From assembly GCA_030603365.1 (NCBI GenBank), contig JAUVXV010000003.1, positions 128,001 to 192,000 of the forward strand: a stretch of DNA of 64,000 nucleotides. The letters are read 5' to 3'. The stretch's first letter is position 1; every line of letters begins with the position of its first letter. Below, one piece after another: positions 1 through 64,000 of this stretch. This DNA comes from Candidatus Heimdallarchaeota archaeon (GTDB taxonomy: Archaea > Asgardarchaeota > Heimdallarchaeia > Heimdallarchaeales > Heimdallarchaeaceae). The translations under genes were made by a program, and so were the position numbers. The notes under the pieces are model-generated. The model was not told where the DNA came from. It was given only the letters and a program-made list of their open reading frames with translations, and ran no database searches.

Positions 1-1
1 G

Positions 2-76
2 ATACTAAAAGAGATTCCCAAGATTAAAGAGAATCTACAAAAAGATAATATTGAATACTATTTTGAGCAAGATTAA
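2..76 (+). CDS. 3' end of an unidentified CDS running in from the window edge (...ILKEIPKIKENLQKDNIEYYFEQD*)
   Basis: Open frame from base 2 to TAA at 74-76 with protein-like composition; too short to identify. Confidence 0.45.
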   Translation: MLKEIPKIKENLQKDNIEYYFEQD

Positions 77-125
77 AGAAAATTCATACGAATTATATTT
101 ATTTGCCTATTTTCAAGTTATATCT

Positions 126-938
126 ATGGAGCCAGTATATCTAAGAAGCAATATCCCATTCCTAAAAAGCACTCAACCTTTAATAATGGCTCATAGATGA
201 CGAAGTGCGTTTACACCTGAGAGTTCTTTTCAATCTTTCAAGGAAGCATATGATCTTAAAGTCGATGTTTTAGAAACCGATATTAGATTAACTAAGGACA
301 ATATTCCAATCGTCTTCCATGATGAAACACTTGATAGAACAACTAATGGAAAGGGTAAAATCAGAGATCATTCTTTTGAAGATTTACATGATATTAATCT
401 AGGTTACATGTTTAAGGATGAAAAAACAGGAGATTATTCTTACAGGGTTAAGAATTATAAGATTCTTTCTTTGGCAGATTTTTTTGATAAATTTCCAAAT
501 ATTAAGGTGACTATAGATATTAAAGATGAAATCAGAGAAGCTCCAAATGTAATTCTAGAAGTAATTAGAGAGTCTGGTGCAGAAAATAGAGTGATGATTG
601 GTTCTTTTCATCACAAACAACTTGTTAGATTTAGAACTCTAAGCATTAATCTATCAATTCCAACAAGTGCTAGTCCAAAAGAGGTCTTAATTTTTATATT
701 TCACCTCACTAAATTGAAAAAAAGAAATTATTGTGCTTTGCAAGTGCCTATGAATTATGGTTGGTTACAAATAGTAACTGAGAATAATGTTAAGAGAGCA
801 CATAAGTTAGATTTAGCTGTTCATCCTTGGACGATTAATAATGGAAATGAAATTAGACAATTACTAGACTGGAATATAGATGGGATTTTCACTGATGATC
901 CCGAGTTATTAATCCAAATAATGAAAGCTAAACTGTAA
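126..938 (+). pseudogene. Glycerophosphodiester phosphodiesterase (GDPD/UgpQ family) with an in-frame TGA at 198-200
   Basis: From ATG126 the frame reads MEPVYLRSNIPFLKSTQPLIMAHR*RSAFTPES...LETDIRLTKDNIPIVFHDETLDRTTNG, in frame with ORF 408..938 (WTIN...DGIFTDDP). TGA occupies the Gly position of the AHRG motif. Confidence 0.85.
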
Positions 939-1773
939 AATGCTGAATTAGTTTTTGTATTTCATCTTCAGGTATCTTGACTTCTCCGAAAATAGCTTTG
1001 TGATCATGAAGATCTGAACCTCCTGTCATGAGAAGATCATTTTTCTTGCAAAATTTTTCAAGAAAAAGAATGCCATTTTTTACCGTTCTTTCTGAAAGAT
1101 GTGGACAATGATAACTATAATTATAGTAAACTTCAATACCTTCTAAACCCCACGAGAGCAATAAATTCAAATAATATTCGAGTTTTTCAATATCCTCAAC
1201 TTCAACTAATAGAGGATGGGGGAGAATCGTTGTGCCTTTAGCTGAATGAATTATTTTTATCGCTTCTTCTGGTTCAATTGTTTCTCTTCTAACATATCCT
1301 GGTTTTCCTACTCCTAAGTATTTCTCAAAAGCTTCTTTCACAGTCTTAACATGACCATTTTCTACTAAAGCTCTAGCAAAGTGAGGTCTTCCTGCACTTA
1401 CTCCTTCACCTATTTGTTTCATTATATCCTCATAAGTAATGTCAATGTCAATTTCTTCTAGCCTAGCTATTACTTTGTGAATCCGCTGTTTTCTAGCCAT
1501 CTGTAGCAACTTAAGCTTTTGATTAAAATTCTTATGCAGAACATCAAAGTTATAACCAAGTATCTCTATTTTCTGCTTCTCATATCTTGATGATAGTTCT
1601 ATCCCTGTGAGATACATAAAAGAGAATTCTTCACTCTGTTCTTTTGCTATATTTGTTCCGTCGATAGTGTCATGATCAGTTATCGAAAATATGGTTAATT
1701 CCTTTTGTTGAGCAAATGATAAAAGTTCTTGAGGAGAAAATACTCCGTCTGAAAATGTAGAATGGCAGTGCAT
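928..1773 (-). CDS. PHP-domain phosphoesterase (TrpH/YciV-like)
   Basis: (D)MHCHSTFSDG, ITDHDT, GIELS, GRPHFA, HP, GIEVYY, TGGSDLH motifs. Confidence 0.9.
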   Translation of the reverse strand: MHCHSTFSDGVFSPQELLSFAQQKELTIFSITDHDTIDGTNIAKEQSEEFSFMYLTGIELSSRYEKQKIEILGYNFDVLHKNFNQKLKLLQMARKQRIHKVIARLEEIDIDITYEDIMKQIGEGVSAGRPHFARALVENGHVKTVKEAFEKYLGVGKPGYVRRETIEPEEAIKIIHSAKGTTILPHPLLVEVEDIEKLEYYLNLLLSWGLEGIEVYYNYSYHCPHLSERTVKNGILFLEKFCKKNDLLMTGGSDLHDHKAIFGEVKIPEDEIQKLIQHFTV

Positions 1774-1788
1774 ATCAATTTTCGTTTT

Positions 1789-2202
1789 TCACACCCTCAC
1801 CTTGAAAAGCTTCTGCGCAAGATTCTCTAGCTCAGAAAAGATTTGATAAACAATAAAGACAATTCCAAGCCCCCAAGCAAGACCAACCAATAAATAGCTG
1901 AACCATTGAACATTGCTTGTAAAATAGGTAATCATATACATAATAGCTTCTAATATAGCTAAAATTGGCAAAGTTGAATAGAGAAGAGGTAACCAGCTTA
2001 CTTTGCGATAAACAATGAGATTATCTCCATCTCCTTCAGTTTTATATTTGATATGAGCCATCGGAATAGCTATTTGGCAAGTAAGAATGATAAGATTATC
2101 TTCTCTTTTCTTCACTCTTAGAGTAGTTCTTTCTCTTGCAATTACATCTAACATATCAATAAATTCATGAGATTTTAATGCAAGGTATTCGAATTGTTTC
2201 AT
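1789..2202 (-). CDS. Hypothetical membrane protein (2 C-terminal TM helices)
   Basis: Soluble N-half, two hydrophobic segments; lies between pcp and the PHP gene. Confidence 0.7.
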   Translation of the reverse strand: MKQFEYLALKSHEFIDMLDVIARERTTLRVKKREDNLIILTCQIAIPMAHIKYKTEGDGDNLIVYRKVSWLPLLYSTLPILAILEAIMYMITYFTSNVQWFSYLLVGLAWGLGIVFIVYQIFSELENLAQKLFKVRV

Positions 2203-2209
2203 ATTATTC

Positions 2210-2839
2210 TCACTCTACTTGTGATTCAAGTTCATCTAATGTGGTTCTAATAATGATTTCCAAAGCTTTAACTATTAAATCCAAAGACATGGATGGAGTC
2301 TTCTTCCCAATTACTTGTTCTGGAAGAGAAGGTATATGTACAAAACCTGCTAGTCTCTTATAATTTTTTAGATTTATAAGATACATTAAATGGTAAAATA
2401 TTTGATTGCATCCATAAGTTCCTGCAGAATTTGAAATTTCAGTTGGAATTTTGTTTCTTTCTAGTTCATTTTTGATTTTTCGAATTGGAAGAGTGCTAAA
2501 ATATCCAGCAGCACCAGTTTCTTCTAAAATCATATTATTCGGTTTTGCTCCACAATTATATGCGGTTTTTATTACATCTGCCATATTTATTGCAATTCTC
2601 TCTAAAGATATCACACTACGAGTAGATTGACCTGTGCAAATAATGACTTGAGGTTCTTCCTTTTCAACTATTAATTCCAATGTTTCTTTAATTTCGTTGA
2701 ATCTTAAAGGAATTTTGTGAACAGAAATTTCATATCCTCTAATTGTTCTTTTTGAGATTTTTTGACTTGCTAGAATGGAGGGATTTATGTCAGATCCTCC
2801 AAAGGGTTCAAAACCTGTAAGAATTACTTTTTTCACCAT
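2210..2839 (-). CDS. pcp: Pyroglutamyl-peptidase I (C15)
   Basis: LTGFEPFGG..INPS, LERIAIN, SNSAGTYGCN (catalytic Cys), GFVHIP. Confidence 0.95.
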   Translation of the reverse strand: MVKKVILTGFEPFGGSDINPSILASQKISKRTIRGYEISVHKIPLRFNEIKETLELIVEKEEPQVIICTGQSTRSVISLERIAINMADVIKTAYNCGAKPNNMILEETGAAGYFSTLPIRKIKNELERNKIPTEISNSAGTYGCNQIFYHLMYLINLKNYKRLAGFVHIPSLPEQVIGKKTPSMSLDLIVKALEIIIRTTLDELESQVE

Positions 2840-3021
2840 TTAAATCATCTTACTAGGGATTATATTGTTTGTTCCCACCAGAAGATAGATGATAACTATC
2901 TTAAAAAATCTATGCAATTTAAACTCAGGTGCTTTACATAGGGATATTTCAAATTTTCATTTCAATCTAAAGACTTTTAAAACAGATTTTCTCTTTTCAG
3001 TCTGTCAAATAGGTGTCATAA

Positions 3022-4011
3022 ATGACCAAAAGTGAGCTACTAAAATTAGCTGGTATTGGACCTAAAGCTGCAAAAACGCTAGAAGATTGTGGTTACAATA
3101 CTATAGAAAAAATAGCTAAAACTACAGCTGATGAGTTATCAGAATTACCGGGTATAGGAAAAGCAACTGCTGAAAAATTAATTCAAAGTGCAAAGGAAAT
3201 GGTTCCTGCAGCTAAACCTGCAGCTAAACCTACTGCTAAAATCCCTACTGCTAAAATCCCTACTGCTAAAAAGCCTACTGCTAAAAAGCCTACTGCTAAA
3301 AAGCCTACTGCTAAAATCCCTACTGCTAAAAAGCCTACTGCTAAAATCCCTACTGCTAAAAAGCCTACTGCTAAAATCCCAACAGCCAAGAAAGAAATCT
3401 TAAAGGAAACAATTCCAAAGCCAATAACTGTTAAAGCCGCTACAAAACCCGTTGCTAAACCTTCCGAACCTCTGCCTTCCGTTAAGAAACCCGCTGCTAA
3501 ACCTGCTGCTAAACCCGTTGCTAAACCTCCAGCAAAACCCGTTGCTAAACCTCCAGCAAAGAAACCTGTAGCCATAACACCTGCTGCTAGAACCGTTACT
3601 AAAAAGCCTGCTGCTTATGCGAAACCAAAAATTTCGAATGCTGCAAAACGTGCAATTGAATTAGCTCCTGAGATGAGAATTATTAAACAAAAAAGAGCAG
3701 GTAAAAAAACTAAAGTAGTCAAGAAAGAGAAGATTTCTCAAACTTATGGGATTGTCAACAGTATTGTACATGACCGTACAGGAAAATCATCTAATAGATC
3801 AATAGTTGTGAAGCTTTATAATACAGAAATTCCTCTTCCTAAATATCTGGGAAGGAAAGTTACTGTGTCTTTTCCAAATTCATCTAAACAACTTACAGGT
3901 GTAGTTTCCAAGATTCATGGAAAAAAATCCTCAGTGGATAAGACTATAATAATAAGGTTCAAGCAAGGAGTAAGTCCTCATATTATTACTGGCAGAGCTA
4001 TATTTGCATAA
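3022..4011 (+). CDS. HhH domain + Lys/Ala/Pro/Thr-rich (histone H1-like) linker + C-terminal ribosomal eL33 (L35Ae)-like domain
   Basis: Two HhH motifs (LAGIGPKAA, LPGIGKATA); PTAKK/PAAK repeats; the C-terminal GIVNS...YLGRKV...LTGVVSKIHG...IIRFKQGV matches the archaeal L35Ae pattern by eye. Confidence 0.75.
   Translation: MTKSELLKLAGIGPKAAKTLEDCGYNTIEKIAKTTADELSELPGIGKATAEKLIQSAKEMVPAAKPAAKPTAKIPTAKIPTAKKPTAKKPTAKKPTAKIPTAKKPTAKIPTAKKPTAKIPTAKKEILKETIPKPITVKAATKPVAKPSEPLPSVKKPAAKPAAKPVAKPPAKPVAKPPAKKPVAITPAARTVTKKPAAYAKPKISNAAKRAIELAPEMRIIKQKRAGKKTKVVKKEKISQTYGIVNSIVHDRTGKSSNRSIVVKLYNTEIPLPKYLGRKVTVSFPNSSKQLTGVVSKIHGKKSSVDKTIIIRFKQGVSPHIITGRAIFA
3229..3378 (+). repeat. Coding tandem repeat, 10 x 15 bp CCTACTGCTAAA(ATC/AAG) = PTAK(I/K)
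   Basis: Read directly from the sequence; a degenerate 11th unit follows. Confidence 0.97.
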
Positions 4012-4052
4012 TCATCCTATAATTTTAAAAGGGATGATTCTATTATTTTCAT

Positions 4053-4418
4053 ATGGTAAGGAAAAGAGATTTAATAACCTCTGCAAGAATTGTCTCTTAC
4101 ATAGGAGGAGTTCTTTATATTCTGGGAGCTGCTTTATTATTCCTTAACCACTTTATACCAGCTTTTGAGTTAGGATATGTTGGAACACGAGTAATAATCT
4201 ACTTATTTGGTTTATCTTTTAATGGTGATATTCTAGTTCTTGCCATAGTTGGAGTAGTAATAGGTGGCGGTATAATCATCTTACTAGGAGCAGAAACCTC
4301 ACATCTTCTTACAGGAATTCTTCTAATTGTACTAGCTGCTATAGGACTTGGAATTCCTGCAATACCAACTTTTGCTGGTGCAATATTATATCTGATAGCT
4401 TATACAAAGAAACGTTAA
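4053..4418 (+). CDS. Small Gly-rich multi-TM membrane protein (paralog 1)
   Basis: About 4 hydrophobic segments; similar to 4537..4893. Confidence 0.75.
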   Translation: MVRKRDLITSARIVSYIGGVLYILGAALLFLNHFIPAFELGYVGTRVIIYLFGLSFNGDILVLAIVGVVIGGGIIILLGAETSHLLTGILLIVLAAIGLGIPAIPTFAGAILYLIAYTKKR

Positions 4419-4536
4419 GAAAAAGTCCTTCAAATTACTCCCTATCTTTTAATTAGTTTTTCATCTGTGAATCCATTGAGAGATGTCTTAGAAAAATAGA
4501 AAAAAATTTATATACAATCGATACAATCTCTTTTCC

Positions 4537-4893
4537 ATGGCAAGGAAATCATCATGGGCTACTTGGGGTAGAATCCTTGGTGCTATAGCAGGTATACTTT
4601 GGATTGTATCAGGTGTCCTACAACTTATTGGAGATATTCTTGGCGAGAGTTTTACAAATATAGTCAACACAGCTGCATGGCTTAATGGCCTTGGAGGAGT
4701 AATAACTGATTTAATTTATGCAATAGTAATTATTGTTATAGGTGTATTAGTTTTCTTATTAAGTGTTGGAAGATTTGGAATAAAATACCTCATCATAGGA
4801 ATTCTCTTGATTGTTTTTGCTATTATCGGAAGTGGACTTCCAGCAATTTTAGCTTTAATTGGTGGAATCTTCTACATAATAGCCGGAGTATAA
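4537..4893 (+). CDS. Small Gly-rich multi-TM membrane protein (paralog 2)
   Basis: MARK...GRILG vs MVRK...ARIVS; GILLIVFAIIGSGLPAI vs GILLIVLAAIGLGIPAI. Confidence 0.75.
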   Translation: MARKSSWATWGRILGAIAGILWIVSGVLQLIGDILGESFTNIVNTAAWLNGLGGVITDLIYAIVIIVIGVLVFLLSVGRFGIKYLIIGILLIVFAIIGSGLPAILALIGGIFYIIAGV

Positions 4894-4903
4894 TCAATCA
4901 ATA

Positions 4904-4919
4904 TTCTTTTTTTTTCTTA
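4904..4919 (+). terminator. Oligo-T archaeal terminator
   Basis: T-rich tract about 10 nt after stop 4893. Confidence 0.55.
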
Positions 4920-4961
4920 TTTATTTTACAATAGTTTTTATATTTTGGTTCTTCCATTTAT

Positions 4962-7940
4962 TTGAAGAACATGTCTGGTACTGGTCAACAACCTCCAGCT
5001 CTGTTTTTAGGTACAGAGCATTCAACAGATGAACCCGTTTATTTGCCATTAAAAGCACTTAATAGACACATTAGTGTTTTTGGACAATCTGGTAGTGGTA
5101 AAACCGTAGCTTGTAAAATTTTGATAGAAGAAGCAGTTAGAAATGACATCCCAGCTATTATTATCGATCCTCAAGGAGATATCAGCAGTTTAGCAATGGT
5201 TGAGGATTATGAGAAGCTAAAACCATATGGGATTTCAGAAGAGTTCTACAAACAATACAAGGATAAAGTAGAAGTAGTTATTTTTACTCCAGCATCAGAA
5301 AAAGGGATTCCTCTATCTATTAATCCTCTAATTATGCCTCCACAAGAACTTGACAGAGAGGAGAAAATTCTAGCAATAGATGGTATTGCTACAACTATGG
5401 CAAATGTATTAAGATACAAACTTAATTCAGAGAAAGGAGGGGCAGTTAAAGCTTATCTTGTATCTCTTTTTGAGCAATGTTTGGAAAAAGACATTTTGAT
5501 TGCAGATTTCGAGATGTTGATTGATTTAATAAAAACAGAGGAAGCTTATCTATCCGATAGCATCCGATCACTATTGTCAACAAAAGAGAAAGAATCATTG
5601 ATTAAGAGAATAAAATCAGTAAATGTAGGTGCTTCTTCGCTTGTATTCAATCTAGGTCCTAAATTATCTGTTCAGACATTAATTAGATCAACAAATCCTG
5701 ATAAAATAAGAATAGCGATTATATTTCTAAATACTCTTTCTAGTCTGAGATTAAGGGAATTGTATATTACAACTCTAGCCCAGAGTCTTTATACTTTCAT
5801 CCGCTCTAATCCTTCAGATGATCCTCAACTAATATTCTATATAGATGAATTAGCAGGACCACCTCAGCTTATACCTCCTCATCCTAAAAACCCTCCAACA
5901 AAACAATGGCTTCAGTTGCTGTTTAAACAAGGTCGTAAATATGGTTTATCAATGCTAGTTGCTACTCAGAATGTTAGTGATGTTGATTACAAATCCTTTG
6001 GACAAGTGAGCACCTTTCTTTTTGGTAGATTTGTAACTCCCCAAGATTTGAGAATTGTGGATAAAATGTTACAATCTCATCCTGAAGCTAGATATATTGT
6101 TGATCAGCTTCAAAAATTCAGAAGCGGTGAATTCTATATTCTTTCACCAGACAATTTCAAAGCTCCCGTTCACATTTTAACCAGAAGATTATATTCGGTT
6201 CATAAAACACTGTCAGATGAAGATGTAGCAAAAATGTATGAATTGCCTCCCCCAACGTTGTGTAAACAAATTGGAGATTATGATCACGATATAGATTCAG
6301 TAGATTTTGAAGACATAGAAAAGGAGTTAAATTTAGAAGATTTAGAGAAAGAGCTATCAGCTATTCGAAAACTGACTAAGACTTCTAGTCTATTAGATAA
6401 GCAAGTTGATATCGAACCTGAAGAAGATGAAGATGAACTAGAAACAGACGAAGAATCAGCAGAAAAAGAAGAGCTTACAATAAGTGAACCAGTTGATGAG
6501 ACAGTAATAATCGAGTCAATAGATCTGAGTCATATCGTTGGTTCAATGGGTGAACAGTTTCTTAAGTATGAACCTGTTGATTTTAAAGAACTTTTACAGA
6601 AGTTTTTTGGAAGAGAAAAAATCAAATACCTTGGTACTGAAAATCTTGAATTAGCTTATCTTCCTTTCCTCTACTTGGATTTCCAAATTAAAGCTGTTCG
6701 ACGAGTAAAGGTTCATTATGCTAATGCAGAAAGGTGGGAAGATATAGCTTTAGAGCAGCCGATAAAACGTATTTTTCCTCTAATTGATAGAATTGAATAC
6801 AGTGATGGTGAAAAGATTTGGAATGAAACAAATATTCCAATTCAACCTGAAGAGATTTTCGAAGAATTAATCTCAATTCTTCCAATGAAGAATTTGGGGA
6901 GTTTATTTGCTCCTTCTTCATCTAATATCAAGAAACTGGAGGTTCAACGTAGTCCCGAGAGCATCCTAGAATCTTTCCATGATGTGCTATTAATAGACCA
7001 AACTTTCTATGTAGATACTTGGAGCAAGGCAATTAACGAAGGTTTGCTTAAAATAGAAGATGATCATGAAGCGGAAATTAAAAGTTGGATGGATGAACTG
7101 GAAAAAGAAAGAGAACAAATATGGACTATAATTGATGATAAAAGGAAGAAAGTCAAGCAATTTAAAGCTAAAATTGAAGAAGCAAAAGCTATTTACGTTA
7201 CCCTTAAGCCTCTAATGGAAGATAAATTCAAATATAAGAGTACAGCTGAAGTCGGTAATTATAATAAAGCAGTGGAAACAATCAAATTTGGTCCAGAGGT
7301 TGTGAAAAATTTCGTTAAGGATGTAGAAAAGGGTATAACTAGGATTAAAGAGATAGACAAGATGTTTAAAGCTTCTCCAAAAGTAAAATTGTTAGATGAG
7401 AGCAAGCACATCATCAATAAAAGAGATTTTATTACTCCAAAGTCATCAGAGATGAAAGAAATCTATGCTGCATTAGTTTATATTCCTGTTTCTTTAGCTA
7501 AGATATCTATTGTTGACTCTCAAGGAAACAAAATTCAAGTAAATGGTATCGCTGAATCTGTTCTAGGCACAGAGGTTCATCTATTATGTGATGTGTGTTT
7601 AAGTAAGCATTCTGCTAAAATGCTCTTCGTTTCAACTCCTGATGTTTGTTCAGTCTGTGGGAAGGTTCTATGTCAAGATCATACTATTGTTGACAGCGTA
7701 ACAAAATCGATTTTATGCTCTGAACATGCAGTTGTCTGTTCTTATTGTCAAAATGTAGTTTCATCAGAGAAAGGAACAAAGTGCGATTTCTGTGATGACT
7801 ATGTGTGTGAAGAACATATATTCCGATGTTCGTCATGTAAGAAAGTTCTTTGTAAGAAACATTCAAAAGAGATAGAGAAGAAAGGGATGTTTAAAGAAGA
7901 AAAACTTTACAAATGCCCTGATCATGTCAAAAGGAAGTGA
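4962..7940 (+). CDS. HerA/FtsK-superfamily ATPase (DUF87/DUF853-like) with acidic linker, coiled coil and C-terminal multi-Zn-finger region
   Basis: RHISVFGQSGSGKT (Walker A), IIDPQGD, FYIDE (Walker B), QGRKYG...ATQ; repeated CxxC...CxxH at the C-terminus. Confidence 0.88.
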   Translation: MKNMSGTGQQPPALFLGTEHSTDEPVYLPLKALNRHISVFGQSGSGKTVACKILIEEAVRNDIPAIIIDPQGDISSLAMVEDYEKLKPYGISEEFYKQYKDKVEVVIFTPASEKGIPLSINPLIMPPQELDREEKILAIDGIATTMANVLRYKLNSEKGGAVKAYLVSLFEQCLEKDILIADFEMLIDLIKTEEAYLSDSIRSLLSTKEKESLIKRIKSVNVGASSLVFNLGPKLSVQTLIRSTNPDKIRIAIIFLNTLSSLRLRELYITTLAQSLYTFIRSNPSDDPQLIFYIDELAGPPQLIPPHPKNPPTKQWLQLLFKQGRKYGLSMLVATQNVSDVDYKSFGQVSTFLFGRFVTPQDLRIVDKMLQSHPEARYIVDQLQKFRSGEFYILSPDNFKAPVHILTRRLYSVHKTLSDEDVAKMYELPPPTLCKQIGDYDHDIDSVDFEDIEKELNLEDLEKELSAIRKLTKTSSLLDKQVDIEPEEDEDELETDEESAEKEELTISEPVDETVIIESIDLSHIVGSMGEQFLKYEPVDFKELLQKFFGREKIKYLGTENLELAYLPFLYLDFQIKAVRRVKVHYANAERWEDIALEQPIKRIFPLIDRIEYSDGEKIWNETNIPIQPEEIFEELISILPMKNLGSLFAPSSSNIKKLEVQRSPESILESFHDVLLIDQTFYVDTWSKAINEGLLKIEDDHEAEIKSWMDELEKEREQIWTIIDDKRKKVKQFKAKIEEAKAIYVTLKPLMEDKFKYKSTAEVGNYNKAVETIKFGPEVVKNFVKDVEKGITRIKEIDKMFKASPKVKLLDESKHIINKRDFITPKSSEMKEIYAALVYIPVSLAKISIVDSQGNKIQVNGIAESVLGTEVHLLCDVCLSKHSAKMLFVSTPDVCSVCGKVLCQDHTIVDSVTKSILCSEHAVVCSYCQNVVSSEKGTKCDFCDDYVCEEHIFRCSSCKKVLCKKHSKEIEKKGMFKEEKLYKCPDHVKRK

Positions 7941-8524
7941 CAAATATCTCTAATAAGTATAGAAAAAGACCTTCACTAGTAATTCTATTAGCTGGACTAC
8001 CTGGTACAGGTAAATCGACATTAGCAAGAAAATTAGCTCGTAGATATAGACTCGAACATATCAGTACTGATTCTGTTAGGAAAAGAATTTTTAGAGATGT
8101 AAGAAGAGATCATTTTGGTCGTGGTTCATACTCAAATAGACAAAGGATGGTTGTATATGACACCATATATTATGTAGTTTATACTTTGTTGAAACATAGA
8201 GTCGGTTGTGTCTTGGATGGTACTTTCTATCAGGATAGGATGAGGGCAAAAGTTGGTAGAATCTGTGCTCGGTTCGATGCTAAATTCATCTTAGTAATGG
8301 TAACATGTCCTGATGAAATTATCAAGAAGAGGTTTGAAGAAAGAGAAAAAAGAGAAAGACGAACACTTAGTGACGCTGATTCAAAAATCTATGAGAAATT
8401 TAGACAATTGTTTGAACCCACTAACTTACGTCATATCAAAGTTGATATGGGCACAAATCATGATAAAATCCTAGAATTGATTAGCAATGCTATCTCAGAA
8501 AGAAAAGGTGGAGCTGTTAAGTAA
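7937..8524 (+). CDS. P-loop nucleotide kinase-like protein (AAA_33/COG0645-like)
   Basis: GLPGTGKST, STDSVRK, VLDGTF, SDAD; GTGA overlap with the upstream gene. Confidence 0.88.
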   Translation: MTNISNKYRKRPSLVILLAGLPGTGKSTLARKLARRYRLEHISTDSVRKRIFRDVRRDHFGRGSYSNRQRMVVYDTIYYVVYTLLKHRVGCVLDGTFYQDRMRAKVGRICARFDAKFILVMVTCPDEIIKKRFEEREKRERRTLSDADSKIYEKFRQLFEPTNLRHIKVDMGTNHDKILELISNAISERKGGAVK

Positions 8525-9476
8525 ACCATCAACCTATCCGCATGAAACAGATGTAGAAATCCAAGTTATTGAAACAAATATAAGTTGGGTTTTTCTTACT
8601 GGATCACATGCTTATAAAATGAAGAAAGAAATAAAATTCGGAGAAATTCTTGATTTTTCAACACTGGAAAAGAGACACATTGCATGTGAGAATGAGATAA
8701 TATTCAACAAGAGATTAGCTCCTTCTATTTATCTAGAATATGTTTCACTAAATTCAGATTTACAGATCTCTGGACAAGGTCTGCCTATAGAATATTTAGT
8801 AAAAATGAAACAACTGGAACAAGAAGATTTACTTCTCGAAAAAGTCATAAGAGGGGAAGAAATCTCCGATACTCTACTTGTTACATTGGCTAATGTGATT
8901 TTTAAATTTCATCAGAGGAATGTTATTGACCCTAGTTTCTCAGTTTTTGAGACTATTTATGAGAAATGGGATGAGAATTTTCGAACGACACGAACGTATC
9001 CTAACTTTCCATTTGATAGGGATTTAGAAAAACGAGTATACCAATTTCTAGAGAAGAATAAGACGTATTTTGAAAAACGAGGAATTGAGAAGAAGATTGT
9101 TGATGGTCACGGAGATTTAATATTGGCAAATATCTTTAAATCTGAAGAAAGTGTGATTATTTTTGATTGCATAGAATTTAATGAGATGTTAAGAATTCAA
9201 GATATTTTGGAAGAGGTAGCATTTCTAGCCATGGACTTAGATTTTCATGAAATGCGTAAAAAATCTGATTTATTCTTATCCTCATATCTTGAAAAAACCG
9301 ATGAAAATCTGACTCCTTCATCACCCATATTAAGTTTCTATAAATCGTATAGAGCGTATGTGAGAGCAAAAGTATATTTCTCTCAATCATTACAAGAACA
9401 ATCTGAGCAAAAGAAAACTGAAGTTGAAGAACTTTCGTTGAAATATATGGAATTAGCTTCATCTTATCACTTCTAA
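8487..9476 (+). CDS. Aminoglycoside-phosphotransferase-like kinase (COG2187-like)
   Basis: IETNISWVFLTG..AYKMKK, NKRLAP, DGHGDL..ANI, FDCIEFN, AFLAMDL, YRAYVRAKV. Confidence 0.88.
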   Translation: MLSQKEKVELLSKPSTYPHETDVEIQVIETNISWVFLTGSHAYKMKKEIKFGEILDFSTLEKRHIACENEIIFNKRLAPSIYLEYVSLNSDLQISGQGLPIEYLVKMKQLEQEDLLLEKVIRGEEISDTLLVTLANVIFKFHQRNVIDPSFSVFETIYEKWDENFRTTRTYPNFPFDRDLEKRVYQFLEKNKTYFEKRGIEKKIVDGHGDLILANIFKSEESVIIFDCIEFNEMLRIQDILEEVAFLAMDLDFHEMRKKSDLFLSSYLEKTDENLTPSSPILSFYKSYRAYVRAKVYFSQSLQEQSEQKKTEVEELSLKYMELASSYHF

Positions 9477-9481
9477 AAACT

Positions 9482-10360
9482 GTGAACAATATGTCTAATA
9501 TTGATGTTAAAATTGGTTGTCATGTATCAATTGCAAAATCAGTAGATTTAGCAGTAGACAGAGCTGTTCAAATCAATGGTAATACATTTCAGATTTTTAC
9601 TAAAAATCCTAGAGGATGGTCAGCTAAAATACTCAATGAAGAAGAAGTTCAACAGTTTCGTTTAAAGCTAAAAAAACATGAGATAACCCATGTTTTTGGT
9701 CATATCTCTTATTTACCAAACCTTGCTTCTACAGATTCAGAAATATATTCAAAGTCTATTCGTTCATTTCTCAACGAAATTGAGAGGTGTGTTACCTTAG
9801 GAGTTTCTTACTTTGTTGTTCATGGGGGTTCATACAAAAGTAGTACATTTGATAAAGGTATGAAACGATATATTGATTCTATTTTGAAGGGTATAGATCA
9901 AGCTAAAGGGAAGGTTGTAATCCTCATCGAAAATTCCTCTGGTGGTGTTAATTCACTAACAGGTACATTTGATAATATAAGCGTAATCTTAGATGAAATA
10001 GCAGATAAAAGTGCAGTGCAAGTGTGCTTAGATACCTGTCATGCTTTTAGTTCAGGATATGATTTGCGTACTGAAAAATCTGTTAGTAAAACTATTAATG
10101 ATATGGAAACACATATCGGATTAAGTAATATCTCTCTTATTCACGCTAATGATTCTCTCGGAAAACTTAACTCTAATAGAGATAGACATCAGCATTTAGG
10201 TCTAGGAGAAATAGGAGAGCAAGGATTCAAAGCAATGATCAATCATAGAAATTTACAAGAGAAACCATGGATTCTTGAAACACCTATAAATGAAATTAGA
10301 GGAGATACTGAAAATATTGAATACTTACGCTCTTTAATTGAAAAAGATAGTAACAATTAG
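9482..10360 (+). CDS. nfo: Endonuclease IV (AP endonuclease family 2)
   Basis: IGCHVSIA, FQIFTKNPRGW, HISYLPNL, LIEN, CLDTCH, HANDS, DRHQHLGLGEIG, ILETP. Confidence 0.95.
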   Translation: MNNMSNIDVKIGCHVSIAKSVDLAVDRAVQINGNTFQIFTKNPRGWSAKILNEEEVQQFRLKLKKHEITHVFGHISYLPNLASTDSEIYSKSIRSFLNEIERCVTLGVSYFVVHGGSYKSSTFDKGMKRYIDSILKGIDQAKGKVVILIENSSGGVNSLTGTFDNISVILDEIADKSAVQVCLDTCHAFSSGYDLRTEKSVSKTINDMETHIGLSNISLIHANDSLGKLNSNRDRHQHLGLGEIGEQGFKAMINHRNLQEKPWILETPINEIRGDTENIEYLRSLIEKDSNN

Positions 10361-10965
10361 AAGAGAGGAGGGAATATTTGATTGAATACTATAGCAAATA
10401 ATACTGCAAGAGCTATTGAATAAAGTCCTGCGAGGAATGAGGGTGCTATTTTTGGTGTTCTCTTCTCACCTGGACGAATATCTGTATCAATAAATCTTCC
10501 AGTTGAATCATCTAATGATTGACCTGTTGCCATCTCACTAATAATTTTCTTCTTTCTTAATACTTGAACCTCTTTCTTGACTTCCTCAAAATCTGCAGCT
10601 TTGAATCTAAGAAATTTTCGTTCAAAAAAGAAGGAAGTTTTAACCCATAACCACAGTGCTTGCATATAATCAAGAGATGTTGAGAATCCATATAATAAAG
10701 CAGAACCACCATACAAGAATAGAAACAGTACAGTTGTGTTCAAAGAACCACTGTTAAAACCAAGCCCTAGAAGAATTCCTGTTAACATGGCTGAAAACCA
10801 TAATATGGATGCTAGAAGCCATGAAGATAATGGCATTTTCATCATATTATCATATAAAATACCTGCTTTGGAAGATTGAAAAGAATAACCACAATATGGG
10901 CATTTGAAAGTTGTTTTATCATCTAAAAGACTAATTTCTTCTAATCTGCAGAATCTACAATCCAT
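10357..10965 (-). CDS. Zn-ribbon-containing membrane protein (3 TM)
   Basis: CRFC...CPYC at the N-terminus, a TM hairpin and a C-terminal TM. Confidence 0.75.
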   Translation of the reverse strand: MDCRFCRLEEISLLDDKTTFKCPYCGYSFQSSKAGILYDNMMKMPLSSWLLASILWFSAMLTGILLGLGFNSGSLNTTVLFLFLYGGSALLYGFSTSLDYMQALWLWVKTSFFFERKFLRFKAADFEEVKKEVQVLRKKKIISEMATGQSLDDSTGRFIDTDIRPGEKRTPKIAPSFLAGLYSIALAVLFAIVFNQIFPPLF

Positions 10966-11061
10966 ACTTGATCACCGATTATTACAAAGAAGATAATTGT
11001 GAAGACTTTATATTCTTTGCGGAATTACCCCATAAGTCGATATATAAAATCTTTTCTCTGT

Positions 11062-11982
11062 TTAAGAGAAGAGAGAGTGAATGTGTTCGTCAAGTTGATA
11101 AGGTTCTAAGTCCTTCTTGTGCTTATTGAGATAATCTTGAATGAGAGAAGAAAGCCTTCTAGCCTCAGGTAGAGCTAATTCATCCTTAACTGCTATAGAT
11201 ATAACATGTTCATTTTCTTCTGTGATGAAATAAAAATAAGGTTCAATTTTAATGACTTTAAATTTCTCATGGCCTAATAATTCATTTGTAAATCCGCTTA
11301 GAGCTCTCAAATAACCAACAAACATACTAGGGTCATCAACAACTTGGTTTGGATCAAATAAACTAATCATGTTTCCATTTAAATCAGAGATAAGAACTGC
11401 TTCAGGAGTTATATCTTGCACTTCCATAAGTTGCTTAACTTTTGTAGTAAACCATTTCATTGCGTAATCAATATTTTCGTTTTCTCTGATTGAGGTTTTA
11501 AAGATTTGAAAAGATAAATTAGAATAGTTGGACATTTTTGTCAGGTTCATTGTATTAATAATCTGTTCTAAATTCATGGAATTCTTGAGGTCTGCTTTGT
11601 TAGCTAAGAAAAGAATTACTTTATCTGAATAGTACCCCTTTAACCATTCGTCTACCATAATCCAGAACCACTTAGTAGCTTCATCCATCTGTTCATTATC
11701 AGTTGAATCTAAAACAAAAATTATACCTACAGAGGTCATAGCATAAGATTTCCAGATGGTTGAACGATAAGATTTTTGTCCTGATATATCAAATATATTA
11801 AAGGTCAAATCCCCTATTTTTATTTGTTCAAAATTCACACCTACTGAAGGTTTTGGTCTAGTAAACTTCTCAACTTTAAACCAATTGACTAGAGTAGTTT
11901 TTCCAACATATGGTAAACCTATAATGGTAATCGGAATACCTTTCTTCTTTAACCTAAGTAAATCGTCCATTCCTTCTCTCAA
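11062..11982 (-). CDS. Arf-family small GTPase fused to a C-terminal longin-like domain
   Basis: GLPYVGKT, PSVG, FDISGQ..YR..W..Y, IIFVLDSTD, ANKAD; the last ~115 aa follow a beta-beta-alpha-beta-beta-beta-alpha-alpha pattern. Confidence 0.85.
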   Translation of the reverse strand: MREGMDDLLRLKKKGIPITIIGLPYVGKTTLVNWFKVEKFTRPKPSVGVNFEQIKIGDLTFNIFDISGQKSYRSTIWKSYAMTSVGIIFVLDSTDNEQMDEATKWFWIMVDEWLKGYYSDKVILFLANKADLKNSMNLEQIINTMNLTKMSNYSNLSFQIFKTSIRENENIDYAMKWFTTKVKQLMEVQDITPEAVLISDLNGNMISLFDPNQVVDDPSMFVGYLRALSGFTNELLGHEKFKVIKIEPYFYFITEENEHVISIAVKDELALPEARRLSSLIQDYLNKHKKDLEPYQLDEHIHSLFS

Positions 11983-12050
11983 AAAATATCCTCCCCAAGT
12001 GTTTTAAATATTAAGATTGAGGAATAAGAAAAAGAAATAGAAAAGATTAT

Positions 12051-14345
12051 TTAGAGATTTAGAACGAAATAATCTAACGTATTTATTAAATCTTGATATG
12101 GAACTGGTTGTTTTTTTCTTCGATTGCGGATTGCTTTAGCATTTTCTCTACAAAAGAGAGAAAAAGTATAAATCATCTTAGGTAATTCTTTCTGCCCCTC
12201 TAAGTAGTCAATGATTTTTCCTACTGTTTCACTGACTTCATAGAATAAATTCCCAGCCTTTGAGTACCAACCTGTTGCTATATCTGATTTTTTAGCTAGA
12301 TGGTATACCTCACCCAGTAGAACATTTCTTATCGCTTCGAAAGTCTTTTTAATTACAGGACCAAAGACATTTCTTCTTTTTACGAAATCCCAATTAATTA
12401 GATTACCCTTAATGGACACGTCTTTGTTTATTGCGATCAACTCTTGTGTATCTAATAAAATTAGATCTAATAATTCATTAAATTCCTTCATCTCAGAAAA
12501 CTGCATCTCAACAGCTTCTGCAAGAAATTTTGGCACTGATTCTGCTTCAGCTGTTAAATCTATCAATTCTTCAATAAACTTTCGAACTACATTTTTATAG
12601 GTACTTTGAAGACCTAATGAAACCAAACTTGACTCAGTGACCATACCTACAGTTTTTGTTTCCACCATTCGATCATTAATCAGATTATTCAATTCCTTTT
12701 CTTTTCTTTTGAGTCCTGTTAGGCTTTGATCTGCTTTCTTTGCAAAATAGTGGCTTCTAGCCCGTAGAATTAAATCTAGAACTATGTTATTATCAGCATA
12801 GAGATAGATTTTGTTTTCAGCAATCAATGACTTCAGATAATTTCTGATAGCAAGAACCTTCTTTCTATGATCATCTCTCTCAGGAAGGAAAGGAGGAAGC
12901 AACTCTATTGCTTTTTCAAGGTAAGAAAGTTTTTCGTCTAATTCTTCTAATTCATCTAAACTCGCTTCTGGGTTCTCATCATCAATTTCTAAGAGATCTA
13001 GATGAACTTCTGAAAGAGCTGAGTTCATCGCTTTAAGAGGAAAATTGAATTGAGAAATCAATCTGTCTATAATATTAAGATGGGATAGATCTCGTCCCAA
13101 CAATTCTGTTATAATACTTGAGGCTGATGAATAAGCTACACTAACGCCATAGATGAAAGGTAATGATCCTGCTGATTCAATCTTTTGAAGTAGTTTTTCT
13201 ATATCCACACATTTTTCTAAAGCTTTTTCGCCATCTTGTTTATACAGATTATCTATTAAAGAAGAATAATTTAGACCTAATTCGGTTAGAGATTCTAGTA
13301 TTTTTAATTCTGATTCATCTTGTTGCAGTCTTTTAAGAATAATTATACTTTCTGGATTGTCTGTGGAAATCAGCAATTTACATGCCTTATTGTATTCTTT
13401 CAATGCTTTGTCATAATAAGAAGCTGCATGCTCCAAATCACCTATCTCTAATGCATTTTGTGCAAGAAACTTAAAATGTTGTACTAAAGAAATTGAAGAA
13501 TGAGCATCAACTATTGGTAAAAATTCATTTTGAATTGTAATTGCCCTACTTCCTTGAGTTTCTTTCGTTTTGCTGAGATAATCTATTGTAGTTTCGAAAT
13601 GCTCTCTTGCATGATCTAAGATTGACAGTTCAGAGATTGGATCTCTCCACCAAAAGTCTTGAGCAGCCTTTCTAGAAATATCAATTATATGAGAAAGTAA
13701 TGTAACACCTTGAAGATAATCATATTCACTTTTTACAAGAAGAACTTTAGGGTCATCTTTGCTATTCGGAAGATTATCATAAATAGGGAGAAGTCGTTTT
13801 AGATTTTCCAATTGCACAAGTGGCATAATAACCCGTAAGAGGTCTTCTTTTGTTGGAGAAGGGGTGAATCCTTCAGTTTCAACCACTGGCAATTGATCGT
13901 TAAGGATTCTATACAATATCCTATCTATCGATTCTTTTGAAGTTATATAGTAAATATACTGACTACTTGAAGGAGAATGATTGAAAACCCCTCTATTTCT
14001 TACTTGAGAATAAACATATGTGAGAACACTCAATTGGAGTTCAAATTGGTTTAAAGCCATAATTTGATTTCTAAAATCTCCATAGAGTAATTGGTGAAGA
14101 GGGAGAGGGTTTTCTTTTCCTTGTATTACATCATTAATTACGTCATACACTCTCTCAACTGCCATATCTGCAAGACTATTGATCGCAGATAAATTTCGAG
14201 CACAAGATTCTGCAAAAGATATCCAAGCTTCAGAAATCTCTTTAGGTTCATCTAAAGTAGTAAAAGAACGATAAAGAGTATCTCTTTCTAATTCCATTTC
14301 TACGAATTTGTTGAAAGGTCGTGTATCCAATAGGGAAAGATGCAT
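12051..14345 (-). CDS. Large all-alpha (TPR/solenoid-like) hypothetical protein
   Basis: 764 aa of amphipathic helices; TPR-like GDLEHAASYYDKAL and LGEVYH...ATGWYSKA. Confidence 0.7.
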   Translation of the reverse strand: MHLSLLDTRPFNKFVEMELERDTLYRSFTTLDEPKEISEAWISFAESCARNLSAINSLADMAVERVYDVINDVIQGKENPLPLHQLLYGDFRNQIMALNQFELQLSVLTYVYSQVRNRGVFNHSPSSSQYIYYITSKESIDRILYRILNDQLPVVETEGFTPSPTKEDLLRVIMPLVQLENLKRLLPIYDNLPNSKDDPKVLLVKSEYDYLQGVTLLSHIIDISRKAAQDFWWRDPISELSILDHAREHFETTIDYLSKTKETQGSRAITIQNEFLPIVDAHSSISLVQHFKFLAQNALEIGDLEHAASYYDKALKEYNKACKLLISTDNPESIIILKRLQQDESELKILESLTELGLNYSSLIDNLYKQDGEKALEKCVDIEKLLQKIESAGSLPFIYGVSVAYSSASSIITELLGRDLSHLNIIDRLISQFNFPLKAMNSALSEVHLDLLEIDDENPEASLDELEELDEKLSYLEKAIELLPPFLPERDDHRKKVLAIRNYLKSLIAENKIYLYADNNIVLDLILRARSHYFAKKADQSLTGLKRKEKELNNLINDRMVETKTVGMVTESSLVSLGLQSTYKNVVRKFIEELIDLTAEAESVPKFLAEAVEMQFSEMKEFNELLDLILLDTQELIAINKDVSIKGNLINWDFVKRRNVFGPVIKKTFEAIRNVLLGEVYHLAKKSDIATGWYSKAGNLFYEVSETVGKIIDYLEGQKELPKMIYTFSLFCRENAKAIRNRRKKQPVPYQDLINTLDYFVLNL

Positions 14346-14431
14346 AATAGAAGATACATTTTAACTTCAATAAATGTTTTGCATTGAATTCGATGCACAA
14401 AATCTAAATATTCTCTCTTAAATCTGATATT

Positions 14432-15517
14432 GTGAAACCTTTAGATTTTCTAAAAAGACAAGAACTTATTCAAGGGAAACTACAGTCTCAAAACATCGAT
14501 ATGTTAATGATTCCTCCGTCTATTAACTTCTTCTACATGTTTAAGGGTTATCTTCAATTGAGTGAAAGATTGATTTGTGGAATTATCGATAGAAATGAAG
14601 ATTCTATAATAATCGCACCATCTTTTGAGAAGGAGAATATGAAAATACAAACAACTTTTGATGATGTAATTACATGGAAAGAGGAAGAAGATCCATATAT
14701 TATCCTTAAGCAAGCACTATCCTATGAACCTAAAAAAATAGCTTTAGAACCTTCCACTCCTTTCAATGTTTATACAAGACTCAAGAAACAGTTTCCTTCT
14801 GCTGAATTTGTAGATGGGGGTTTATTTCTTAATGAATTAAGAACTATAAAAACTGAAGCAGAAGTTCAGAGAATGATTCAAGCAGCTGAGCATACAGCCG
14901 AAGGTATAACAAAAACACTAGATTCTATAAAAGAAGGACAAACTGAACTGGAAATACTTAAGTTAGCACAAAAACAGTTGTCTAATCTTTCTGGTGAAAT
15001 GAGTTGGTTTTTAGTACAAATTGATGAAAACAGTGCAGTTCCACATGGTAAGCCATCAAATAAGAAACTAAAGAAAAATAGTGTAGTATTAATAGACGCT
15101 GGAACAACATGTGATCATTATTTTGCAGACATTACAGTAACAAGCGTTCATGGTAATGCATCAGAGGAGTTTCTCAAAGTCTATGCCATAGTAGAAGAAG
15201 CTAACAATGCTGCACTTGAGAAATCAAAAGCCGGAGTCCCAGCAGAAGAAGTAGATTTTGCTGCTAGAGGAGTGATTGAAAAAGCTAGATATGGCGAATA
15301 TTTCACTCACCGATTAGGACATGGTTTGGGACTTCAAGTTCATGAAGAACCTTACATAGTCAAGGGTAATAGAGAACCGCTAGTTAAAGGGAATGTGCAT
15401 ACTGATGAACCTGGAATATATATACCTGGTAAATTTGGTATTCGCATAGAAGATGATGTTTTAGTTCAAGAGAAATCCAAACGATTAGTTGAATTTGATA
15501 GATATCTGTGGAAATAA
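14432..15517 (+). CDS. Xaa-Pro aminopeptidase/prolidase (M24B)
   Basis: SAVPHG, LIDAG, YFADIT, FTHRLGHGLGLQVHEEP, EPGIY, GIRIEDDV. Confidence 0.95.
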   Translation: MKPLDFLKRQELIQGKLQSQNIDMLMIPPSINFFYMFKGYLQLSERLICGIIDRNEDSIIIAPSFEKENMKIQTTFDDVITWKEEEDPYIILKQALSYEPKKIALEPSTPFNVYTRLKKQFPSAEFVDGGLFLNELRTIKTEAEVQRMIQAAEHTAEGITKTLDSIKEGQTELEILKLAQKQLSNLSGEMSWFLVQIDENSAVPHGKPSNKKLKKNSVVLIDAGTTCDHYFADITVTSVHGNASEEFLKVYAIVEEANNAALEKSKAGVPAEEVDFAARGVIEKARYGEYFTHRLGHGLGLQVHEEPYIVKGNREPLVKGNVHTDEPGIYIPGKFGIRIEDDVLVQEKSKRLVEFDRYLWK

Positions 15518-16293
15518 ACATGAAATACCATAATTATGATAGATTAGCAGAAGTTTATGATGAAACAAGATTGATTCCTCTAGAACTCTCTTCTTTCTTT
15601 AAACATGAAATACAAAATTATCTAAAGAACAACTTTTTTCCACCTCCTAATAGAATTTTATCTATTGGTTTAGGAACTGGAAGAGTAGAATCACTTCTTT
15701 CTTCAAGAAACTATCAGTTATTTGGTATAGATATCGCTTCTAAAATGCTTAAAATGTTAAATAACAAAGAAATAAATCCGCCTTGTTATACAGCTCAAGC
15801 AGATGGTTTTTCTTTACCATTTTCAAAACCTTTTCACATAATTCTTCTCATACAAGTTATTCATTTAATTGATCACATTGAGAAGTTCTTTGAGGAAGTA
15901 CGTAATTTCGGTCAAGTTTTAGTTGTAGGTAATGCTTATACCGAAACTCATGAACATCCTTACTATGTAAAATTCCTTGAACTTCTAAAGAAAAATGGCT
16001 GGTCTGAAATTAAAGAAGATGTTCCTAAATCTGTGAAATTCCGAGAATTCATGAGTGATCATGATTTTAGTGTAATTGAGAAAAAAATGTCAATTGAAAG
16101 TTCTCTCCAGAATTTGCAAATATATGAAGGTATTAAAAATCGCTATTTTTCGAGCTTTTGGCAAGTAGAAAATAATATTTTCAATCAAACTATGTTGGAT
16201 TTTGACCAATTTATTTCAGATGATAACTGTAAGAAGAGTGATGTTTACCAGACTCGATCCAATGTGAATTTGACTTTTTATGAATTAAACTAG
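15508..16293 (+). CDS. Class I SAM-dependent methyltransferase
   Basis: YDRLAEVYDETR, ILSIGLGTGR, GIDIASKML, ADGFSLPF, VIHLI. Confidence 0.85.
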   Translation: MEINMKYHNYDRLAEVYDETRLIPLELSSFFKHEIQNYLKNNFFPPPNRILSIGLGTGRVESLLSSRNYQLFGIDIASKMLKMLNNKEINPPCYTAQADGFSLPFSKPFHIILLIQVIHLIDHIEKFFEEVRNFGQVLVVGNAYTETHEHPYYVKFLELLKKNGWSEIKEDVPKSVKFREFMSDHDFSVIEKKMSIESSLQNLQIYEGIKNRYFSSFWQVENNIFNQTMLDFDQFISDDNCKKSDVYQTRSNVNLTFYELN

Positions 16294-16517
16294 CTCTCTA
16301 TTTCTTTCTTTTTCTTTTTCTTTTTTCTCAATTCTGCAAAAGTGACTAATCTGAATATTTTGACGAGTAAAACTATTATCACCACTATTATTCCAATGGT
16401 TAAAGCCAGTGCAAGCGCTACGGGAACAATTATAATTCCTGAAAGAATACCACCTATGATTTTAAGAGCTTTTTTCATGCTCATAGATATCTTGAACTGG
16501 TTTTTATATTTTTCCAA
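16290..16517 (-). CDS. Small membrane protein with poly-Lys tail
   Basis: Long hydrophobic stretch followed by RKKKKKKKE; co-oriented downstream of hypA. Confidence 0.55.
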   Translation of the reverse strand: MEKYKNQFKISMSMKKALKIIGGILSGIIIVPVALALALTIGIIVVIIVLLVKIFRLVTFAELRKKKKKKKEIES

Positions 16518-16545
16518 GGGAAGTTAAACCAAAGTGAAAATATTT

Positions 16546-16926
16546 CTATTCCAGGATTTCGAGATCTACAGATTCTATTGTTAAATGTCTGATGTTAAGA
16601 TGGGTATCTCTTGAACCACATTTTGAACATTTGAAATTGTATGCAAACTCTTTATCACCTTCCTCAGAAGGTTCTCCTTTAAACTCGCACTCCAAACAGA
16701 TGATTTCTGCAGGTAATTTTAGTAATTCTAGATGAGCATTTTGAAATAATTCTATTTCAGTTATAATAATTTTGAATGCGTCCTGTAATAATTCGGGAAT
16801 TATCATTTCATAAGGATCTGCAGATACAGTCACTTTGTTAACTTTTAACGCTTTATGCTCAATCGCAATCTGCTTAACTTGATTGACAATTGCAGATGCT
16901 AGGCTGTATTCATGCATTTCATTCAA
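16546..16926 (-). CDS. hypA: Hydrogenase maturation nickel chaperone HypA
   Basis: MHEYSLA, CLEC...CSKCGS. Confidence 0.93.
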   Translation of the reverse strand: MNEMHEYSLASAIVNQVKQIAIEHKALKVNKVTVSADPYEMIIPELLQDAFKIIITEIELFQNAHLELLKLPAEIICLECEFKGEPSEEGDKEFAYNFKCSKCGSRDTHLNIRHLTIESVDLEILE

Positions 16927-16927
16927 C

Positions 16928-17581
16928 CTATTGTATTTTGATTCCTAAAGAAGCAATAAGCTCATCAATACCAGTTATTTGTTTTGCACTTGTACACAAA
17001 ACATCCATGTTAGATTTGATTTTCTTTGCGTCTTCAACCAAAACTTGAGAATCAAAGCCTAAACCATCTAGGTCACATTTGTTAATGACAGCTATCTGAG
17101 CTCCCTTGAAAATAATGGGGTGTTTCTTAATAACATACTCCCCTTCAGTAATACTGACAACAACAATATTTTTCTGAGCACCAACATCCCATGCAGCAGG
17201 ACAGATTAAGTTCCCAACATTTTCAGTAAAGAAAATATCATAATCATCAACATTTATTTTATCTAACTCATTTTTGATGAGTTTTGCATTGAGATGACAT
17301 CCTCCTCCAGTGTTTATTTGAACAGTATCTACCCCCTTTTTTGCAATTCTATCTGCATCAATTGTTGTAGCAATATCACCGTTTATGACAAATATTCTAA
17401 AATAAGGTGAAAGTTTTTCTGCAATTCTTTCTAATAAAAATGTTTTACCAGCACCAATAGAACCCATAATATTGAAGAAGAGCTTGTTTTTGCTTTTCAT
17501 CATCTCTCTAATTTCATCTGCAAGTATGTCATTCTGTAGATATGCGGGTTTCTTTACAGAAATTTTCTTCTCTTGTGTCAT
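16928..17581 (-). CDS. hypB: Hydrogenase nickel-incorporation GTPase HypB
   Basis: GSIGAGKT, DADRI, QINTGGGCHL, ENVGNLICPA, INKCD, TSAK. Confidence 0.95.
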   Translation of the reverse strand: MTQEKKISVKKPAYLQNDILADEIREMMKSKNKLFFNIMGSIGAGKTFLLERIAEKLSPYFRIFVINGDIATTIDADRIAKKGVDTVQINTGGGCHLNAKLIKNELDKINVDDYDIFFTENVGNLICPAAWDVGAQKNIVVVSITEGEYVIKKHPIIFKGAQIAVINKCDLDGLGFDSQVLVEDAKKIKSNMDVLCTSAKQITGIDELIASLGIKIQ

Positions 17582-17712
17582 TTCCCTAATTTCACGGGTT
17601 CAAACTAATGTTATAAGTTATTCGATTTAACTATAGAATGATACTAGTACAGCAATAAGATTTATTACCTTAAAATTTGTAATATCTATAATAACCGTTT
17701 AGAGGTAATTAT

Positions 17713-19491
17713 ATGATGAAAAGATTAAGAAAGATGAAAAGAGCCGTTTCACCAGTTATTGCAACCGTTCTTTTAATAAGTTTAGTAGTTGCTGCAAGCG
17801 CAATGGTCTATTTTATTGTTGTACCATTATTGAAGGGGAGCGCGAGCGTGAATTTTGTAACTACACAATGGTTTGACAGTGATGGTGACGATGTTTCTGA
17901 TCTAGTGTATATAACTTTACAGAATACGGGATCAGCAAGTTCAAAAATTTCGAATATTACATTAACAATAGATAATGATGCTTTACCAGAAAGAACAGTA
18001 ATTGATAATGCAGAGCTGATAGTTGAAAAACTTCCCTTAACGCTTGATGTCACAGCAAGGATGGATATAGCTATTTCTTTTGATCCATCTGAATATATCG
18101 CAGTAGGCGATAATACTTTCAAGATTTTGCTTACATACAGTGATGGTCTTAGTTCAATTGCACCTGAAAACTTGAATCATATTAGTGTTATTTACCCATT
18201 AGAAATGACAGTTTTGAATCCTGTAAACGGTAGTTGGGTAAATGGTATTATTGATCCTCAAGTATTGGTGTCAGGAGGATATTTACCATCAGCAGTTACT
18301 TATGATTTCTTTCTACCTGGTCAAATTATTGCTTTAAACGACCAACCAGTTGCTAGTAATATTAATTCTGAAAGTTATGCTGATGATATTGGATATGAAA
18401 TGATTTTTTCAATTGATGACTCATTAAACCAGTCAGCTGTTTCAACAAACATCTTCAATATTGATAACAAAGCTATAGGTGTCACTTTAAGTGTGAGTTC
18501 AACAAGTATCAATCAAGGAGAATCCTTAAACGCAACATGGGTATGGGATGAACTTGGAGGAGCTCCTGTAATAAATCAGACACTTGTTTTATCGGGTGAT
18601 AGTTATGGTTCAGATTCAGTTTTTACTGCTTTAGATGATACTATAACAGCCTTTGTTCTTCTAGGAACCCAAACAGCTACAATAGCAGAGGACGACTTTA
18701 CACTTACTCTTTATGTAAAAGATGCAGTAGGTAATTTGAATAGTTCTGGTAAATCATTCTCATTAGTTGATATTCTTGCCCCAACATCTGAAATTCTCTC
18801 TCCTGTGAATGAAACCTATGGTATAGAGGGTATAATGAACATTGAAGTTTATGCTGCTGATCCAACAGGAATTGATACAACAAATTTCGATATTTACTTC
18901 TTCAGTCTAACAACATCTTTCTACTATTTGTACCAGAATGTTGTAGAAGGACTAGCGAACTATAATACCATAGATAGAACTTGGGAATTAGATTTCAATA
19001 GTTATCTACTCCCAGATGATGATTATGCAATGGTAACTTTTGTATATGATGATTCTGATGCAAAAAATGTAAAAACTGTTACTCATATACTCTCAGTAGC
19101 TAATCCAAAGCTTACATTATCTGGAGCAGTTGGTGTAAGAGGATTCTTCTCTCGAAGTACATTCAGTTTTTTCCTTACAAATAACTTACCAGACGATATC
19201 ACAATAACCCAAATCTATATTGATTGGGAACCAGATAACAGAGCAGATTATATCTATGAAATGAGAGATAACACAGATGGTACAATATGGTTATCTTCAG
19301 CAGGACAACCTTATGCTCAAGAAAGTGTATTGCCCGTAAATGGTGGTACAGGAGCAGTTTTAAGCGGAGGTTCAATCCATAAACTGACAATTCTATTTGA
19401 CTACTTTGATCGAACAGATAAAGCTGATTTCGAAATAAGGTTCTTTATTCAAGAATTAGGTGTATGGCAAATTTTCTTTGTAGATCAATAA
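17713..19491 (+). CDS. Large archaeal type IV pilin/archaellin-like protein with Ig-like beta domains
   Basis: Class III signal peptide KRA|VSPVIATVLLISLVVAA; beta-rich acidic body (YVKDAVGN, EVYAADPTG); no C-terminal anchor. Confidence 0.85.
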   Translation: MMKRLRKMKRAVSPVIATVLLISLVVAASAMVYFIVVPLLKGSASVNFVTTQWFDSDGDDVSDLVYITLQNTGSASSKISNITLTIDNDALPERTVIDNAELIVEKLPLTLDVTARMDIAISFDPSEYIAVGDNTFKILLTYSDGLSSIAPENLNHISVIYPLEMTVLNPVNGSWVNGIIDPQVLVSGGYLPSAVTYDFFLPGQIIALNDQPVASNINSESYADDIGYEMIFSIDDSLNQSAVSTNIFNIDNKAIGVTLSVSSTSINQGESLNATWVWDELGGAPVINQTLVLSGDSYGSDSVFTALDDTITAFVLLGTQTATIAEDDFTLTLYVKDAVGNLNSSGKSFSLVDILAPTSEILSPVNETYGIEGIMNIEVYAADPTGIDTTNFDIYFFSLTTSFYYLYQNVVEGLANYNTIDRTWELDFNSYLLPDDDYAMVTFVYDDSDAKNVKTVTHILSVANPKLTLSGAVGVRGFFSRSTFSFFLTNNLPDDITITQIYIDWEPDNRADYIYEMRDNTDGTIWLSSAGQPYAQESVLPVNGGTGAVLSGGSIHKLTILFDYFDRTDKADFEIRFFIQELGVWQIFFVDQ

Positions 19492-19520
19492 ACTCTTTTT
19501 TCTTTCCTTTTTCTTTTTCC
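19492..19520 (+). terminator. Oligo-T terminator
   Basis: Pyrimidine tract immediately after the stop. Confidence 0.6.
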
Positions 19521-19568
19521 ATTAATACTTTCGAAAAGCTAATAATATTACAGTTACATCTCTAACCT

Positions 19569-20468
19569 ATGAAAGTTACCTACGATAGATATCCAGAGCT
19601 ACCTAGATTTCTAAAAACTTTCGTAGAATTCACTGCTACGTCTTTAGCTACAAGATCTTTCATACTTTATGGCGATGTCGTTCTGGACGATTTTTCCAAA
19701 AGATACAGTAAAATCAATGTTATAATAATCCTAGAAAAAGGTCTATGGGAAAAGGATTTTAACGAGCTTGATTCGATTATAGATAAGCTTGCAGCTATGA
19801 ATGAAGATTTTTCTAAGTTACTTCGAGCTTATTTTGTTCCTTACACAATGCTGGAGAATCCGAGGATTATTCATCAAGATTTAGAGGGTATGATAGTAAG
19901 AGATCTTAAACAAGAGATAATTAATCAGTATCCTCTTTCTCAAACTGATGATTTCATGATTATGAAGAAAGGAGAAGTTTTGTATGGGGAAGATCTACGA
20001 AGTCATTTTCCAATTCCTCCATTAGAGTGTTTCTGGCAACAATTTCTAGCAGAAGTACCCAACATTGAAGAAATAGCCAAAATCTATCCCTTCCAACATA
20101 GTCAATCTCCCAATTATGATCACGCTACTAACTGGATACTTTACTTCTCAAGGGTTTTATATTCAATACAGAATAATGATGTAATTGGTAGAATGAAAGG
20201 TGCATATTGGTTTTCAAACGAATATCTCAATAAGTTAGGTGATTTTGTTGTAGAAGTAGCAAGTTGTAGACAACGAAATATTTCACTCTCAAGTGTTATG
20301 GGAGTGGTTGAGAACAGTAGAGAATTGATGTTATTCTGTATAGAAAAAGCATTTAAAATAAAAGGAATTCATACACCGGATCTAAAATCTCTCTATAAAG
20401 AAGACCAGGGACATGCTAATTTTAGTAGATTCTTTATGGAGATAAGAAATATAATAGAGAATATCTAA
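19569..20468 (+). CDS. AadA/ANT-like nucleotidyltransferase-fold protein, catalytically degenerate
   Basis: ILYGDVVLDDF...SKINVIII aligns to LYGS...GDF...SDIDxLV; GEVLYG; ILYFSRVLYSI...IGRMKGAYW is DUF4111-like. Confidence 0.75.
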   Translation: MKVTYDRYPELPRFLKTFVEFTATSLATRSFILYGDVVLDDFSKRYSKINVIIILEKGLWEKDFNELDSIIDKLAAMNEDFSKLLRAYFVPYTMLENPRIIHQDLEGMIVRDLKQEIINQYPLSQTDDFMIMKKGEVLYGEDLRSHFPIPPLECFWQQFLAEVPNIEEIAKIYPFQHSQSPNYDHATNWILYFSRVLYSIQNNDVIGRMKGAYWFSNEYLNKLGDFVVEVASCRQRNISLSSVMGVVENSRELMLFCIEKAFKIKGIHTPDLKSLYKEDQGHANFSRFFMEIRNIIENI

Positions 20469-20475
20469 GTATTCA

Positions 20476-21846
20476 ATGATGAGTCAGCGAGAAGATGTGC
20501 TCAATTCATTTATTGATATGCTACAGGTAATTTTTCCTGAAATTATATCAGTTTATGAATTTCAAAAAGAAATAGCACTCTTCGATAAAATTCTAGAGAA
20601 CTGTAAAGGATTAGTTATAATAATCTCTGAAGCTGATTACAGCTTAGAAAACCTAATACTTGTTGATCTTATTTATGATAAAATACAGGATGAACATGGC
20701 TGGGAAGAAGGAGTAAGATTAGCAAATTCTTTCTCAAGAAGCTATATTCGTACTGTCAATAATCTCTGGCACATCAATATAATGAATAATCACTGTCTTT
20801 TGCCCGAAGATCAAATTAATTTAAAGAATACAAGAAAACTTCTACATGGTACAAATATTATCCCTACTATCCCTTTTCCTCATAATGAAGAAGAAATACT
20901 AAAGATTAATGCTAACTTTACTAGAGAAGAAGCTCTAGAGTTATTCAATCAATCAGATCAGTATGTACCTCTCATTAATCCTGATTGTTGTTGGATGAGA
21001 TATGATTTCACAATCAATCATTCTCTAGTGCAGATTCTGGATGATCAATTCCTAAAAATGAAAGATAGGATCCAACCTGAAAAGAATGCTCATATTTATG
21101 GTCGTTATGGGGGGTCTGGTAAGACACAAATCATCTATTCTCTAATAAAAAAATGTAAAGAATTATCTCTTCCATTGATTTATAGAACTGAATTTTGGAA
21201 AGGAGAAGATGGAAAATATAAGGAGATAGAATTCAATCCAGAAAATTCCGCAGAAAGAGTTACTGAATGGGTAATTGAAAAATCTCCAGGAAGTAGATTT
21301 ATTTTATTTTTAGATGAAATAGAAGTAAATATTCGTCAGTTAAAAGAAAAATTAAGCGTAAAGTATCCTGGGGATGAAATAAACTTACTTATTATTTCTG
21401 GAGGAAAGGAAATTTCTCCCTTTATTGATGACAGTTTCGATGTTTATGATATCTCTAAAGAGTTCCCATTCAATGAATCACAGTTAAAAGAATTAGTAGA
21501 AAAACTAATAGAAAAATCAAACATAGCTTCAGATATTTTTCCAGAAGAAATTATTGATATCATCGTTACCAAAACAAAATTGTGGAACCACTCTTCAATA
21601 CGAAGAACTCCAACTTCTGTAATATTATCTAGTTCTCTTGCATTAGCTGAATCAATTAAGATAGCTAATGAAAATAATGAAGAAATTCAAATTAAACCTG
21701 AGTTAGCAGAAAAATGGTCGCTACTTAGTACATCTCCTTGGTATCAGAAATATGATGAGTTACATGATGTACATGCAGAATATTTGGTTTTTAATGGAAA
21801 GAAGTATGTGGATGTTGATAAACACTATCACCATCCTTTACCTTAG
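20476..21846 (+). CDS. P-loop ATPase with an N-terminal degenerate nucleotidyltransferase-like domain
   Basis: HIYGRYGGSGKT, ILFLDEIE; the N-terminal ~140 aa resemble the upstream gene. Confidence 0.65.
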   Translation: MMSQREDVLNSFIDMLQVIFPEIISVYEFQKEIALFDKILENCKGLVIIISEADYSLENLILVDLIYDKIQDEHGWEEGVRLANSFSRSYIRTVNNLWHINIMNNHCLLPEDQINLKNTRKLLHGTNIIPTIPFPHNEEEILKINANFTREEALELFNQSDQYVPLINPDCCWMRYDFTINHSLVQILDDQFLKMKDRIQPEKNAHIYGRYGGSGKTQIIYSLIKKCKELSLPLIYRTEFWKGEDGKYKEIEFNPENSAERVTEWVIEKSPGSRFILFLDEIEVNIRQLKEKLSVKYPGDEINLLIISGGKEISPFIDDSFDVYDISKEFPFNESQLKELVEKLIEKSNIASDIFPEEIIDIIVTKTKLWNHSSIRRTPTSVILSSSLALAESIKIANENNEEIQIKPELAEKWSLLSTSPWYQKYDELHDVHAEYLVFNGKKYVDVDKHYHHPLP

Positions 21847-21856
21847 ATTCCTCTTT

Positions 21857-22915
21857 CTATTCATCATAGTATTTGGAATAGATTGCATTACTTTGAGCAA
21901 ACTTAAGAAAGTGACTTAAATTGTCTCTTAATTCATTAACATTCCTTTCATGATACAAAGTAAGATAAAGAGTTCCAACAAGAAACGATGTACCAGAAAG
22001 AAGAATTAACACTAATAACATTATTCCAAGTGCAATAAGGAAAAGCAAAATAGATTCTTTAATTGTAATCGGATTAGTACCAAAAATAGATTCAAATAAA
22101 TCAGTAAAGAAGATTATCCCTGTAACGAAAGCTGATAGGCTGAAAAACCTGCTCAGAATACTCCTTCTCATTCTTTCTGATAACTGATAAACTTCATTAT
22201 TTTTGTTGATATACTTGATTCTAGTATCTTCTATTGCCCAAACCATAGGTGTTATCCAAGAAGTAAATATTGGAGAACAAAGGACTACAAACGCACCAAT
22301 CATAAAACCTAGAAAGTAGGAACTTGGTTGGCTGATTTGAATTATCATTGCAATAAGAATACTAATACTGAAACTGGAAGTTAGAAGATCATACATCCTA
22401 GTTTTCAGAAAAACGCGAATACTAGAAACATCGCTATTAATTGCTTCTTCTTCAAGGAAATATTGCGTATCAGGACTAATATCGATGTTCAATAGTGTAG
22501 TAAAAAGAACTCTAAAGAATTTGAATTTCTTGTATTTAGTCTCCTTTCTTAGTTCCCCAAGCATTTCCTTAATTTCAGATGCCTGATCATGTTTAATCTT
22601 TAAAGTCTGAAAAACAAGTTTCTTCGCTACCCATCGTCCTATCCAATTCCAAAGAAATACTGATAAGACAGGGGATACAATTGAGATAATAACTAGTGAA
22701 ATGACTAAGGTTCTGATATCTTTTGGAGTAGGTTTAACGTCCCAATTTGTATATCTGATTGCAACATACCAAATTGCATAAAAAGCAATAAAAATAGCAA
22801 TATTTAATACCCATTTTTTCTTTGAAGGCTTTGTAATCCTATATTTCGCACCTGTTGCACTAATTTCCTTGGTAGGTAGAATGAAACTCTTTTGCTTAGA
22901 TATATACTCACTCAA
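21857..22915 (-). CDS. Hypothetical 6-TM membrane protein
   Basis: Three hydrophobic hairpins separated by basic loops. Confidence 0.75.
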   Translation of the reverse strand: MSEYISKQKSFILPTKEISATGAKYRITKPSKKKWVLNIAIFIAFYAIWYVAIRYTNWDVKPTPKDIRTLVISLVIISIVSPVLSVFLWNWIGRWVAKKLVFQTLKIKHDQASEIKEMLGELRKETKYKKFKFFRVLFTTLLNIDISPDTQYFLEEEAINSDVSSIRVFLKTRMYDLLTSSFSISILIAMIIQISQPSSYFLGFMIGAFVVLCSPIFTSWITPMVWAIEDTRIKYINKNNEVYQLSERMRRSILSRFFSLSAFVTGIIFFTDLFESIFGTNPITIKESILLFLIALGIMLLVLILLSGTSFLVGTLYLTLYHERNVNELRDNLSHFLKFAQSNAIYSKYYDE

Positions 22916-23033
22916 TTAAGTAAATAATTATTCTAAAATATTAAACTTGTGAGACTTGCAACGCTTTATTATATTATCTGTAAAAAAATACATTTTCTGA
23001 ATGTTTAAATATTTGCTTGGCTAAACTTACTGG

Positions 23034-25535
23034 ATGGAAGTAGAAAAAGGAAAAAAAATTCACAGTGTGTTATCAACTATTTTCTATTACACATTTGTAT
23101 TGATTATAATCGCAGTTTTTGTTTTGTCTTTAGTAATTGAAGAGATCACACTTCTTAACAATATACTATTTATCTTTCTAATTGTAAGTTCAATAGTCAT
23201 TGTCTTTTATCTAACAGTTCAAATGCTGAGATATAACCTGACTGTGAACAAAAAAATACAAGCAGGTATATTCTTTGTAGTAATTGGTTTCCTTCTGATT
23301 CTTCTTTCAACCAGCAAACAGCTCTCATTTATTGAAAGCTTAGATCTTGACTTTCTTGGATATGATTTCTTTGTGTATTGGGGGATTGGATCTGTTGTAT
23401 TCGGGATATTTGTTGAACTTACATTTCTAGATCAGTTTATCTGGAAACTATTTGTGCAACCTATTAAATATCTCTGGAAATTAACTGCAAAATTTGCTAA
23501 ATGGGTTAGAAAAAATTGGTTAAACATTATTCTCTATACACTAGATTTAGCTTCTCTTGCAGGTATAATCTATGTGGCAATTTTCTGGAGCACAGATTGG
23601 TGGAAGATAACTGTTCTTTCAGTGAGTTGTGTTTACCCTTTAGTCCATCACCACAAAAGAATCTGGAAAGCGATAAAATTCATAGTTATTGATATAATTT
23701 ATGAATTTTTCAAAAAGGTAGGAGAATTCATTAAACAAGTTTGCACATCAATTTGGAATGCGATAGTTAGTTTTGTCAATTTAGTCTTGAAACACTGGTT
23801 GTCAATTCTCAAAGAGATTTTGAGGTTGATGGGTGCTGCAGGAGGGGGAGTGATGATTTATTTCGGTGCAACATTGGTGGAATATAGGTTTTTGATAGGA
23901 TTAGGAATAATAGCTATAGTTGTTAGTCTATTATTCACAAGAAAAACCATTCTAACAATGTTATGGGATCTACTTTCCTCAATTGCATCTTTCTTCTGGG
24001 ATAAGCTAATTTCTTTTATGAAAACTATTCTTGAAAAATGGTGGCCTATCTTTAAAGAATTCTTAAGGCTTGTTGGAGCTGCTGGAGGAGTTTATCTTAT
24101 CTATCATGGTTATGTTTTTGATCAGTTTTCCTATTTCATTGGAATTGGAGTTGCACTTATTCTAATTTCATTAATATTTACTAGAAAAGCTGTCTTAGTC
24201 TGGCTTGGAAATGGAATTTCGAAGTTTTGCACTTATATCTGGGAAGAAATACTCAAACCTTATTATGCTAGAATTATCAATGAAATTATAAGATTAATTT
24301 TTGTAGGAGGAGGGATTTATCTAATCTACTTAGGAGTAATCAAACAAATTTATTATTACTGTATTTACATAGGCATAGCAATTATCTTACTAGTAGAAAT
24401 TATAACAAGAAAAGCAGTGTTAAAGAAAATCTATTCTGTTATGAAAAACATTGCACTGGCATTCTGGGATTTATTAGTGTGGTTGACAAAACCATTCCGC
24501 TTCTTATGGGAAAAGCTTGTAGCAGTAACTAAATTCTTGATAAAAAACTGGTTCAAGGTAGTCCTATATTTATTAGACCTAGTTGCTATTGCAGCAATTA
24601 TCTATCTATCTATTACATGGAATTCTGAATGGTGGTATATTATCCTACTTTTCATTAGTTGTTGTTACATCCCTGCTCATCACTATAAACTAGTTTGGAA
24701 ATCTATCAAGTTTATAGGGATAAATATCTTCTATGATCCTTTCATTCGTTTTGTCAATTTAATTGCAGACTTCTTCAAAGCTTTATGGAATGGTCTAGTA
24801 GATATTGCTAAATTCTTAAAAGAACATTGGTGGACGATTTCCAAAGAAATTCTAAGGTTAATAGGAGCAACAGGAGGTATTACTCTTATAGTTTATAGTT
24901 TCATTCTAGAAGATTTCTCGTATTTAGCCTGGATAGGAATAACAGTTGTTCTTGTTAGTGAAATATTAAGTAGAAAAATTGTATTGAAAAAGATATATGA
25001 ATTCTTCAAGGCTATCTTTGTTTTCATCTTTGAAAATAGAGTGATTATTTCAAGGGTACTAGGATTCTTAGCAGCTCTTGCAGGTGTTATTATTCATTTT
25101 GTCCTTGACTATTTTATAACCTTCATTCTTCTTGTATCTATAGGAGGAACATTTGTACTTTTTGCACATTTCATATATCATCCAAAGAAACTGTGGGAAT
25201 TTTTGGTTAGTATTCCTAAAACATTGCATAAGATTTTAGTTACTATCTGGCTTACAATAAAGACTGGGTCAGTTTACATATATCAAAATGGTATTCGTTT
25301 AATATTGCTGATTGTAATGATATTCACTTTTATTTATGGTCTCTTTGTAGTTTTCAATTTTGATTTCATTGGTATTTTTGAGAATATAAGTGCTGCAATC
25401 AGAATCTCACTTGGTGCATTATTTGTAGTTGTAGCAGTTGTTGCTTTCATCCTTTTACGCAGAGAATTGAAGAAATTACGAACAGGTAGCTCAAAAGTGC
25501 TAGCTCAACAAATTCGAGAGAGGTGGAAGCAATGA
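23034..25535 (+). CDS. Large polytopic membrane protein built from internal repeats (TM hairpin + amphipathic helix)
   Basis: 4 x (K/N)E.(L/I)RL....GG repeats; 2 x KNW...YxLDL...WW...HH.K.xWK.IKF repeats. Confidence 0.85.
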   Translation: MEVEKGKKIHSVLSTIFYYTFVLIIIAVFVLSLVIEEITLLNNILFIFLIVSSIVIVFYLTVQMLRYNLTVNKKIQAGIFFVVIGFLLILLSTSKQLSFIESLDLDFLGYDFFVYWGIGSVVFGIFVELTFLDQFIWKLFVQPIKYLWKLTAKFAKWVRKNWLNIILYTLDLASLAGIIYVAIFWSTDWWKITVLSVSCVYPLVHHHKRIWKAIKFIVIDIIYEFFKKVGEFIKQVCTSIWNAIVSFVNLVLKHWLSILKEILRLMGAAGGGVMIYFGATLVEYRFLIGLGIIAIVVSLLFTRKTILTMLWDLLSSIASFFWDKLISFMKTILEKWWPIFKEFLRLVGAAGGVYLIYHGYVFDQFSYFIGIGVALILISLIFTRKAVLVWLGNGISKFCTYIWEEILKPYYARIINEIIRLIFVGGGIYLIYLGVIKQIYYYCIYIGIAIILLVEIITRKAVLKKIYSVMKNIALAFWDLLVWLTKPFRFLWEKLVAVTKFLIKNWFKVVLYLLDLVAIAAIIYLSITWNSEWWYIILLFISCCYIPAHHYKLVWKSIKFIGINIFYDPFIRFVNLIADFFKALWNGLVDIAKFLKEHWWTISKEILRLIGATGGITLIVYSFILEDFSYLAWIGITVVLVSEILSRKIVLKKIYEFFKAIFVFIFENRVIISRVLGFLAALAGVIIHFVLDYFITFILLVSIGGTFVLFAHFIYHPKKLWEFLVSIPKTLHKILVTIWLTIKTGSVYIYQNGIRLILLIVMIFTFIYGLFVVFNFDFIGIFENISAAIRISLGALFVVVAVVAFILLRRELKKLRTGSSKVLAQQIRERWKQ

Positions 25536-26902
25536 AGGAAGAAAAATCAATAGATATAGATACAGGAGATAAAACACCTGAATCCATTGAGAAAAATCCT
25601 GTGATAACAACACTATGGATAGGTTTCACTATCTCTGTTCTTAGTATCATAAGTATATTGATTTTAACATTAGCATTCAATCAAACTTATGATGATTTGT
25701 TCTTCAGAATAATCTTAGGTATTTTTGTAGTAGGGGTTCTGTTTTTATTCTTTGCTTTAATTCTACGTAGATTAAGAAGAAAGGGAATCGATTACTTTGT
25801 AACAGGAGCAATAACAGCCTACATAGGCTTCATTTTAGTGTCTTTTCCAGCTATTCTATTTGCAGTAGGTGTGACTTCTTTCGAACGCGATTATATCTTC
25901 TATATCTTAATGGCAACAGGTGTGATATTGATTATCTTTGGTTTCTTTTTTGAAGCATATGATCTTAATTTGAAGTTAATTGCTTTGATGAAGAAATTAA
26001 AAGAAGCATTGAAAAGAATCTGGAAGAAGATTAGCTGGAAACTATTCCTTTCTCCATGGAATTTATTGTCTGTGGCTGGAATAACAATAATCATTCTTGC
26101 AGCTGTAAAAGTGTTAGAGTTTATCAACCCATTATATTGGTATTTGATAGGTGGAGGATTAATTCTAATAAACATAGTCTGGCATTTCAGAAAAGAAATA
26201 GCAGAAATCCTTGTTAACCTTGGCAAAGTAATAACAACACTATTCCAAGCATGGTGGAGAGCTATAAAACAGATTCCTCAGATTATGAAGAAATTTGGAA
26301 TATGGATATACACCAAAACAATAGAGATAATAAAAGTAGTAGGGAAGGCAATAAAATTCTTTGTTATTAGAAATTATTTGATTCTATTTGTATTTGGAAT
26401 TTCTATGTTCATTGTTTTGCATTATCTGGGAATATTCAATCTCGAGATTCGTATCGCATTATCTTCCTTAGTATGTGGAATTGCTATAGTTAAGCCTATC
26501 ATAGATTGGAGAGAACATTTTGGAGAAGACATCAGTACTGCCAGGATGTACCTCTATAAAACAGCTCAGAAGACTAAGCGTATTTTCCAATATAGAAAAC
26601 TAACAAGATGCCCAAATTGCAATAGACCTAACGAAATTCTTAGAGAGTATTGTTGGAATTGTAATGAGTTATTACCAAAATGTATGATTTGCAGTAGTAA
26701 GGTTGAGAAAGGGACAAAAATAGCTAAATGTCAATTGTGTAATAACATCTTTCACATTGACCATCTAGAAACATGGTTAAGATTCAATACTAAATGTCCA
26801 GTCTGTAAAGAAACAATAGATAAGAAAGAAGAAGAATTCCTTCCTGAATCTACATATGAAGAAGAGTTGATTGAAGATATAACTCCAACTCTTGATCCAT
26901 GA
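25532..26902 (+). CDS. Polytopic membrane protein with C-terminal Zn-ribbon + RING-variant domain (putative membrane E3 ubiquitin ligase)
   Basis: About 8 TM; CPNC..CWNC then CMIC-x12-CQLC-x4-HIDH-LETWL...CPVC; ATGA overlap with the upstream stop, preceded by GAGGTG. Confidence 0.85.
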   Translation: MKEEKSIDIDTGDKTPESIEKNPVITTLWIGFTISVLSIISILILTLAFNQTYDDLFFRIILGIFVVGVLFLFFALILRRLRRKGIDYFVTGAITAYIGFILVSFPAILFAVGVTSFERDYIFYILMATGVILIIFGFFFEAYDLNLKLIALMKKLKEALKRIWKKISWKLFLSPWNLLSVAGITIIILAAVKVLEFINPLYWYLIGGGLILINIVWHFRKEIAEILVNLGKVITTLFQAWWRAIKQIPQIMKKFGIWIYTKTIEIIKVVGKAIKFFVIRNYLILFVFGISMFIVLHYLGIFNLEIRIALSSLVCGIAIVKPIIDWREHFGEDISTARMYLYKTAQKTKRIFQYRKLTRCPNCNRPNEILREYCWNCNELLPKCMICSSKVEKGTKIAKCQLCNNIFHIDHLETWLRFNTKCPVCKETIDKKEEEFLPESTYEEELIEDITPTLDP

Positions 26903-28498
26903 TTAGTAATAGATACTCTCATCTTTAGTATAATATTCTTCAATTTTAAAGATCTTCTTAGATATAGCTACAAAGGGTAGGGCAAAGATTAGCATAAATG
27001 CAATTGAGAAGAACATGATGTAAAACATATTATCTCCAGTATAGTATTCAAAAATACCTAGATTTAGAGTATCGACTAAGGATAACACACCTACTACAGC
27101 AAAACCTGCTCCAAGAATAGTGTAAATAACTGCAATTAGATACACTCTGATTTTCTTGTTCCATTGAAATTTCTTTCCTGCTTTAATCTTATTTCCTCCT
27201 AAAAATCCATTTCCTAGAGGAATGAGCAAGAATGGTGCCATTAGAGCCCCATATAACATAAAGAAAAGAACATACCACCATTTGAATTTGAAGTCATTTG
27301 ATTTCTTTGAATAAGCTCCAACAAATCCAAAAACACCAAAATAAACTAGAGCTATAATCACAGGCATAATAATGAGAGCGAGTTGATCAATGCCAAGAGC
27401 TCGATACATTGGCATATCTGTGAAGTAATGCACAATGAAAAGCGCTCCCATGAAATAAAATGCAGTTAAAACAACCACAACAGTTGAATTCATGAAAATA
27501 TCTACTCTTTGACGAAGTCGTAATTTACTAACAATAAGCTCTTTCTTATGATCCAAAACTGCACCAAATTGTCCTTTTGTCCATCTGAACATCTGAGACA
27601 TTTTATGGTCAAAAGATTCAGTAGACAAACCTTTTGCAGCTACTTCATTTAACCAATATCCATAGTGACCTTTTGCAGCTATAGTAATGTAGTGATCATA
27701 ATCTTCAGATAGTTTGTTTTCAGGTAGAGGATAGAGATGTTCTTTTCGAAAACAGGCTGAAGTACCAAAGAAAACAACAGATTTTATTCTTCTCTTCCCA
27801 CCTTCTGCAACAAACAATTGGTGAGTAGACATAGTCTCCCAAATATGAAGAAAATTAGTTACGCTTCTGAACTCATACTTAGCTTGAATGAAAGCATACT
27901 CTGGGTATTGTTCTAGAATAGCTACAAACTTATCTAAAATATCAGGAACGGGTATTTGATCAGAATCAAAAACTACAACATATGTCGCTTTTGATTTCAC
28001 TAAGGTTTGATTAACAACGCCTGCTTTGTAGGATCTGCCTTTTCCTCGCAAATAGGTGAAATTATACTTCTCGGCTAATTTTTCAGCAGATTCCTGATAT
28101 TCTGGTAAGGAATTATCATCTGCGATCCAGACATTGAAATTGGGATAAGTGAATTTACTGCAACCCTCAAGAGTTTCATTGAGAATTTTCGGATTGACAT
28201 TATGAACTGGAACTATCACATCTACAGAAGGATGTTCTTTTAGTTTCTTGATATCGTAATCAATAGCTCCTATGTCAAGATAACCATCAATATTCTGAAT
28301 TAGGAAATAAGTGGCATACAATGGACCTAAGAGTTCGAAAATGAGTACGAGCAGATTTAGGATAACTCCACCAGCTCCTAAATTAACATAGTTAACGACA
28401 AAAGCAGCAATAGAAGAGCCAAAATAAAGAAGAAAGAGACAATATAAGATGAAACCGAAAATGTGATTCAGTCGACTGAGGGTTTTCTTGGTTGGCAT
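26903..28498 (-). CDS. Processive GT2 glycosyltransferase (cellulose-synthase-like)
   Basis: ADD, YKAG, FDSDQ, SEDY, QMFRW (D,D,D,QxxRW) with flanking TM helices. Confidence 0.9.
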   Translation of the reverse strand: MPTKKTLSRLNHIFGFILYCLFLLYFGSSIAAFVVNYVNLGAGGVILNLLVLIFELLGPLYATYFLIQNIDGYLDIGAIDYDIKKLKEHPSVDVIVPVHNVNPKILNETLEGCSKFTYPNFNVWIADDNSLPEYQESAEKLAEKYNFTYLRGKGRSYKAGVVNQTLVKSKATYVVVFDSDQIPVPDILDKFVAILEQYPEYAFIQAKYEFRSVTNFLHIWETMSTHQLFVAEGGKRRIKSVVFFGTSACFRKEHLYPLPENKLSEDYDHYITIAAKGHYGYWLNEVAAKGLSTESFDHKMSQMFRWTKGQFGAVLDHKKELIVSKLRLRQRVDIFMNSTVVVVLTAFYFMGALFIVHYFTDMPMYRALGIDQLALIIMPVIIALVYFGVFGFVGAYSKKSNDFKFKWWYVLFFMLYGALMAPFLLIPLGNGFLGGNKIKAGKKFQWNKKIRVYLIAVIYTILGAGFAVVGVLSLVDTLNLGIFEYYTGDNMFYIMFFSIAFMLIFALPFVAISKKIFKIEEYYTKDESIYY

Positions 28499-28591
28499 AG
28501 ATAATCAAACAATCATTAGTACCTATTATTAAATTTTTACAAACAAGTTTTACAAACCCATGTTTAAGAGCTAATTTATCTGCTGAATGAT

Positions 28592-28607
28592 TTTTGGTAA
28601 AACTAAA
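28592..28607. promoter_or_regulatory. Possible DtxR-family metal-repressor operator
   Basis: TTTTG-GTAAAA-CTAAA, one mismatch to TTTAG-N6-CTAAA, upstream of the iron permease. Confidence 0.35.
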
Positions 28608-28659
28608 CCTTTTTTTGATGATTGACGAAATGTTGCATGACTTTTAGCAGGGAATTAAG

Positions 28660-29520
28660 ATGTTCAGTACAGTTAGTTTTCTAATTACACTTCGAGAAGC
28701 AATAGAAGCAGCCCTTATCATAGGGATTCTGCTAGTTTATGTTACCAAAATAGGTGAAAAGAAATTTAGAAAACAAATATGGATTGGAACAGGAATTGGT
28801 GTCCTTCTTTCAATTCTCTCTGCTGTGATTTTCCAATTTGTACTAGGAGGATTTGCTAGTTATGAAGAGATTTTTGAAGGATTTGCAATGATATTTGCTT
28901 CATTATTATTGACATGGATGATTATTTGGATGGTAAAAGCAAGTAAGAACCTTAGAGAAAAAATTGAAGCCAAAGTAGATAATACAATATTAAATCAGCA
29001 GAAATATGGTCTTTTAGCACTAGCCTTAATTTCTGTATTTCGAGAAGGAATCGAGACTGTACTTTTTTTGGCTGGTGTTGGAGCTGTTGAGGAGAACTTC
29101 TGGGTAGTATTGTGGTCGGGAATATTGGGAATAGTGGTTGCTATTGTAATATCAATATTGATTTTCTATTCAGGGAAGAAAATTAACCTCAAATGGTTTT
29201 TCTTAATAACAAGTTTCTTGCTGATACTTTTTGCAGCCGGAATGATAACTCACGGTTTTCATGAATTTCAAGAAATTGGATGGTTTGGATCTGAAACTCA
29301 TTGGTTCCAACAGTATGTGTGGGATAGCAGTGCTATTCTTAACGATAAAACAAGTGAATTAGGTAAATTCCTAAGAGCTTTGTTTGGATATCAAGATAAA
29401 CCAACGTGGTTAGAGATAATAGTATACTTAAGTTTCTATGTGATTTTAGGGTTGATTTTCATAATTACAAGTTGGATTTCAAAGAGAAGAGAACTTGAAA
29501 TTGAAGAATCCACTACTTGA
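28660..29520 (+). CDS. FTR1/EfeU-family iron permease
   Basis: Two RExxE motifs (REAIE, REGIE), 7 TM, LRALFGY. Confidence 0.93.
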   Translation: MFSTVSFLITLREAIEAALIIGILLVYVTKIGEKKFRKQIWIGTGIGVLLSILSAVIFQFVLGGFASYEEIFEGFAMIFASLLLTWMIIWMVKASKNLREKIEAKVDNTILNQQKYGLLALALISVFREGIETVLFLAGVGAVEENFWVVLWSGILGIVVAIVISILIFYSGKKINLKWFFLITSFLLILFAAGMITHGFHEFQEIGWFGSETHWFQQYVWDSSAILNDKTSELGKFLRALFGYQDKPTWLEIIVYLSFYVILGLIFIITSWISKRRELEIEESTT

Positions 29521-29612
29521 CCCTCAATGTAACATTTAAAAGTATGAAAAGTAATAGTTGAGAATAGAACCATTAGAGGTTAATAATTCTAAAATATTAA
29601 AGAGGTATAAAC

Positions 29613-30596
29613 ATGGTAGAAGTATTAGAATGGCCACTTGGAAAAGGAAATGAAATAATGTACAGACATCCTCGTGATACTATCAACTGGGGAGATATGG
29701 TAAATGTTCTTCCAAACCAAGTTGCAGTATTCATCAAAGATTCAGTAGTCTATGATGTTCTTAAGGGTGGAAGACACTTGATGAAAACCAAGAATATTCC
29801 ATTTTTGACAACATTACTATCCAGAATAGTTGGATATGACAAAAGTCCGTTTAACTGTCAAGTTGTCTTTGTCAATATGGCTGATTTTCAAGGTAAATTC
29901 GGAGGGCGATCACAAACACAGGAATTAGCTCCTCTGCAATTCTTTGGCGATTATTACTACAAGATAGATGATATACAGAAATTTGTTTTTGAAATAGCAG
30001 GAAACAGAAATATCTATACAACAGCTGCATTCAATGAATTCTTTCGCTCATTTATTGTGGAATCTGTTATTAGCAAACTATCAGAAAAAAGTATAGTTGA
30101 TCTAATGTCCAATTTAGGAAAAACTTCAGATTTCGTAGAAGATGAAGTAAAACCTGATCTCAAAGAATTCGGAATAAAATTGAAAACTTTAAAGTTTGGA
30201 GGCCTAGATACTACACCTGAATACAGAGATAGACTCTTCTGGATGCGTTCAGGTGTTTCTGCAAATCAAGTACAACAGTATGCTGGAATGGCAAAAGTAG
30301 TTGAAAAACTCCCAGAAGGTGGTAGTGGATTGACAGGAGCTGTTATGATTAACAATCTTTTCTCAAGAGGCGAAATAAAACAAGCCAACAAGATTGAAGA
30401 GAAAGGAGATGTTGAAGCAGCTTTTATTACTTGTAACCAATGTAAGAACAAAATTTCTCCAGCAGCTAAATTCTGTGCAAGCTGTGGTGATCCAACTGAC
30501 GATGAAAAGAGTGGCAAAATGAAGTTTTGCACCAACTGTGGATCTAAGAATGATACTGGCGCTAAATTCTGTGGCAACTGTGGTGACAAGATCTAA
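29613..30596 (+). CDS. SPFH (band 7) domain protein with double zinc ribbon (YdjI-like)
   Basis: VLPNQVAVF..GGRH...TKNIPFLT..SPF.CQVVFVN; C-terminal CNQC/CASC/CTNC/CGNC. Confidence 0.88.
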   Translation: MVEVLEWPLGKGNEIMYRHPRDTINWGDMVNVLPNQVAVFIKDSVVYDVLKGGRHLMKTKNIPFLTTLLSRIVGYDKSPFNCQVVFVNMADFQGKFGGRSQTQELAPLQFFGDYYYKIDDIQKFVFEIAGNRNIYTTAAFNEFFRSFIVESVISKLSEKSIVDLMSNLGKTSDFVEDEVKPDLKEFGIKLKTLKFGGLDTTPEYRDRLFWMRSGVSANQVQQYAGMAKVVEKLPEGGSGLTGAVMINNLFSRGEIKQANKIEEKGDVEAAFITCNQCKNKISPAAKFCASCGDPTDDEKSGKMKFCTNCGSKNDTGAKFCGNCGDKI

Positions 30597-30598
30597 AA

Positions 30599-30630
30599 TT
30601 CTTTTTCTTTTCTTTCTTTTTCTTATTTTC
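30599..30630 (+). terminator. Oligo-T terminator
   Basis: Long T-rich tract after stop 30596. Confidence 0.6.
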
Positions 30631-30700
30631 AGAAAAATTGTTAGCTTAATATTCCTTTAACAATTACTAAGCCAACAAGTAAAATAATATCTGTAGGATT

Positions 30701-30744
30701 TGTTCTATTGCAGAACAGAAGTGTTCTGGAAAGGGGTTTATAAA
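30701..30744 (+). promoter_or_regulatory. Overlapping palindromes TGTTCT-N5-AGAACA-N4-TGTTCT upstream of TATA box TTTATAAA
   Basis: Read directly; TATA at 30737-30744, ATG at 30765. Confidence 0.55.
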
Positions 30745-30764
30745 AGATAAAATTATGGGATAAA

Positions 30765-31526
30765 ATGAGTATTATGAAAATTAAACCAATCAATAAAAGC
30801 ATTATTTTTGGAGTAGTAACGGCTTTACTAACAACTTCATTAATAATAGGTGTTTATTTAGGAATAACTTCTACCGAAAAAAATCAGTTTTTACCCCCCT
30901 TCGAATGGGATTCCTCCTCACTAAAAACTCTTTCTTTACAGATGAATGAGCGTTCAGAGTATATATTAGCAACTTCTATAGAAACCAACATCAATGATAG
31001 TAGTGGTATGATGGTTTCTTATTTCAATCATTCCGTTCATTCAATTTATAGTTGGTATAATACTGAAACAGAAGAATGGCTGTTGGTAATAAACGACTAC
31101 CTTAATAGTAGTCAGGATTATGATACAATTTACAAAATCCAACCAGATATTTTATCTCCATTTTATCTTTCCCTAAATGCTGATCTCCAAACAATACAAA
31201 ATCAAGTTGATATAAGCGAGAATTACAGTGAAGAATTAGCATTAAGAGAATCTGCTGACCTCGCTATAATATCTATAATGATAACACATGCATATCAAGA
31301 TGGAACATTGATTATTGTTGAAGCTTTTGAAAACACTATTTTAGTACGTCTCATAAGTTTTATAGCGTATCATGGTGATTTTAATAGCTGGGGTGTAGAA
31401 ATAGACCCCAAAGCAGAATTTGATGATGGTAGGGTTAAGTATGATATCTTTTACAAGGCAGATATTCCTGAGTTCTTACCAAATTATACAAATGCAACTA
31501 ATGCGTTTTTAGAACTATTTTACTAA
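30765..31526 (+). CDS. N-terminally membrane-anchored extracellular hypothetical protein
   Basis: Basic N-terminus + one TM, then an acidic soluble domain. Confidence 0.75.
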   Translation: MSIMKIKPINKSIIFGVVTALLTTSLIIGVYLGITSTEKNQFLPPFEWDSSSLKTLSLQMNERSEYILATSIETNINDSSGMMVSYFNHSVHSIYSWYNTETEEWLLVINDYLNSSQDYDTIYKIQPDILSPFYLSLNADLQTIQNQVDISENYSEELALRESADLAIISIMITHAYQDGTLIIVEAFENTILVRLISFIAYHGDFNSWGVEIDPKAEFDDGRVKYDIFYKADIPEFLPNYTNATNAFLELFY

Positions 31527-31548
31527 ATCTCTCGGAAAACGTGATTCA

Positions 31549-32025
31549 ATGAATAAGCAACCAGAAACCAAATTCGAGCAAATACTTACAAATCCAATCA
31601 CACTAAAGATTTTCATTTTCTTAAAATCAAAAAATCCTGGAAGCGTAGGAATACGTGAAGTAATGAGAGCAACCAAAATGAAAAGTTCAAGCACAGTTAG
31701 TCGGCATCTAGAAACAATGGATGAAATTGGGTTAGTTCAAAAACTCCCATCAAATAGATACGTTTTAACTTCTAATGGTTTATCAATACGAAGTTTCCAA
31801 GTTCCAGTAAAATTAACTACAAATCTGTTTAAAGGATACTTTGTCCCAATCTCTACCTATCAAATCAGTTTTTTAGTTGTGATGAGTCTTTTAACATTCA
31901 TACTATTATGGTATGATATGTTACTTGCTGCAATAAATGGATTAGTAGGACTAATCATTGGATTATTGATAAGCTTGAAACAATGGTTCACAATAATGAA
32001 ACAGATGAAAGCTTATAGATTATGA
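31549..32025 (+). CDS. Winged-HTH regulator with two C-terminal TM helices
   Basis: GIREVMRATKMKSSSTVSRHLETMDEIGLV..Y.LT..G, then a TM hairpin. Confidence 0.85.
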   Translation: MNKQPETKFEQILTNPITLKIFIFLKSKNPGSVGIREVMRATKMKSSSTVSRHLETMDEIGLVQKLPSNRYVLTSNGLSIRSFQVPVKLTTNLFKGYFVPISTYQISFLVVMSLLTFILLWYDMLLAAINGLVGLIIGLLISLKQWFTIMKQMKAYRL

Positions 32026-32225
32026 TGTACTTCAGTTTTGATTTATAACTGAATTTTCATCGCCCAAGCATTCTAAAGTTTCTATTTTTCTTCATTATTT
32101 TTCAATATTCAAGATTTCGAATAAGATCCAGTTTACTTTGTCATATAAATCTGGTTTCTTGATTGGTTCAATTTTATTATGAATATTTTCAGACAATAGA
32201 AATCACTTCTGAATAAAAGCTTCAA

Positions 32226-32941
32226 TTACTTACTTACTTCTACTTTTCCTTCATCCAACTTCAAGTAATAGAAAATCGCTATTGATTGTATAACAAATGC
32301 AATCTTTAAACACCAATTAAACAATGTATGACCAATTCTTTGACTAGTAATGAAAATAGTATTTGATCCCCCAGAATTATCTATAAGAAATCCTATGAAA
32401 ATAACTATAGCATAAATTATTGCAATACTGAACATTGATAGGTAAGTCCATTTATTGATTTTGGGGAAATCCTTGTTCCTGAAAAATGCGATAGTGTACA
32501 GCAAAACAGCTGCTATCAATGAACCTGCCGCTGCTTCAATGAGGTGATTATGAGCAGGATGTTGTTCAACATAGAGAACTCCAAGATATAGTCCAGCTTG
32601 AGCTATACCAAAAAAAGATCCAAAAATACTTAGATATTTAGTCAGTTTATCTTTGGTAAAATACTTCCAGATAATTGAATGATAAACAATTGAAAAAACG
32701 ACATAACATAGATAGCAGTGCGGTATAATGGTTGTGAGATTGGATTGGGTTTACCACTTGGAGTAGGATCCCTCCCTAGATCTGTCAATGTATTATAGAC
32801 AAAATCAAATCCTTCTGTATCACCTGTTACATGATTCCCCCCTGGATAATATATCATAGCAACTGCTTCTAATGTAAGCGCAATTACAATTAGACTAGCT
32901 AAGCTGATAAAAGTGATTCTAAGTAACTTTCTTTTCATCAT
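32226..32941 (-). pseudogene. DUF998-like membrane protein split by a one-base frameshift in a homopolymer
   Basis: YYPGG...NTLTDLG N-half. Adding one T to the T6 run (A6 at 32693-32698) joins it to 32226..32519 via SIVYHSIIWKYF...GSFFGIAQAG...HNHLIEAAAGSL. Confidence 0.8.
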
Positions 32942-32983
32942 CGCAAGATTAGTTTGTAGGACGAATATTTAAGCTTTCAACAG

Positions 32984-33292
32984 TTATTGTATTTGTTGCT
33001 CTCTTAGATTTCTAATAAATTCGAGATTAGTATGGTCACCATTAATTCGTTCCTCAATTGGATAACAACTAACCTTTAGAGCTTCTAGAATTGCTATAGG
33101 ATTTTCTGCAGAGCAATTGCACACTCTTATCTTAAATCTAGGTACATGTATCTTCCCTGACATTATCCCCCCAGTAGATAATTCATTACAATCAGCATTC
33201 CAGATACAGTCTGTTTTTTCACATCTTCGGTATCTAGTACCATACTTATTTACAAAAACTGTCTCACCCTCAAAGCACATTTTCCTCGCCAT
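32984..33292 (-). CDS. Small Cys-rich hypothetical protein
   Basis: 102 aa, 7 Cys, ATG start. Confidence 0.6.
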   Translation of the reverse strand: MARKMCFEGETVFVNKYGTRYRRCEKTDCIWNADCNELSTGGIMSGKIHVPRFKIRVCNCSAENPIAILEALKVSCYPIEERINGDHTNLEFIRNLREQQIQ

Positions 33293-33426
33293 GAATACCC
33301 CATTTTTTGAAGCATGTTAACTATTAAAAAGACATGTACTACTCGAGTAAAACGTATTACACTTTATTATATGTAACATTGATTTGGAACCAGTTCTCCA
33401 TAATGTTTATTTAACGAATACTACAT

Positions 33427-34527
33427 TTGTATTTCATGGCTTATGATGCACTATTTTATACCATAGGTGCAGTTCTTGTAGGAACTGCATTATTTACTTT
33501 AATTGTTGCTTTAACTGCACGAAAAATAGACTTTGGTGATAGACTCTTTAAGATTAGAGATAGAAAAACTTTGGTACCTAGAGGACCAGTTAGGAGAAAG
33601 GCATTGGAAGGAATACCAGCCCCTTCATCCGAACCAAAAGATGAAGTCGAAGTTGTTTATGATAGTAAAAAAGCAGCGAAAAGTAAGATGAAAGCAAAAC
33701 GTGCTAAACCTAGTAGGATAGAATCATCAGAACCTGTAGAAAGAGATATAGTGGCTGATGAAGAATCAGATAGATATTATGAAGATGCTCTGACTGGACC
33801 TGCACCTGGAACTGGGTTTGCACCTAAAATGGAAGAAGCATCAGAAGAGCTTGAAGAATCATTAAAGGACTTTGATGATGAACCTGAAATGGCTGAAGAA
33901 GCTGAAATCATTGATGTATCTGAGACTATAGAAGAAGGTCATTCACGCGATTTGTCCATTCGTTTACCAAAAAATATGTGTTTAGACGAAGTATTCAGAC
34001 TCAAAATAACTCTTATCAAAGCAGAGGAATTTAGTGAGGATCTCACAATAAAAGAACTTGAACTTGATAAGAAAGAAGCTGAATATTTCTCACTTAATGT
34101 TACTAAACTTGGAGAAAAAGTTACTGAGGCAACTACAAGAATAGTTGGTCTTAAGGAAGGAACATTAATAGTGAGACCAATAGCTATCGGTAATGTTGCA
34201 GTTGTTACTCCAGGACAAAGAACAGTATTCTTTGATTCCGAAGAAGAAGAGATAGTAGTTGAGTTCTTTTTAACTCCAACAAAATGGTCTAAAGATCTAA
34301 TTAGTAATCTGAGGATCGAATTTGAACAAGAATACAAGGTTATCAAATCTGTTAACATTCCAGTAAAAATCTATAAGAGAAAACTGGAAGCTATTTTTGG
34401 TATAAATATCTCAAGATGGCAATACTATGCTTTGTTTGTTTATTCAGCTTTGGGAACTATATCTGGTCTGATAAGTTTCTTTAATGAAAAAGTAGTACAA
34501 TGGTTTCTGTATCTGGGTACTTTATAA
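33427..34527 (+). CDS. Hypothetical protein: N-terminal TM, acidic disordered linker, beta-rich domain, C-terminal TM
   Basis: Hydrophobic ends, Glu/Asp-rich middle. Confidence 0.75.
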   Translation: MYFMAYDALFYTIGAVLVGTALFTLIVALTARKIDFGDRLFKIRDRKTLVPRGPVRRKALEGIPAPSSEPKDEVEVVYDSKKAAKSKMKAKRAKPSRIESSEPVERDIVADEESDRYYEDALTGPAPGTGFAPKMEEASEELEESLKDFDDEPEMAEEAEIIDVSETIEEGHSRDLSIRLPKNMCLDEVFRLKITLIKAEEFSEDLTIKELELDKKEAEYFSLNVTKLGEKVTEATTRIVGLKEGTLIVRPIAIGNVAVVTPGQRTVFFDSEEEEIVVEFFLTPTKWSKDLISNLRIEFEQEYKVIKSVNIPVKIYKRKLEAIFGINISRWQYYALFVYSALGTISGLISFFNEKVVQWFLYLGTL

Positions 34528-34590
34528 CCCAATCTCTCATTTTTTTCCATCATATTTTAATATCCCAATTGAACTTTTCAAAAGAATAGT

Positions 34591-35715
34591 ATGGTTGATA
34601 AAATCCAAGTAGGCATAATCGGTTTAGGGAGAATTAGCTCTCTGCATCTTTCAGCTTACAAACCTGAAAACGAATTAGATGCTGAATTAATTGCTGTATG
34701 TGATAAGAATAAGAAAAGGGCACAAGAAGTAGCAAAAGAATTCAATGTGGAACATGTCTATACCAACTATGAAGATTTACTCTCAAATGAGGAAATTGAT
34801 GCAGTCGAGATTTTAACACCTCATCATCTTCATGCAGAACAAACAATTAAAGCTGCAAAAGCAGGGAAACACATCTCTTTGCAGAAAGTACCAGCAATGA
34901 CTTTATCTGAAATGGATAAAATGATAGAAGCAACGAAAAAGAATAAGATGAAATTCAGAGTTTTTGAAAATTTTAGATTTTACTCTCCTTACCAGTATGC
35001 AATGGATTTGATAAATAAAGGAATAATAGGTAAGACTGAGAGAGTAGATTGTAGAATGTGGAATGGGTTAAGTGCTCTTTCTGGGTGGAAAGTCCCTTTA
35101 ACCTCATGGAAATGGAGATTTAGTGAAAAAGGAAATTATAAATCTCCACAACTTTTTGATGATGGCTATCATAAACATAGCATCATTGCTCAATTTCTAG
35201 GCGAACCAATAGACTCAGTTCTAGTCTGGACAGGAGAATTCAAAATTCAAGGTGTCGTAAGACATGATACTCCTTCTGTTGTTATATACTCGTGTAAAAA
35301 TAAAGCTCATTATGGAACCTGGAATGTGAGCTTACACAAATTTCTACCAATGGAATCAGATTTTTATGCTTGCGATGAATATGTGGAAATTATTGGTGAG
35401 AAAGGAGCAATCTTCATCCCTGGATGTACAGGTAGTTTCTTTGAAAGTTGCGGAGCTAGTGCTCCTGGTCAAGCTGGAGTTCACTGGGTGGATGAAACTG
35501 GAAAATGGCATTCTAAAATAGATTTGGACACTACTTGGGATTCTTCCTTTATTAATTGCTCAAGAGAGTTTATAGAAGGAATTCGAGAAGATAGAGATAT
35601 AGACTTGACACCTAAAGAAGCCAGATATATCCTGCAAATAGGGCTTGCGGTTGTTCGTTCTATCAGAAATAATTTCAAGGAAGTTAAAATTAAAGATATA
35701 ACTGATAAACCTTAG
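34591..35715 (+). CDS. Gfo/Idh/MocA oxidoreductase
   Basis: VGIIGLGRI, ILTPHHLH, AGKHISLQK, ENFRF, DDGYH. Confidence 0.92.
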   Translation: MVDKIQVGIIGLGRISSLHLSAYKPENELDAELIAVCDKNKKRAQEVAKEFNVEHVYTNYEDLLSNEEIDAVEILTPHHLHAEQTIKAAKAGKHISLQKVPAMTLSEMDKMIEATKKNKMKFRVFENFRFYSPYQYAMDLINKGIIGKTERVDCRMWNGLSALSGWKVPLTSWKWRFSEKGNYKSPQLFDDGYHKHSIIAQFLGEPIDSVLVWTGEFKIQGVVRHDTPSVVIYSCKNKAHYGTWNVSLHKFLPMESDFYACDEYVEIIGEKGAIFIPGCTGSFFESCGASAPGQAGVHWVDETGKWHSKIDLDTTWDSSFINCSREFIEGIREDRDIDLTPKEARYILQIGLAVVRSIRNNFKEVKIKDITDKP

Positions 35716-35944
35716 AAGTAACAGCAAAAAATGAACAGTTGGATACGAATATGAACCTAAACATCAATTAGCTCTACAGTTAGCGGAAGAAGAATATCCA
35801 CATCCATGATATAAAGCTCTTTTATAAGCTAGTCTAGGATCTCTATTATCTATGCCAAATTCATTGTCTTTTTCAGAATTCACAAATAGAAATTTACATT
35901 CTATTATATATAAAATGAGTGAGAAAAAGAAGGGAGATTACAGT

Positions 35945-37066
35945 TCACATTGCAATCCTTTTATCAGGAAAAATTACTTCGTATTCCTTTCTTTCGATTG
36001 GATCACTTAGAGAAAAACTATACCAGTCATTATGGGTTGGAGGACCAAAACAAACTTCAACACATTTTTTCGAAACATTGAAGCTTATAGACCACAAAGT
36101 TCCAAAGAAATCTGTGTACCAATGACAACATAAACCTTTGGGAAATTCCTTGCTTAGAAACTCTCTTACATCTTTCTGTGTAATATTATCTTTTACCTCT
36201 TGAATAAAAGATTCAATAGTTTCGTATCTCTTCTGAGAATTTGGAAGAAGCCAAGGGTTGTTGAATTTGTTATATTCTAGATTCTTAGAAAGATTATAAT
36301 GATTAGTTGCTATAACATATTCTTTTTCACTTGTATTATCATATTTTTCTATTATGAAACAACCATCAAAACCTTCCATCAAAGCAGCTTTACCAGATTT
36401 ATCAGAGAGAATGAAAGTTGTTGATCCTTCAGTCGGTATTTTCTCTAATAGTTTTGATGCTTCTGCAACATTCTTACAATTATCTAGTAAAACACGTGTG
36501 ACTAAAGACCAATTTATCGATTTAGTTTCCATTTTAGCATTCCATGCACCACCAGCTGAGTTAGTTACACATAACCCTTGATCATTCAATCCATCGTAAC
36601 GACCATAAACCATACCTGAAAAACCGATGTGTTTATACTTTCCTTTTACCTGAGTAGTTCTGAGTTGTAGGTCTTCATCATTATGATTCCATTCATAACT
36701 TCTACCTACTAATACTTCATTATTTTTAGTTAAAGGTGGGAGAAGAGTGAATTGACTACATTGTTGAATTGAATTTGGAAAATCATAGAAGAAGAGTTTA
36801 TTGAGCTCTGTTTCCAATTCTTCTGCAAAACCTTGAGCTTCTTCACTCAAACCAGGGCACAGTTCATCATAGAATTCATAAACTTTGTTAAAACTAGAGA
36901 ATTTTGACTTTTCAACATTGAATTTTCCAGATGTATACATCTTCACAGCAGCTTTATTTTTCTTAATAATCTCGCCTTGTTTCTTACCTATCTCATAATG
37001 TGATCCTTCCAACAAATGGTGTTCAAATTTCATATTATGTATTGTGTATTTTTCGTTCATTTTCAA
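35945..37066 (-). CDS. Peptidase C45 / AAT-family Ntn hydrolase
   Basis: GSHYEIG..QG, Q|CSQF nucleophile, GRSYEW, DGLNDQGL, ATNHY. Confidence 0.88.
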   Translation of the reverse strand: MKMNEKYTIHNMKFEHHLLEGSHYEIGKKQGEIIKKNKAAVKMYTSGKFNVEKSKFSSFNKVYEFYDELCPGLSEEAQGFAEELETELNKLFFYDFPNSIQQCSQFTLLPPLTKNNEVLVGRSYEWNHNDEDLQLRTTQVKGKYKHIGFSGMVYGRYDGLNDQGLCVTNSAGGAWNAKMETKSINWSLVTRVLLDNCKNVAEASKLLEKIPTEGSTTFILSDKSGKAALMEGFDGCFIIEKYDNTSEKEYVIATNHYNLSKNLEYNKFNNPWLLPNSQKRYETIESFIQEVKDNITQKDVREFLSKEFPKGLCCHWYTDFFGTLWSISFNVSKKCVEVCFGPPTHNDWYSFSLSDPIERKEYEVIFPDKRIAM

Positions 37067-37293
37067 ACCTTCACAGATTGTAAAATAAACGTCTAAATGT
37101 GCCCTTATAACATTTTTCCGCTTTATTTTAAATACAGTGTCAGAAGAATTAAATACATTTAAATTCGCCTTACATTTTCAGTAAAATTACAAAAAAAATG
37201 AGTAAAAATATTTTATTCTAATTTAAACTATTCATACTGATTTTAAATTTGCATTACACGGTTTCTGTTTCTTCGATGAGAATCTACCAGAAA

Positions 37294-38061
37294 TTACAGT
37301 AAGTAGTCTACTGCTAAGTCATACATTTTGTTAAAACGTGCCTGTTTAGATTTCATATAGCGTATTAGTCTATCCAGAACTGTTATTCGATAAGCATGAC
37401 CTATGCAACTTGGATGACAGGTAAGAGTATAGATTTTCTTACCATCTTTTAGGTCTTCCATCTCTAATAATGCATCAAACTGTGATTTCCAAATATCAAA
37501 GACTTCTGTTGGTGATTTTTGATGAGTTTCAAAAAGAATCCAATCATCCATGAACCATTCGATTGGGAATTCAACAAGATTTCTAGGGGACTCAGGGACA
37601 GAATAGATATATGGTCTATCTTCATCCATGAAAGAGGAATCATATCGATACCCCATTTCTGCAATGATTGTTAGAGTATTTTTAGACATTTTCCAATAGG
37701 GGGCTCTGAACCCTTTGATACTGATATCTAGGTCCTCAAACAGCTTATCTGTATGTTCGTGAACAACAGTCTCTTCACTGAATTCAATTTTATCTAATTC
37801 TTCATGTAAATAACCATGTGCTCCAATTTCATGACCTTCATCTCTTATGGAAGCAACAGTTTCAGGATATTTTTCAACGACCCAACCACATACAAAGAAA
37901 GTTCCCTTTATATCGTACTTCTTTAGAAGTTCTAAAATACGAGGAACTCCTCTTTGAATCGCAAATTGACCTTTAGAGACCTTGACAGGTTCATCTCCTC
38001 TTCGGATTTGAGCGCTTTCAGCATCAAGATCAAAGGTTAGACAGACATCAATATTTTTCAT
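37294..38061 (-). CDS. Polysaccharide deacetylase (CE4, PuuE/PgdA-like)
   Basis: LTFDLD, GTFFV, GHEIGAHGYLH, GFRAP, YDSS, LTCHP. Confidence 0.92.
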   Translation of the reverse strand: MKNIDVCLTFDLDAESAQIRRGDEPVKVSKGQFAIQRGVPRILELLKKYDIKGTFFVCGWVVEKYPETVASIRDEGHEIGAHGYLHEELDKIEFSEETVVHEHTDKLFEDLDISIKGFRAPYWKMSKNTLTIIAEMGYRYDSSFMDEDRPYIYSVPESPRNLVEFPIEWFMDDWILFETHQKSPTEVFDIWKSQFDALLEMEDLKDGKKIYTLTCHPSCIGHAYRITVLDRLIRYMKSKQARFNKMYDLAVDYLL

Positions 38062-38164
38062 AATATAACAATAGGGGTTTTAAGAAGAAAAATGTTGTGC
38101 TTGGAATACAGCTATAACTTAAGAATTTCCTTAACCTTAAGTAAGTTAAATTTATAGAAATTTC

Positions 38165-38290
38165 TTGATTGAAATGCTTGAAACTCATTCTTGTTTTATT
38201 TGATTGCATAGGTGCATTTGTATTCATATTTCCTGTTGCAATATATTCTACATCAGGATATTTCTCATAAGTTGTTGGAAATAAATGAAG
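38165..38290 (-). pseudogene. Relic of a GNAT acetyltransferase C-terminus
   Basis: Minus strand reads YEKYPDVEYIATGNMNTNAPMQSNKTRMSFK, resembling TxNxxxNAPMxxINxRxGF; no start codon or N-terminal part. Confidence 0.55.
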
Positions 38291-38293
38291 ATT

Positions 38294-38773
38294 TTATGCT
38301 AAATAAATCTCCTTATCAGTCCATCTAGTGGATCTCTTGAAAAGCCAGATTATCTGCCCAAGATGTCTGAGTTCATGAAATATGAAACCTACTATAACAG
38401 CATGACGAGTTTTCTTTCCTCTAAAACTGTCCACTATTTCTGCTTCTTCTTGTCTTCCCAAGAAAGAAAGACGTTGTTTGATAATATCTGAAACAAGGAT
38501 GAATGAATCTCGTAGTTCATCTATACTCACTTTATTATTGCTTTCCTGACCTGTACTAATAGCAATATTCGGAGCTTCAAGTTTTTCTCCTCCTGGCAAA
38601 TTTTCTAATAGCCAGTAATTGCTCATGAGAATGTGTCGAAATAACTGTTCAGAGCTCCAAGTTTTCTTGGTTTCTGTAAAATGAAAGTGTTTTAAATCTA
38701 CTTTAGTAAATCTTTCAAGAATTCCTGATCTTTCCTCTTCAAGTAAGGAATAAAGTTGGAGTAAAGTTGGCAT
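38294..38773 (-). CDS. DinB family protein
   Basis: WS..QLFRHI, HELRHLGQI. Confidence 0.85.
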   Translation of the reverse strand: MPTLLQLYSLLEEERSGILERFTKVDLKHFHFTETKKTWSSEQLFRHILMSNYWLLENLPGGEKLEAPNIAISTGQESNNKVSIDELRDSFILVSDIIKQRLSFLGRQEEAEIVDSFRGKKTRHAVIVGFIFHELRHLGQIIWLFKRSTRWTDKEIYLA

Positions 38774-38890
38774 GAGTAAATGAATAGTTGAGAATTAATA
38801 AGGTTTACCAGAAAAATTTCAACCTCTATCTAATTTGTATGTGCCTATTCAGTTAGAGATAAGATTATAAGCTCTTCAACAATCAGCAAT

Positions 38891-39598
38891 TTGGTAACAA
38901 TGTCTGATGATTTTGACTTCGACAAATACTGGCTAAGGGTATTCTCTATGTGTTTAGACGACATAGCAGGAGAAGAAGTTAAGAAGAAAGTTCTAGAAGG
39001 TAGCGAAAATATCTCTTCTGATACAACAAGAGATGATGTCTTAGACTGGTCAAAAGGAGCTATGGAAAAGCTAGATAATCTTGTTGATGAAGAACAGAAA
39101 TACGAAATCATGACTGGTTGTTCTTGTCAATATCCAAGATCAAATCTACAAGAATTCAAACAACTTTATGCTGAAACACAAGATCTAGAATTAGTTCATA
39201 GTAAAATGCAAAATCAGTTCGAAACATTTCTAACTGAAACCTTGAAATTGGAAGAAAAATATGTTAAAGCGATAATTGAACGAAATATGGGTATGGCAGG
39301 AAAACTGGAAGGTAATAAAATTATCGCTACTAAAATTCCTAAAAGCGCATTTGTAAAAGAGTGGTTTGAAGAAACTGACCCTGACAAAAGAAGAGCGCTA
39401 TTTTGTCATTGTCCAAGAGTTAGAGATTCTCTCGTTGACCCAAATAAATCACTGCCTGAGCACTACTGTCTTTGTGGAGCTGGTTTCTATAGAGGAATTT
39501 GGGAAGAAATTCTTCAGAAATCTGTTAGAGTTGAAGTTTTAGAGACAGTCATGCAAGGAGATGAAGTTTGTAAGGTAGGTATTTTCCTTCCGGAATAA
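38891..39598 (+). CDS. Cys-containing V4R/ATC-hydrolase-like protein (DUF6144-like)
   Basis: MTGCSC, FCHCPRV, YCLCGAGF...VEVLETVMQGDEVC. Confidence 0.7.
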   Translation: MVTMSDDFDFDKYWLRVFSMCLDDIAGEEVKKKVLEGSENISSDTTRDDVLDWSKGAMEKLDNLVDEEQKYEIMTGCSCQYPRSNLQEFKQLYAETQDLELVHSKMQNQFETFLTETLKLEEKYVKAIIERNMGMAGKLEGNKIIATKIPKSAFVKEWFEETDPDKRRALFCHCPRVRDSLVDPNKSLPEHYCLCGAGFYRGIWEEILQKSVRVEVLETVMQGDEVCKVGIFLPE

Positions 39599-39628
39599 AT
39601 TAATAAATAACAAATTTAAGAAATCTTC

Positions 39629-40891
39629 ATGAGTAAATCTAAAGTATTCATGGTAAGTACAGAAAATATTTTTCGTGACGATTCATTAATTGATCGTCTA
39701 GAGTCATTATGGAATGATGAAAATGTTGGTTTAAGTGAATGGATAAAACCAAATGAAATTGTTATTATAAAGACTCATTTTGGAAGTAGGAATCAGACTC
39801 GTCATTTAAGACCAATGTATATTAGAAAAGTAGTTGATCTGGTTAGAGAAGCAGGCGGAATTCCATGGGTCTGTGAAGGTGTAGGATTGGGTTGGGATGA
39901 AGCCAATAAAGAGTTAACAATGTCTAATGGACCCGGATTTCTTAACTTGGGAAACCAACATGGTATAAATACTGGTTCTATGAATGCTCCAGTTATAATG
40001 GATGATGGAGTGATTGGGACTGAAGTATTCAAAGTAAAAAATGAGAACGGTAAATATATCCAAGATGTAGCTGTTGCAATGGGACTGAAAATAGCTGATA
40101 AGACAATAATTCTCTCTCGATTCAAAGGGCATGATGGTGCTGGATTCGGAGGTGCATTGAAACAGCTGGGAATTGGTTGTGTTGGTAAAGAAGGAAAAGG
40201 AGGAGCTCATTTTGGTGGTGGGCACAATATTCATGTCAAGAATCCTGATAATTGTACCGCTTGTGGTAAATGTATCCGCATATGTCCTACACAATGTCTT
40301 TCTCTTGATGAAAACAATAAAATTGTTCATGATGCAGATAACTGTATAGCTTGTTTGATGTGTTTTGCTAAATGTCATTATGGTATTAAACCCGAGGAAA
40401 TGGAAGAGAGACAAGTTTTTGCTAGAAAGAAACGTGTTCCTAGTGTAGAGCAAGTTGAACGGATGATGGATAATGCCGCAGGAGTTGTAAAAGGTGTTGG
40501 TGAAGATAGACTTAGATACATAAACATCGCAATCGATATTACTAGTCATTGCGATTGTGCAACAGCTGGTGGGAATCTTCTTGTACCTGATTTAGGAATC
40601 TTTTATTCTGAGGATCCAATAGCGATTGACCAAGCATGTGTTGATTTAGTCACTCAATCTCCAGGAATGCCAAAATCACCTGCAGAAACTGGAATTAAAG
40701 CGCCAATGGCAACAATAGATCCAATACCTGAAGCAATGGAAGCAGGAGCGGAAAAACTAGGTTTGTTCAGTATTTGGGTAGATGAAGAATCTAGACCAAT
40801 TATTACTGAATCCCAACTGTCAAGTGCTCATGCTCAAGGATTAGGATCTCGAGAATACGAGCTTATTGATTTAACACCTAAGAAGGATTAG
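39629..40891 (+). CDS. DUF362-domain Fe-S protein with 2x[4Fe-4S] ferredoxin insert
   Basis: IKTHFG, FKGH..AGFGGALKQLGIGC, CTACGKC...CP, CIACLMC...C, CDC, DPIAIDQAC. Confidence 0.92.
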   Translation: MSKSKVFMVSTENIFRDDSLIDRLESLWNDENVGLSEWIKPNEIVIIKTHFGSRNQTRHLRPMYIRKVVDLVREAGGIPWVCEGVGLGWDEANKELTMSNGPGFLNLGNQHGINTGSMNAPVIMDDGVIGTEVFKVKNENGKYIQDVAVAMGLKIADKTIILSRFKGHDGAGFGGALKQLGIGCVGKEGKGGAHFGGGHNIHVKNPDNCTACGKCIRICPTQCLSLDENNKIVHDADNCIACLMCFAKCHYGIKPEEMEERQVFARKKRVPSVEQVERMMDNAAGVVKGVGEDRLRYINIAIDITSHCDCATAGGNLLVPDLGIFYSEDPIAIDQACVDLVTQSPGMPKSPAETGIKAPMATIDPIPEAMEAGAEKLGLFSIWVDEESRPIITESQLSSAHAQGLGSREYELIDLTPKKD

Positions 40892-40954
40892 AGATTTTAC
40901 CACGTTTAAAAGTAAAATCTTTTAAATTACTTTTTTTGCATATCACGACCTCTA

Positions 40955-41638
40955 GTGAATGTTGTTAGAATAGTTCTTCTTACAGTTTTTTGTTTAATCT
41001 CTATGATCCATTTACTTGGAGAATATTTCTCCGAAAGAGGAAAAGAACGTTCTATATTAATCCGTTATATCACAAAACCTCTATTGATACCAATTTTGAT
41101 AGTATTCTATGTTATTGCAAACCCTTCAATAAATTGGTGGATTGTAGTTGCACTTATTGGTGGTTTTCTTGGAGATGTCTTTCTAATGATTCCTGATCCA
41201 GAGAAGAAAAAATTCTGGTTAAAGATAGGTCTAATCTCATTTCTACTAGGGCATATTTTCTATATTGTTGCCTTTATTCTAACAGCCCAGAATTTCAACC
41301 ATTATCAGTGGTGGAGTGTATTTTTGGCTATCCCATTTGTAATTGGAGCACTAATAGCTCATCCTAGAATGACGAAACACACTGGAGATATGACAATAGC
41401 TGTTACAGCGTATATTATTGTAATAGCATTGATGGGAATCAGTACAACTTTCTTACTAGGGTTTGGAACAGTAATAGGTTTTGTTCTTCTCTATATTGGA
41501 GCTTGGGCTTTTGCTATCTCTGATATCTTAAATGGTATTGGTAAATTCATTAACGATTTCAAGTATGAACGAGTTATCACAATGTTTACATATGTACTGG
41601 GGCAATTGTTACTTGTCTTGGGAATGATATATTCATGA
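40955..41638 (+). CDS. YhhN/TMEM86 lysoplasmalogenase-family membrane protein
   Basis: TKPL, GDVFL, GLISFLLGHIFY, FAISD, TYVLGQ. Confidence 0.9.
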   Translation: MNVVRIVLLTVFCLISMIHLLGEYFSERGKERSILIRYITKPLLIPILIVFYVIANPSINWWIVVALIGGFLGDVFLMIPDPEKKKFWLKIGLISFLLGHIFYIVAFILTAQNFNHYQWWSVFLAIPFVIGALIAHPRMTKHTGDMTIAVTAYIIVIALMGISTTFLLGFGTVIGFVLLYIGAWAFAISDILNGIGKFINDFKYERVITMFTYVLGQLLLVLGMIYS

Positions 41639-41645
41639 AGAATTC

Positions 41646-42878
41646 TTATTCCATAAGAACAACCAAAGTTGACCAACCAAAGTTTTCTGCACCTGCTCCT
41701 TCTCCAGTTATTGGATTATAAAATTCTCTAAATCCAGATTTTATTACAAGTTCTTTTGACTTCTTAGCTAAATCATCAGCAAGTTTAATTTCTTCTTGTT
41801 TCTTCAAACCTAACCAGATAAAGTAATTAGTATTAATCCAAGTAGGTCCTCTCCAAAGTAAAGGAGAATCTTTAGGGTTGAATGATTTTTCAGTCATAGA
41901 TACAGTTGGTACAGGATACTTAGCCCAATATTCATTTTTATTTGTAAGATGATCGATGAGTCTATCCTTCATATCTAATGGGATATCTAACATTAATGGG
42001 AGAAGAGATGAAATTGTGGAGACTTTGATTTGGGGATTATCTTGGTTATTCATATCTAAATCATAGAATAGTCCATCCTTATCATTCCAACATTTTTCAA
42101 TTAAACTGTTGGTCACAGTGTTTTTCAGATTCTGTAGGTTTTGCATTTCTTTTGCTAAATTCAGGATTTTAAGAGCTTTGATGAAAGCAGTCATCCCACC
42201 CAAGAACAAAGTATTTGTTAAGACACATTTAACCTTGAAGCTAGAATGTTTAGCCATCTCCTTTTGATTCCATTGGTATTTATTGTACTCCTTTAGTAGA
42301 CCTCTCATTCTCCTCCATTGTTTGATTCGAAGCAGTTTCGTATCTGTTAAGTTTAGGTCAAATTTAGGGGAAGAATCTAGCCCACTCTCCCATGGATGAA
42401 CTATGCTAATTAACCCTGATTTTTCAGGATCTCGAACTTCGAAAAGATGCATATAATACTGATAGGTAGCTTGAACAAGATTGCTGACTTTTTTGTGATT
42501 TTCTTTAACTAATCTTAAGAGCGGATAACCGATTATTGGGGGTTGAATCAGCTCAGAATAGTTTTTTGTTGGATACAATCGATCAAAAATCCACCAGTAA
42601 GGATTGGTTTTTTTATAATTCCAAAATATCATGTGGGGGAAAAGAATTTTCTGTCCTTTACCAATAAATAAACTCTCTAACTCCTTAAATGCTCTATCTT
42701 TATTTCCAAGTTTAAACCAAACTAGACTATGCAAGCAACTATCCCAAAACCATTGTTGGTCATAGATACCTGGACTAGGGGCTGTAAAAACTATATCTTC
42801 ATTTCTACTCTCTTCTGCATTTTTCTTGAGAATTGTGTTTGCAGATAGAAGTTTTTTAGCCTTTCCCAAAAGATCCAT
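41646..42878 (-). CDS. GH63/MGH1-like (alpha/alpha)6 glycoside hydrolase (probable start MDLLG at 42878)
   Basis: PSPGIYDQQWFWDS, QPP, HPWESGLDSSPKFD, WRGPTWIN, GFREFYNP.TGEG.GA..FGWS. Confidence 0.9.
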   Translation of the reverse strand: MDLLGKAKKLLSANTILKKNAEESRNEDIVFTAPSPGIYDQQWFWDSCLHSLVWFKLGNKDRAFKELESLFIGKGQKILFPHMIFWNYKKTNPYWWIFDRLYPTKNYSELIQPPIIGYPLLRLVKENHKKVSNLVQATYQYYMHLFEVRDPEKSGLISIVHPWESGLDSSPKFDLNLTDTKLLRIKQWRRMRGLLKEYNKYQWNQKEMAKHSSFKVKCVLTNTLFLGGMTAFIKALKILNLAKEMQNLQNLKNTVTNSLIEKCWNDKDGLFYDLDMNNQDNPQIKVSTISSLLPLMLDIPLDMKDRLIDHLTNKNEYWAKYPVPTVSMTEKSFNPKDSPLLWRGPTWINTNYFIWLGLKKQEEIKLADDLAKKSKELVIKSGFREFYNPITGEGAGAENFGWSTLVVLME

Positions 42879-42973
42879 GTTTACCAAATAACATCTTAAT
42901 ATTTGACTTTTTTCTCTTGTTTCAATCGACTCTTGTAAAAAACATTTTTTTATAACTTCAAGAATCAATATCT

Positions 42974-44098
42974 ATGGCTTTTATTGGTCACTTTATCGTG
43001 GGATTAAGTATTATTATACCATTATATCTATTTAATCGAGAAAATTTCAATTACAAAGTTGCTGTGATTTTTGTCCTAAGTAATTGGTTAGGTCCTGATT
43101 CAGCTCAAGCTTATTTCTTTCTTAAATGGGATTTTACAAGTTTTGAATGGGATTTCCATTATCTTTTGCCTTTCTTACTCTGGTCTGTTCTATTGGCATT
43201 CTTATACTCTTATATGTCTAGATTCTCAGTTGTAAGATTAGGACGTATCTTAAGGATAAACGATGATGGATATAAAACACTAGATTGGAAAAATGCTTAT
43301 TTTCTTGCTGTTTCAGGGGGAATTATTCATACTATAACCGATACATTATCTCGTAAAAACCTGAAAGTCAAGTTTTTTGATTCTTTTATTGAACCTACAA
43401 TAATTGACCTGCAATATATTGGAGCAGATTTGGGTATTCAAACAAAAGATCTACAGATTATTACTTATTTCATCATGATAGTTTTTACATTCTTGTTATT
43501 TTTTGTTTTCAAGCAAAAAATGAGAGATATTCTAATTTATTTTGGTTCTTTGATTGTTGTTATAGTAGTTGGAGGATTAGCAATAGGTGATGGTTTTTTA
43601 GGTGGAGAATACGATATAGGAGTAACAATTTCTTCAATAATTTTTGTTTTCATCCCTCTGATGTTGCTAATGTATGTTTTCTATGATGTTCGCAAGAATC
43701 CCAAAGATTCAGAAATTAAAAATGAAGAAAAGAAGCGTTCTAATCATAAAGAAAATCTGATTGCTATATCCATAATAACGATCATCATTGCTGGAATAGT
43801 TCTTGCTCTTGGAATTCTAAGCATTACGAAAGTAGAATTTCTTGTTAGTTCTCTTGATTTCAGTGATATTGTGTTCACTATTCTAGGAGTGCTATTAACT
43901 TTAATTGGATCATGTGGAGTGTTAAGTGGAATTGGATTAATTCTAGAAATTAATGTCGCAAGAATAACCACAATGATATTATTTTCATTATTACTAATCT
44001 TTGTTTTTCCACTAGCTATAGTTCTTTATTTATCTCAAAATGAAGTAATTGTTCTGTTTAAAAATAAAGAAAGAATGAAAAAAGAGAATGAGATTTAA
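42974..44098 (+). CDS. Membrane protein, probable metal-dependent hydrolase (YdjM-like)
   Basis: GH near the N-terminus, LGPD, FH, HTITD; many TM helices. Confidence 0.6.
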   Translation: MAFIGHFIVGLSIIIPLYLFNRENFNYKVAVIFVLSNWLGPDSAQAYFFLKWDFTSFEWDFHYLLPFLLWSVLLAFLYSYMSRFSVVRLGRILRINDDGYKTLDWKNAYFLAVSGGIIHTITDTLSRKNLKVKFFDSFIEPTIIDLQYIGADLGIQTKDLQIITYFIMIVFTFLLFFVFKQKMRDILIYFGSLIVVIVVGGLAIGDGFLGGEYDIGVTISSIIFVFIPLMLLMYVFYDVRKNPKDSEIKNEEKKRSNHKENLIAISIITIIIAGIVLALGILSITKVEFLVSSLDFSDIVFTILGVLLTLIGSCGVLSGIGLILEINVARITTMILFSLLLIFVFPLAIVLYLSQNEVIVLFKNKERMKKENEI

Positions 44099-45588
44099 TA
44101 GCTCCTTGCAATATAGATAGTCTCGTGAGCAGGATTGCCGCATACTAGGCATTTCTCGAAAGACCTTGTTTCTGAATCCACTTTCTTTCCTCTTACGTAT
44201 GCTTTTACTTCTTTTTCAACAACTTCAGCACAAGTCTCGCCTTCAAGATCTATTGAACAAAAACCTGCACAGGCAATTTTGTTGTCTCCTATTGCTTTCT
44301 TAACTTCATCTATAGTATTTGTTTCAACTACTTGAGATTCAAATTGGACTGCATATTTCTCTTTTAGTTGTTTTGTAAATTTCTTCGAAAATTCTTTGAT
44401 GAATTTCTCTAACTCTTCTTGTTTCACCTTTAATTTCTCTCCAGAAATTCTATTTACTGCAACAATTTGATTGTTCTCAATATCTTTAGGTCCAATTTCA
44501 ATACGTAAAGGAACTCCTTTCAATTCCCATTCATTGAATTTTTCTCCAGGACTAACATAATCTCTATCATCTAATTTGATGTATACATCACCTAGATAGT
44601 CTTCTATGGTCTTGGTAAGCTCTTTAGCTTTCTCTAAAACTAAATCTTTTGAATCTGCTCTATAAATGGGGATAATAACCATCTGAATTGGAGCTAAATC
44701 CCAAGGTAGAACGAGCCCTTGATCATCACCAAGTAAAGCTATCATAGCTCCATAGATTCTACTGATTGCAGGACCGTAACATGTGATATAACCAAACTTC
44801 TCTTCATTGTCTTTATCGATGAATGTGACATTGAATGGTTTTGAGAAATTCTGTCCCAATAGATGAGTAGAAGGTAGTTGTAGTACTCTCCCTGAATCCA
44901 TCAAAGCATCAGCTGCATATGTGTGAACAGCGCCAGCAAACTTGTCCCATTCAGGCCTTTGAAAGAAGATTATTGGAATAGCAAATTCATCTTGAAGCAT
45001 CTCATATGTTGTTTCCATATCTTCAACAACTTGTTGTCTTGCTTCTTCTTCTGTAGCAAAGACATCATGTGATTCTATCCAATGAAACTCTCGTGCTCTG
45101 AAGAAAACTCGAGTATCTCCACCTTCGTAACGGAAAACTTGACCCGAAACATATCTCTTGAAAGGTAAATCATTATAGCTTCTTATCCACAAAGAATACA
45201 TCTGATATAATGCTGTTTCACTAGTAGGACGTAAAGCTAGTTTTTCTTCTAGTTTCTTTTCACCACCATGAGTAACCCAGAAAACTTGAGGAGAAAATCC
45301 TTCAACATGATCCGCCTCTAACTTGAAATTTCTTTCAGGAATAAGGGTGGGCATGATTAAGGGTAAATGTCCCTTCTTTTCAAGACATTTTTCGTATTTT
45401 TCATACATTCTTTTAATTGTTACTGAAGCCCAAGCTCTGTACGGTACTAAACCCTTGATGTTATATCTAATATCTGCAAGTTCTGCCTTTTGAATTAGTT
45501 CAGTGTACCATTGAGAAAAGTCGTCGCTTTTCTTTACAGAAATTCCTTTCATTTTTTCCTTTGACATAGTATCATGCATTCTGAACAA
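44095..45588 (-). CDS. proS: Prolyl-tRNA synthetase, archaeal/eukaryotic type (start may be 45567)
   Basis: DFSQWY, LALRPTSET, FRYE, HLLGQNFSKPF, WELKGVPLRIEIGPKD, C-terminal ARSY. Confidence 0.97.
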   Translation of the reverse strand: MFRMHDTMSKEKMKGISVKKSDDFSQWYTELIQKAELADIRYNIKGLVPYRAWASVTIKRMYEKYEKCLEKKGHLPLIMPTLIPERNFKLEADHVEGFSPQVFWVTHGGEKKLEEKLALRPTSETALYQMYSLWIRSYNDLPFKRYVSGQVFRYEGGDTRVFFRAREFHWIESHDVFATEEEARQQVVEDMETTYEMLQDEFAIPIIFFQRPEWDKFAGAVHTYAADALMDSGRVLQLPSTHLLGQNFSKPFNVTFIDKDNEEKFGYITCYGPAISRIYGAMIALLGDDQGLVLPWDLAPIQMVIIPIYRADSKDLVLEKAKELTKTIEDYLGDVYIKLDDRDYVSPGEKFNEWELKGVPLRIEIGPKDIENNQIVAVNRISGEKLKVKQEELEKFIKEFSKKFTKQLKEKYAVQFESQVVETNTIDEVKKAIGDNKIACAGFCSIDLEGETCAEVVEKEVKAYVRGKKVDSETRSFEKCLVCGNPAHETIYIARSY

Positions 45589-45708
45589 AAGGGGTTTATT
45601 AGTGTTTCAGTTTTTGAAGTTTTTTTAAAAACGCAGAAAAAGTGACCAATAAATATTTATTCAATTATTCAGCTATTCCCGTATTCAGAAATTCACCGAA
45701 CTAAGCTT

Positions 45709-46644
45709 ATGAATAAACGAGAGATGAGAAACATGGGAAACATGCCGTTTCATAATAACGAATCTATACAGCTGTTCATTCTTGAATCATTAGATGAGAT
45801 TGCAGATTTTCATAAAGCTTTAGACCATCCAACCAGATTGGAAATACTTGCAAGACTACTTACTGAACCACTAGAGTTTAGCGAATTACAAGAAGCAATG
45901 AAAATAGCAAAAACATCTTTAGCTAATCATATTACAACTCTGATGGAATGTGGGTTAGTCGAGAAAATAGAACGAGGACTCTATCAGATTTCATTTGATG
46001 GTGAGGATTTACTTAAGAATTCAGCTAAAACTTTCCTTGAGATAAAAATTCGAGAACAGGAAAGGCTTGAATCCCTTAGATTACGCTATGAGGCGTTAAT
46101 CAACAAATACACAGTATTAGGCAGTGAAAAAGAAATGGTTAAAGAAAATGATTTCAAAAAAGTAACTTTACCAGAAATGAGAGTTGTATCCTTTCATGCT
46201 ATGGGTGAATTTTTAGGCGCTCCTGAACCAAAAGCAGGAGAAAAATTGTACACATGGGCAGAACCATTAGGTCTATATGATGAACCCAAAAAGCATAGAG
46301 TCTTCGGTTTCAATAATCCAGATCCAAAATATGATAAAGGACTTGGAAAATTTATCATAAACAAAGAAAATCCATATGGTTATGAATTTTGGATGACCAT
46401 AGATGATGATTTTGAAGTTGATGATAGTTTGACAGTTAAAACAATTCCTGAAGGTTTATTCATAACTAAGAGTTGTTTAGGAGTAAATGATTTGGGGAGA
46501 GTTTGGAAAGAATTAGGTAACTGGGTTAAGGAAAGTAAAGAATATAGATTTGGACCACACCAGTGCTTGGAAGAAAATACTAACCCTAAAATAAGTGATG
46601 GAAATAAAATCCCATTCATTCTGTATTTTCCAATCAAAAAATAG
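45709..46644 (+). CDS. ArsR-type wHTH regulator fused to a GyrI-like effector-binding domain
   Basis: ALDHPTRLEIL, LANHITTL..GLV; LPEMRV, FGFNNP, YGYEFW, CLEE. Confidence 0.88.
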   Translation: MNKREMRNMGNMPFHNNESIQLFILESLDEIADFHKALDHPTRLEILARLLTEPLEFSELQEAMKIAKTSLANHITTLMECGLVEKIERGLYQISFDGEDLLKNSAKTFLEIKIREQERLESLRLRYEALINKYTVLGSEKEMVKENDFKKVTLPEMRVVSFHAMGEFLGAPEPKAGEKLYTWAEPLGLYDEPKKHRVFGFNNPDPKYDKGLGKFIINKENPYGYEFWMTIDDDFEVDDSLTVKTIPEGLFITKSCLGVNDLGRVWKELGNWVKESKEYRFGPHQCLEENTNPKISDGNKIPFILYFPIKK

Positions 46645-46652
46645 AAGGAACA

Positions 46653-46674
46653 CTTTCTTTTCTTTTTTTCTTTT
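46653..46674 (+). terminator. Oligo-T terminator
   Basis: T-rich tract after stop 46644. Confidence 0.55.
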
Positions 46675-46901
46675 ATGTATTATTGACTGTGCGCTAATCC
46701 CAACATGTAAGGCAAAATTTTTCCAGCTCTGTGTTCAACAGTTGCGCACATATGGGTGAAATTATCACGACATAGACTTTTTGTCGGGAAACTGTACAAA
46801 ATAAGCTATTTCTGGGGTTCTAAAATATTTTAACCAACCAAAAGGCATATATTATATTGTTTTTACTAGTTATAAGTAGACAGCTTTAAATGGTGTTTTA
46901 A

Positions 46902-47480
46902 TTGGAAACAAAGAAATTTAAAATCACTCTATTGGGCGAAGGGGCTGTCGGAAAAACCTCTCTGCGAAAGAACTTCTTAGGGGAAACTTTCGAAAGAGAT
47001 TATATGATGACTTTAGGAGCAGATTTTGCTACCAAAACTATTGAAACTGATGATTTTGATGTCACTTTAATAATTTGGGATTTAGCAGGTCAGCCTCGAT
47101 TTTCAATTGTCAGAGAAGGGTTTTACAAAGGTACCAGGGGAGCTTTGCTGGTTTTTGATTTAACTCGTCCTGATACATATGAACATTTAGCTGACTGGGT
47201 AAGAGAGTTACTCAAGAACAATAGTAACAAGAAAGTACCTCTAGTACTTATTGGCAACAAATCAGATCTTCGGGGTTCACTTCATACAACTATTCCAGCA
47301 GAATATGGAGAGAAATACGCTAAAGCACTTTCTCAGTGGAGTGGATATGAAATTCCATATATTGAAACCTCAGCTAGATATGGGGATAATGTGGAAAAAG
47401 CTTTTCAGATTCTGATTAAGCAAATTATTAAAAGCACACAGACAGAGGCTATACAGCATTATCTAAAAGGAGAACTATAA
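46902..47480 (+). CDS. Rab-like small GTPase
   Basis: GEGAVGKT, Y..TLGADF, IWDLAGQPRF, FYKG..GALLVFD, GNKSD, ETSA; no C-terminal Cys prenylation motif. Confidence 0.93.
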   Translation: METKKFKITLLGEGAVGKTSLRKNFLGETFERDYMMTLGADFATKTIETDDFDVTLIIWDLAGQPRFSIVREGFYKGTRGALLVFDLTRPDTYEHLADWVRELLKNNSNKKVPLVLIGNKSDLRGSLHTTIPAEYGEKYAKALSQWSGYEIPYIETSARYGDNVEKAFQILIKQIIKSTQTEAIQHYLKGEL

Positions 47481-47490
47481 CTCCTAATAT

Positions 47491-49842
47491 CTATTTTTTC
47501 CAAAAATCTTTAACAATAGTAGATAAGCTTAGATTGTCATATACTCTTTGAACCTCTGACCAAGCTTCAGGAAACAAGACAGAATAAGTCCTGGTTGAAT
47601 ATCTATCTCCTATTAGGAGAACAACACCTCTATCTTCTTCTGTTCTTATTACTCTACCGGCTGCTTGTAGTACTTTGTTCATCCCAGGGTAAGTATAAGC
47701 AAAGAGAAAACCTTTACTCCTTAGGTTATCAAAATAGTTGCGTATCATATCTCTTTCTAGATTAACTTTAGGCAGCCCAACTCCTACTATAATGGCACCT
47801 GATAATTTCTCACCTATTAAATCAATTCCTTCACTAAATATACCCCCCATAACAGCAAACCCAACAAGAGTTTTTTTACCATATGAAGAAAACTTGTTCA
47901 GAAAGACCTCCCTTTCCTCTTCAGTCATCCCTTGTTGTTGTTCGAGAATTTCAAATGATTTAGATTTGATTTCAAAATTCGCTAGTATGGCTCGCATATA
48001 TTCATATGATGGGAAATATACAAGATAGTTACCTGTTTTTGCTTTAATAACTTCTTTAATCCAATCTGCTATATCTTCATAAGAACTCTCTCTATCTACA
48101 TATCTTGTAGATAAGGTGTCTGCAAGCATTAAACATAAATTCTCTTTTGGAAAGGGTGAAGGTAGTTGCAATTTTGTGCTACTTTTATCTCCACCTAGCA
48201 AATCTGAGAAATAGTCCAAAGGAGTTAGAGTTGCTGAGTAAAAGACTGCTGAATTTCCTCTATTTAGTGCTTCTTTTAATAAGAAAGATGGATCTAAGCA
48301 GAACAGCTTTATCTTAACATTATTTCCATACTTTCTAATGTAAGTGATATACCGACTATCGTAATCTTCCGCAACTCTCAAGAAGCTTCTTGCATCAAAA
48401 TAGAATTCAACCAGCTCTTCTCTAAAATCTGTTGGGATATTCTTTTCTAACCAATCAGTAGTTACAGCTGAAAACTTCCTAAGTATTTTGAAAAGAGTAT
48501 CATCCAGTAGTTCTTTCTGAACAAAATACTTCTTATCAAATAACTCACATTCTTTTCTTATTACAATAAAATACCTATTCAAACTATTGAGAATCTTTGA
48601 TAATTCAGGAATATCTTCTTTCGTTGCCCTACTCAAATCAAGTATGGGTTTTTTTGTTAATTCAGCTGAGTACATCTTCCTAGCTCTATCAACTAAGTTG
48701 TGAGCTTCATCTATTAGAAATATAAAATCTCCCTTATCTTCCAAAAAGTATCTTTTCAAATATACCCGAGGATCAAAGACATAATTATAATCACATATGA
48801 TACAATCTGACCAGTTTGTTAAGTCGAGTGAGAATTCGAATGGACAAACTTGGTGCTTTTGAGCATATTTTTCTATAATCTTTTGAGAAAAAGCGTTTTC
48901 TTGGAAAATATCTTTTACGGCATCGTTTATCCGATCAAAATGACCGTTTGCATATTCACAATAATTGGGATCACATAGAACCTCATCTTTAAAGCAGATT
49001 TTTGCTTTAGCAGTAATAGTAGTTGATTTAAGTTTTAAGCCAGAATCTCTTAATATTTCCAATGTTTCCTCTGCTATGAATCTTGTTGTAGTTTTAGCTG
49101 TTAAATAGAAAATTTTTGAATCAAAATTACTCCCCATGGACTTAATTGATGGATAAAGTGCACCTATAGTTTTACCAATTCCTGTTGGTGCTTGACAAAA
49201 GAGTTTCTTTTCATTCTCTATAACCTCTTTTACAATCTTAACCATCTTATCTTGTCCTTTTCGATAAGAAGTAAATGGAAAATGTAGATTGACTCTGCTA
49301 TCATTTCTCTGTTCAAGCCAATTAGATAGAATTATAGCCCAATCTAGATATTTATCCATTATTTCTAAACAAAATGATTCTAATTCCTTAAATGTAAATT
49401 CTTTAAAGAATAATTTTGTTTTGTTTTGATCTATTTGATAATAGGTTAACTGTATTCCAATTTTCTTTATTTTATTCTGAACAGCATAAAAATATGCATA
49501 AAATTTAGCTTGAGCCCAATAAACTTGATTTGATTCTTCAGTTAGATTAGCCAACCTTCCTGATGTGCTTTTTATTTCCTCAATTACTGTCAAGCCATGC
49601 TTCTCTAGAATGCCATCTATTCTTCCTCTCAGTTTAAGAAGTGTACCTCTTCTATCAACACTATTGGAGATTGAAACTTCTTTTTTGTAATCTTTTCCTC
49701 TTGATTTCTGAACCTTTTGATGAGCCTTTGTACCCTCAACCATCCTAGATCTACCAAAGTAACCTAATGATATGTCACCTTGTCGGTAAACATACTCTAC
49801 TAAATTTCTTACCGAAATCTGAATGATAGTTTTAGAAGACAT
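47491..49842 (-). CDS. XPD/DinG (Rad3)-family Fe-S helicase with N-terminal PD-(D/E)XK nuclease domain
   Basis: GRIDG...EEIKS; QAPTGIGKT; 4 Cys (KICF, LCDP, YC, VCPF); IDEAH; SATL; QAAGRVIR. Confidence 0.92.
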   Translation of the reverse strand: MSSKTIIQISVRNLVEYVYRQGDISLGYFGRSRMVEGTKAHQKVQKSRGKDYKKEVSISNSVDRRGTLLKLRGRIDGILEKHGLTVIEEIKSTSGRLANLTEESNQVYWAQAKFYAYFYAVQNKIKKIGIQLTYYQIDQNKTKLFFKEFTFKELESFCLEIMDKYLDWAIILSNWLEQRNDSRVNLHFPFTSYRKGQDKMVKIVKEVIENEKKLFCQAPTGIGKTIGALYPSIKSMGSNFDSKIFYLTAKTTTRFIAEETLEILRDSGLKLKSTTITAKAKICFKDEVLCDPNYCEYANGHFDRINDAVKDIFQENAFSQKIIEKYAQKHQVCPFEFSLDLTNWSDCIICDYNYVFDPRVYLKRYFLEDKGDFIFLIDEAHNLVDRARKMYSAELTKKPILDLSRATKEDIPELSKILNSLNRYFIVIRKECELFDKKYFVQKELLDDTLFKILRKFSAVTTDWLEKNIPTDFREELVEFYFDARSFLRVAEDYDSRYITYIRKYGNNVKIKLFCLDPSFLLKEALNRGNSAVFYSATLTPLDYFSDLLGGDKSSTKLQLPSPFPKENLCLMLADTLSTRYVDRESSYEDIADWIKEVIKAKTGNYLVYFPSYEYMRAILANFEIKSKSFEILEQQQGMTEEEREVFLNKFSSYGKKTLVGFAVMGGIFSEGIDLIGEKLSGAIIVGVGLPKVNLERDMIRNYFDNLRSKGFLFAYTYPGMNKVLQAAGRVIRTEEDRGVVLLIGDRYSTRTYSVLFPEAWSEVQRVYDNLSLSTIVKDFWKK

Positions 49843-49940
49843 AGTAGCATATCCTACGCATTGAACTAGATTCATCAGCTTAAAGCTAAACTAATTGTAG
49901 GTTTTTCATATAAAAACAAAGTCATGGGAATTTAAGAATT

Positions 49941-50384
49941 TCACAGTTTCCTAATCATCACGATGGCTGATTCTGTACATGCCTCTGAATACTCATAACT
50001 TTGTTTTATTACTTCATCAACAAGCTCTCTGGAAATAACAACAAAATCAAATTTCTTGAAGAAATCAACAGCTGTATCGGTGAGTAAATATAAATCCTTT
50101 ATTCCAGCGTTCTTTGCTTTTTCAAGTATGTTCTGGATAAGTACGTGTCCAATCCCCAAACCTTGATAATTGGGATCAACTGCAGCTGACCTAAGTAGAC
50201 CCAAGCTGTTATATTTTTCAAAACCAATACATCCAATTACTTGACCAGCTCTTATTACTACTGTGAAATTACTAAAATGGGGTTCTAGATCTTCATAAAC
50301 CAAATTAAGATTTTTTAGAAGAAGAATAACTTGTTCTAACATATCTGTTTTGGCATCAGATAAAGTATAATCAGAATTGTTCAT
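49941..50384 (-). CDS. GNAT N-acetyltransferase (ArsN2-like)
   Basis: GLLRSAAV...QGLGIG, LYLLTDTA..FF, C..SA..M. Confidence 0.88.
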   Translation of the reverse strand: MNNSDYTLSDAKTDMLEQVILLLKNLNLVYEDLEPHFSNFTVVIRAGQVIGCIGFEKYNSLGLLRSAAVDPNYQGLGIGHVLIQNILEKAKNAGIKDLYLLTDTAVDFFKKFDFVVISRELVDEVIKQSYEYSEACTESAIVMIRKL

Positions 50385-50478
50385 ATTACTAACAACATAT
50401 AGTAAACACTTGAATAAATATTTTCTTACAAAATTTTGGTGAAAATAATAATTTAAAAACTCTAAATAGCTTGTTCAC

Positions 50479-50946
50479 TTGATAAAAATGACTGAGATTT
50501 TTGATACTGAAATTATTCATTCCACTATTATCAAGGCTTCAATTGAGAAAGTCTATGATGCTATATCGACAGCAGAAGGATTAGACGAGTGGTTTACAAC
50601 AGGTGCTGAAGTTTCTAGAAAAATAGGTGGTCAAATACAATTTAGATGGACAACAGAAAGAGCTGATGTTCAGGATGGAGTTATTGAGGATGGAGGTCCA
50701 ATAACTGAGGTAGACCGACCAAACCATTTTGCTTTTCAATGGCATCCTGATAATGAATCATATGCAACAACTGTTCATCTTAAATTCGAAGAAGATGAGC
50801 GAGGTACAATTGTTAATGTACAAGAATATGGTTTTGAGGATACACCTAGAGGTAGAAAAGTTTTATTGGGTTGTGCTACTGGTTGGGGAGAAGCTTTAAC
50901 CATGGTTAAATTCTACCTTGAGCATGGAATTGTGTATAACAAGTAA
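50479..50946 (+). CDS. SRPBCC/AHSA1-like protein
   Basis: KASIEKVYDAI...LDEWF, FQW, GWGEAL..VKFYLE. Confidence 0.9.
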   Translation: MIKMTEIFDTEIIHSTIIKASIEKVYDAISTAEGLDEWFTTGAEVSRKIGGQIQFRWTTERADVQDGVIEDGGPITEVDRPNHFAFQWHPDNESYATTVHLKFEEDERGTIVNVQEYGFEDTPRGRKVLLGCATGWGEALTMVKFYLEHGIVYNK

Positions 50947-51103
50947 TTCCTATTTTCCTTTTAGTATTCTTCAGTAATTTTTGGGGTTTAATGAATGATT
51001 TGCTCGATTTTAGCATTAAAGATTAGTTTATTTTGTTTTTTTTTTAATTTTGAAAATTTCTCCCCATAAATTTATATAGAAAATTTCGAAATTAGAGGTT
51101 GGT

Positions 51104-51241
51104 ATGTCAGAAATAGAACCAGAAACAGATAAAACGCCAGATAAAAAGAAGATGACTTATAGAATAATAATGGTAATTCTAGCTATTGCGGTAATTGGAA
51201 TAGGTATTTGGCAAATCATACAAGGTATGAATAAGATATAG
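51104..51241 (+). CDS. Unannotated 45-aa single-TM microprotein
   Basis: MSEIEPETDKTPDKKKMTYRIIMVILAIAVIGIGIWQIIQGMNKI*, preceded by TTTATATA (51071-51078) and GAGGT. Confidence 0.7.
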   Translation: MSEIEPETDKTPDKKKMTYRIIMVILAIAVIGIGIWQIIQGMNKI

Positions 51242-51352
51242 TTCAGCTTACATCTCTATATGTCTAAATTATAGGTGTATAAATAACCTACTTTAGAAAT
51301 TTGTATTCTATGAAGTCTAGAAATAAGTCTCATAAACTCTATTCTTCTTATA

Positions 51353-52651
51353 ATGAAATATAATTCATATTATATTGGTCATGTTATGATAATCGAAGAA
51401 TATGAAGCCAAATCCTTAGTTCGAACAAGTAGAACTTCGTTATTTTCTTGGGCTGAAGTCTACCTTAATCCATATCAGGGCTGTTTTCATGATTGTGTTT
51501 ATTGTGATGGAAAAGCTGAAGGCTATTATATGCATGATGATTTTGGTAGCCGACTAAGAGTTAAGAAAAATGCTCCTGAACTTCTAGAAAAGTATCTAAA
51601 GAAGAAGGGGTTTTTCCCTATTAATCGAGAAAAAACCTCAACATTAGTTGACTATTTTCCTAATTTGAGAGATTCAGCTGATTCTAATCAACCTGCCAAA
51701 TTTACTCTATTTATTGGTGGAGGAGTTTGTGATGTATATCAACCCGCTGAAAAAGAAGTTGGAATGACAAGAAAGCTACTACAGATAGCTTATGATTACA
51801 AGATACCTGTTTTTTTCCTGACTAAGAATGATCTGATCCTCAAAGATATTGACTTACTTAAGAAGATCAATGAAGAAAGCTATGCTTGTGCAAGTTTCAC
51901 GATAACATTAGCAGATGAAAAAGTACAGAAAATATTTGAACCAAATGCTAGTACAACCGATGAGCGTTTTGACGCAATTAAGCAGTTAAGAAAAGAAGGT
52001 ATTCACTCTGGTATCTATTTCTATCCTACTCTGCCCTTTATAGGAGATACAGAGCAGAATATGGAAACAATTTACAAGAGAGCTAAAGAAGTAGGGGCAG
52101 AATTCATATATTGCTGGGGCTTAACATTGAAACCTGGAAAAAATAAGACTGAATTCATGAATACCTTGAAAGAACATTTCCCAGATATCTATCCAAAATA
52201 CAAGATTCTCTATGGAAATGAAGATAAATATGGTAATCTAGATAGAGTTGAATTTGAGGAACTTGGTTTAATTTGGCCTGAGATCAAAGGATATAAATTA
52301 GGATACGAGGTAGGGATAGATTATACATCAGAAAGATATGTGCCAGAAGGTAGAATAAAAACCAATTTGCAACTTTCAGCTCTACTTCATAGGTTGGCAT
52401 ATCTTAAGAGTTTCTTTGTTAAAAGCTCCAGATATGAAATAAGACAATTAAATGAAGCTGCAAGATTTCTGAATACTTTTAACAGAGATTTTTCTAAGTT
52501 GAATGATGAAGAAAAAGAACAGACAGAAATTGATGGCGGAATAATGCATTATATTGATGAATATCTTAAAAATGAAGAGAGTAGAGCATTAGAAGGTCTA
52601 GAGAAATTATCCTATGAAACTGTCTGTAACTATCTTAGAACAAAGGAATAA
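51353..52651 (+). CDS. Radical SAM protein of the SPL-like family with a C-terminal PolX 8-kDa-like helical domain
   Basis: NPYQGCFHDCVYC, DVYQPAE, LTK, FEPNA...RF, PTLPFIGD. Confidence 0.88.
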   Translation: MKYNSYYIGHVMIIEEYEAKSLVRTSRTSLFSWAEVYLNPYQGCFHDCVYCDGKAEGYYMHDDFGSRLRVKKNAPELLEKYLKKKGFFPINREKTSTLVDYFPNLRDSADSNQPAKFTLFIGGGVCDVYQPAEKEVGMTRKLLQIAYDYKIPVFFLTKNDLILKDIDLLKKINEESYACASFTITLADEKVQKIFEPNASTTDERFDAIKQLRKEGIHSGIYFYPTLPFIGDTEQNMETIYKRAKEVGAEFIYCWGLTLKPGKNKTEFMNTLKEHFPDIYPKYKILYGNEDKYGNLDRVEFEELGLIWPEIKGYKLGYEVGIDYTSERYVPEGRIKTNLQLSALLHRLAYLKSFFVKSSRYEIRQLNEAARFLNTFNRDFSKLNDEEKEQTEIDGGIMHYIDEYLKNEESRALEGLEKLSYETVCNYLRTKE

Positions 52652-52730
52652 TCGTAATTTAGCAGCTATTTTCATTTAGATAACGGAAATGTGTGAAAAA
52701 GATATATAGAATAGAAATAAAACTAAAATT

Positions 52731-53396
52731 ATGAGTGATTCAATTAGAATCATGAGAATTCAGAGAATTCTTCGTTTCATTATTTGGTCTATAGGTTTGT
52801 TAATAATAATTACTGTTGCTTTAGCATGGTCTCTCTATTCCGAGAAATATGATTTCTTTGGTGAGACTATAAGCCAATTAGGCGGGATGGAAAGTGATAC
52901 TGGTTTGGATAACACTAAATCCTCCATAGTTATGATGGTTGGTTTTATTCTTGTTAGCATATTTACTCTAGGATTATCCATATCTTACTTCATCTTGAAA
53001 AAATTGCGATATAATTATGTTAAAGGAGCTTTTCTTCTATCAATGATGGTTGGTGGAATTGGAATATCGCTTCCTTGGGATCATCCTTCTTTTATAATAA
53101 TTCATAGCATAGGTGCTGCTATTTTTTTGCTCTCTTTTGCTGCTTTCAACTTTGTATCTCAAATATTAAGGTATCTGAGAAAACACAAACCAAAATTCAA
53201 TAGAAAGAGTTTTGATTTCTGGATAGATTTTATCTTTGTTTGGCTAGTTTTTCTTACTTTTGCCATACACTTGTTAGCTTGTTTATTGGAGGTGTGCCAG
53301 ATTTTCATTATTGGTTTAGACCTAGTAATAACTCAGAAAATAGCTTTAATGGTGAATCTCATAGCGATCATTTTGTTAGATAAAGAAGATATGTAG
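52731..53396 (+). CDS. DUF998-like membrane protein
   Basis: ETISQLG, P.D....HSIGA; 6 TM. Confidence 0.7.
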   Translation: MSDSIRIMRIQRILRFIIWSIGLLIIITVALAWSLYSEKYDFFGETISQLGGMESDTGLDNTKSSIVMMVGFILVSIFTLGLSISYFILKKLRYNYVKGAFLLSMMVGGIGISLPWDHPSFIIIHSIGAAIFLLSFAAFNFVSQILRYLRKHKPKFNRKSFDFWIDFIFVWLVFLTFAIHLLACLLEVCQIFIIGLDLVITQKIALMVNLIAIILLDKEDM

Positions 53397-53429
53397 TTTG
53401 ATTTAACCTCTTAAACTTCTGATAATCAT

Positions 53430-54332
53430 CTAAGCATTAAGCAATGTCTCTATAATTTCTTCAAATCGATTTATAAGAATGGAAACATGAGCTTCTTCTG
53501 GATAGAATTTAGAAACACATTGTGATATTTCTGATGCTACATATTTTCCAATAGCAATAGGAACGTTCTTATCTAATTCTCCATGCCAGAGGAAATACTT
53601 CAAGGTTTTTTGAATCTTGGAGAGCTCAAATCCCCATGGTTCAACCTGTAAATTGCCATCTATAAATGGACCTAGATATCCTTGGCGAAAGATTTCAACA
53701 AAATGAATACTAAAATATGATAACATTTTTTCATTTTTATATAATTCAGCATCTGGCTTAGGAAGAGCTTTCTCAGCAAGTTTTGCTTGCTTAGCAAGAA
53801 GTTTCTCCAGTTTCTCTTCATTTTTTATATTTTTAAAGGACTGTTTCAATGAAAATTTCATTAGAAACGGCAGTCTCTTTATGATTCTAAATAGAGTTTT
53901 ATTTGGATTGATGAAGAACTTTTTTGACTCTTTATAAGAAGCTACACCCGCAACTATCCCTGCGGAAATAATTCTTTCTGGAATTTTGTATGCACAAGCT
54001 GCAATATATGGTCCTCCTCCAGAAACCCCTAAAATATGGAACTTTTGGAATTCTAGATGATCAGCTAATTCTATAACATCATCAGGCCAATCCAAAACGG
54101 TTCTATCGGGTTTATTATCTGATAATCCCATTCCAGGTCTATCTAAGCTTATTAATCTGCAATTGATTTCTTTTTCAAACATGTCCAGTACCAGTGGTTC
54201 TAATCTTCCACCAGCATATCCATGAAAATAGAAAACTGGTGATCCTTTTAGATTTCCAAATTCAGCAAAACCTAATTTTCTCCCATCCTTTAGCTGGAAA
54301 GTTTGATTCAGGATATCATCGGTAATGTTCAT
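53430..54332 (-). CDS. Alpha/beta hydrolase
   Basis: DGRKLGFAEFG, FHG, DRPGMGLS, GVSGG, WHGELD, EAH. Confidence 0.93.
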   Translation of the reverse strand: MNITDDILNQTFQLKDGRKLGFAEFGNLKGSPVFYFHGYAGGRLEPLVLDMFEKEINCRLISLDRPGMGLSDNKPDRTVLDWPDDVIELADHLEFQKFHILGVSGGGPYIAACAYKIPERIISAGIVAGVASYKESKKFFINPNKTLFRIIKRLPFLMKFSLKQSFKNIKNEEKLEKLLAKQAKLAEKALPKPDAELYKNEKMLSYFSIHFVEIFRQGYLGPFIDGNLQVEPWGFELSKIQKTLKYFLWHGELDKNVPIAIGKYVASEISQCVSKFYPEEAHVSILINRFEEIIETLLNA

Positions 54333-54596
54333 ATGAATTCTTCAAAAGAAATGCATTTAAGGCTTTGTTATGGTATATCTCGTTGATATTCATCTCTTTT
54401 CTAGATGCAATAAGTAACAAAATATCTTTCCCTATATAATATATATCGCATAATCAATATGATTCTTTTTTCTGTAGATTTCTATTTCATTTGTCTTTCT
54501 AACAAAGATATACTTTTAAATTTGGATTGTTAACTATTTCAGTTTGATAAATTCTTGTCATTTGAATGTATCAAATAAAAATCTTAGTGAAATGAA

Positions 54597-55361
54597 ATGA
54601 ACAGACAAATAATAAAAGGATTAATTTTCGTTTTTTTTCTCGTACTAGGAATTCAAACAAGTTTAACCACAGCTGCTTCTCCAGTTAGAAATTATTCTGG
54701 TATTCTTGAATTTGGTGACGAATTTGTTTGGGATATGACTTATTACACTGTCAATGTGCCACTTGACTATTATTTTATGAACATGGGAAACAATAGTGTA
54801 ATAACACTTGAAATTCTACAGAATTTAGAAGATGTGAATTTTGTTGGGATTGATTTTAGCAATTATGTTAACTATTTCAACCTTACTTTTGGTGATGAAA
54901 TATTCAATTTTGGTTGGGATGATCCTTTTCATTGGTTCATTTGCCCTGTCTATATTGATGATGGAGCAGGCAGTGTATCTAATCCCGCGGAAACTCAGTG
55001 GATATATTATATTATTGACGATTTCTTATTCGAAAGTGAAGGAAAAGAAATGAGTTTCAGTATAGACATAATCAATAATCAAGTGAATTATGTTGGTTCC
55101 ATTAAATATCTTGATGATAACACTATTCTGAGTGTAAATCTTGTGATAGATAGAAATACTGGAATAATGATTCTTATTGATTTTAGAGTAGAAAATACAA
55201 CTGGTGAGGAAACATTCACTCGGTGGTTAATAAAACAAAGAGGAGTAGAACTTAGTACCAGTAGTGTTTCTCTTTCAGTAATATTACCATTAATGATAAT
55301 TGCATTAATACTAATTCCTGTATTAACGTTTAAAAGACGAAGAAATACTAAATTAAACTGA
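54597..55361 (+). CDS. Cell-surface protein: signal peptide, acidic beta-rich domain, C-terminal TM + basic tail
   Basis: N-terminal signal ending TTAA; several NxS/T sequons; ...LILIPVLTFKRRR. Confidence 0.8.
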   Translation: MNRQIIKGLIFVFFLVLGIQTSLTTAASPVRNYSGILEFGDEFVWDMTYYTVNVPLDYYFMNMGNNSVITLEILQNLEDVNFVGIDFSNYVNYFNLTFGDEIFNFGWDDPFHWFICPVYIDDGAGSVSNPAETQWIYYIIDDFLFESEGKEMSFSIDIINNQVNYVGSIKYLDDNTILSVNLVIDRNTGIMILIDFRVENTTGEETFTRWLIKQRGVELSTSSVSLSVILPLMIIALILIPVLTFKRRRNTKLN

Positions 55362-55420
55362 ATTATAGAAATATGTAAACATTCCCTTCTCCTTTTTTTT
55401 AAGGAAGTAAAATATTTCTG

Positions 55421-56284
55421 TTATTTTATCTTCTTCAAGAGCTTTCTTATCAATTCTACCATTTCAGCTGAGTGAGTTGCCCTGTTAGTACCCATATCCA
55501 TATACTCTGCATCAGGTATTGCTTCTGCTATCTGCTTTGCTAATTCAGCAGTGTGCATCTTATCTGTCTCCATCCCAATAACAACAACATAATTGTCTTC
55601 TATTTGTTTGTATAAATCCCAAACTTTTGTAAAACAAACTCTCTTAGCAACAGCTCTCCATTTCTTGGGATCAGCTTCCTCCATTACTCGGATATATTTA
55701 GCCGCTTGAACAGCATCCTCACTCTTAAATTTCTTGACCCACCATATCCAAATAGGTTTAGTGACATAGAAGAGAAAAGTTGGTAGGATATGCATGATAT
55801 ATCTAGTTGTGGGTGGCATGTTGAACTGATAAACAGGACCAATAAGAACAGATAATGCGGGTTTAATCTTCTTAGTCCCCAAAAGATCTGCTATTGTTAA
55901 AGTACTGAAAGAGGTAGTAAGTGTAATAATCTTACTTTGATCAATCTTAAGATACTCAACAATCTCTTTGACATCTAAAGCAAGTCTACTAACGTCATTT
56001 TTGATTTTTCCTTTGCCAGGACGAAAAGAGATTTTCTCTCTTGATTCAATATATAAAATATCAAAATCTTTAATCGCTTCCATTAATACTTCTTCCCAAC
56101 CTGGAACAATTGATGACCAACCAGGGATGATAAGAAAAGTGAATCCATTAGCTTTATCTTTTGGAGCTTTGGTTGTAAGAATCTTAACCTCAGAACCATC
56201 AGAAACCTTGATATATTGTTCTTTTGCTTTTTCTTCAAATTCTGAAATTAATTTGTGGTTAAAGACTTGTTCTTGATTGGACAT
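55421..56284 (-). CDS. Alpha/beta hydrolase-fold protein with an atypical nucleophile elbow (probable start MSNQ at 56284)
   Basis: IIPGW, ESREK, TTSFST, DKMH. Confidence 0.7.
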   Translation of the reverse strand: MSNQEQVFNHKLISEFEEKAKEQYIKVSDGSEVKILTTKAPKDKANGFTFLIIPGWSSIVPGWEEVLMEAIKDFDILYIESREKISFRPGKGKIKNDVSRLALDVKEIVEYLKIDQSKIITLTTSFSTLTIADLLGTKKIKPALSVLIGPVYQFNMPPTTRYIMHILPTFLFYVTKPIWIWWVKKFKSEDAVQAAKYIRVMEEADPKKWRAVAKRVCFTKVWDLYKQIEDNYVVVIGMETDKMHTAELAKQIAEAIPDAEYMDMGTNRATHSAEMVELIRKLLKKIK

Positions 56285-56379
56285 GACATGTGGAAACAAA
56301 AAAGCTTGGTTATAATATTTACTCTTGAACAATTTCTTGAATAATACTTGTAAAATATACACCTGATTTACTGAAAACA

Positions 56380-56853
56380 TCATTCTTTGAAAATATGTTC
56401 ATGAGGACCTCTATACCATCCTCTCAGTAAGGTAGGTTTTAGTTTAAGTATAGTAAAGTCTGGATCATCATAGCCCTCAGGATAGTATACTTTCCAGTTA
56501 TCCATCCAGATTTTTGCTTTAAAACCCATGTCTTCCAATACTTCAGCTGACCCCTGTAGCATAATTCCTTTTACTTCATCAGGGATGCTAAAATACAGTG
56601 CAATTTTCTGATTCTTCAATATGTGTTTCAACTTAATAGAAGAGGTATTTGTTGAGATATATGCAGTGTAAGGATCTTCATCATATTCTTTGATTACTTG
56701 AGCAGGATGAGCAAACTTCTCCTTACATCTCAGATTAAAAACCGCTCTAATTGATGGAAAACCATTTTCATCAATAGTAGCAAGATATGCAGCATATGGT
56801 CTTTCCATTAGTTCATCCAATAATTGTTGAGTTTCCTCTTTCAACTTAATCAT
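56380..56853 (-). CDS. Pyridoxamine 5'-phosphate oxidase-like (general stress protein) family
   Basis: YLATIDENGFPSIR, STNTSS.K, YYPEG..DPDF. Confidence 0.88.
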   Translation of the reverse strand: MIKLKEETQQLLDELMERPYAAYLATIDENGFPSIRAVFNLRCKEKFAHPAQVIKEYDEDPYTAYISTNTSSIKLKHILKNQKIALYFSIPDEVKGIMLQGSAEVLEDMGFKAKIWMDNWKVYYPEGYDDPDFTILKLKPTLLRGWYRGPHEHIFKE

Positions 56854-56870
56854 CTAAAGAGTAAGCAGTT

Positions 56871-57212
56871 TTGACTATAAAAAGCTACTTCCCAGAACTA
56901 TCTGACGTCTTTAAACCTGTACCTTCACATATACCACAGGTTTTTGTACCATCAGGAACAGTTACAATCAATGGTACTGCAAAAATTTTACCAATAGAGA
57001 ATGAAGAAATTCTTGATATATTTTCTAAGAAGAGAATTCTTCGCTTAATTACTAGCCATCTTACACCAGAAGAGAAAAAAGAGGTGGTTTTCTTGAAGAT
57101 AAAACCTGATCCTAAGATATTATGTTATGGTGTAGGGATAAGCATCATGAAGCTTAGAGGTGGTCATACAGAAGGAGGATATTCAGTAATAATCCCAGAA
57201 GAAAGAGGATGA
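56871..57212 (+). pseudogene. 5'-truncated PNPOx-like gene fragment
   Basis: PSGTVTINGTAKILP...FLKIKP..KI..YGVGI matches only the C-half of 59993..60466. Confidence 0.55.
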
Positions 57213-57229
57213 TAGTGTAAGATGATTTG

Positions 57230-58288
57230 TTAAATCTTCTTTGTGATTGGTTTCTCATATCCCATGATTTCTATTATTTCATGCCATCTAGAGTAAATTC
57301 GGTTAACATCTTCCTCTTGAAAAGTGTAAGTACTTGGTGTATAATCTTTCACACCTTCTAGATATTCTTCAATAAGTGGTTTTGCCTTTTCATATCCTGG
57401 AAGAGATAATTTATCATAAATTTGTGTCATTGTATCTAAGGGATTTGCTACAAAATTTTCATATCTTATCTCAATAAAATTACCTTCTGGAATAAGTCCC
57501 ACTTCCTCATAGAATATCTTGTACATTCCTTCAAAAATAGTAAATACAAACTCATCTAAATCTGGATAACTATCTTGTAATTGTAGAATTGTAACAAGTT
57601 TCTCATGCATCCTTCTTGTTGAATAGAAAACCTCGAAAGGATTTCGCATAATGTGTACAAACTTTGCATTAGGATATAATTCTAACAGGAATTTCACTCT
57701 TGCAGTATCTACTGGACTTTTCAGTATCAATCTCTTGTTTTTCTTTTTTATAGTTAATTTCTTGATAATAAAATCAAAACTTTGTTTAATTTTCTTAATC
57801 TGTTTATCAGTTATGTCTTCCAGAGTTACGTATTTATTGTAAAAATCTTGGTTTTCTGGGAAATATCCTCCAACATAGGGTGACATTGAGCTTAAATTAG
57901 CCACTGCAAAATCATGTTCACTAGGTACATTCGGATTAATTTTCCAATCATCTTGAGGACGAGTTTCAGGTAAAACACTCCCCATAACTTTACTTAATAA
58001 CCCTGAGGAATAAAGAAAATGATTTGGAAAAACGCTCTCAAAAAGTGTCATGAATGCAAAATCAGGATTGCAATTGAAGAGATCATGGAGTAAAGTTGTA
58101 CCTTGACGCCAGTGTCCTAGAATAAAAACTGGAGGTTTCTTTATCTTCACTCTTCTAATTTTACGCCAAGTTAGAACTTTTTCTACTATAGCGAGTGGAG
58201 AGAATAGAATTATCAAAAATGTGATAAGAAAGACATGTGGGATTTTCTTCAAAGATACATTGAATTGATTTTCACCGAGAAGTTTCAT
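57230..58288 (-). CDS. Sulfotransferase (Sulfotransfer_3-like)
   Basis: PVFILGHWRQGTTLLH, LKSP, HIMRNP, RYE. Confidence 0.9.
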   Translation of the reverse strand: MKLLGENQFNVSLKKIPHVFLITFLIILFSPLAIVEKVLTWRKIRRVKIKKPPVFILGHWRQGTTLLHDLFNCNPDFAFMTLFESVFPNHFLYSSGLLSKVMGSVLPETRPQDDWKINPNVPSEHDFAVANLSSMSPYVGGYFPENQDFYNKYVTLEDITDKQIKKIKQSFDFIIKKLTIKKKNKRLILKSPVDTARVKFLLELYPNAKFVHIMRNPFEVFYSTRRMHEKLVTILQLQDSYPDLDEFVFTIFEGMYKIFYEEVGLIPEGNFIEIRYENFVANPLDTMTQIYDKLSLPGYEKAKPLIEEYLEGVKDYTPSTYTFQEEDVNRIYSRWHEIIEIMGYEKPITKKI

Positions 58289-58507
58289 CCAGACCGAGAA
58301 ATCCGCACCTACTGCAAAGATATGTTTAGCCCCCTGAGTTTATTTTGTTGATTAATTCTTACTTTCTAATATTAAAAGAAATTGTGTGAAACGATGATTT
58401 TTCAGCATTATTTCTTATTTTTGTTTGAAGAACTATACATAAAAAAGATAGAAATTAAGAGTATTCAGAATTCCTTTTTTCATATATACTCTTAATTCTC
58501 TAGTGAA

Positions 58508-59368
58508 TTATGCTGGATGTATGTATATCCTTATTTTCTGACTAATTGTAGAAAGAGGAATCGTTCCACCATATGGTGGGTCATAGTAATAATATAGCGT
58601 ATCTGTCCAAATTCCGAAAGTATAAATTGAAGAACTAGGTTTTATAACTGCACGTACAAGATTATTAGCTGATGCATCCCATGCATCTTGAGATGTATGA
58701 TCACATGCACCTATCCATGTCCAGTATGCATCTTGTGAATCTCCAAAACCTGAATTCTGTGTATACTCATACTCATTGATACTTGATATAAAGCACAATG
58801 CATTAAAGATACTTAATGCTGTTCCTATATGTGGAAGGAAACCGAGTGCTATTGTTGCTCCCTCAATTGCCTTTAAAAGGGGACCTTCTCCTTCTCCACC
58901 TGCATATGCTACATAATTTACTCCTCCTGCATCTGTTGAGAAATCCTTCTTAAAAGCTACTGCAGTTAACGCAGCATTCGATTTTTCTATATTAATATCA
59001 GTTAAGTAAGGATTCGAATCATAGGTCTCCGCTTCAGGGTCTTTGTCAACATGTCGAATAGATACAGCAAACTGTAGCTCCCATGTATTACTTCCTGATG
59101 CATAGAATGAATAAATGTTTACTGCAATAGATAGAGCAACATTTGTATCTTGAACATACCGATGTATCTCGAATGATTCAGTAAAATCATCTCCATATTG
59201 TATATGAATACCGAGTCCATCGATATATGGGTAGTTTATCGGTGGGGGTGCTCCTCCACCTCCACCTCCACCTCCTCCACCTCCACCATATGCACTTGCA
59301 TATATGGTGCCAAATGATGTGGAGAAAATTACTATTAATAATATACTTACTACTTGTTTTCGATTCAA
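58508..59368 (-). CDS. Secreted protein with a Gly12 tract after the signal peptide
   Basis: TTG start with GGAGG upstream; signal ending ASA; G12-APPP; internal hydrophobic hairpin; no anchor. Confidence 0.8.
   Translation of the reverse strand: MNRKQVVSILLIVIFSTSFGTIYASAYGGGGGGGGGGGGAPPPINYPYIDGLGIHIQYGDDFTESFEIHRYVQDTNVALSIAVNIYSFYASGSNTWELQFAVSIRHVDKDPEAETYDSNPYLTDINIEKSNAALTAVAFKKDFSTDAGGVNYVAYAGGEGEGPLLKAIEGATIALGFLPHIGTALSIFNALCFISSINEYEYTQNSGFGDSQDAYWTWIGACDHTSQDAWDASANNLVRAVIKPSSSIYTFGIWTDTLYYYYDPPYGGTIPLSTISQKIRIYIHPA
59252..59287 (-). repeat. (GGT/GGA)12 poly-glycine coding repeat
   Basis: Read directly. Confidence 0.95.
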
Positions 59369-59454
59369 CTAGAATCAACCTCCATTTTTGTAGTAAATAT
59401 TACTTAGTTTTTTGGCTTAATAAATCTATCTGGACAAAATGTGACACATTTGCA

Positions 59455-59955
59455 TTAAGACCATTTTAGTCTTTCACTTCTCCAATTTCGAAGCTTTTGT
59501 GCAAGTTCTCCAATATGGAATGAGTTGTGCCTTAATAGATAAACCAGTTTTTCATATACCGAATCAAACCACCTAAAATCATCTTTGAGCAATAGATCTT
59601 TATCCTTAGTTTCACTTAAGCTTCTTGAAATTCTTAACTCAATCTCTTCTAAATAGTTGTTCAAAAAACTCTTCGTAATTTTGGATTTTTTACTAATGAT
59701 TTCATCCTTTGAATCAATATCCCAATTAATACCAGTTTTAATTCCCCAAGTCATACTTTCAGGATTATTGCGAGAATAGAAATCAGCTGTCTCAATAATA
59801 TGGTAAACTGACCAAGAGTAGATCCAATCTCCTTCTCCCTCATGCCATTTTTCCTCTGGGCACTTATCAACAGCATCTCTAAGCATTTTCCACTTGCTTT
59901 CAAATTGCTTAAGGAGCACAAATCTAAAAGACATCTCTGACTTTATCTTCTTCAT
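59455..59955 (-). CDS. DinB family protein
   Basis: MLRDAVDKCP..W, YHII, RHNSFHIGEL. Confidence 0.85.
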   Translation of the reverse strand: MKKIKSEMSFRFVLLKQFESKWKMLRDAVDKCPEEKWHEGEGDWIYSWSVYHIIETADFYSRNNPESMTWGIKTGINWDIDSKDEIISKKSKITKSFLNNYLEEIELRISRSLSETKDKDLLLKDDFRWFDSVYEKLVYLLRHNSFHIGELAQKLRNWRSERLKWS

Positions 59956-59992
59956 TTCATATCTACCCTTCTATATCTTAATACATATTAAA

Positions 59993-60466
59993 TCATTGTA
60001 ATTCTAATACTTTCCTTGCTTTTATTGGATTTTGCATATCCCAGAGTTTTACACCAATACCGTACAAGTTTATTCGTTTTCCAGGTGTGACTTTTATCCA
60101 TATACTTTCCTTTTGTAACTCCTCAGGAAGCTCATGTTTCTGATATTTTTTCCATACATTTCTTGCATACTCGTCTTCAAAGGGTAAGATTTCAGCTGTT
60201 GCTTTGAAATGAATTTCTGCAGGTGGAGCTGGAACTAGTTTATGTATGAAATTTTTTCTAATTGGTATTGTAACTGAAACTTTATTGTTTTTTACTATGT
60301 TCTTTGCTTTTACAGTTATTTTACCTGTTTGAAGATAGATGTCCTTCCCATCACTTTGATACATCATTACACTACTTTGAGGTTGTTGTTTTTCATTAAC
60401 AGTAGCTAAAACCAACCAGATGTTTTTCTTTAATTCTTTTATATATTCCTTTTCTAAATTATTCAT
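59993..60466 (-). CDS. Pyridoxamine 5'-phosphate oxidase-like protein
   Basis: VLATVNEKQQP, KAKNIVKNNKVS. Confidence 0.85.
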   Translation of the reverse strand: MNNLEKEYIKELKKNIWLVLATVNEKQQPQSSVMMYQSDGKDIYLQTGKITVKAKNIVKNNKVSVTIPIRKNFIHKLVPAPPAEIHFKATAEILPFEDEYARNVWKKYQKHELPEELQKESIWIKVTPGKRINLYGIGVKLWDMQNPIKARKVLELQ

Positions 60467-60498
60467 GAGTAGAATTTAGCATAACAGATAATAAACAT

Positions 60499-60566
60499 TA
60501 CTACTAACAACGGTAGTAGTGAGCGAAAGATTTATTTATTTGAATACTACTTACTAAGATAGTAGT
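60499..60566. promoter_or_regulatory. Two palindromic operators (TACTAC-N8-RTAGTAGT) flanking the BRE/TATA of the ABC-TrmB operon
   Basis: TACTACTAACAACGGTAGTAGT (60499-60520) and TACTACTTACTAAGATAGTAGT (60545-60566), 18/22 identical. Confidence 0.7.
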
Positions 60567-60590
60567 TACATTTCTTAACAAGAAGGTGAA

Positions 60591-61349
60591 ATGTTGGCAA
60601 CCGAAATTGAATATGCGATAGAAACTCAAGATCTTGTAAAAATCTACAAGACAGGAAAAGTTCAAGCTGTAAATGGGCTTAATCTTCAGATAAAAAAAGG
60701 AGAAATTTATGCTTTAATCGGAGCAAACGGAAGCGGGAAAACAACTTCTATAAACATGATCAGCGGAGCTCTATTTCCTACATCGGGAACGATTAAAGTT
60801 TTGGGACATGAAATTCCTCGCAATCGTCGATTAATCACAAATTACATAGGACTTGCCCCTCAAGACTATTCGATTTATGAAGATTTGAGTTTAGAAGAAA
60901 ATGTTCGTTTCTTTTCAAGACTATATGGCATGAGTAAAGGTGATTTTGAACCCAAATTCGAAGAATTACTCAAAATATTGCGTCTTGAAGAAAAACGTAA
61001 GGCACTAGTGAAGAATCTCTCTGGAGGTATGAAAAGAAGAACAAGCATTGCATGCTCACTAATACATTCTCCAAAGATTGTTTTCTTTGATGAAGCAACA
61101 GTTGGTGTTGACCCAGTATTAAGATCATTTTTCTGGGAATATTTCAGATCATTAAAAGATAAAGGGGTTACACTTGTGATAACATCTCATGTAATGGATG
61201 AAGCAGAAAGAGCTGATAGAATCGGGTTAATGAGAGCTGGTAAGTTGATAGCTGAAGGCACTCCAGATGAACTCAAGCAAAAACACAATGCTGCGACGAT
61301 TGAAGAGATTTTCATTGAGCTAAGTGAAGGAGAGATTATCGATGAATAA
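60591..61349 (+). CDS. ABC exporter ATP-binding subunit
   Basis: GANGSGKT, LSGGM, FFDEAT, SHVMDE. Confidence 0.95.
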   Translation: MLATEIEYAIETQDLVKIYKTGKVQAVNGLNLQIKKGEIYALIGANGSGKTTSINMISGALFPTSGTIKVLGHEIPRNRRLITNYIGLAPQDYSIYEDLSLEENVRFFSRLYGMSKGDFEPKFEELLKILRLEEKRKALVKNLSGGMKRRTSIACSLIHSPKIVFFDEATVGVDPVLRSFFWEYFRSLKDKGVTLVITSHVMDEAERADRIGLMRAGKLIAEGTPDELKQKHNAATIEEIFIELSEGEIIDE

Positions 61350-62493
61350 GAAAAAAGATAAAAAAAGCGATGAATTCAGTCCAAAAAATCTAGCTTTTTC
61401 TATGAGACGAGTTATGGCAATAGCACTTAAAACAATAAATCAGTTTAGGAGAGATAGAAGAACTCTTGGTCTTCTATTTGTTGTACCAATGGCAATTATG
61501 TTGATTTTTGGTTTAGCATTTAGTGGTGAAGTTCAAAATCTCCCTGTATTAATAGATAATCAAGATACAGTTTTTGGTATGATGATTGAAGAAAATCTAG
61601 CTAATGATACACGAGTAGAATTAACAGCTGGAGATTATTTCGAAGGAGTTGAACAAGTTGAGAAGGGAGATTATTATGCTGTGATTCTTATTCCAGCGAA
61701 TTTTACTCAGTCTATTCTTGAAATACAAGCAGGAAACACTACTCAAGCCAATATTTATTTGTACTTAGATGGGACTAAACCTACCATTAAAGGAAGTCTG
61801 TTGGGAGCCTTAAGAGATGCTCTTGATGAAACAATGGGAAATACAGGTATAAGTGTAGTTCAAGAGTTAGCTTTTGGAGGTGCAGAGTTTTCAGGTTTGG
61901 ATGTAGGAATTCCAGCTGTAATAGCTTTCGTTCTTATCTTTCTGTTAGTAATAGTAGGTGTAATAACTATTATACGCGAAAAAATCCAAGGTACTCAAGA
62001 CAGACTTTATGCTACACCTTTAAGATCTTCAGAAAGGTTACTTGGATATGTCATTGGTCTACTTCTGATTGCTATGATTATGATAGCATTAGTACTGATT
62101 TTTGGAGTTTTTGTATTTGGAGCAAAAGTTCAAGGAAACGTGTTCTTATTGATATTTGCAGCCTTACTTTTTGGATTGGCTCATGTATTTTTAGCTGTTT
62201 TCCTAGCTAACTTTGCTCAGAATGAACTACAAGCAATTCAGTTCGCACCTTTAACCGCTATCCCCAGTATGGCTCTGGGTGGAATGATGGTTCCTACAAT
62301 TAGTTTGCCCGTTTGGCTCTATCCAGTATCGTTCGTTGTACCTTTAACATATGGTATCAATCTTTTCGAAGGAATTATGCTCAAAGGATGGGGATTTGCA
62401 GAATTATGGGTAGATTTCCTAGTAGTTGGAGCTATGTGTCTAATATTCTTCGTTCTAGCAATTATTACCGTTAGAAACAGAATGAGGGATTAA
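61324..62493 (+). CDS. ABC-2 type permease
   Basis: FRRDRR, REKIQGT..RL..TP, PLTY; 6 TM with a large loop. Confidence 0.93.
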   Translation: MKERLSMNKKKDKKSDEFSPKNLAFSMRRVMAIALKTINQFRRDRRTLGLLFVVPMAIMLIFGLAFSGEVQNLPVLIDNQDTVFGMMIEENLANDTRVELTAGDYFEGVEQVEKGDYYAVILIPANFTQSILEIQAGNTTQANIYLYLDGTKPTIKGSLLGALRDALDETMGNTGISVVQELAFGGAEFSGLDVGIPAVIAFVLIFLLVIVGVITIIREKIQGTQDRLYATPLRSSERLLGYVIGLLLIAMIMIALVLIFGVFVFGAKVQGNVFLLIFAALLFGLAHVFLAVFLANFAQNELQAIQFAPLTAIPSMALGGMMVPTISLPVWLYPVSFVVPLTYGINLFEGIMLKGWGFAELWVDFLVVGAMCLIFFVLAIITVRNRMRD

Positions 62494-62502
62494 GGTGATA
62501 AA

Positions 62503-63324
62503 ATGAAATCCAAATCTTCCTCCTCTTTTTCTAAAGAAGATGCGATAAAAGCATTATCTAGTTTAGGATTGTCTCTTGGAGAAGCAAAAACGTATACTTC
62601 GTTAGTTGGGTTGGGACCTATTCACGCAACCACATTGGCAGGATTAGCTGAAGTTCCTCAACCAAAAATCTATGGCTATCTAGAAAGTTTAGTTCAGAAG
62701 ATTTTTGTAACTCGACAGAGCAAGAAAGGAATTCCAGATTCTTACATGGCTGTTCCCTATGAGATTGTAATTGAGACACTAGAAAACAAAATGCAAAACA
62801 AAATCAAAGCTGCAAATCGATACTTCGAACAGGTTAAAGAAGAAGAAAGAACAAGAGATGTAGAGGATCTATTTTCCTACTTTGAGGGTAAAAAAGCAGT
62901 TTTTGCAGGATTGAAAACTATTTTTGATAATGTTCAGAAGAATATCATAATGGTTCTAATCAATTCATTTGATGCAGAAGTGATTCAGAAACTAATAGAA
63001 GAAAGGAAAAAAGAAAAACCAAATCTAGAGATACTTGAACTAGAATCTAGTGACCGTCTTCTAAAGGTTCCACCAATAAAGAAACTTATGAACACTGAAG
63101 GATTTCAAGATCTGCTTATGAAGCGTCCAACAATGTTTTATGTAGATGTAGATTTTGAAGAAAGCACTTGTACATCTATGAATCTAGTACTTCCTCCCAT
63201 CGATGATTTTGGTCAAGCTTTAATTAATATCAAGCATCCTATAGCACTACGCTTTCAAGTTCAGTTAGTATCAAGTATTCTAGATACTTTAAAGAACATA
63301 GGTTTGAAAGTGAAAGAGATGTAG
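62503..63324 (+). CDS. TrmB-family transcriptional regulator
   Basis: LGLS.GEAKTY..L, VPQPKIYGYLESL, P..Y.AVP. Confidence 0.9.
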   Translation: MKSKSSSSFSKEDAIKALSSLGLSLGEAKTYTSLVGLGPIHATTLAGLAEVPQPKIYGYLESLVQKIFVTRQSKKGIPDSYMAVPYEIVIETLENKMQNKIKAANRYFEQVKEEERTRDVEDLFSYFEGKKAVFAGLKTIFDNVQKNIIMVLINSFDAEVIQKLIEERKKEKPNLEILELESSDRLLKVPPIKKLMNTEGFQDLLMKRPTMFYVDVDFEESTCTSMNLVLPPIDDFGQALINIKHPIALRFQVQLVSSILDTLKNIGLKVKEM

Positions 63325-63348
63325 CTCAAGATAGAGTTATAAATCTCC

Positions 63349-63359
63349 TTTTTTTTCTT
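63349..63359 (+). terminator. Oligo-T terminator
   Basis: T run after stop 63324. Confidence 0.5.
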
Positions 63360-63367
63360 ATTTTAAG

Positions 63368-64000
63368 ATGTCCGAGAAGAATGCTAAACAATTGACAGGT
63401 TCTGAAGTTATCATAGAATATTTGATTAGAGAAGGAGTCAAATATATTTTTGGTATCCCTGGTCATGGTTGTTTAGGGTTTACCGATGCGCTTCTAAGAT
63501 ATAAGGATGAAATTCAAGTTATTCAACCTAAACAAGAAATGTCTGGAGTTCATATGGCTGTAGGTTATTATAGAGTAACAGGTAAACCTTTACCAGTTTT
63601 TACAAGCATCGGTCCTGGTGCCATAAATACAGTAATAGGTTTAGCTGATGCATATGTTGATTCAATGCCTGTTCTTGTTCTAACAGGTGATACTCATGTT
63701 CATATGAGAGGTGTAGGAGTTCTTCAGGAGATTGAGCGACACAAAGATAGTTCCATGCCTAGAATACTCGAACCTATTGTTAAGAGATCTTTTGAGTTAG
63801 CTTCTTCAAATCAGATTCCCAAAGTAATTCAACGAGCATTTAATATTATGATGACTGGACGAAAAGGACCAGTACACATTGACATGCCTATGGATGTTCA
63901 ATGTGATTTTGTAGATAGAACAATTCCTGAACCATTCAAGAGAAGAACAGCAGCTAAAACAAGAGGTGACTTCAACTACATTCAAATGGCAGCTGAACTC
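63368..64000 (+). CDS. ThDP-binding enzyme (acetolactate synthase/IolD-like), 3'-partial
   Basis: Own translation: LTGSEVIIEYL..EGVKYIFGIPGHG, QEMSGVHMA.GY, TSIGPGA, GRKGPVHIDMPMD; runs off the window. Confidence 0.92.
   Translation, partial: MSEKNAKQLTGSEVIIEYLIREGVKYIFGIPGHGCLGFTDALLRYKDEIQVIQPKQEMSGVHMAVGYYRVTGKPLPVFTSIGPGAINTVIGLADAYVDSMPVLVLTGDTHVHMRGVGVLQEIERHKDSSMPRILEPIVKRSFELASSNQIPKVIQRAFNIMMTGRKGPVHIDMPMDVQCDFVDRTIPEPFKRRTAAKTRGDFNYIQMAAEL

Follow-up and report, generated by a model that had tools for sequence, protein, structure and literature searches.

In a 64,000-nucleotide stretch of a Candidatus Heimdallarchaeota genome (GenBank contig JAUVXV010000003.1, positions 128,001–192,000; hereinafter the window), we found a gene for a three-part protein in which a tandem helix-hairpin-helix (HhH) head is joined through a long basic linker to a divergent version of the large-subunit ribosomal protein eL33 (L35Ae). 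The gene is a single unbroken open reading frame, and we put a probability of roughly 0.6 on its product being a protein of the 50S subunit with an rRNA-binding tail and a head that would grip nucleic acid away from the particle. The initial annotation of the window had offered either a ribosomal protein of this kind, its nucleic-acid-binding head held on a tether, or a repurposed eL33 paralog. The former, like the eL33 identity, is supported as far as sequence allows. The latter finds no support: a six-frame search recovered no other eL33 in the genome, relatives have one copy each, and the copies group by family in a tree.

Architecture of the gene and its upstream region

2964–2982, forward strand: archaeal BRE/TATA-type promoter element, 40 nt 5′ of the start codon
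3011–3015, forward strand: Shine-Dalgarno-like AGGTG, with the GGT core invariant in 15 relatives
3022–4011, forward strand: whole HhH-linker-eL33 gene (329 aa, pI 10.5; full-length AF2 model)
3022–3201, forward strand: tandem HhH head, aa 1–60, with two intact Gly-x-Gly loops and a near-zero net charge
3205–3620, forward strand: disordered K/A/P/T linker with tandem arrays (12-bp, 3205–3240; 15-bp × 10, 3229–3380; 12/24-bp, 3487–3560)
3412–3423, forward strand: invariant IPKP island, aa 131–134 (26 of 26 sequences from the genus and close relatives)
3634–3732, forward strand: conserved proximal segment from the alignment, with a short helix (aa 206–214) and a Lys/Arg run (aa 221–237)
3739–4008, forward strand: divergent eL33/L35Ae β-barrel, aa 240–329 (by ortholog profile, fold and motifs)

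The BRE/TATA-type element is invariant at 16 of 19 positions across 15 relatives from two genera, with diverged flanks. It is a general promoter: we rejected the idea of a ribosomal-protein regulon since comparable motifs also precede EF-1A-, TBP-, Alba- and eS19/uS19-like genes (gene identities by eye). The eL33 gene lies outside the ribosomal operons, its synteny is kept within families only, and in this genome ribosomal genes could not be told from the background by codon usage.

The C-terminal barrel is a divergent eL33

The eL33 identity proposed for the C-terminal ~90 aa holds, and the L35Ae profile search suggested as a check on it gave a divided outcome: as a single sequence this region has no L35Ae match in Pfam, but a profile built from 27 orthologs matches Pyrococcus eL33. 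The barrel alone matched the NCBIfam L35ae model with an e-value of 0.0011 (18.9 bits versus a cut-off of 85), and its single-sequence matches in the PDB were non-significant, though to eL33. With the 27-sequence profile, the best 25 PDB matches are all eL33 (best e-value 1.3 × 10–8, Pyrococcus eL33); 24 of the 27 members match PF01247 at e-values of 0.1 or below, and a profile of this ortholog type retrieved many L35Ae-type proteins of canonical length (80–100 aa) from 1.8 billion representatives. AF2 modeled this domain as a β-barrel (pLDDT 84.5), which is also confident at aa 242–328 of the full-length model. Its 50 top-ranking hits in Foldseek all belong to ribosome chains or to L35Ae (TM about 0.6–0.7), and the eL33 chains that head this list also head the sequence search. 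VIA-align placed eL33 at Z scores of 8.3–8.9, tied with unrelated barrels; the fold alone is thus unspecific, and the sequence evidence carries the assignment. Taking profile and fold together, we judge that the barrel is eL33.

Its structural residues are kept (Y275-L276-G277, G293, H299-G300, F313 and P319). Of Tyr44 and the conserved Gly69–Pro90 motif (yeast numbering), equivalents of Y44, G69, H75, G76, F85 and P90 are retained, and G79 gives way to a longer loop. In yeast eL33, Y44, G69 and G76 matter for biogenesis of the 60S subunit (PMC9700599). SYRR, a motif of basic character in a hairpin close to the barrel's N-terminal end, is replaced by hydrophobic-His-Asp throughout the window protein's family and retained in families f3, f7 and f25. 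The barrel has a net charge of +12, and within the genus its mean identity of 58% and dN/dS of about 0.26 (a rough value, as many pairs are saturated) indicate that it is still under purifying selection. With archaeal eL33/L35Ae (PF01247, NF003326; Pyrococcus furiosus 1SQR and 4V6U/9QF4 chain Bc) it thus shares the fold, the YLG and G...HG...F...P motifs, the basic charge, the single copy and the C-terminal end point. Unlike the canonical form, which has about 87 aa and no N-terminal addition, the window protein carries about 240 added aa, lacks SYRR, and scores below the cut-offs of both families.

A single, vertically inherited copy

A separate canonical eL33 in the genome, for which the initial annotation had advised a search, was not found by an exhaustive six-frame search with filters off and two eL33 profiles (the genome is 89% complete). 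A search of the same genome with Pfam PF01247 was likewise empty, but its controls were silent too. Across the class there is one eL33 copy per matched genome, with a single exception that is an apparent mis-binned contig: a Gerdarchaeota bin (L031; G077:C109) has a second, Heimdallarchaeaceae-type eL33 together with the neighboring genes of that family. In trees of the eL33 domain the copies group by family, and the branch leading to the window protein's family is the longest in the first tree, at 2.3 changes per site. One close homolog is labeled Heimdallarchaeaceae. As it is the only eL33 found in its genome and single-copy across the order, the window protein is, on this evidence, an ortholog rather than a spare paralog, and the genome's one eL33, vertically inherited. 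Of the neighbors of eL33 on the subunit, eL20 is encoded in the genome, and eL14 was matched weakly but at its normal length.

The head is an intact (HhH)2 domain

The tandem HhH assigned to the N-terminus was recovered by Pfam HHH_5 over aa 4–59 (e-value 4.8 × 10–16). The full-length AF2 model shows five helices at high pLDDT, and in the family alignment G11, G13 and G44 are invariant and G46 is nearly so. With two Gly-hydrophobic-Gly hairpins in a five-helix domain, the head is of the (HhH)2 class. Gly-hydrophobic-Gly loops followed by a lysine are the backbone-binding signature of HhH domains. Within the genus the head has a mean identity of 73%, above that of the barrel, and a dN/dS of about 0.20, and since these values (rough, with many pairs saturated) point to purifying selection on an intact (HhH)2, the head is in all likelihood functional. 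A homodimer prediction for the head scored 0.09, which we count neither for nor against dimerization.

The closest solved relatives of the head profile are the N-terminal domain of RadA (1PZN, the best match, e-value 9.5 × 10–15) and haloarchaeal eL32 (e-values 10–12 to 10–10). In RadA/Rad51 the homologous (HhH)2 is joined to a recombinase ATPase, and in the window protein to a ribosomal barrel. The haloarchaeal eL32 proteins (NF009401; Haloarcula marismortui 1JJ2/1S72, entry 9L94) have the same order of parts, with a homologous N-terminal HhH, a linker and a large-subunit protein, on a different carrier that is a neighbor of eL33. Their linker, which we take to be acidic, differs from the strongly basic one here.

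These data also bear on an unlikely alternative, namely that the head is a protein-protein module comparable to the acidic repeats of NusA or the C-terminal domain of the RNA polymerase α subunit, carried on a ribosomal protein, and that it would serve to connect the ribosome with RNA polymerase, with an assembly factor or with another ribosome. In keeping with this, the head is neutral (pI 6.2), the genus shows strong conservation of its surface, its profile also matches the C-terminal repeats of NusA (e-value 10–8), and heads occur on proteins of both subunits (eL33 and uS4; see below). Yet RadA and eL32 outscore NusA by four to seven orders of magnitude, and both Gly-hydrophobic-Gly loops as well as the lysine, the signature of backbone binding, are conserved in the window protein's family.

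The linker combines a variable spacer with a conserved barrel-proximal segment

Residues 61–237 form a basic, mostly disordered linker made of 12- and 15-bp repeats, with a net charge of +44 over its whole length. The claim of about 150 aa of K/A/P/T low complexity was accurate: residues 63–204 are 82% Lys/Ala/Pro/Thr with a net charge of +35, and pLDDT falls below 50 across most of aa 64–199 of the full-length AF2 model. In the genus the linker varies from 101 to 177 aa, with a mean identity of 51% and a dN/dS of 0.41 (again rough, given many saturated pairs). The helix at aa 206–214, by contrast with the disordered stretch, is predicted at a pLDDT of about 80. By its conservation pattern, the linker is divisible into a conserved barrel-side part and a variable spacer part.

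The description of the repeat as histone-H1-like fits its composition alone: the HC2 model of Pfam gave 23.5 bits, short of its cut-off of 40, an H1 globular domain is lacking, and the Pfam search of the 329-aa protein matched no linker-histone family. Extensions of this composition are found on insect ribosomal proteins: Drosophila RpL22 and RpL23a and mosquito RpS6 bear H1-like K/A/P-rich extensions of several independent origins (PMC11764897, PMC1934995). Their likeness to the window protein is compositional, both being K/A/P-rich low complexity on a ribosomal protein; the window protein has a folded terminal head, whereas none is described for the insect extensions in these two studies. 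Fly L23a with its H1-like extension functions in yeast ribosomes (PMC1934995).

One could accordingly suppose that in this family the protein works wholly or mainly off the ribosome, in an H1-like compaction of DNA or RNA. Loss of the SYRR arginines and the long branch, both specific to the window protein's family, would fit this, as would the linker charge, the failure to find eL33 in 22 Hodarchaeota genomes (see below), and the in vitro DNA binding of the N-terminal part of fly Rpl22 (PMC8701128). We regard it as quite improbable, for the window protein is the only eL33 found in the genome, its barrel is under purifying selection (dN/dS as above), and the head is shared with sister families whose arginines are preserved. 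Moreover, native Rpl22 was not detected on chromatin in the same fly study (PMC8701128), and an Alba-like gene and one that is probably histone-like are already present in the genome (both by eye).

Distribution of the fusion

The survey of Asgard archaea proposed in the initial annotation placed the fusion in the window's order and in two further Asgard lineages, f25 and f8 (we took family names from the NCBI labels of other proteins, in part by deduction). In the order, all 29 untruncated eL33 copies, from three families, bear an HhH; five copies without HhH were left out of this count as they are cut by contig ends, and some copies have two heads. The f25 version serves as a bridge form, its HhH-fused eL33 passing the Pfam cut-off (51.8 bits), and NCBI names such fused proteins L35ae. 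Family f8 is probably Odinarchaeia; the hairpin glycines of the head are degenerate in these Odin-like copies. Three f8 proteins (L175, L177, L178) are HhH-linker-eL33 fusions of about 216 aa that fall below the Pfam cut-off. A basic tail without HhH is found on eL33 in Gerdarchaeota (12/12) and family f17 (8/8), and plain eL33 of about 90 aa in most other Asgard families. Short, divergent eL33 versions, mostly missed by Pfam, occur in families f21, f24 and f26 (L176, L180, L182–L190). A further set of proteins (P0102, P0113, P0159, P0205, P0206, P0221) includes a 605-aa eL33 with four HhH heads, two eL33 to which a short HhH is joined with hardly any linker, and, from other archaea, canonical eL33 that ends in a PAKK-type tail at the C-terminus. 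A single origin of the fusion was neither demonstrated nor rejected (p-AU 0.154); the tree has at least two changes, a result made unreliable by the long branches.

We rejected co-evolution with a supersized ES39 as a general cause of the fusion, as ES39 length and eL33 form mismatch in Lokiarchaeota and Odin: ES39 is long in the former and short in the latter (PMC7594248), and most sampled non-Heimdall Asgard families have a short eL33, with the fusion in Odin-like genomes. ES39 was not assembled in the present genome.

Pfam and three custom profiles with a loose first filter did not find eL33 in 22 Hodarchaeota genomes, 20 of which yielded uS4; with family f6 added to Hodarchaeota family f5, the count is 22 (+2) genomes (G047–G070). 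Inspection of the HhH proteins of five Hodarchaeota-side genomes revealed no hidden eL33 among them. Given the 22 genomes, eL33 may be dispensable in the class. This would matter if Hodarchaeota are the sister group of eukaryotes, in which eL33 is regarded as universal. eL14 and eL20 were found in both eL33-negative Hodarchaeota-side genomes tested.

The head as a putative portable module

The eL33 fusion, which the initial annotation had implied to be a special case, is in this respect one of several. In the same genome, uS4 has a K/P/E repeat linker of ~125 aa and a C-terminal HhH (G000:C1:124573–125655; L127:1574–2656, forward strand), and this uS4 head is seen in 11 copies of the genus, most others being cut by contig ends or gaps; it is absent from complete copies in other genera. 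An f25 genome (G137), whose eL33 also has an HhH, codes for an eL13 with a K-rich linker and C-terminal HhH (L244:1501–2178, reverse strand). Since the arm is also grafted on uS4, eL13 and haloarchaeal eL32, it is better viewed as a portable module than as a device specific to eL33. The genome's own eL32 lacks an HhH. By eye, we also noted repeat-derived charged tails without a head on uS3, uS11, Rpo5-like, Rrp41-like and RadA proteins of this genome (G000:C1:107551–108594, 125643–126338, 464258–465175 and 219434–220420; C16:6137–7306), the Rpo5-like protein having a long N-terminal addition, and acidic tails on uL24 and eL32.

That K-rich repeat tails are thus found on uS3, uS4, uS11, Rpo5-like, Rrp41-like and RadA proteins raises the further alternative of the appendage being a by-product of a lineage-wide growth of repeat tails on informational proteins, with little function of its own. 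The freely varying linker length and the tail-only and tail-less eL33 of other Asgards would agree with it. However, conservation is higher in the head than in the barrel (73% versus 58% identity), the head is kept in 29 of 29 complete copies from three families, and the linker contains invariant islands; we therefore hold this alternative to be very unlikely.

Proposed role on the ribosome

From the anatomy, orthology and conservation described above we infer both incorporation into the ribosome and nucleic-acid binding. On the preferred reading, a 50S protein with an rRNA-binding tail and a nucleic-acid-gripping head, the barrel would take up the eL33 position on the solvent-facing side of the 50S subunit, beside uL13, eL14, eL20, eL32 and ES39; the proximity of this site to ES39, uL13 and eL14 is documented (PMC7594248). 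The conserved helix and Lys/Arg run would lie along nearby rRNA, like eukaryotic extensions, and the repeat part would act as a flexible leash. At its end, the head could grip nucleic-acid backbone without sequence specificity, be it rRNA during assembly, mRNA, a neighboring ribosome or DNA, such that the ribosome would gain a weak, tethered nucleic-acid-binding arm. Precedents are the homologous N-terminal HhH of haloarchaeal eL32 chains in ribosome structures and the activity of H1-like-extended fly L23a in yeast ribosomes (PMC1934995). Counting against this reading are the replaced SYRR, the changed Gly-79 loop, the longest branch of the tree, the neutral head, the degenerate hairpin glycines of the Odin-like copies, the position of the gene outside the ribosomal operons and the failure to find eL33 in 22 Hodarchaeota genomes. 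A broader idea, which we put forward as speculative and rather unlikely, is that Asgard ribosomes bear one or more long tethered HhH arms (on eL33, uS4 and eL13, with up to four heads on a single eL33), by which they would be physically joined to DNA, to nascent transcripts or to one another; if true, this would be an undescribed way of organizing translation in the lineage closest to eukaryotes.

In a 2023 review, the distribution of eL33 is given as unknown for Heimdall- and Odinarchaeota (PMC9932298). We attribute this to the fusion together with the divergence, close relatives being annotated only as HhH proteins. HhH-bearing ribosomal proteins and ribosomal proteins with H1-like tails are already known, and some fused copies already have the NCBI name; we found no description of the HhH-linker-eL33 fusion in a literature search whose coverage left out most subscription journals. 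The fusion makes a definite prediction for whichever Heimdall ribosome structure is solved first, extends to Asgard archaea the long basic extensions usually called a eukaryotic trait of these proteins, and raises the testable question of the repeated grafting of one small domain on ribosomal proteins.

Gene neighborhood

Downstream of the eL33 gene, the window codes for two related small hydrophobic proteins (4053–4418 and 4537–4893, forward strand), followed by a HerA/DUF87-like ATPase of 992 aa whose tail is Cys-rich (4962–7940, forward strand); outside the family this gene order is not kept. Some 1.7 kb ahead of the window lies a gene for a protein of 471 aa that combines a P/E-rich linker with an HhH at its C-terminus (G000:C13:124931–126343), and a similar protein is encoded close to the eL33 gene in another genome (G045).

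Follow-up and report, generated by a model that had tools for sequence, protein, structure and literature searches.

Pseudoenzymes of the Pol-beta-type nucleotidyltransferase (NTase) fold are known mainly from eukaryotes. The NF45/NF90 DZF heterodimer and MiD51 have in common a fold of this type that lacks the catalytic carboxylates and has been kept for binding or dimerisation. Among active enzymes, the ANT(3'')(9) and ANT(9) proteins, such as Salmonella AadA and Enterococcus AAD(9) (PDB codes: 5g4a, 7uy4, 6sxj), are the nearest described relatives in fold of the first protein considered here. In AadA, Glu-87 acts as the catalytic base, Arg-192 is critical for the Mg-coordinating conformation of ATP, and Trp-112 and Asp-182, together with His/Asn-185, determine the substrate (PMC6065190). 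The second protein is best compared with ORC/Cdc6 and with classic AAA+ proteins (1w5s, 2qby, FtsH, p97), and the pairing of the two invites comparison with MNT-HEPN and other defence systems. In the literature, no description of an Asgard NTase/AAA+ arrangement or pseudoenzyme was found.

In the 64,000-nucleotide stretch of DNA analysed in this study (the window), which comes from an Asgard archaeon of the Heimdall group, two neighbouring genes on the + strand encode these proteins. Gene 1 (19569..20468) encodes 299 aa with the two-domain AadA/ANT(3'')(9) fold, made up of an NTase N-domain, a helical AadA_C-like domain, and a C-terminal extension of ~30 aa. Gene 2 (20476..21846) encodes 456 aa with an N-terminal alpha/beta domain, an AAA+ ATPase, and a short His-rich C-terminal hairpin. 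Both are full, intact ORFs, and the TAA stop codon of gene 1 (20466-20468) is separated from the ATG of gene 2 by seven bases (20469..20475), as the first-pass annotation had read the two frames and their spacing. Since this spacer contains no T-run, co-transcription of the pair is likely. An A/T-rich, TATA-like box located by eye ~20-28 nt 5' of the gene 1 ATG (19541..19550, + strand) is a putative promoter of the pair. A T-rich tract follows the upstream gene and precedes this box.

The gene 1 protein keeps the whole two-domain fold, a Pol-beta-type NTase domain together with the helical AadA_C domain, and in the structure comparison AadA was the closest fold by far, not MNT or HalB. The AadA-like fold proposed in the first-pass annotation is therefore present. 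The identity to ANT(3'')(9)/ANT(9) is 9-14% and, unlike AadA, gene 1 has the C-terminal extension, is archaeal and chromosomal, and is paired with an ATPase; nothing suggests that it modifies antibiotics. The window protein reaches 12 bits against Pfam AadA_C, below the gathering cut-off of 22.2, and has no match to NTP_transf_2, while ten of the 17 family members match AadA_C (best E 8.6e-5) and five of the 17 match NTP_transf_2 (best E 4.1e-6). Scans of both window proteins with Pfam, NCBIfam, and PADLOC returned nothing significant, and when PDB sequences were searched with profiles of both families and of the N-domain of gene 2, nothing meaningful came up. Searches with the canonical-motif orthologues P0020 and P0037 likewise gave no AadA alignment and hence no tool-made residue mapping; the residues of gene 1 were mapped to AadA by eye. 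As the positive control, gene 1 aligns in the correct register, though weakly (E 8.6e-4, probability 23%), with a profile built from 25 canonical minimal NTases of archaea. Across 17 relatives, with identities down to 47%, 62 columns are invariant. The invariant polar residues include, by eye, the equivalents of AadA Ser-46, Asp-130, and Lys-205, which we take to be phosphate- and ribose-contacting residues.

The catalytic signature of the fold is replaced in gene 1. In place of hG[GS], the motif that contacts the NTP phosphates (AadA Ser-36), G35-D36 (GGC GAT; 19671..19676, + strand) is found, in a register confirmed by hhalign to an MNT profile; in the family, the second position of this motif is D, G, or C. 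The D-x-D pair, which binds two Mg ions (AadA Asp-47 and Asp-49), is replaced by K48-I49-N50 (AAA ATC AAT; 19710..19718, + strand), so that both substitutions claimed previously, GS to GD and DxD to K-I-N, are present where they had been placed. The third carboxylate or catalytic base, the counterpart of AadA Glu-87, would be expected in the strand beta-3 region LLRAYFVPY (19818..19844, + strand). An acidic residue is absent from the modelled beta-3 (aa 85-91) in every family member. The first-pass annotation had put an arginine at this third position; its non-acidic character stands, but when LLRAYFVP is aligned by eye with the AadA stretch that is presumably ILRAVEVT, the equivalent of Glu-87 is F89, not R86.

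Along the gene 1 tree, the catalytic motif decays step by step. GG with [D/E]-I-D is found in basal lineages, GD with [T/S]-I-D in a large derived clade, and GD with x-I-K or x-I-N in the clade of the window. This last clade comprises 10 clusters, forms a monophyletic group (support 100/97), and shows N or K throughout at the position of the second Asp; the sisters of the window gene show x-I-K, and relatives deeper in the tree show x-I-D or D-I-D. G035, a separate relative, has S-T-I-N where the nearest sequences by identity have S-T-I-D. Acidic residues at both positions (D-I-D or E-I-D) are kept in 8 of the 39 tabulated relatives. Therefore, the loss of DxD holds for both positions in the clade of the window but not for all orthologues; some of those with GG and D-I-D or E-I-D may be active enzymes, and the function of the family may not be purely non-catalytic. 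Within the genus, gene 1 has a dN of 0.085-0.19 and an omega of ~0.04-0.08, which indicates strong purifying selection, the dN/dS values being rough because dS is saturated in all comparisons. Over the same within-genus genome pairs, the dN of gene 1 is lower than that of gene 2. Since purifying selection is strong despite the lost motifs, the best reading for the lineage of the window is that canonical catalysis was lost and function was retained, in agreement with the earlier suggestion that the loss was selected. All this fits gene 1 having descended, as a pseudoenzyme, from an AadA/ANT(9)-type nucleotidyltransferase, with both Mg-binding aspartates and, by the mapping made by eye, the catalytic base gone.

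Gene 2 contains an AAA+ module (aa ~160-424; 20953..21747, + strand) with an alpha-beta-alpha nucleotide-binding core followed by a four-helix lid. Its Walker A motif, GRYGGSGKT (aa 209-217; 21100..21126, + strand; R210, G213, G215, K216, and T217 invariant), has the form Gx5GKT, which is one residue more than GxxxxGK[ST], the extra residue lying between the first and the last Gly. The P-loop is thereby also one residue longer than those of ORC/Cdc6 and classic AAA+ proteins. The Walker B motif, FILFLDE (aa 275-281; 21298..21318, + strand), follows the hhhhDE pattern, with D280 and E281 invariant. K216, T217, D280, and E281 are unchanged in 25 relatives, and hence the Walker A with a one-residue insertion and the Walker B LFLDE reported at first reading are both real. 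From these motifs, gene 2 is predicted to be a catalytically competent AAA+ ATPase. A canonical arginine finger between beta-4 and beta-5 was not seen in the alignment of 25 relatives or in the model, and oligomer-dependent hydrolysis is therefore uncertain. Where classic AAA+ proteins have a helix and a conserved Arg, the model has a loop of ~10 residues without a conserved Arg, in which K311 is invariant; the invariant R237 or R376 might serve as a substitute. A conserved aromatic hairpin, YRTEFWK, is added after beta-2. ORC/Cdc6 matches end at aa ~418-429, and the winged helix of those proteins is absent; in its place are the C-terminal 32 aa (21748..21846 with the stop codon, + strand), which according to the model and the alignment form a beta-hairpin with the conserved pattern HDVHAEY...HY-HPLP. 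This His-rich hairpin is a possible metal or peptide site. No single AAA+ clade stands out for gene 2, since the top rows of the comparison span ~2 Z and rows less than 1 Z apart count as tied.

The N-terminal domain of gene 2 (aa 1-158; 20476..20949, + strand) is unique in comparison with both ORC/Cdc6 and classic AAA+ proteins. Its elements follow the order a1-b1-loop-b2-long helix...helix-strand, and G[GS] and the acidic residues on the first two strands are absent in all relatives. The helix-strand-Gly-Pro motif of gene 1 (aa 127-150; 19947..20018, + strand) is echoed in gene 2 (aa 111-135; 20806..20880, + strand; E111, D112, N115, and G125 invariant). When the profiles were compared with hhalign, aa 108-135 of gene 2 matched aa 123-150 of gene 1 over 28 columns with a score of 30.1, which none of 100 block-shuffled controls reached (mean 16.7, sd 3.1, max 25.5), and the realigned match was collinear over 147 columns (E 0.0019). 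The echo of gene 1 proposed in the first-pass annotation thus withstands the control. The NTase fold it had also assigned to this region is only suggested, by the matching element order and the 28-column match; to the profile of the 25 canonical minimal NTases, the N-domain has no match (E 0.38). Language-model neighbours of aa 1-160 are all NTP_transf_2/Polbeta clusters at 0.80, a score below the reliability mark that a third of shuffled proteins also attain; with these clusters skipped, the next neighbours are DUF6932 at a nearly equal 0.79. These neighbours are a lead only. AAA+ matches took up the results of searches with the model of the whole of gene 2 (PDB Foldseek, VIA wide, ESM Atlas), which are uninformative on aa 1-158. 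Among 1.84 billion representatives, the N-domain profile found the family itself only (8 matches), which makes the architecture of gene 2 an undescribed one. The domain is possibly a stripped, dead NTase-like module.

Among 400 Asgard genomes scanned for the two families, 30 of which are Heimdallarchaeaceae, gene 1 occurs in 26 and gene 2 in 29 of these 30, and the range of both families is essentially Heimdallarchaeaceae alone. Overall, the gene pair is a real, conserved oddity restricted to one lineage. The genes adjoin in 24 of the 26 genomes that have both. Where both matches reach the junction, which is the case in 21 genomes including G000, 12-27 nt lie between the final matched codon of gene 1 and the initial one of gene 2, and gene order, strand, and this spacing are constant in two genera that differ by ~50% in protein sequence. 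Genus g5 is represented by two complete genomes, those of Heimdallarchaeum aukensis and a congener, in which distances of 254 kb and 192 kb separate the two genes. In G015, an 89%-complete assembly, the 1.6 kb that separate the pilin-like gene from gene 2 at the syntenic site contain no gene 1 remnant, tblastn for a decayed copy in this gap gave short, non-collinear matches only (E >= 0.025), and no copy was found elsewhere in the assembly. In G080, from another family, a gene 2 homologue with 34% identity has no gene 1 adjoining. A search for fused gene 1-gene 2 proteins (>525 aa) found none, which is weak evidence. Therefore, the adjacency that the first-pass annotation had singled out for checking holds in most genomes and fails in two genera, by a split in that of H. 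aukensis and by the absence of gene 1 from the syntenic site in the other, and the coupling appears likely yet not obligate. The neighbourhood consists of an M24 peptidase, HypA, HypB, a pilin-like protein of ~600 aa, the pair, and membrane proteins, and its HypA-HypB-pilin-like part is conserved in three genera. The pair, present in a single copy per genome, is specific to Heimdallarchaeaceae and probably co-transcribed.

Three other explanations have been weighed against a pseudoenzyme that works with an ATPase. It is somewhat unlikely that the two genes are functionally independent, being neighbours through a chromosomal region conserved among closely related genera and sharing a motif that is the relic of an old duplication. 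Synteny extends over the whole region, from the M24 peptidase to the membrane proteins, beyond the pair alone; the genes are unlinked and both intact in g5; G015 and family f6 have gene 2 but not gene 1, and gene 2 is the more widely distributed of the two. Independence accords less well with operon-like spacing and constant order and strand across two genera so far apart in sequence, with a specific motif common to both proteins and found nowhere else, and with the nearly identical, narrow taxonomic range of the families. The idea of a module for anti-virus defence, or of one resembling a toxin-antitoxin pair, on the lines of MNT-HEPN or of defence systems that join an NTase and an ATPase, is highly improbable, because neither protein matches a PADLOC model at E up to 10, nearly every genome of the family has one copy of the pair among housekeeping genes in a conserved neighbourhood, its neighbours (HypA, HypB, the pilin-like protein, and membrane proteins) include no HEPN, nuclease, or other effector partner, and the fold of gene 1 is by far closest to that of AadA. 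The single copy, the HypA-HypB-pilin-like surroundings, and the lack of a PADLOC match also speak against a mobile or defence element.

The remaining alternative is that gene 1 is still an enzyme with a rearranged site, in which D36 with the invariant D40, D41, and E56, or a Lys in place of the metal, would act on a small-molecule or protein substrate. On the tree, position 36 turns from G to D where position 48 ceases to be acidic, and D36 could be a relocated carboxylate; this covariation reflects one or two events only and is not a statistic. Acidic residues are also invariant at D40, D41, E56, D104, E106, and D128, and enzymes, too, typically evolve under very strong purifying selection. 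However, the clade of the window has additionally lost D50 (to N or K), so that the canonical site retains no more than one carboxylate, the strand of the AadA catalytic base has no acidic residue in any member, and the equivalent of AadA Arg-192, by eye, differs from member to member (R, G, Q, S, F). Retained catalysis of this kind is improbable in our view.

The preferred reading, which we hold tentatively, is that gene 1 is a pseudoenzyme accompanying the AAA+ protein of gene 2, and that a ligand signal reaches the ATPase through dead NTase-type modules. Most likely, gene 1 would bind a nucleotide or a similar ligand without transfer, and the N-domain of gene 2 would probably be a further stripped, non-catalytic NTase-like module. 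These modules may serve as binding or adaptor domains that pass the ligand signal to the ATPase, with gene 1 acting as an accessory to gene 2 and not as an obligate partner. The two proteins may be in contact. On the heterodimer put forward in the first-pass annotation, the results point neither way: the prediction of the complex of gene 1 with full-length gene 2 scored 0.00 (mark 0.32), which by the rule of the tool speaks neither for nor against an interaction. Of the two non-catalytic NTase folds that pair in the DZF type, gene 1 has one, and the N-domain of gene 2 may be another. A more specific scheme is an Asgard nucleotide-sensing switch, in which the pseudo-AadA protein binds its ligand free of metal, docks NTase-to-NTase on the N-domain of gene 2, and gates the ATP cycle. 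This scheme is a long shot. If it were true, a Lys would stand in for the Mg-binding Asp, the ligand would be a nucleotide or a second messenger, the pair would match, on the prokaryotic side, the NF45/NF90-type pseudo-NTase heterodimer of eukaryotes, and living lineages would preserve the path from enzyme (GG/D-I-D) to pseudoenzyme (GD/x-I-K).

If the two proteins do not cooperate, they remain two lineage-specific proteins; if they do, they would add a new regulatory ATPase module to a lineage that is of interest for how eukaryotic cell biology arose. The gene 1 family places successive motif states, from canonical to fully non-acidic, on one tree under strong purifying selection, and it offers a natural series of orthologues for studying the change from a transferase to a binding protein.

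Gene 1 (19569-20468, plus strand, 299 aa) and gene 2 (20476-21846, plus strand, 456 aa) are each a single uninterrupted open reading frame, as the first-pass annotation had described them, and the 7 bases it reported between them separate the TAA of gene 1 from the ATG of gene 2. A T-rich tract and then a TATA-like A/T box can be read by eye on the same strand 5' of gene 1, and 11 bases beyond gene 2 lies the end of a convergent gene for a membrane protein. The layout thus read from sequence resembles a two-gene transcription unit. The window has a G+C content of 32%, and the names under which its closest homologues are recorded point to a Heimdallarchaeaceae (Asgard) genome. On the opposite strand immediately upstream are HypA and HypB, two hydrogenase nickel-insertion proteins (16546-17581), whose synteny with the pair extends over three genera, with no evident functional link. 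The N-terminus of a 592-aa protein (17713-19491, plus strand) resembles that of archaeal type IV pilins (Pilin_N, E 2e-4), and Pfam gives no further match for this protein; its position between gene 1 and HypB recurs in three genera, which makes it a member of a conserved block. Further along the plus strand, 23034-26902 holds two membrane proteins in succession, first a large one built of repeats and then one with a terminal Cys/His-rich, RING-like finger.

The gene 1 protein from the window had no significant match in Pfam, NCBIfam or PADLOC, the sole hint being AadA_C at E 0.26. An AlphaFold2 model built with 17 relatives is confident (pLDDT 92, pTM 0.86), and a Foldseek search with it ranks AAD(9) and AadA first, with E values of about 1e-8. 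Among the 17 family members, ten match AadA_C (best E 8.6e-5) and five match NTP_transf_2 (best E 4.1e-6). Therefore, the AadA pattern said to run from end to end is confirmed at the level of the fold, gene 1 having about 30 extra C-terminal residues.

The altered motifs lie exactly where they had been placed, with G35-D36 at 19671-19676 and K48-I49-N50 at 19710-19718. When the gene 1 family was aligned by hhalign with a reference profile of 25 canonical archaeal minimal nucleotidyltransferases (NTases) built for this analysis, G35 lined up with the G of GS, and S47-x-I-[D] with S-D-I-D, which confirms the register. The third acidic position does appear to lack an acidic residue; however, by eye against the AadA sequence, the counterpart of the catalytic base Glu-87 is presumably F89, and not R86 as first proposed. 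No acidic residue occurs on this strand in any of the relatives compared. The residues that we take, by eye, to correspond to AadA Ser-46, Asp-130 and Lys-205 (S47, D128 and K210) are invariant in the family, and the presumed equivalent of Arg-192 is variable. Invariance of these three together with lost metal sites would be expected of a protein that still contacts the nucleotide but has given up metal-dependent catalysis.

The loss appears in steps across the motif table (39 relatives) and a maximum-likelihood tree (38 relatives). The canonical NTase signature, G-G with D-I-D or E-I-D, is seen in basal lineages of the genus, apart from one that bears V-I-D. A derived clade of 30 clusters, itself well supported, has G-D; 20 of these clusters have [T/S/D]-I-D, and nested within the clade is the monophyletic group of ten that includes the window protein (support 100/97), in which the second Asp is also lost. 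This position is N in the window protein, the first to branch, and K in the other nine, and the codon path GAT to AAT to AAA/AAG fits these changes. One genome (G035) has S-T-I-N, as against S-T-I-D in its nearest sequences by identity, and in the genus of Heimdallarchaeum aukensis the motifs read G-C and T-I-E. Thus D-x-D, whose retention in orthologues was in question, is kept by four of the 39 relatives and E-x-D by four more, so that the catalytic carboxylates are not conserved across the family as a whole. In another Asgard family, the gene 1 N-domain is represented in genome G348 by a truncated copy of 152 aa (L011:4751-5209, minus strand) with R-D and S-I-N; a 176-aa ORF that by eye resembles a Vsr-type very-short-patch repair endonuclease (L011:4160-4690, minus strand) begins where this copy ends and may be the insertion that cut it.

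Within the genus, gene 1 dN relative to the window gene is 0.085-0.19 and dS is saturated, omega being about 0.04-0.08 where computable; its dN is lower than that of gene 2 in the same genome pairs. With 62 columns invariant among relatives down to 47% identity, gene 1 is, judging from these rates, not in decay, and the first-pass view of a selected loss of catalysis is fair insofar as function has outlasted that loss. It is unlikely that gene 1 remains catalytic with a rearranged site: the change from G36 to D36 suggestively coincides with loss of an acidic residue at position 48, but the coincidence represents only one or two events.

The first-pass case is weakest for the gene 2 N-terminal domain (aa 1-158). 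In the structure models its helix, strand, loop, strand, long helix and, further on, helix and strand follow one another as in the gene 1 N-domain, and hhalign of the two family profiles is collinear over 147 columns (E 0.0019), with a probability of only 14%. The reported echo, a helix-strand-Gly-Pro motif common to both, forms the alignment core (gene 2 aa 108-135, gene 1 aa 123-150) and scores 30.1, above all of 100 block shuffles (mean 16.7, maximum 25.5). The closest language-model clusters are all NTP_transf_2/Polbeta, at 0.80, which is under the reliability mark of the tool, and neighbours score nearly equally when NTase families are skipped. Against this, the domain matches neither the 25-NTase profile (E 0.38) nor Pfam or PDB sequences, and the eight matches among 1.84 billion representatives all belong to its own family. 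Overall, derivation from an NTase seems somewhat probable. Since neither G[GS] nor an acidic residue occurs on the first two strands in any relative compared, such a fold would be dead throughout the gene 2 family.

The gene 2 model is confident (pLDDT 90), and both ATPase motifs hold as described: Walker A is G-R-Y-G-G-S-G-K-T, one residue beyond the consensus, with R210, G213, G215, K216 and T217 invariant, and in Walker B (FILFLDE) both D280 and E281 are invariant. The protein is likely to bind and hydrolyse ATP. An invariant aromatic hairpin, Y-R-x-x-F-W-K, comes after beta-2, and the beta-4/beta-5 loop is short and has no conserved Arg in the model and family alignment. In place of a winged helix, the C-terminus is a 32-aa hairpin with a conserved H-D-V-H-x-E. 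The conserved His, Asp and Glu of this predicted hairpin (H-D-V-H-x-E ... H-Y-x-H-P-L-P; 21763-21843, plus strand) could be a metal site.

Among 400 Asgard genomes scanned, gene 1 is present in 26 of the 30 from the window's family, and outside it only as fragments or weak NTase-core matches; gene 2 is present in 29 of the 30 and as one full-length homologue (34% identical) in a sister family. Where both occur (26 genomes), they are neighbours in 24. In two genera (g1 and g2) order and strand are constant and the matched ends lie 12-27 nt apart; the identity of gene 2 in g2 is 53%. The pair sits in a larger conserved block (HypA, HypB, a protein of ~600 aa with an archaeal pilin-type N-terminus, then gene 1 and gene 2), so that some of the conservation of adjacency is plain synteny. 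In the two complete genomes of genus g5, that of Heimdallarchaeum aukensis, 254 and 192 kb separate the genes, which are both intact and in unrelated neighbourhoods. Genome G015 retains the block from HypA to gene 2 with 1.6 kb where gene 1 would be, without a recognisable remnant there or a copy elsewhere in its 89%-complete assembly. Gene 2 thus does not need gene 1 beside it, and probably does not need gene 1 at all. In Heimdallarchaeum aukensis, the relocated gene 2 has an IS605 OrfB/Cas12f-like TnpB gene (L001:912-1799, minus strand) some 6 kb away, which the related contig L004 lacks at the corresponding position.

The main rival reading, doubtful but the most serious, is that the genes function independently of each other and that the motif they share is left over from a duplication. 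A defence or toxin-antitoxin module is very improbable, since the pair is single-copy, lies in a conserved neighbourhood and has no PADLOC match. We tentatively favour a lineage-specific housekeeping pair, in which gene 1 would be an AadA-fold pseudoenzyme probably still binding a nucleotide-like ligand, and gene 2 an AAA+ ATPase whose N-domain is probably related to the same fold but reduced further. The NTase-type modules of both would then be used for binding or as adaptors, with gene 1 accessory to gene 2 and not indispensable to it. Neither family has been described, and both folds are of known kinds. What is new is the stepwise loss of NTase motifs within one family, that of gene 1, and an AAA+ ATPase, gene 2, with an orphan and possibly NTase-derived N-domain.

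Follow-up and report, generated by a model that had tools for sequence, protein, structure and literature searches.

The window, a 64,000-nucleotide stretch of a Heimdallarchaeota genome, carries two overlapping genes on its forward strand. Gene A (P0001, 23034..25535) encodes an 833-aa polytopic repeat membrane protein. Gene B (P0002, 25532..26902) encodes a membrane RING protein of 456 aa when counted from its ATG, or of 459 aa in the ORF reading from an in-frame GTG at 25523. The coupling junction (25520..25535, forward strand) consists of a Shine-Dalgarno-like GAGGTG at 25520-25525, which ends 6 nt before the gene B ATG, and an ATGA stop/start overlap at 25532-25535. Both elements were part of the original prediction; their coordinates are confirmed, and the arrangement is kept in 19 loci of a single Heimdallarchaeia order, drawn from three of its GTDB families. 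Across these loci, the junction reads GAGGTGG or GGAGG 6-9 nt upstream, with ATGA, TTGA, TAATG, or TAG-ATG at the stop and start. A TATA-like element read from the sequence, TTTAAATA (23004..23011, forward strand), lies 23-30 nt 5' of the gene A ATG and may serve as an archaeal promoter for an operon transcript with a short leader or none.

The gene A product is assigned to no Pfam or NCBIfam family. Its repeats are of two unit types in the order A-B-B-B-A-B; in every unit, a K/W-rich helix of strong amphipathicity comes before a short TM hairpin. The repeats stand far above chance, with residues 140-320 aligning to residues 480-660 at a Smith-Waterman z of 44 and the four short units aligning pairwise at z = 11-26. 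All parts of the protein are given here in forward-strand coordinates. An N-terminal bundle of ~4 TM helices (residues 1-136; 23034..23441) is the best-conserved portion and is closed by the invariant motif E128-L-T-x-x-D133-Q134-x-x-W137. The first copy of the type 'A' module (residues 143-215; 23460..23678) contains an amphipathic helix and a TM hairpin, with D171 and H205-H206 invariant. Three tandem type 'B' modules follow (residues 245-466; 23766..24431), at 245-312, 325-393, and 398-466. Type 'B' modules run from an amphipathic helix through E-x-L-R-L-x-G-A-x-G-G and a TM hairpin to (T/S)-R-K, and their E/R/R positions are invariant across all copies. The second type 'A' copy (residues 484-560; 24483..24713), with invariant D515 and H549-H550, precedes the fourth type 'B' module (residues 588-655; 24795..24998). 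The C-terminal part (residues 660-833; 25011..25532) has ~4-5 TM helices and then a conserved basic cytoplasmic tail, where K814, L815, T817, G818, I827, and W831 are invariant. Among relatives, the number of repeat units varies through recent tandem duplication.

The alternation of short TM hairpins with amphipathic W/K-rich stretches, as originally predicted, is borne out by hydrophobic moments. The linkers have mean moments of 0.44-0.57, compared with 0.22-0.27 in shuffles of those segments. Their mean hydrophobicity is 0.5-0.86, most carry 5-12 K/R and 2-4 W, and all are predicted on one side, the cytoplasmic one. Hairpin arms are 16-20 residues long, the turns measure 3-6 residues and the outer loops 4-8, and the first arms are Gly-rich. 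Each hairpin has about 36-39 hydrophobic residues, a reticulon/REEP-like value. Amphipathic in-plane helix makes up ~330 residues in A and ~100 in B. The AF2 models contain continuous helices of 60-74 residues and no compact bundle; the model of A, from an alignment of 23 sequences, is of low confidence (pLDDT 63, pTM 0.24). A represents a new protein family whose unusual architecture is almost entirely interfacial, which alone merits structural work.

The membrane part of B (residues 23-324; 25598..26503, forward strand) is composed of eight TM helices, or four hairpins, according to AF2 helices and hydrophobic moments. Its long amphipathic linkers, residues 143-175 and 219-279, are assigned to the cytoplasm. 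Invariant polar residues E141, N146, N177, and N214 lie in or near the TM helices. The probable cytoplasmic loops hold 4, 9, and 11 K+R and the outer turns 0, 1, 1, and 0, a distribution that points to an N-in/C-in topology; the RING of B is placed in the cytoplasm because of this positive-inside bias. In hhalign comparisons, the A N-terminal bundle (1-136) aligns with B residues 40-142, and B residues 40-272 are collinear with A residues 26-264 (E 3e-4, probability 39%). These alignments weakly suggest that the membrane part of B is a paralog of the N-terminal third of A.

B ends in two predicted zinc-binding modules. The Zn-ribbon (residues 360-377; 26609..26662, forward strand) is of the C4 type with invariant C360, C363, C374, and C377, and the isolated domain scores 26.4 bits against Pfam DZR. 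The RING finger (residues 384-425; 26681..26806, forward strand) has a variant C4-H2-C2 ligand pattern, C-x2-C-x12-C-x2-C-x4-H-x2-H-x10-C-x2-C, where the canonical C3H2C3 pattern is C-x2-C-x(9-39)-C-x(1-3)-H-x(2-3)-H-x2-C-x(4-48)-C-x2-C. The usual His-4 of RING-H2 fingers is an invariant Asn405 in B, with an extra Cys400 three residues upstream, and ligand 6 is His411. Ligand 4 is presumably supplied by the upstream Cys400, and the putative zinc site is therefore non-canonical. Residues C384, C387, C400, C403, H408, H411, C422, C425, and W415 are invariant in 34 B homologs. On the E2 face, P423 is also invariant and I386 is found in at least 90% of these homologs, down to 41% identity. Position 426, right after the last Cys and corresponding to the linchpin, is K or H (K426 in B). 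Pfam zf-RING_2 (gathering score 27.3 bits) is matched at 29.6 bits by the whole protein, at 33.9 bits by residues 352-436, and by 34/34 homologs. The Zn-ribbon plus RING with an E2-face Trp, as first read from the window, is thereby upheld.

At E 2e-8 to 1e-5, the family profile matches Arkadia, RNF165, RNF38, RLIM, and EL5, RING-H2 proteins that are all active E3s. The RINGs of synoviolin (2e-4) and AMFR (2e-4) match less well than those of Arkadia, RNF165, and RNF38. In Foldseek, the AF2 RING of B superposes on RNF165 in an E2-Ub complex (5d0m_C) at 1.3 Å over 48 residues and on RING1B (4s3o_B) at 1.8 Å over 56 residues. The RNF165, RING1B, and RNF38 superpositions have a probability of 1.00 for a predicted structure with local pLDDT of about 80, and VIA Z values to RING/U-box domains are 7.3-7.5. 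Counterparts among archaeal and prokaryotic RING fingers are Prok-RING_1 (PF14446) and the small RING E3 of Caldiarchaeum/Asgard ubiquitin operons. Of the B family members, 27/34 match PF14446 at E <=0.01 (best 1.3e-8), and P0002 is not among the matches listed at this threshold. For one archaeal RING of the ubiquitin-operon type, E3 activity was shown (Hennell James et al. 2017, cited in PMC9192718). Operon RINGs are small, soluble or single-TM, and located inside ubiquitin operons, whereas the RING of B sits on an 8-TM domain, is coupled to a repeat membrane protein, and lies away from ubiquitin genes.

In family f1, A and B stand side by side on one contig wherever both are assembled; at loci L015, L016, and L018, they are neighbours on one strand and overlap by 4 nt. 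The sister families f2 and f4 have full-length B homologs (E 1e-49 to 1e-59, A2 HMM), and the gene immediately before each of them encodes a polytopic repeat protein of 579-731 aa, abutting the B homolog or overlapping it by 0-4 nt. Homology between A and these positional partners is not demonstrable by hhalign (probability 5.8%), and the partners do not retain the D/HH motif of A. Sequence comparison detects A in a single family, in 23/30 genomes, and in 0/370 other Asgard genomes. Its 26 homologs all come from Heimdall/Asgard MAGs, with just 24 cluster representatives among 1.84 billion proteins. The original prediction proposed synteny or fusion of the pair across Asgard genomes as a check. 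A conserved, coupled pair is present in three families, but it is confined to one order, and an A-B fusion protein was not found, which is weak evidence against a joint ligase. Given its restriction to one order, with gene A detectable in just one family, the pair is more likely a lineage-specific invention than the ancestor of a eukaryotic system.

The ubiquitin components anticipated for an Asgard host are present in this Heimdall genome. Two clusters carry E1, ubiquitin (ending KGG-S), and E2 (HPN...C), and contig C17 holds a canonical E1-Ub-RING-E2 cluster. The genome has 14 RING matches. Other proteins of the genome, both soluble and TM-anchored, also bear the B-type RING, which fits a diversified E3 repertoire. 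The neighbourhood of the pair contains no linked ubiquitin-system, proteasome, Cdc48, or ESCRT gene.

Our leading interpretation, to which we give about an even chance, is that A and B form a heteromeric integral-membrane RING E3 ubiquitin ligase specific to one Heimdallarchaeia order. B would be the E2-recruiting subunit, anchored by its four TM hairpins and holding the Zn-ribbon and RING in the cytoplasm on a helical stalk (B residues 325-355). A would derive from the same membrane module, enlarged through tandem duplication of units made of an in-plane amphipathic helix and a TM hairpin, and would lie on the cytoplasmic leaflet as a large flat platform. This platform would position the ligase and pick membrane proteins (or A itself) to be ubiquitylated through the E1, E2, and ubiquitin of the genome. 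As with every functional statement on the pair, we infer that A binds B, that the RING, judged by its residues, is catalytically competent, and that the substrates are membrane proteins. None of the refuting outcomes named in the original prediction that lent themselves to analysis was observed: the pair is conserved, no transporter is matched, E1, E2, and ubiquitin are present, and the predicted E2-face residues are conserved.

Eukaryotic ligases of the Hrd1/synoviolin, gp78/AMFR, and RNF13/ZNRF3 type likewise have a multi-spanning membrane domain followed by a cytoplasmic RING, and eukaryotic polytopic RING-H2 E3s have the Ile/Trp/Pro E2 face in common with B. Hrd1 acts with the membrane partners Hrd3/Der1, as B would with its proposed partner A, a paralogous repeat protein. 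Unlike these polytopic E3s, B has a C4-H2-C2 pattern with Asn at His-4 and a Zn-ribbon before the RING, and unlike Hrd1/gp78 it belongs to a prokaryotic host without an ER. The TM region of B has no match to Hrd1/AMFR in Pfam, PDB-sequence, Foldseek, or VIA searches, where the full-length model of >400 residues was used and the RINGs alone match. The original prediction drew a comparison with reticulon/REEP/FAM134, Hrd1/gp78, and MARCH proteins; no sequence or fold relationship to them was found.

A non-catalytic RING is a live rival because the Zn-ribbon and RING also resemble the junctions that IFT-A and GATOR2 proteins form structurally at their C-termini. Like their counterparts in GATOR2/SEA, IFT-A, and HOPS, the two domains would then be an assembly junction, between two B subunits or with another RING protein, and the pair would be a membrane scaffold or receptor with no ubiquitin transfer. 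IFT-A (WDR19/IFT144, IFT121/122) and GATOR2/SEA (WDR24, WDR59, MIOS) proteins have the same order, with a Zn-ribbon leading directly into a RING. The family profile matches WDR19 over both domains (78 residues, profile positions 5-82) at E 1.4e-6, WDR59 at 1.3e-3, and MIOS at 1.6e-3. The top Foldseek rows for the B model are GATOR2 WDR24/WDR59/MIOS and IFT-A C-termini (probability 0.95-0.98), ESM-Atlas neighbours bear Zf_2nd_IFT121, and the non-canonical ligand 4 fits a structural role as well. In the yeast SEA complex, such RINGs are structural heterodimerisation junctions and 'clearly play a structural role' (PMC9646525). The SEA/GATOR2 RINGs pair with other RINGs, whereas B keeps its E2-face residues and its partner A has no RING to pair with. 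B also lacks the beta-propeller/alpha-solenoid of these protocoatomer-derived proteins, its first 350 residues being eight TM helices and amphipathic linkers. Since the RING has its best sequence matches among active E3s, its E2-contact Ile, Trp, and Pro vary little or not at all in 34 sequences, and the genome has a full ubiquitin system with a diversified set of B-type RINGs, we consider a purely structural RING unlikely.

An equally improbable alternative is a membrane-shaping or curvature-sensing scaffold, in which in-plane helices and short hairpins expand the cytoplasmic leaflet and the RING merely regulates or tags. It agrees with strongly amphipathic, hydrophobic, K/R- and W-rich linkers on the cytoplasmic side, with short, Gly-rich hairpin arms and small turns, with long AF2 helices outside any compact bundle, and with a variable unit number, of the sort a modular scaffold would have; matches to transporter or enzyme folds were not obtained. 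Its design is like that of reticulon/REEP proteins, described in PMC7835363 as TM hairpins plus an amphipathic helix. The likeness to Reticulon/REEP (DP1/Yop1)/FAM134, with their short TM hairpins and cytoplasmic-leaflet amphipathic helices, is one of architecture only: A has ~8-9 hairpin/helix units where those proteins have two hairpins and one helix, the linkers of A, at 30-58 residues, greatly exceed theirs in length, and neither A nor B matches reticulon PF02453 or REEP PF03134 (hmmscan vs Pfam, E up to 0.1). The proposed scaffold shows no homology to Reticulon, REEP/DP1, or any Pfam family. The missing tertiary packing may only reflect the shallow alignment, arms of 16-20 residues could cross the bilayer as ordinary TM helices, and the host organisms are uncultured, with no membrane phenotype on record. 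The anatomy is compatible with membrane shaping, and it is from anatomy that A and B might be thought to bend membranes. Less probable still is a ubiquitin-controlled prokaryotic membrane-remodelling device, in which the array of A (and B) would wedge the cytoplasmic leaflet, inducing or stabilising inward tubules or highly curved domains, and the RING would ubiquitylate Lys-rich amphipathic helices or captured cargo as a clustering or turnover switch. Its functional analogue would be found in ER remodelling, where AMFR/gp78, a polytopic ligase, controls reticulon-homology proteins such as FAM134B; the archaeal device would be an independent invention. It is very unlikely that the pair is an ordinary transporter, channel, or membrane enzyme whose zinc-finger tail has a regulatory role. 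Both proteins are polytopic and have the invariant polar residues in or near TM helices noted above, but no transporter or enzyme is matched in Pfam, NCBIfam, PDB, or the Atlas, the outer loops are very short, the repeat number is variable, and the D/HH motif is missing from the f2/f4 partners.

By its sequence, the pair looks like a ubiquitin ligase bound to the membrane, and no prokaryotic ligase of this kind has been described. To our knowledge, the polytopic RING ligases by which membrane proteins are policed (Hrd1, gp78, MARCH) count as a eukaryotic feature, and the archaeal ubiquitin systems described so far involve small RING proteins from ubiquitin operons. If the ligase reading is true, Asgard archaea already direct ubiquitylation to the membrane, and the pair offers a simple two-gene system for its study.

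An SPFH (Band_7_1) protein with C-terminal zinc ribbons is encoded downstream (29613..30596, forward strand). In many congeneric genomes its gene directly follows B, and here GT2 and FTR1 genes lie between them. An association of this gene with the A/B pair is weakly indicated.

Genes A and B lie on contig C13 (window at 128001-192000) of a 3.65-Mb genome in 17 contigs. Gene A (23034-25535, + strand) encodes an 833-aa repeat membrane protein, and gene B (25532-26902, +) encodes a 456-aa membrane protein with a Zn-ribbon and a RING. As the original prediction held, the two genes overlap by a stop/start ATGA in the sequence (25532-25535, +), with GAGGTG (25520-25525, +) located 6 nt before the ATG of B. 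The intergenic region 5' of A is divergent, 118 nt long, and contains a TATA-like TTTAAATA (23004-23011, +) 23-30 nt upstream of the ATG of A. At the other end, B and a convergent GT2 gene meet stop to stop. The 4-nt overlap is found on three long related contigs (L015, L016, and L018). Across 19 loci from three families, GGAGG or GAGGTGG is conserved 6-9 nt upstream, together with a stop/start overlap or abutment, and the pair is conserved together. Because this coupling is kept over three families, A and B likely act together. Complex prediction with A(1-330), A(655-833), and B(20-350) gave a score of 0.03 against a mark of 0.32, which speaks neither for nor against binding. No A-B fusions were found among the longer proteins searched for, which is weak evidence.

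B is nearly certainly a cytoplasm-facing membrane RING protein. Its AF2 model (pLDDT 76.6, pTM 0.42) contains eight predicted TM helices forming four hairpins, then a cytoplasmic helical stalk, a C4 Zn-ribbon (C360, C363, C374, C377), and the RING. Two long amphipathic linkers span residues 143-175 and 219-279. The putative cytoplasmic loops carry 4, 9, and 11 K+R and the short outer turns 0, 1, 1, and 0, a bias that places the N- and C-termini inside and the RING in the cytoplasm. Foldseek and VIA searches with the model matched only generic helical hairpins and RING/U-box domains, and the helical matches (Z at most 8.7) are within noise for helical proteins. Hrd1, MARCH, reticulon, and transporters are absent from the Foldseek and VIA-wide matches. 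The absence of such matches for the B model is no proof of a new fold.

The RING of B is above the Pfam cut-off. The best matches of the B-family profile (34 homologs) are active RING-H2 E3s: Arkadia (2e-8), RNF165, RNF38, RLIM, and EL5. Superposition of the modelled RING on E2-Ub-bound RNF165 gives 1.3 A over 48 residues. The ligand pattern of the RING is a variant, with an invariant Asn405 where His-4 is usual, an extra invariant Cys400 upstream, and His411 as ligand 6; B as a whole would be expected to hold three Zn. Among B homologs, the E2-contact positions are kept: I386 in at least 90%, and W415 and P423 in all. The Zn-ribbon and RING with a Trp on the E2 face, originally read by eye, stand, and at the sequence level an E2-binding face is kept. 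The residue after the last Cys is K or H. From its nearest relatives and the conserved E2 face, the RING is probably catalytic.

The genome encodes a ubiquitin system. Ubiquitin, E1, and E2 are all present, in two clusters: one with E1, Ub, RING, and E2 (G000:C17:21809-27259) and one with an E2-like protein, E1, and Ub (G000:C1:330186-331988). In the C17 cluster, E1 lies at 21809-22705 and E2 at 26786-27259, and the genome has three other UQ_con genes; ubiquitin in the C1 cluster is encoded at 331791-331988. An E2 has HPN...C, and a ubiquitin ends in KGG-S. No ubiquitin genes are linked to the A-B pair. The genome has 14 RING matches. Several of these proteins have an anchor of one or two TM helices, and some resemble B in having C-x2-C-x4-H-x2-H-x3-W or a Zn-ribbon followed by the RING. 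A soluble 554-aa protein of the same genome (locus L012) has the same Zn-ribbon and C4-H2-C2 RING as B.

Protein A matched no family in Pfam or NCBIfam. It is all-helical by hydropathy and AF2 secondary structure, and its AF2 model is of low confidence (pLDDT 63, pTM 0.24). Hydropathy and AF2 place about 4 TM helices in an N-terminal group (residues 1-136) and about 4-5 in a C-terminal group (660-813), which is followed by a conserved basic tail. Between the two groups lies a repeat region with the unit layout A-B-B-B-A-B, where the letters denote two unit types within the protein. The repeats are real: residues 143-320 align with 484-660 with a Smith-Waterman z of 44, and the four shorter units (245-312, 325-393, 398-466, and 588-655) align pairwise with z of 11-26. 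Each type-B unit consists of an amphipathic helix (30-58 residues), E-x-L-R-L-x-G-A-x-G-G, a hairpin (20-residue arm, 3-6-residue turn, 16-residue arm), and (T/S)-R-K; no copy in 23 sequences deviates at the E, R, and R positions. The linkers, all hydrophobic with many K/R and W, are strongly amphipathic (mean hydrophobic moment 0.44-0.57 versus 0.22-0.27 in shuffles). Repeat scores, moments, and hydropathy agree with the predicted alternation of TM hairpins and W/K-rich amphipathic stretches. In the type-A units of all 23 sequences, the first arm contains an Asp and the second ends in His-His. These are D171 (23544-23546) and H205-H206 (23646-23651) in copy 1, and D515 (24576-24578) and H549-H550 (24678-24683) in copy 2. 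These residues may help helices to pair or form a site for a metal or proton. With the low-confidence A model, Foldseek against the PDB returned only E > 2 and the Atlas structure search TM at most 0.14; an ESM-Atlas feature search with A gave no usable match.

A weak but plausible paralogy between A and B is suggested by their profiles. Residues 26-264 of A are collinear with residues 40-272 of B in hhalign (E 3e-4, probability 39%), and the two have in common a motif at the end of TM4 (VELTFLDQ in A, FEAYDLN in B) and the first hairpin module.

Homologs of both proteins come almost only from MAGs that carry the label Heimdallarchaeota, Heimdallarchaeaceae, or 'Asgard group'. In a set of 400 Asgard species genomes, the A profile is found in a single GTDB family, f1 (23/30 genomes, 4/5 genera; 0/370 elsewhere), and against 1.84 billion representatives it has 24 relatives only. 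Family A is narrow. The membrane part of B matches the same 23 of 30 genomes, adjoining A on one contig. Diverged B homologs (24-34% identity in the membrane part) occur in two families of the same order, f2 (1/1) and f4 (7/12); in the same 400 genomes, the membrane part has no matches in f3 or the other families of the class. At four distant f2/f4 loci, the B homolog and the B profile align over their whole lengths (E 1e-49 to 1e-59). Immediately before each homolog comes a 579-731-aa polytopic protein built like A: its N-terminal TM bundle ends in F-x-L-x-L-D, and repeated units of helix and hairpin follow. These partners are positional and architectural equivalents of A whose homology to A is not demonstrable; the hhalign match falls short of significance (probability 5.8%, E 0.0065; reversed control E 0.14). 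They do not keep the Asp/His-His motif of type-A units. In the partner at locus L032 (G010:C145, 2833-4572, -), tandem units at ~221-300 and ~302-381 are identical at 62/79 positions (78%), which indicates that unit duplication is recent and still going on.

There is about an even chance that A and B form a heteromeric membrane RING E3. B would recruit E2~Ub on the cytoplasmic face, and A, as an expanded paralog, would act as a large interfacial platform for selecting or presenting substrates, which we infer to be membrane proteins. A serious rival is that the Zn-ribbon and RING of B are a structural junction. B residues 360-425 (26609-26806) resemble, over both domains, the C-terminal domains of IFT-A WDR19/IFT144 and GATOR2 WDR59/MIOS/WDR24, with WDR19 matched at E 1.4e-6. 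RINGs of this kind form architectural heterodimers in the SEA complex (PMC9646525). The Heimdall Zn-ribbon+RING type could be related to protocoatomer C-terminal domains.

The hairpins and in-plane helices may also shape the membrane, as was originally proposed by comparison with reticulon/REEP. This fits the anatomy well: the predicted in-plane helices all share a single leaflet, the short hairpins have Gly-rich arms, prediction gives no compact fold, and the number of units is modular. However, there is no homology to reticulon/REEP, and the B-model searches returned no reticulon.

The literature searched contains no description of the A-B pair. Membrane RING ligases are a known kind, as are archaeal RINGs. 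New are the combination of an 8-TM domain with a Zn-ribbon and a RING, the paralogous hairpin/amphipathic-helix repeat partner, the conserved translational coupling, and A as a protein family. So narrow a distribution speaks for an invention of this lineage and against a direct ancestor of the ERAD or ER-shaping machinery of eukaryotes.

Two neighboring genes were considered as core components and rejected. One encodes an SPFH/Band_7_1 protein with three C-terminal zinc ribbons (29613-30596, +). In at least 8 genomes of this genus it is the next gene downstream of B; here, two genes come between, one for a GT2 cellulose-synthase-like protein (26903-28498, -) and one for an FTR1 iron permease (28660-29520, +). 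The SPFH gene is adjacent within the genus only, is on a separate contig in genus g4, and is present in pair-less genomes. A 352-aa multi-TM protein of no family (21857-22915, -), divergent from A, adjoins A in many genomes of the genus, is unlinked elsewhere, and was ruled out on the same grounds. Since both genes are inconstant beside the pair, the functional unit is A+B. The 352-aa gene is broken by TAA in genome G018. Farther upstream, a three-gene block of no family (592, 299, and 456 aa; 17713-21846, +) includes a 456-aa protein with a weak P-loop ATPase_2 match; the block keeps its order beside the pair in L015 and L018, and L016 has it in inverted orientation at another place. Two ORFs (126 and 217 aa; 16546-17581, -) occupy positions where syntenic loci have, beside this block, HypA and CobW/HypB-like (nickel insertion) genes.
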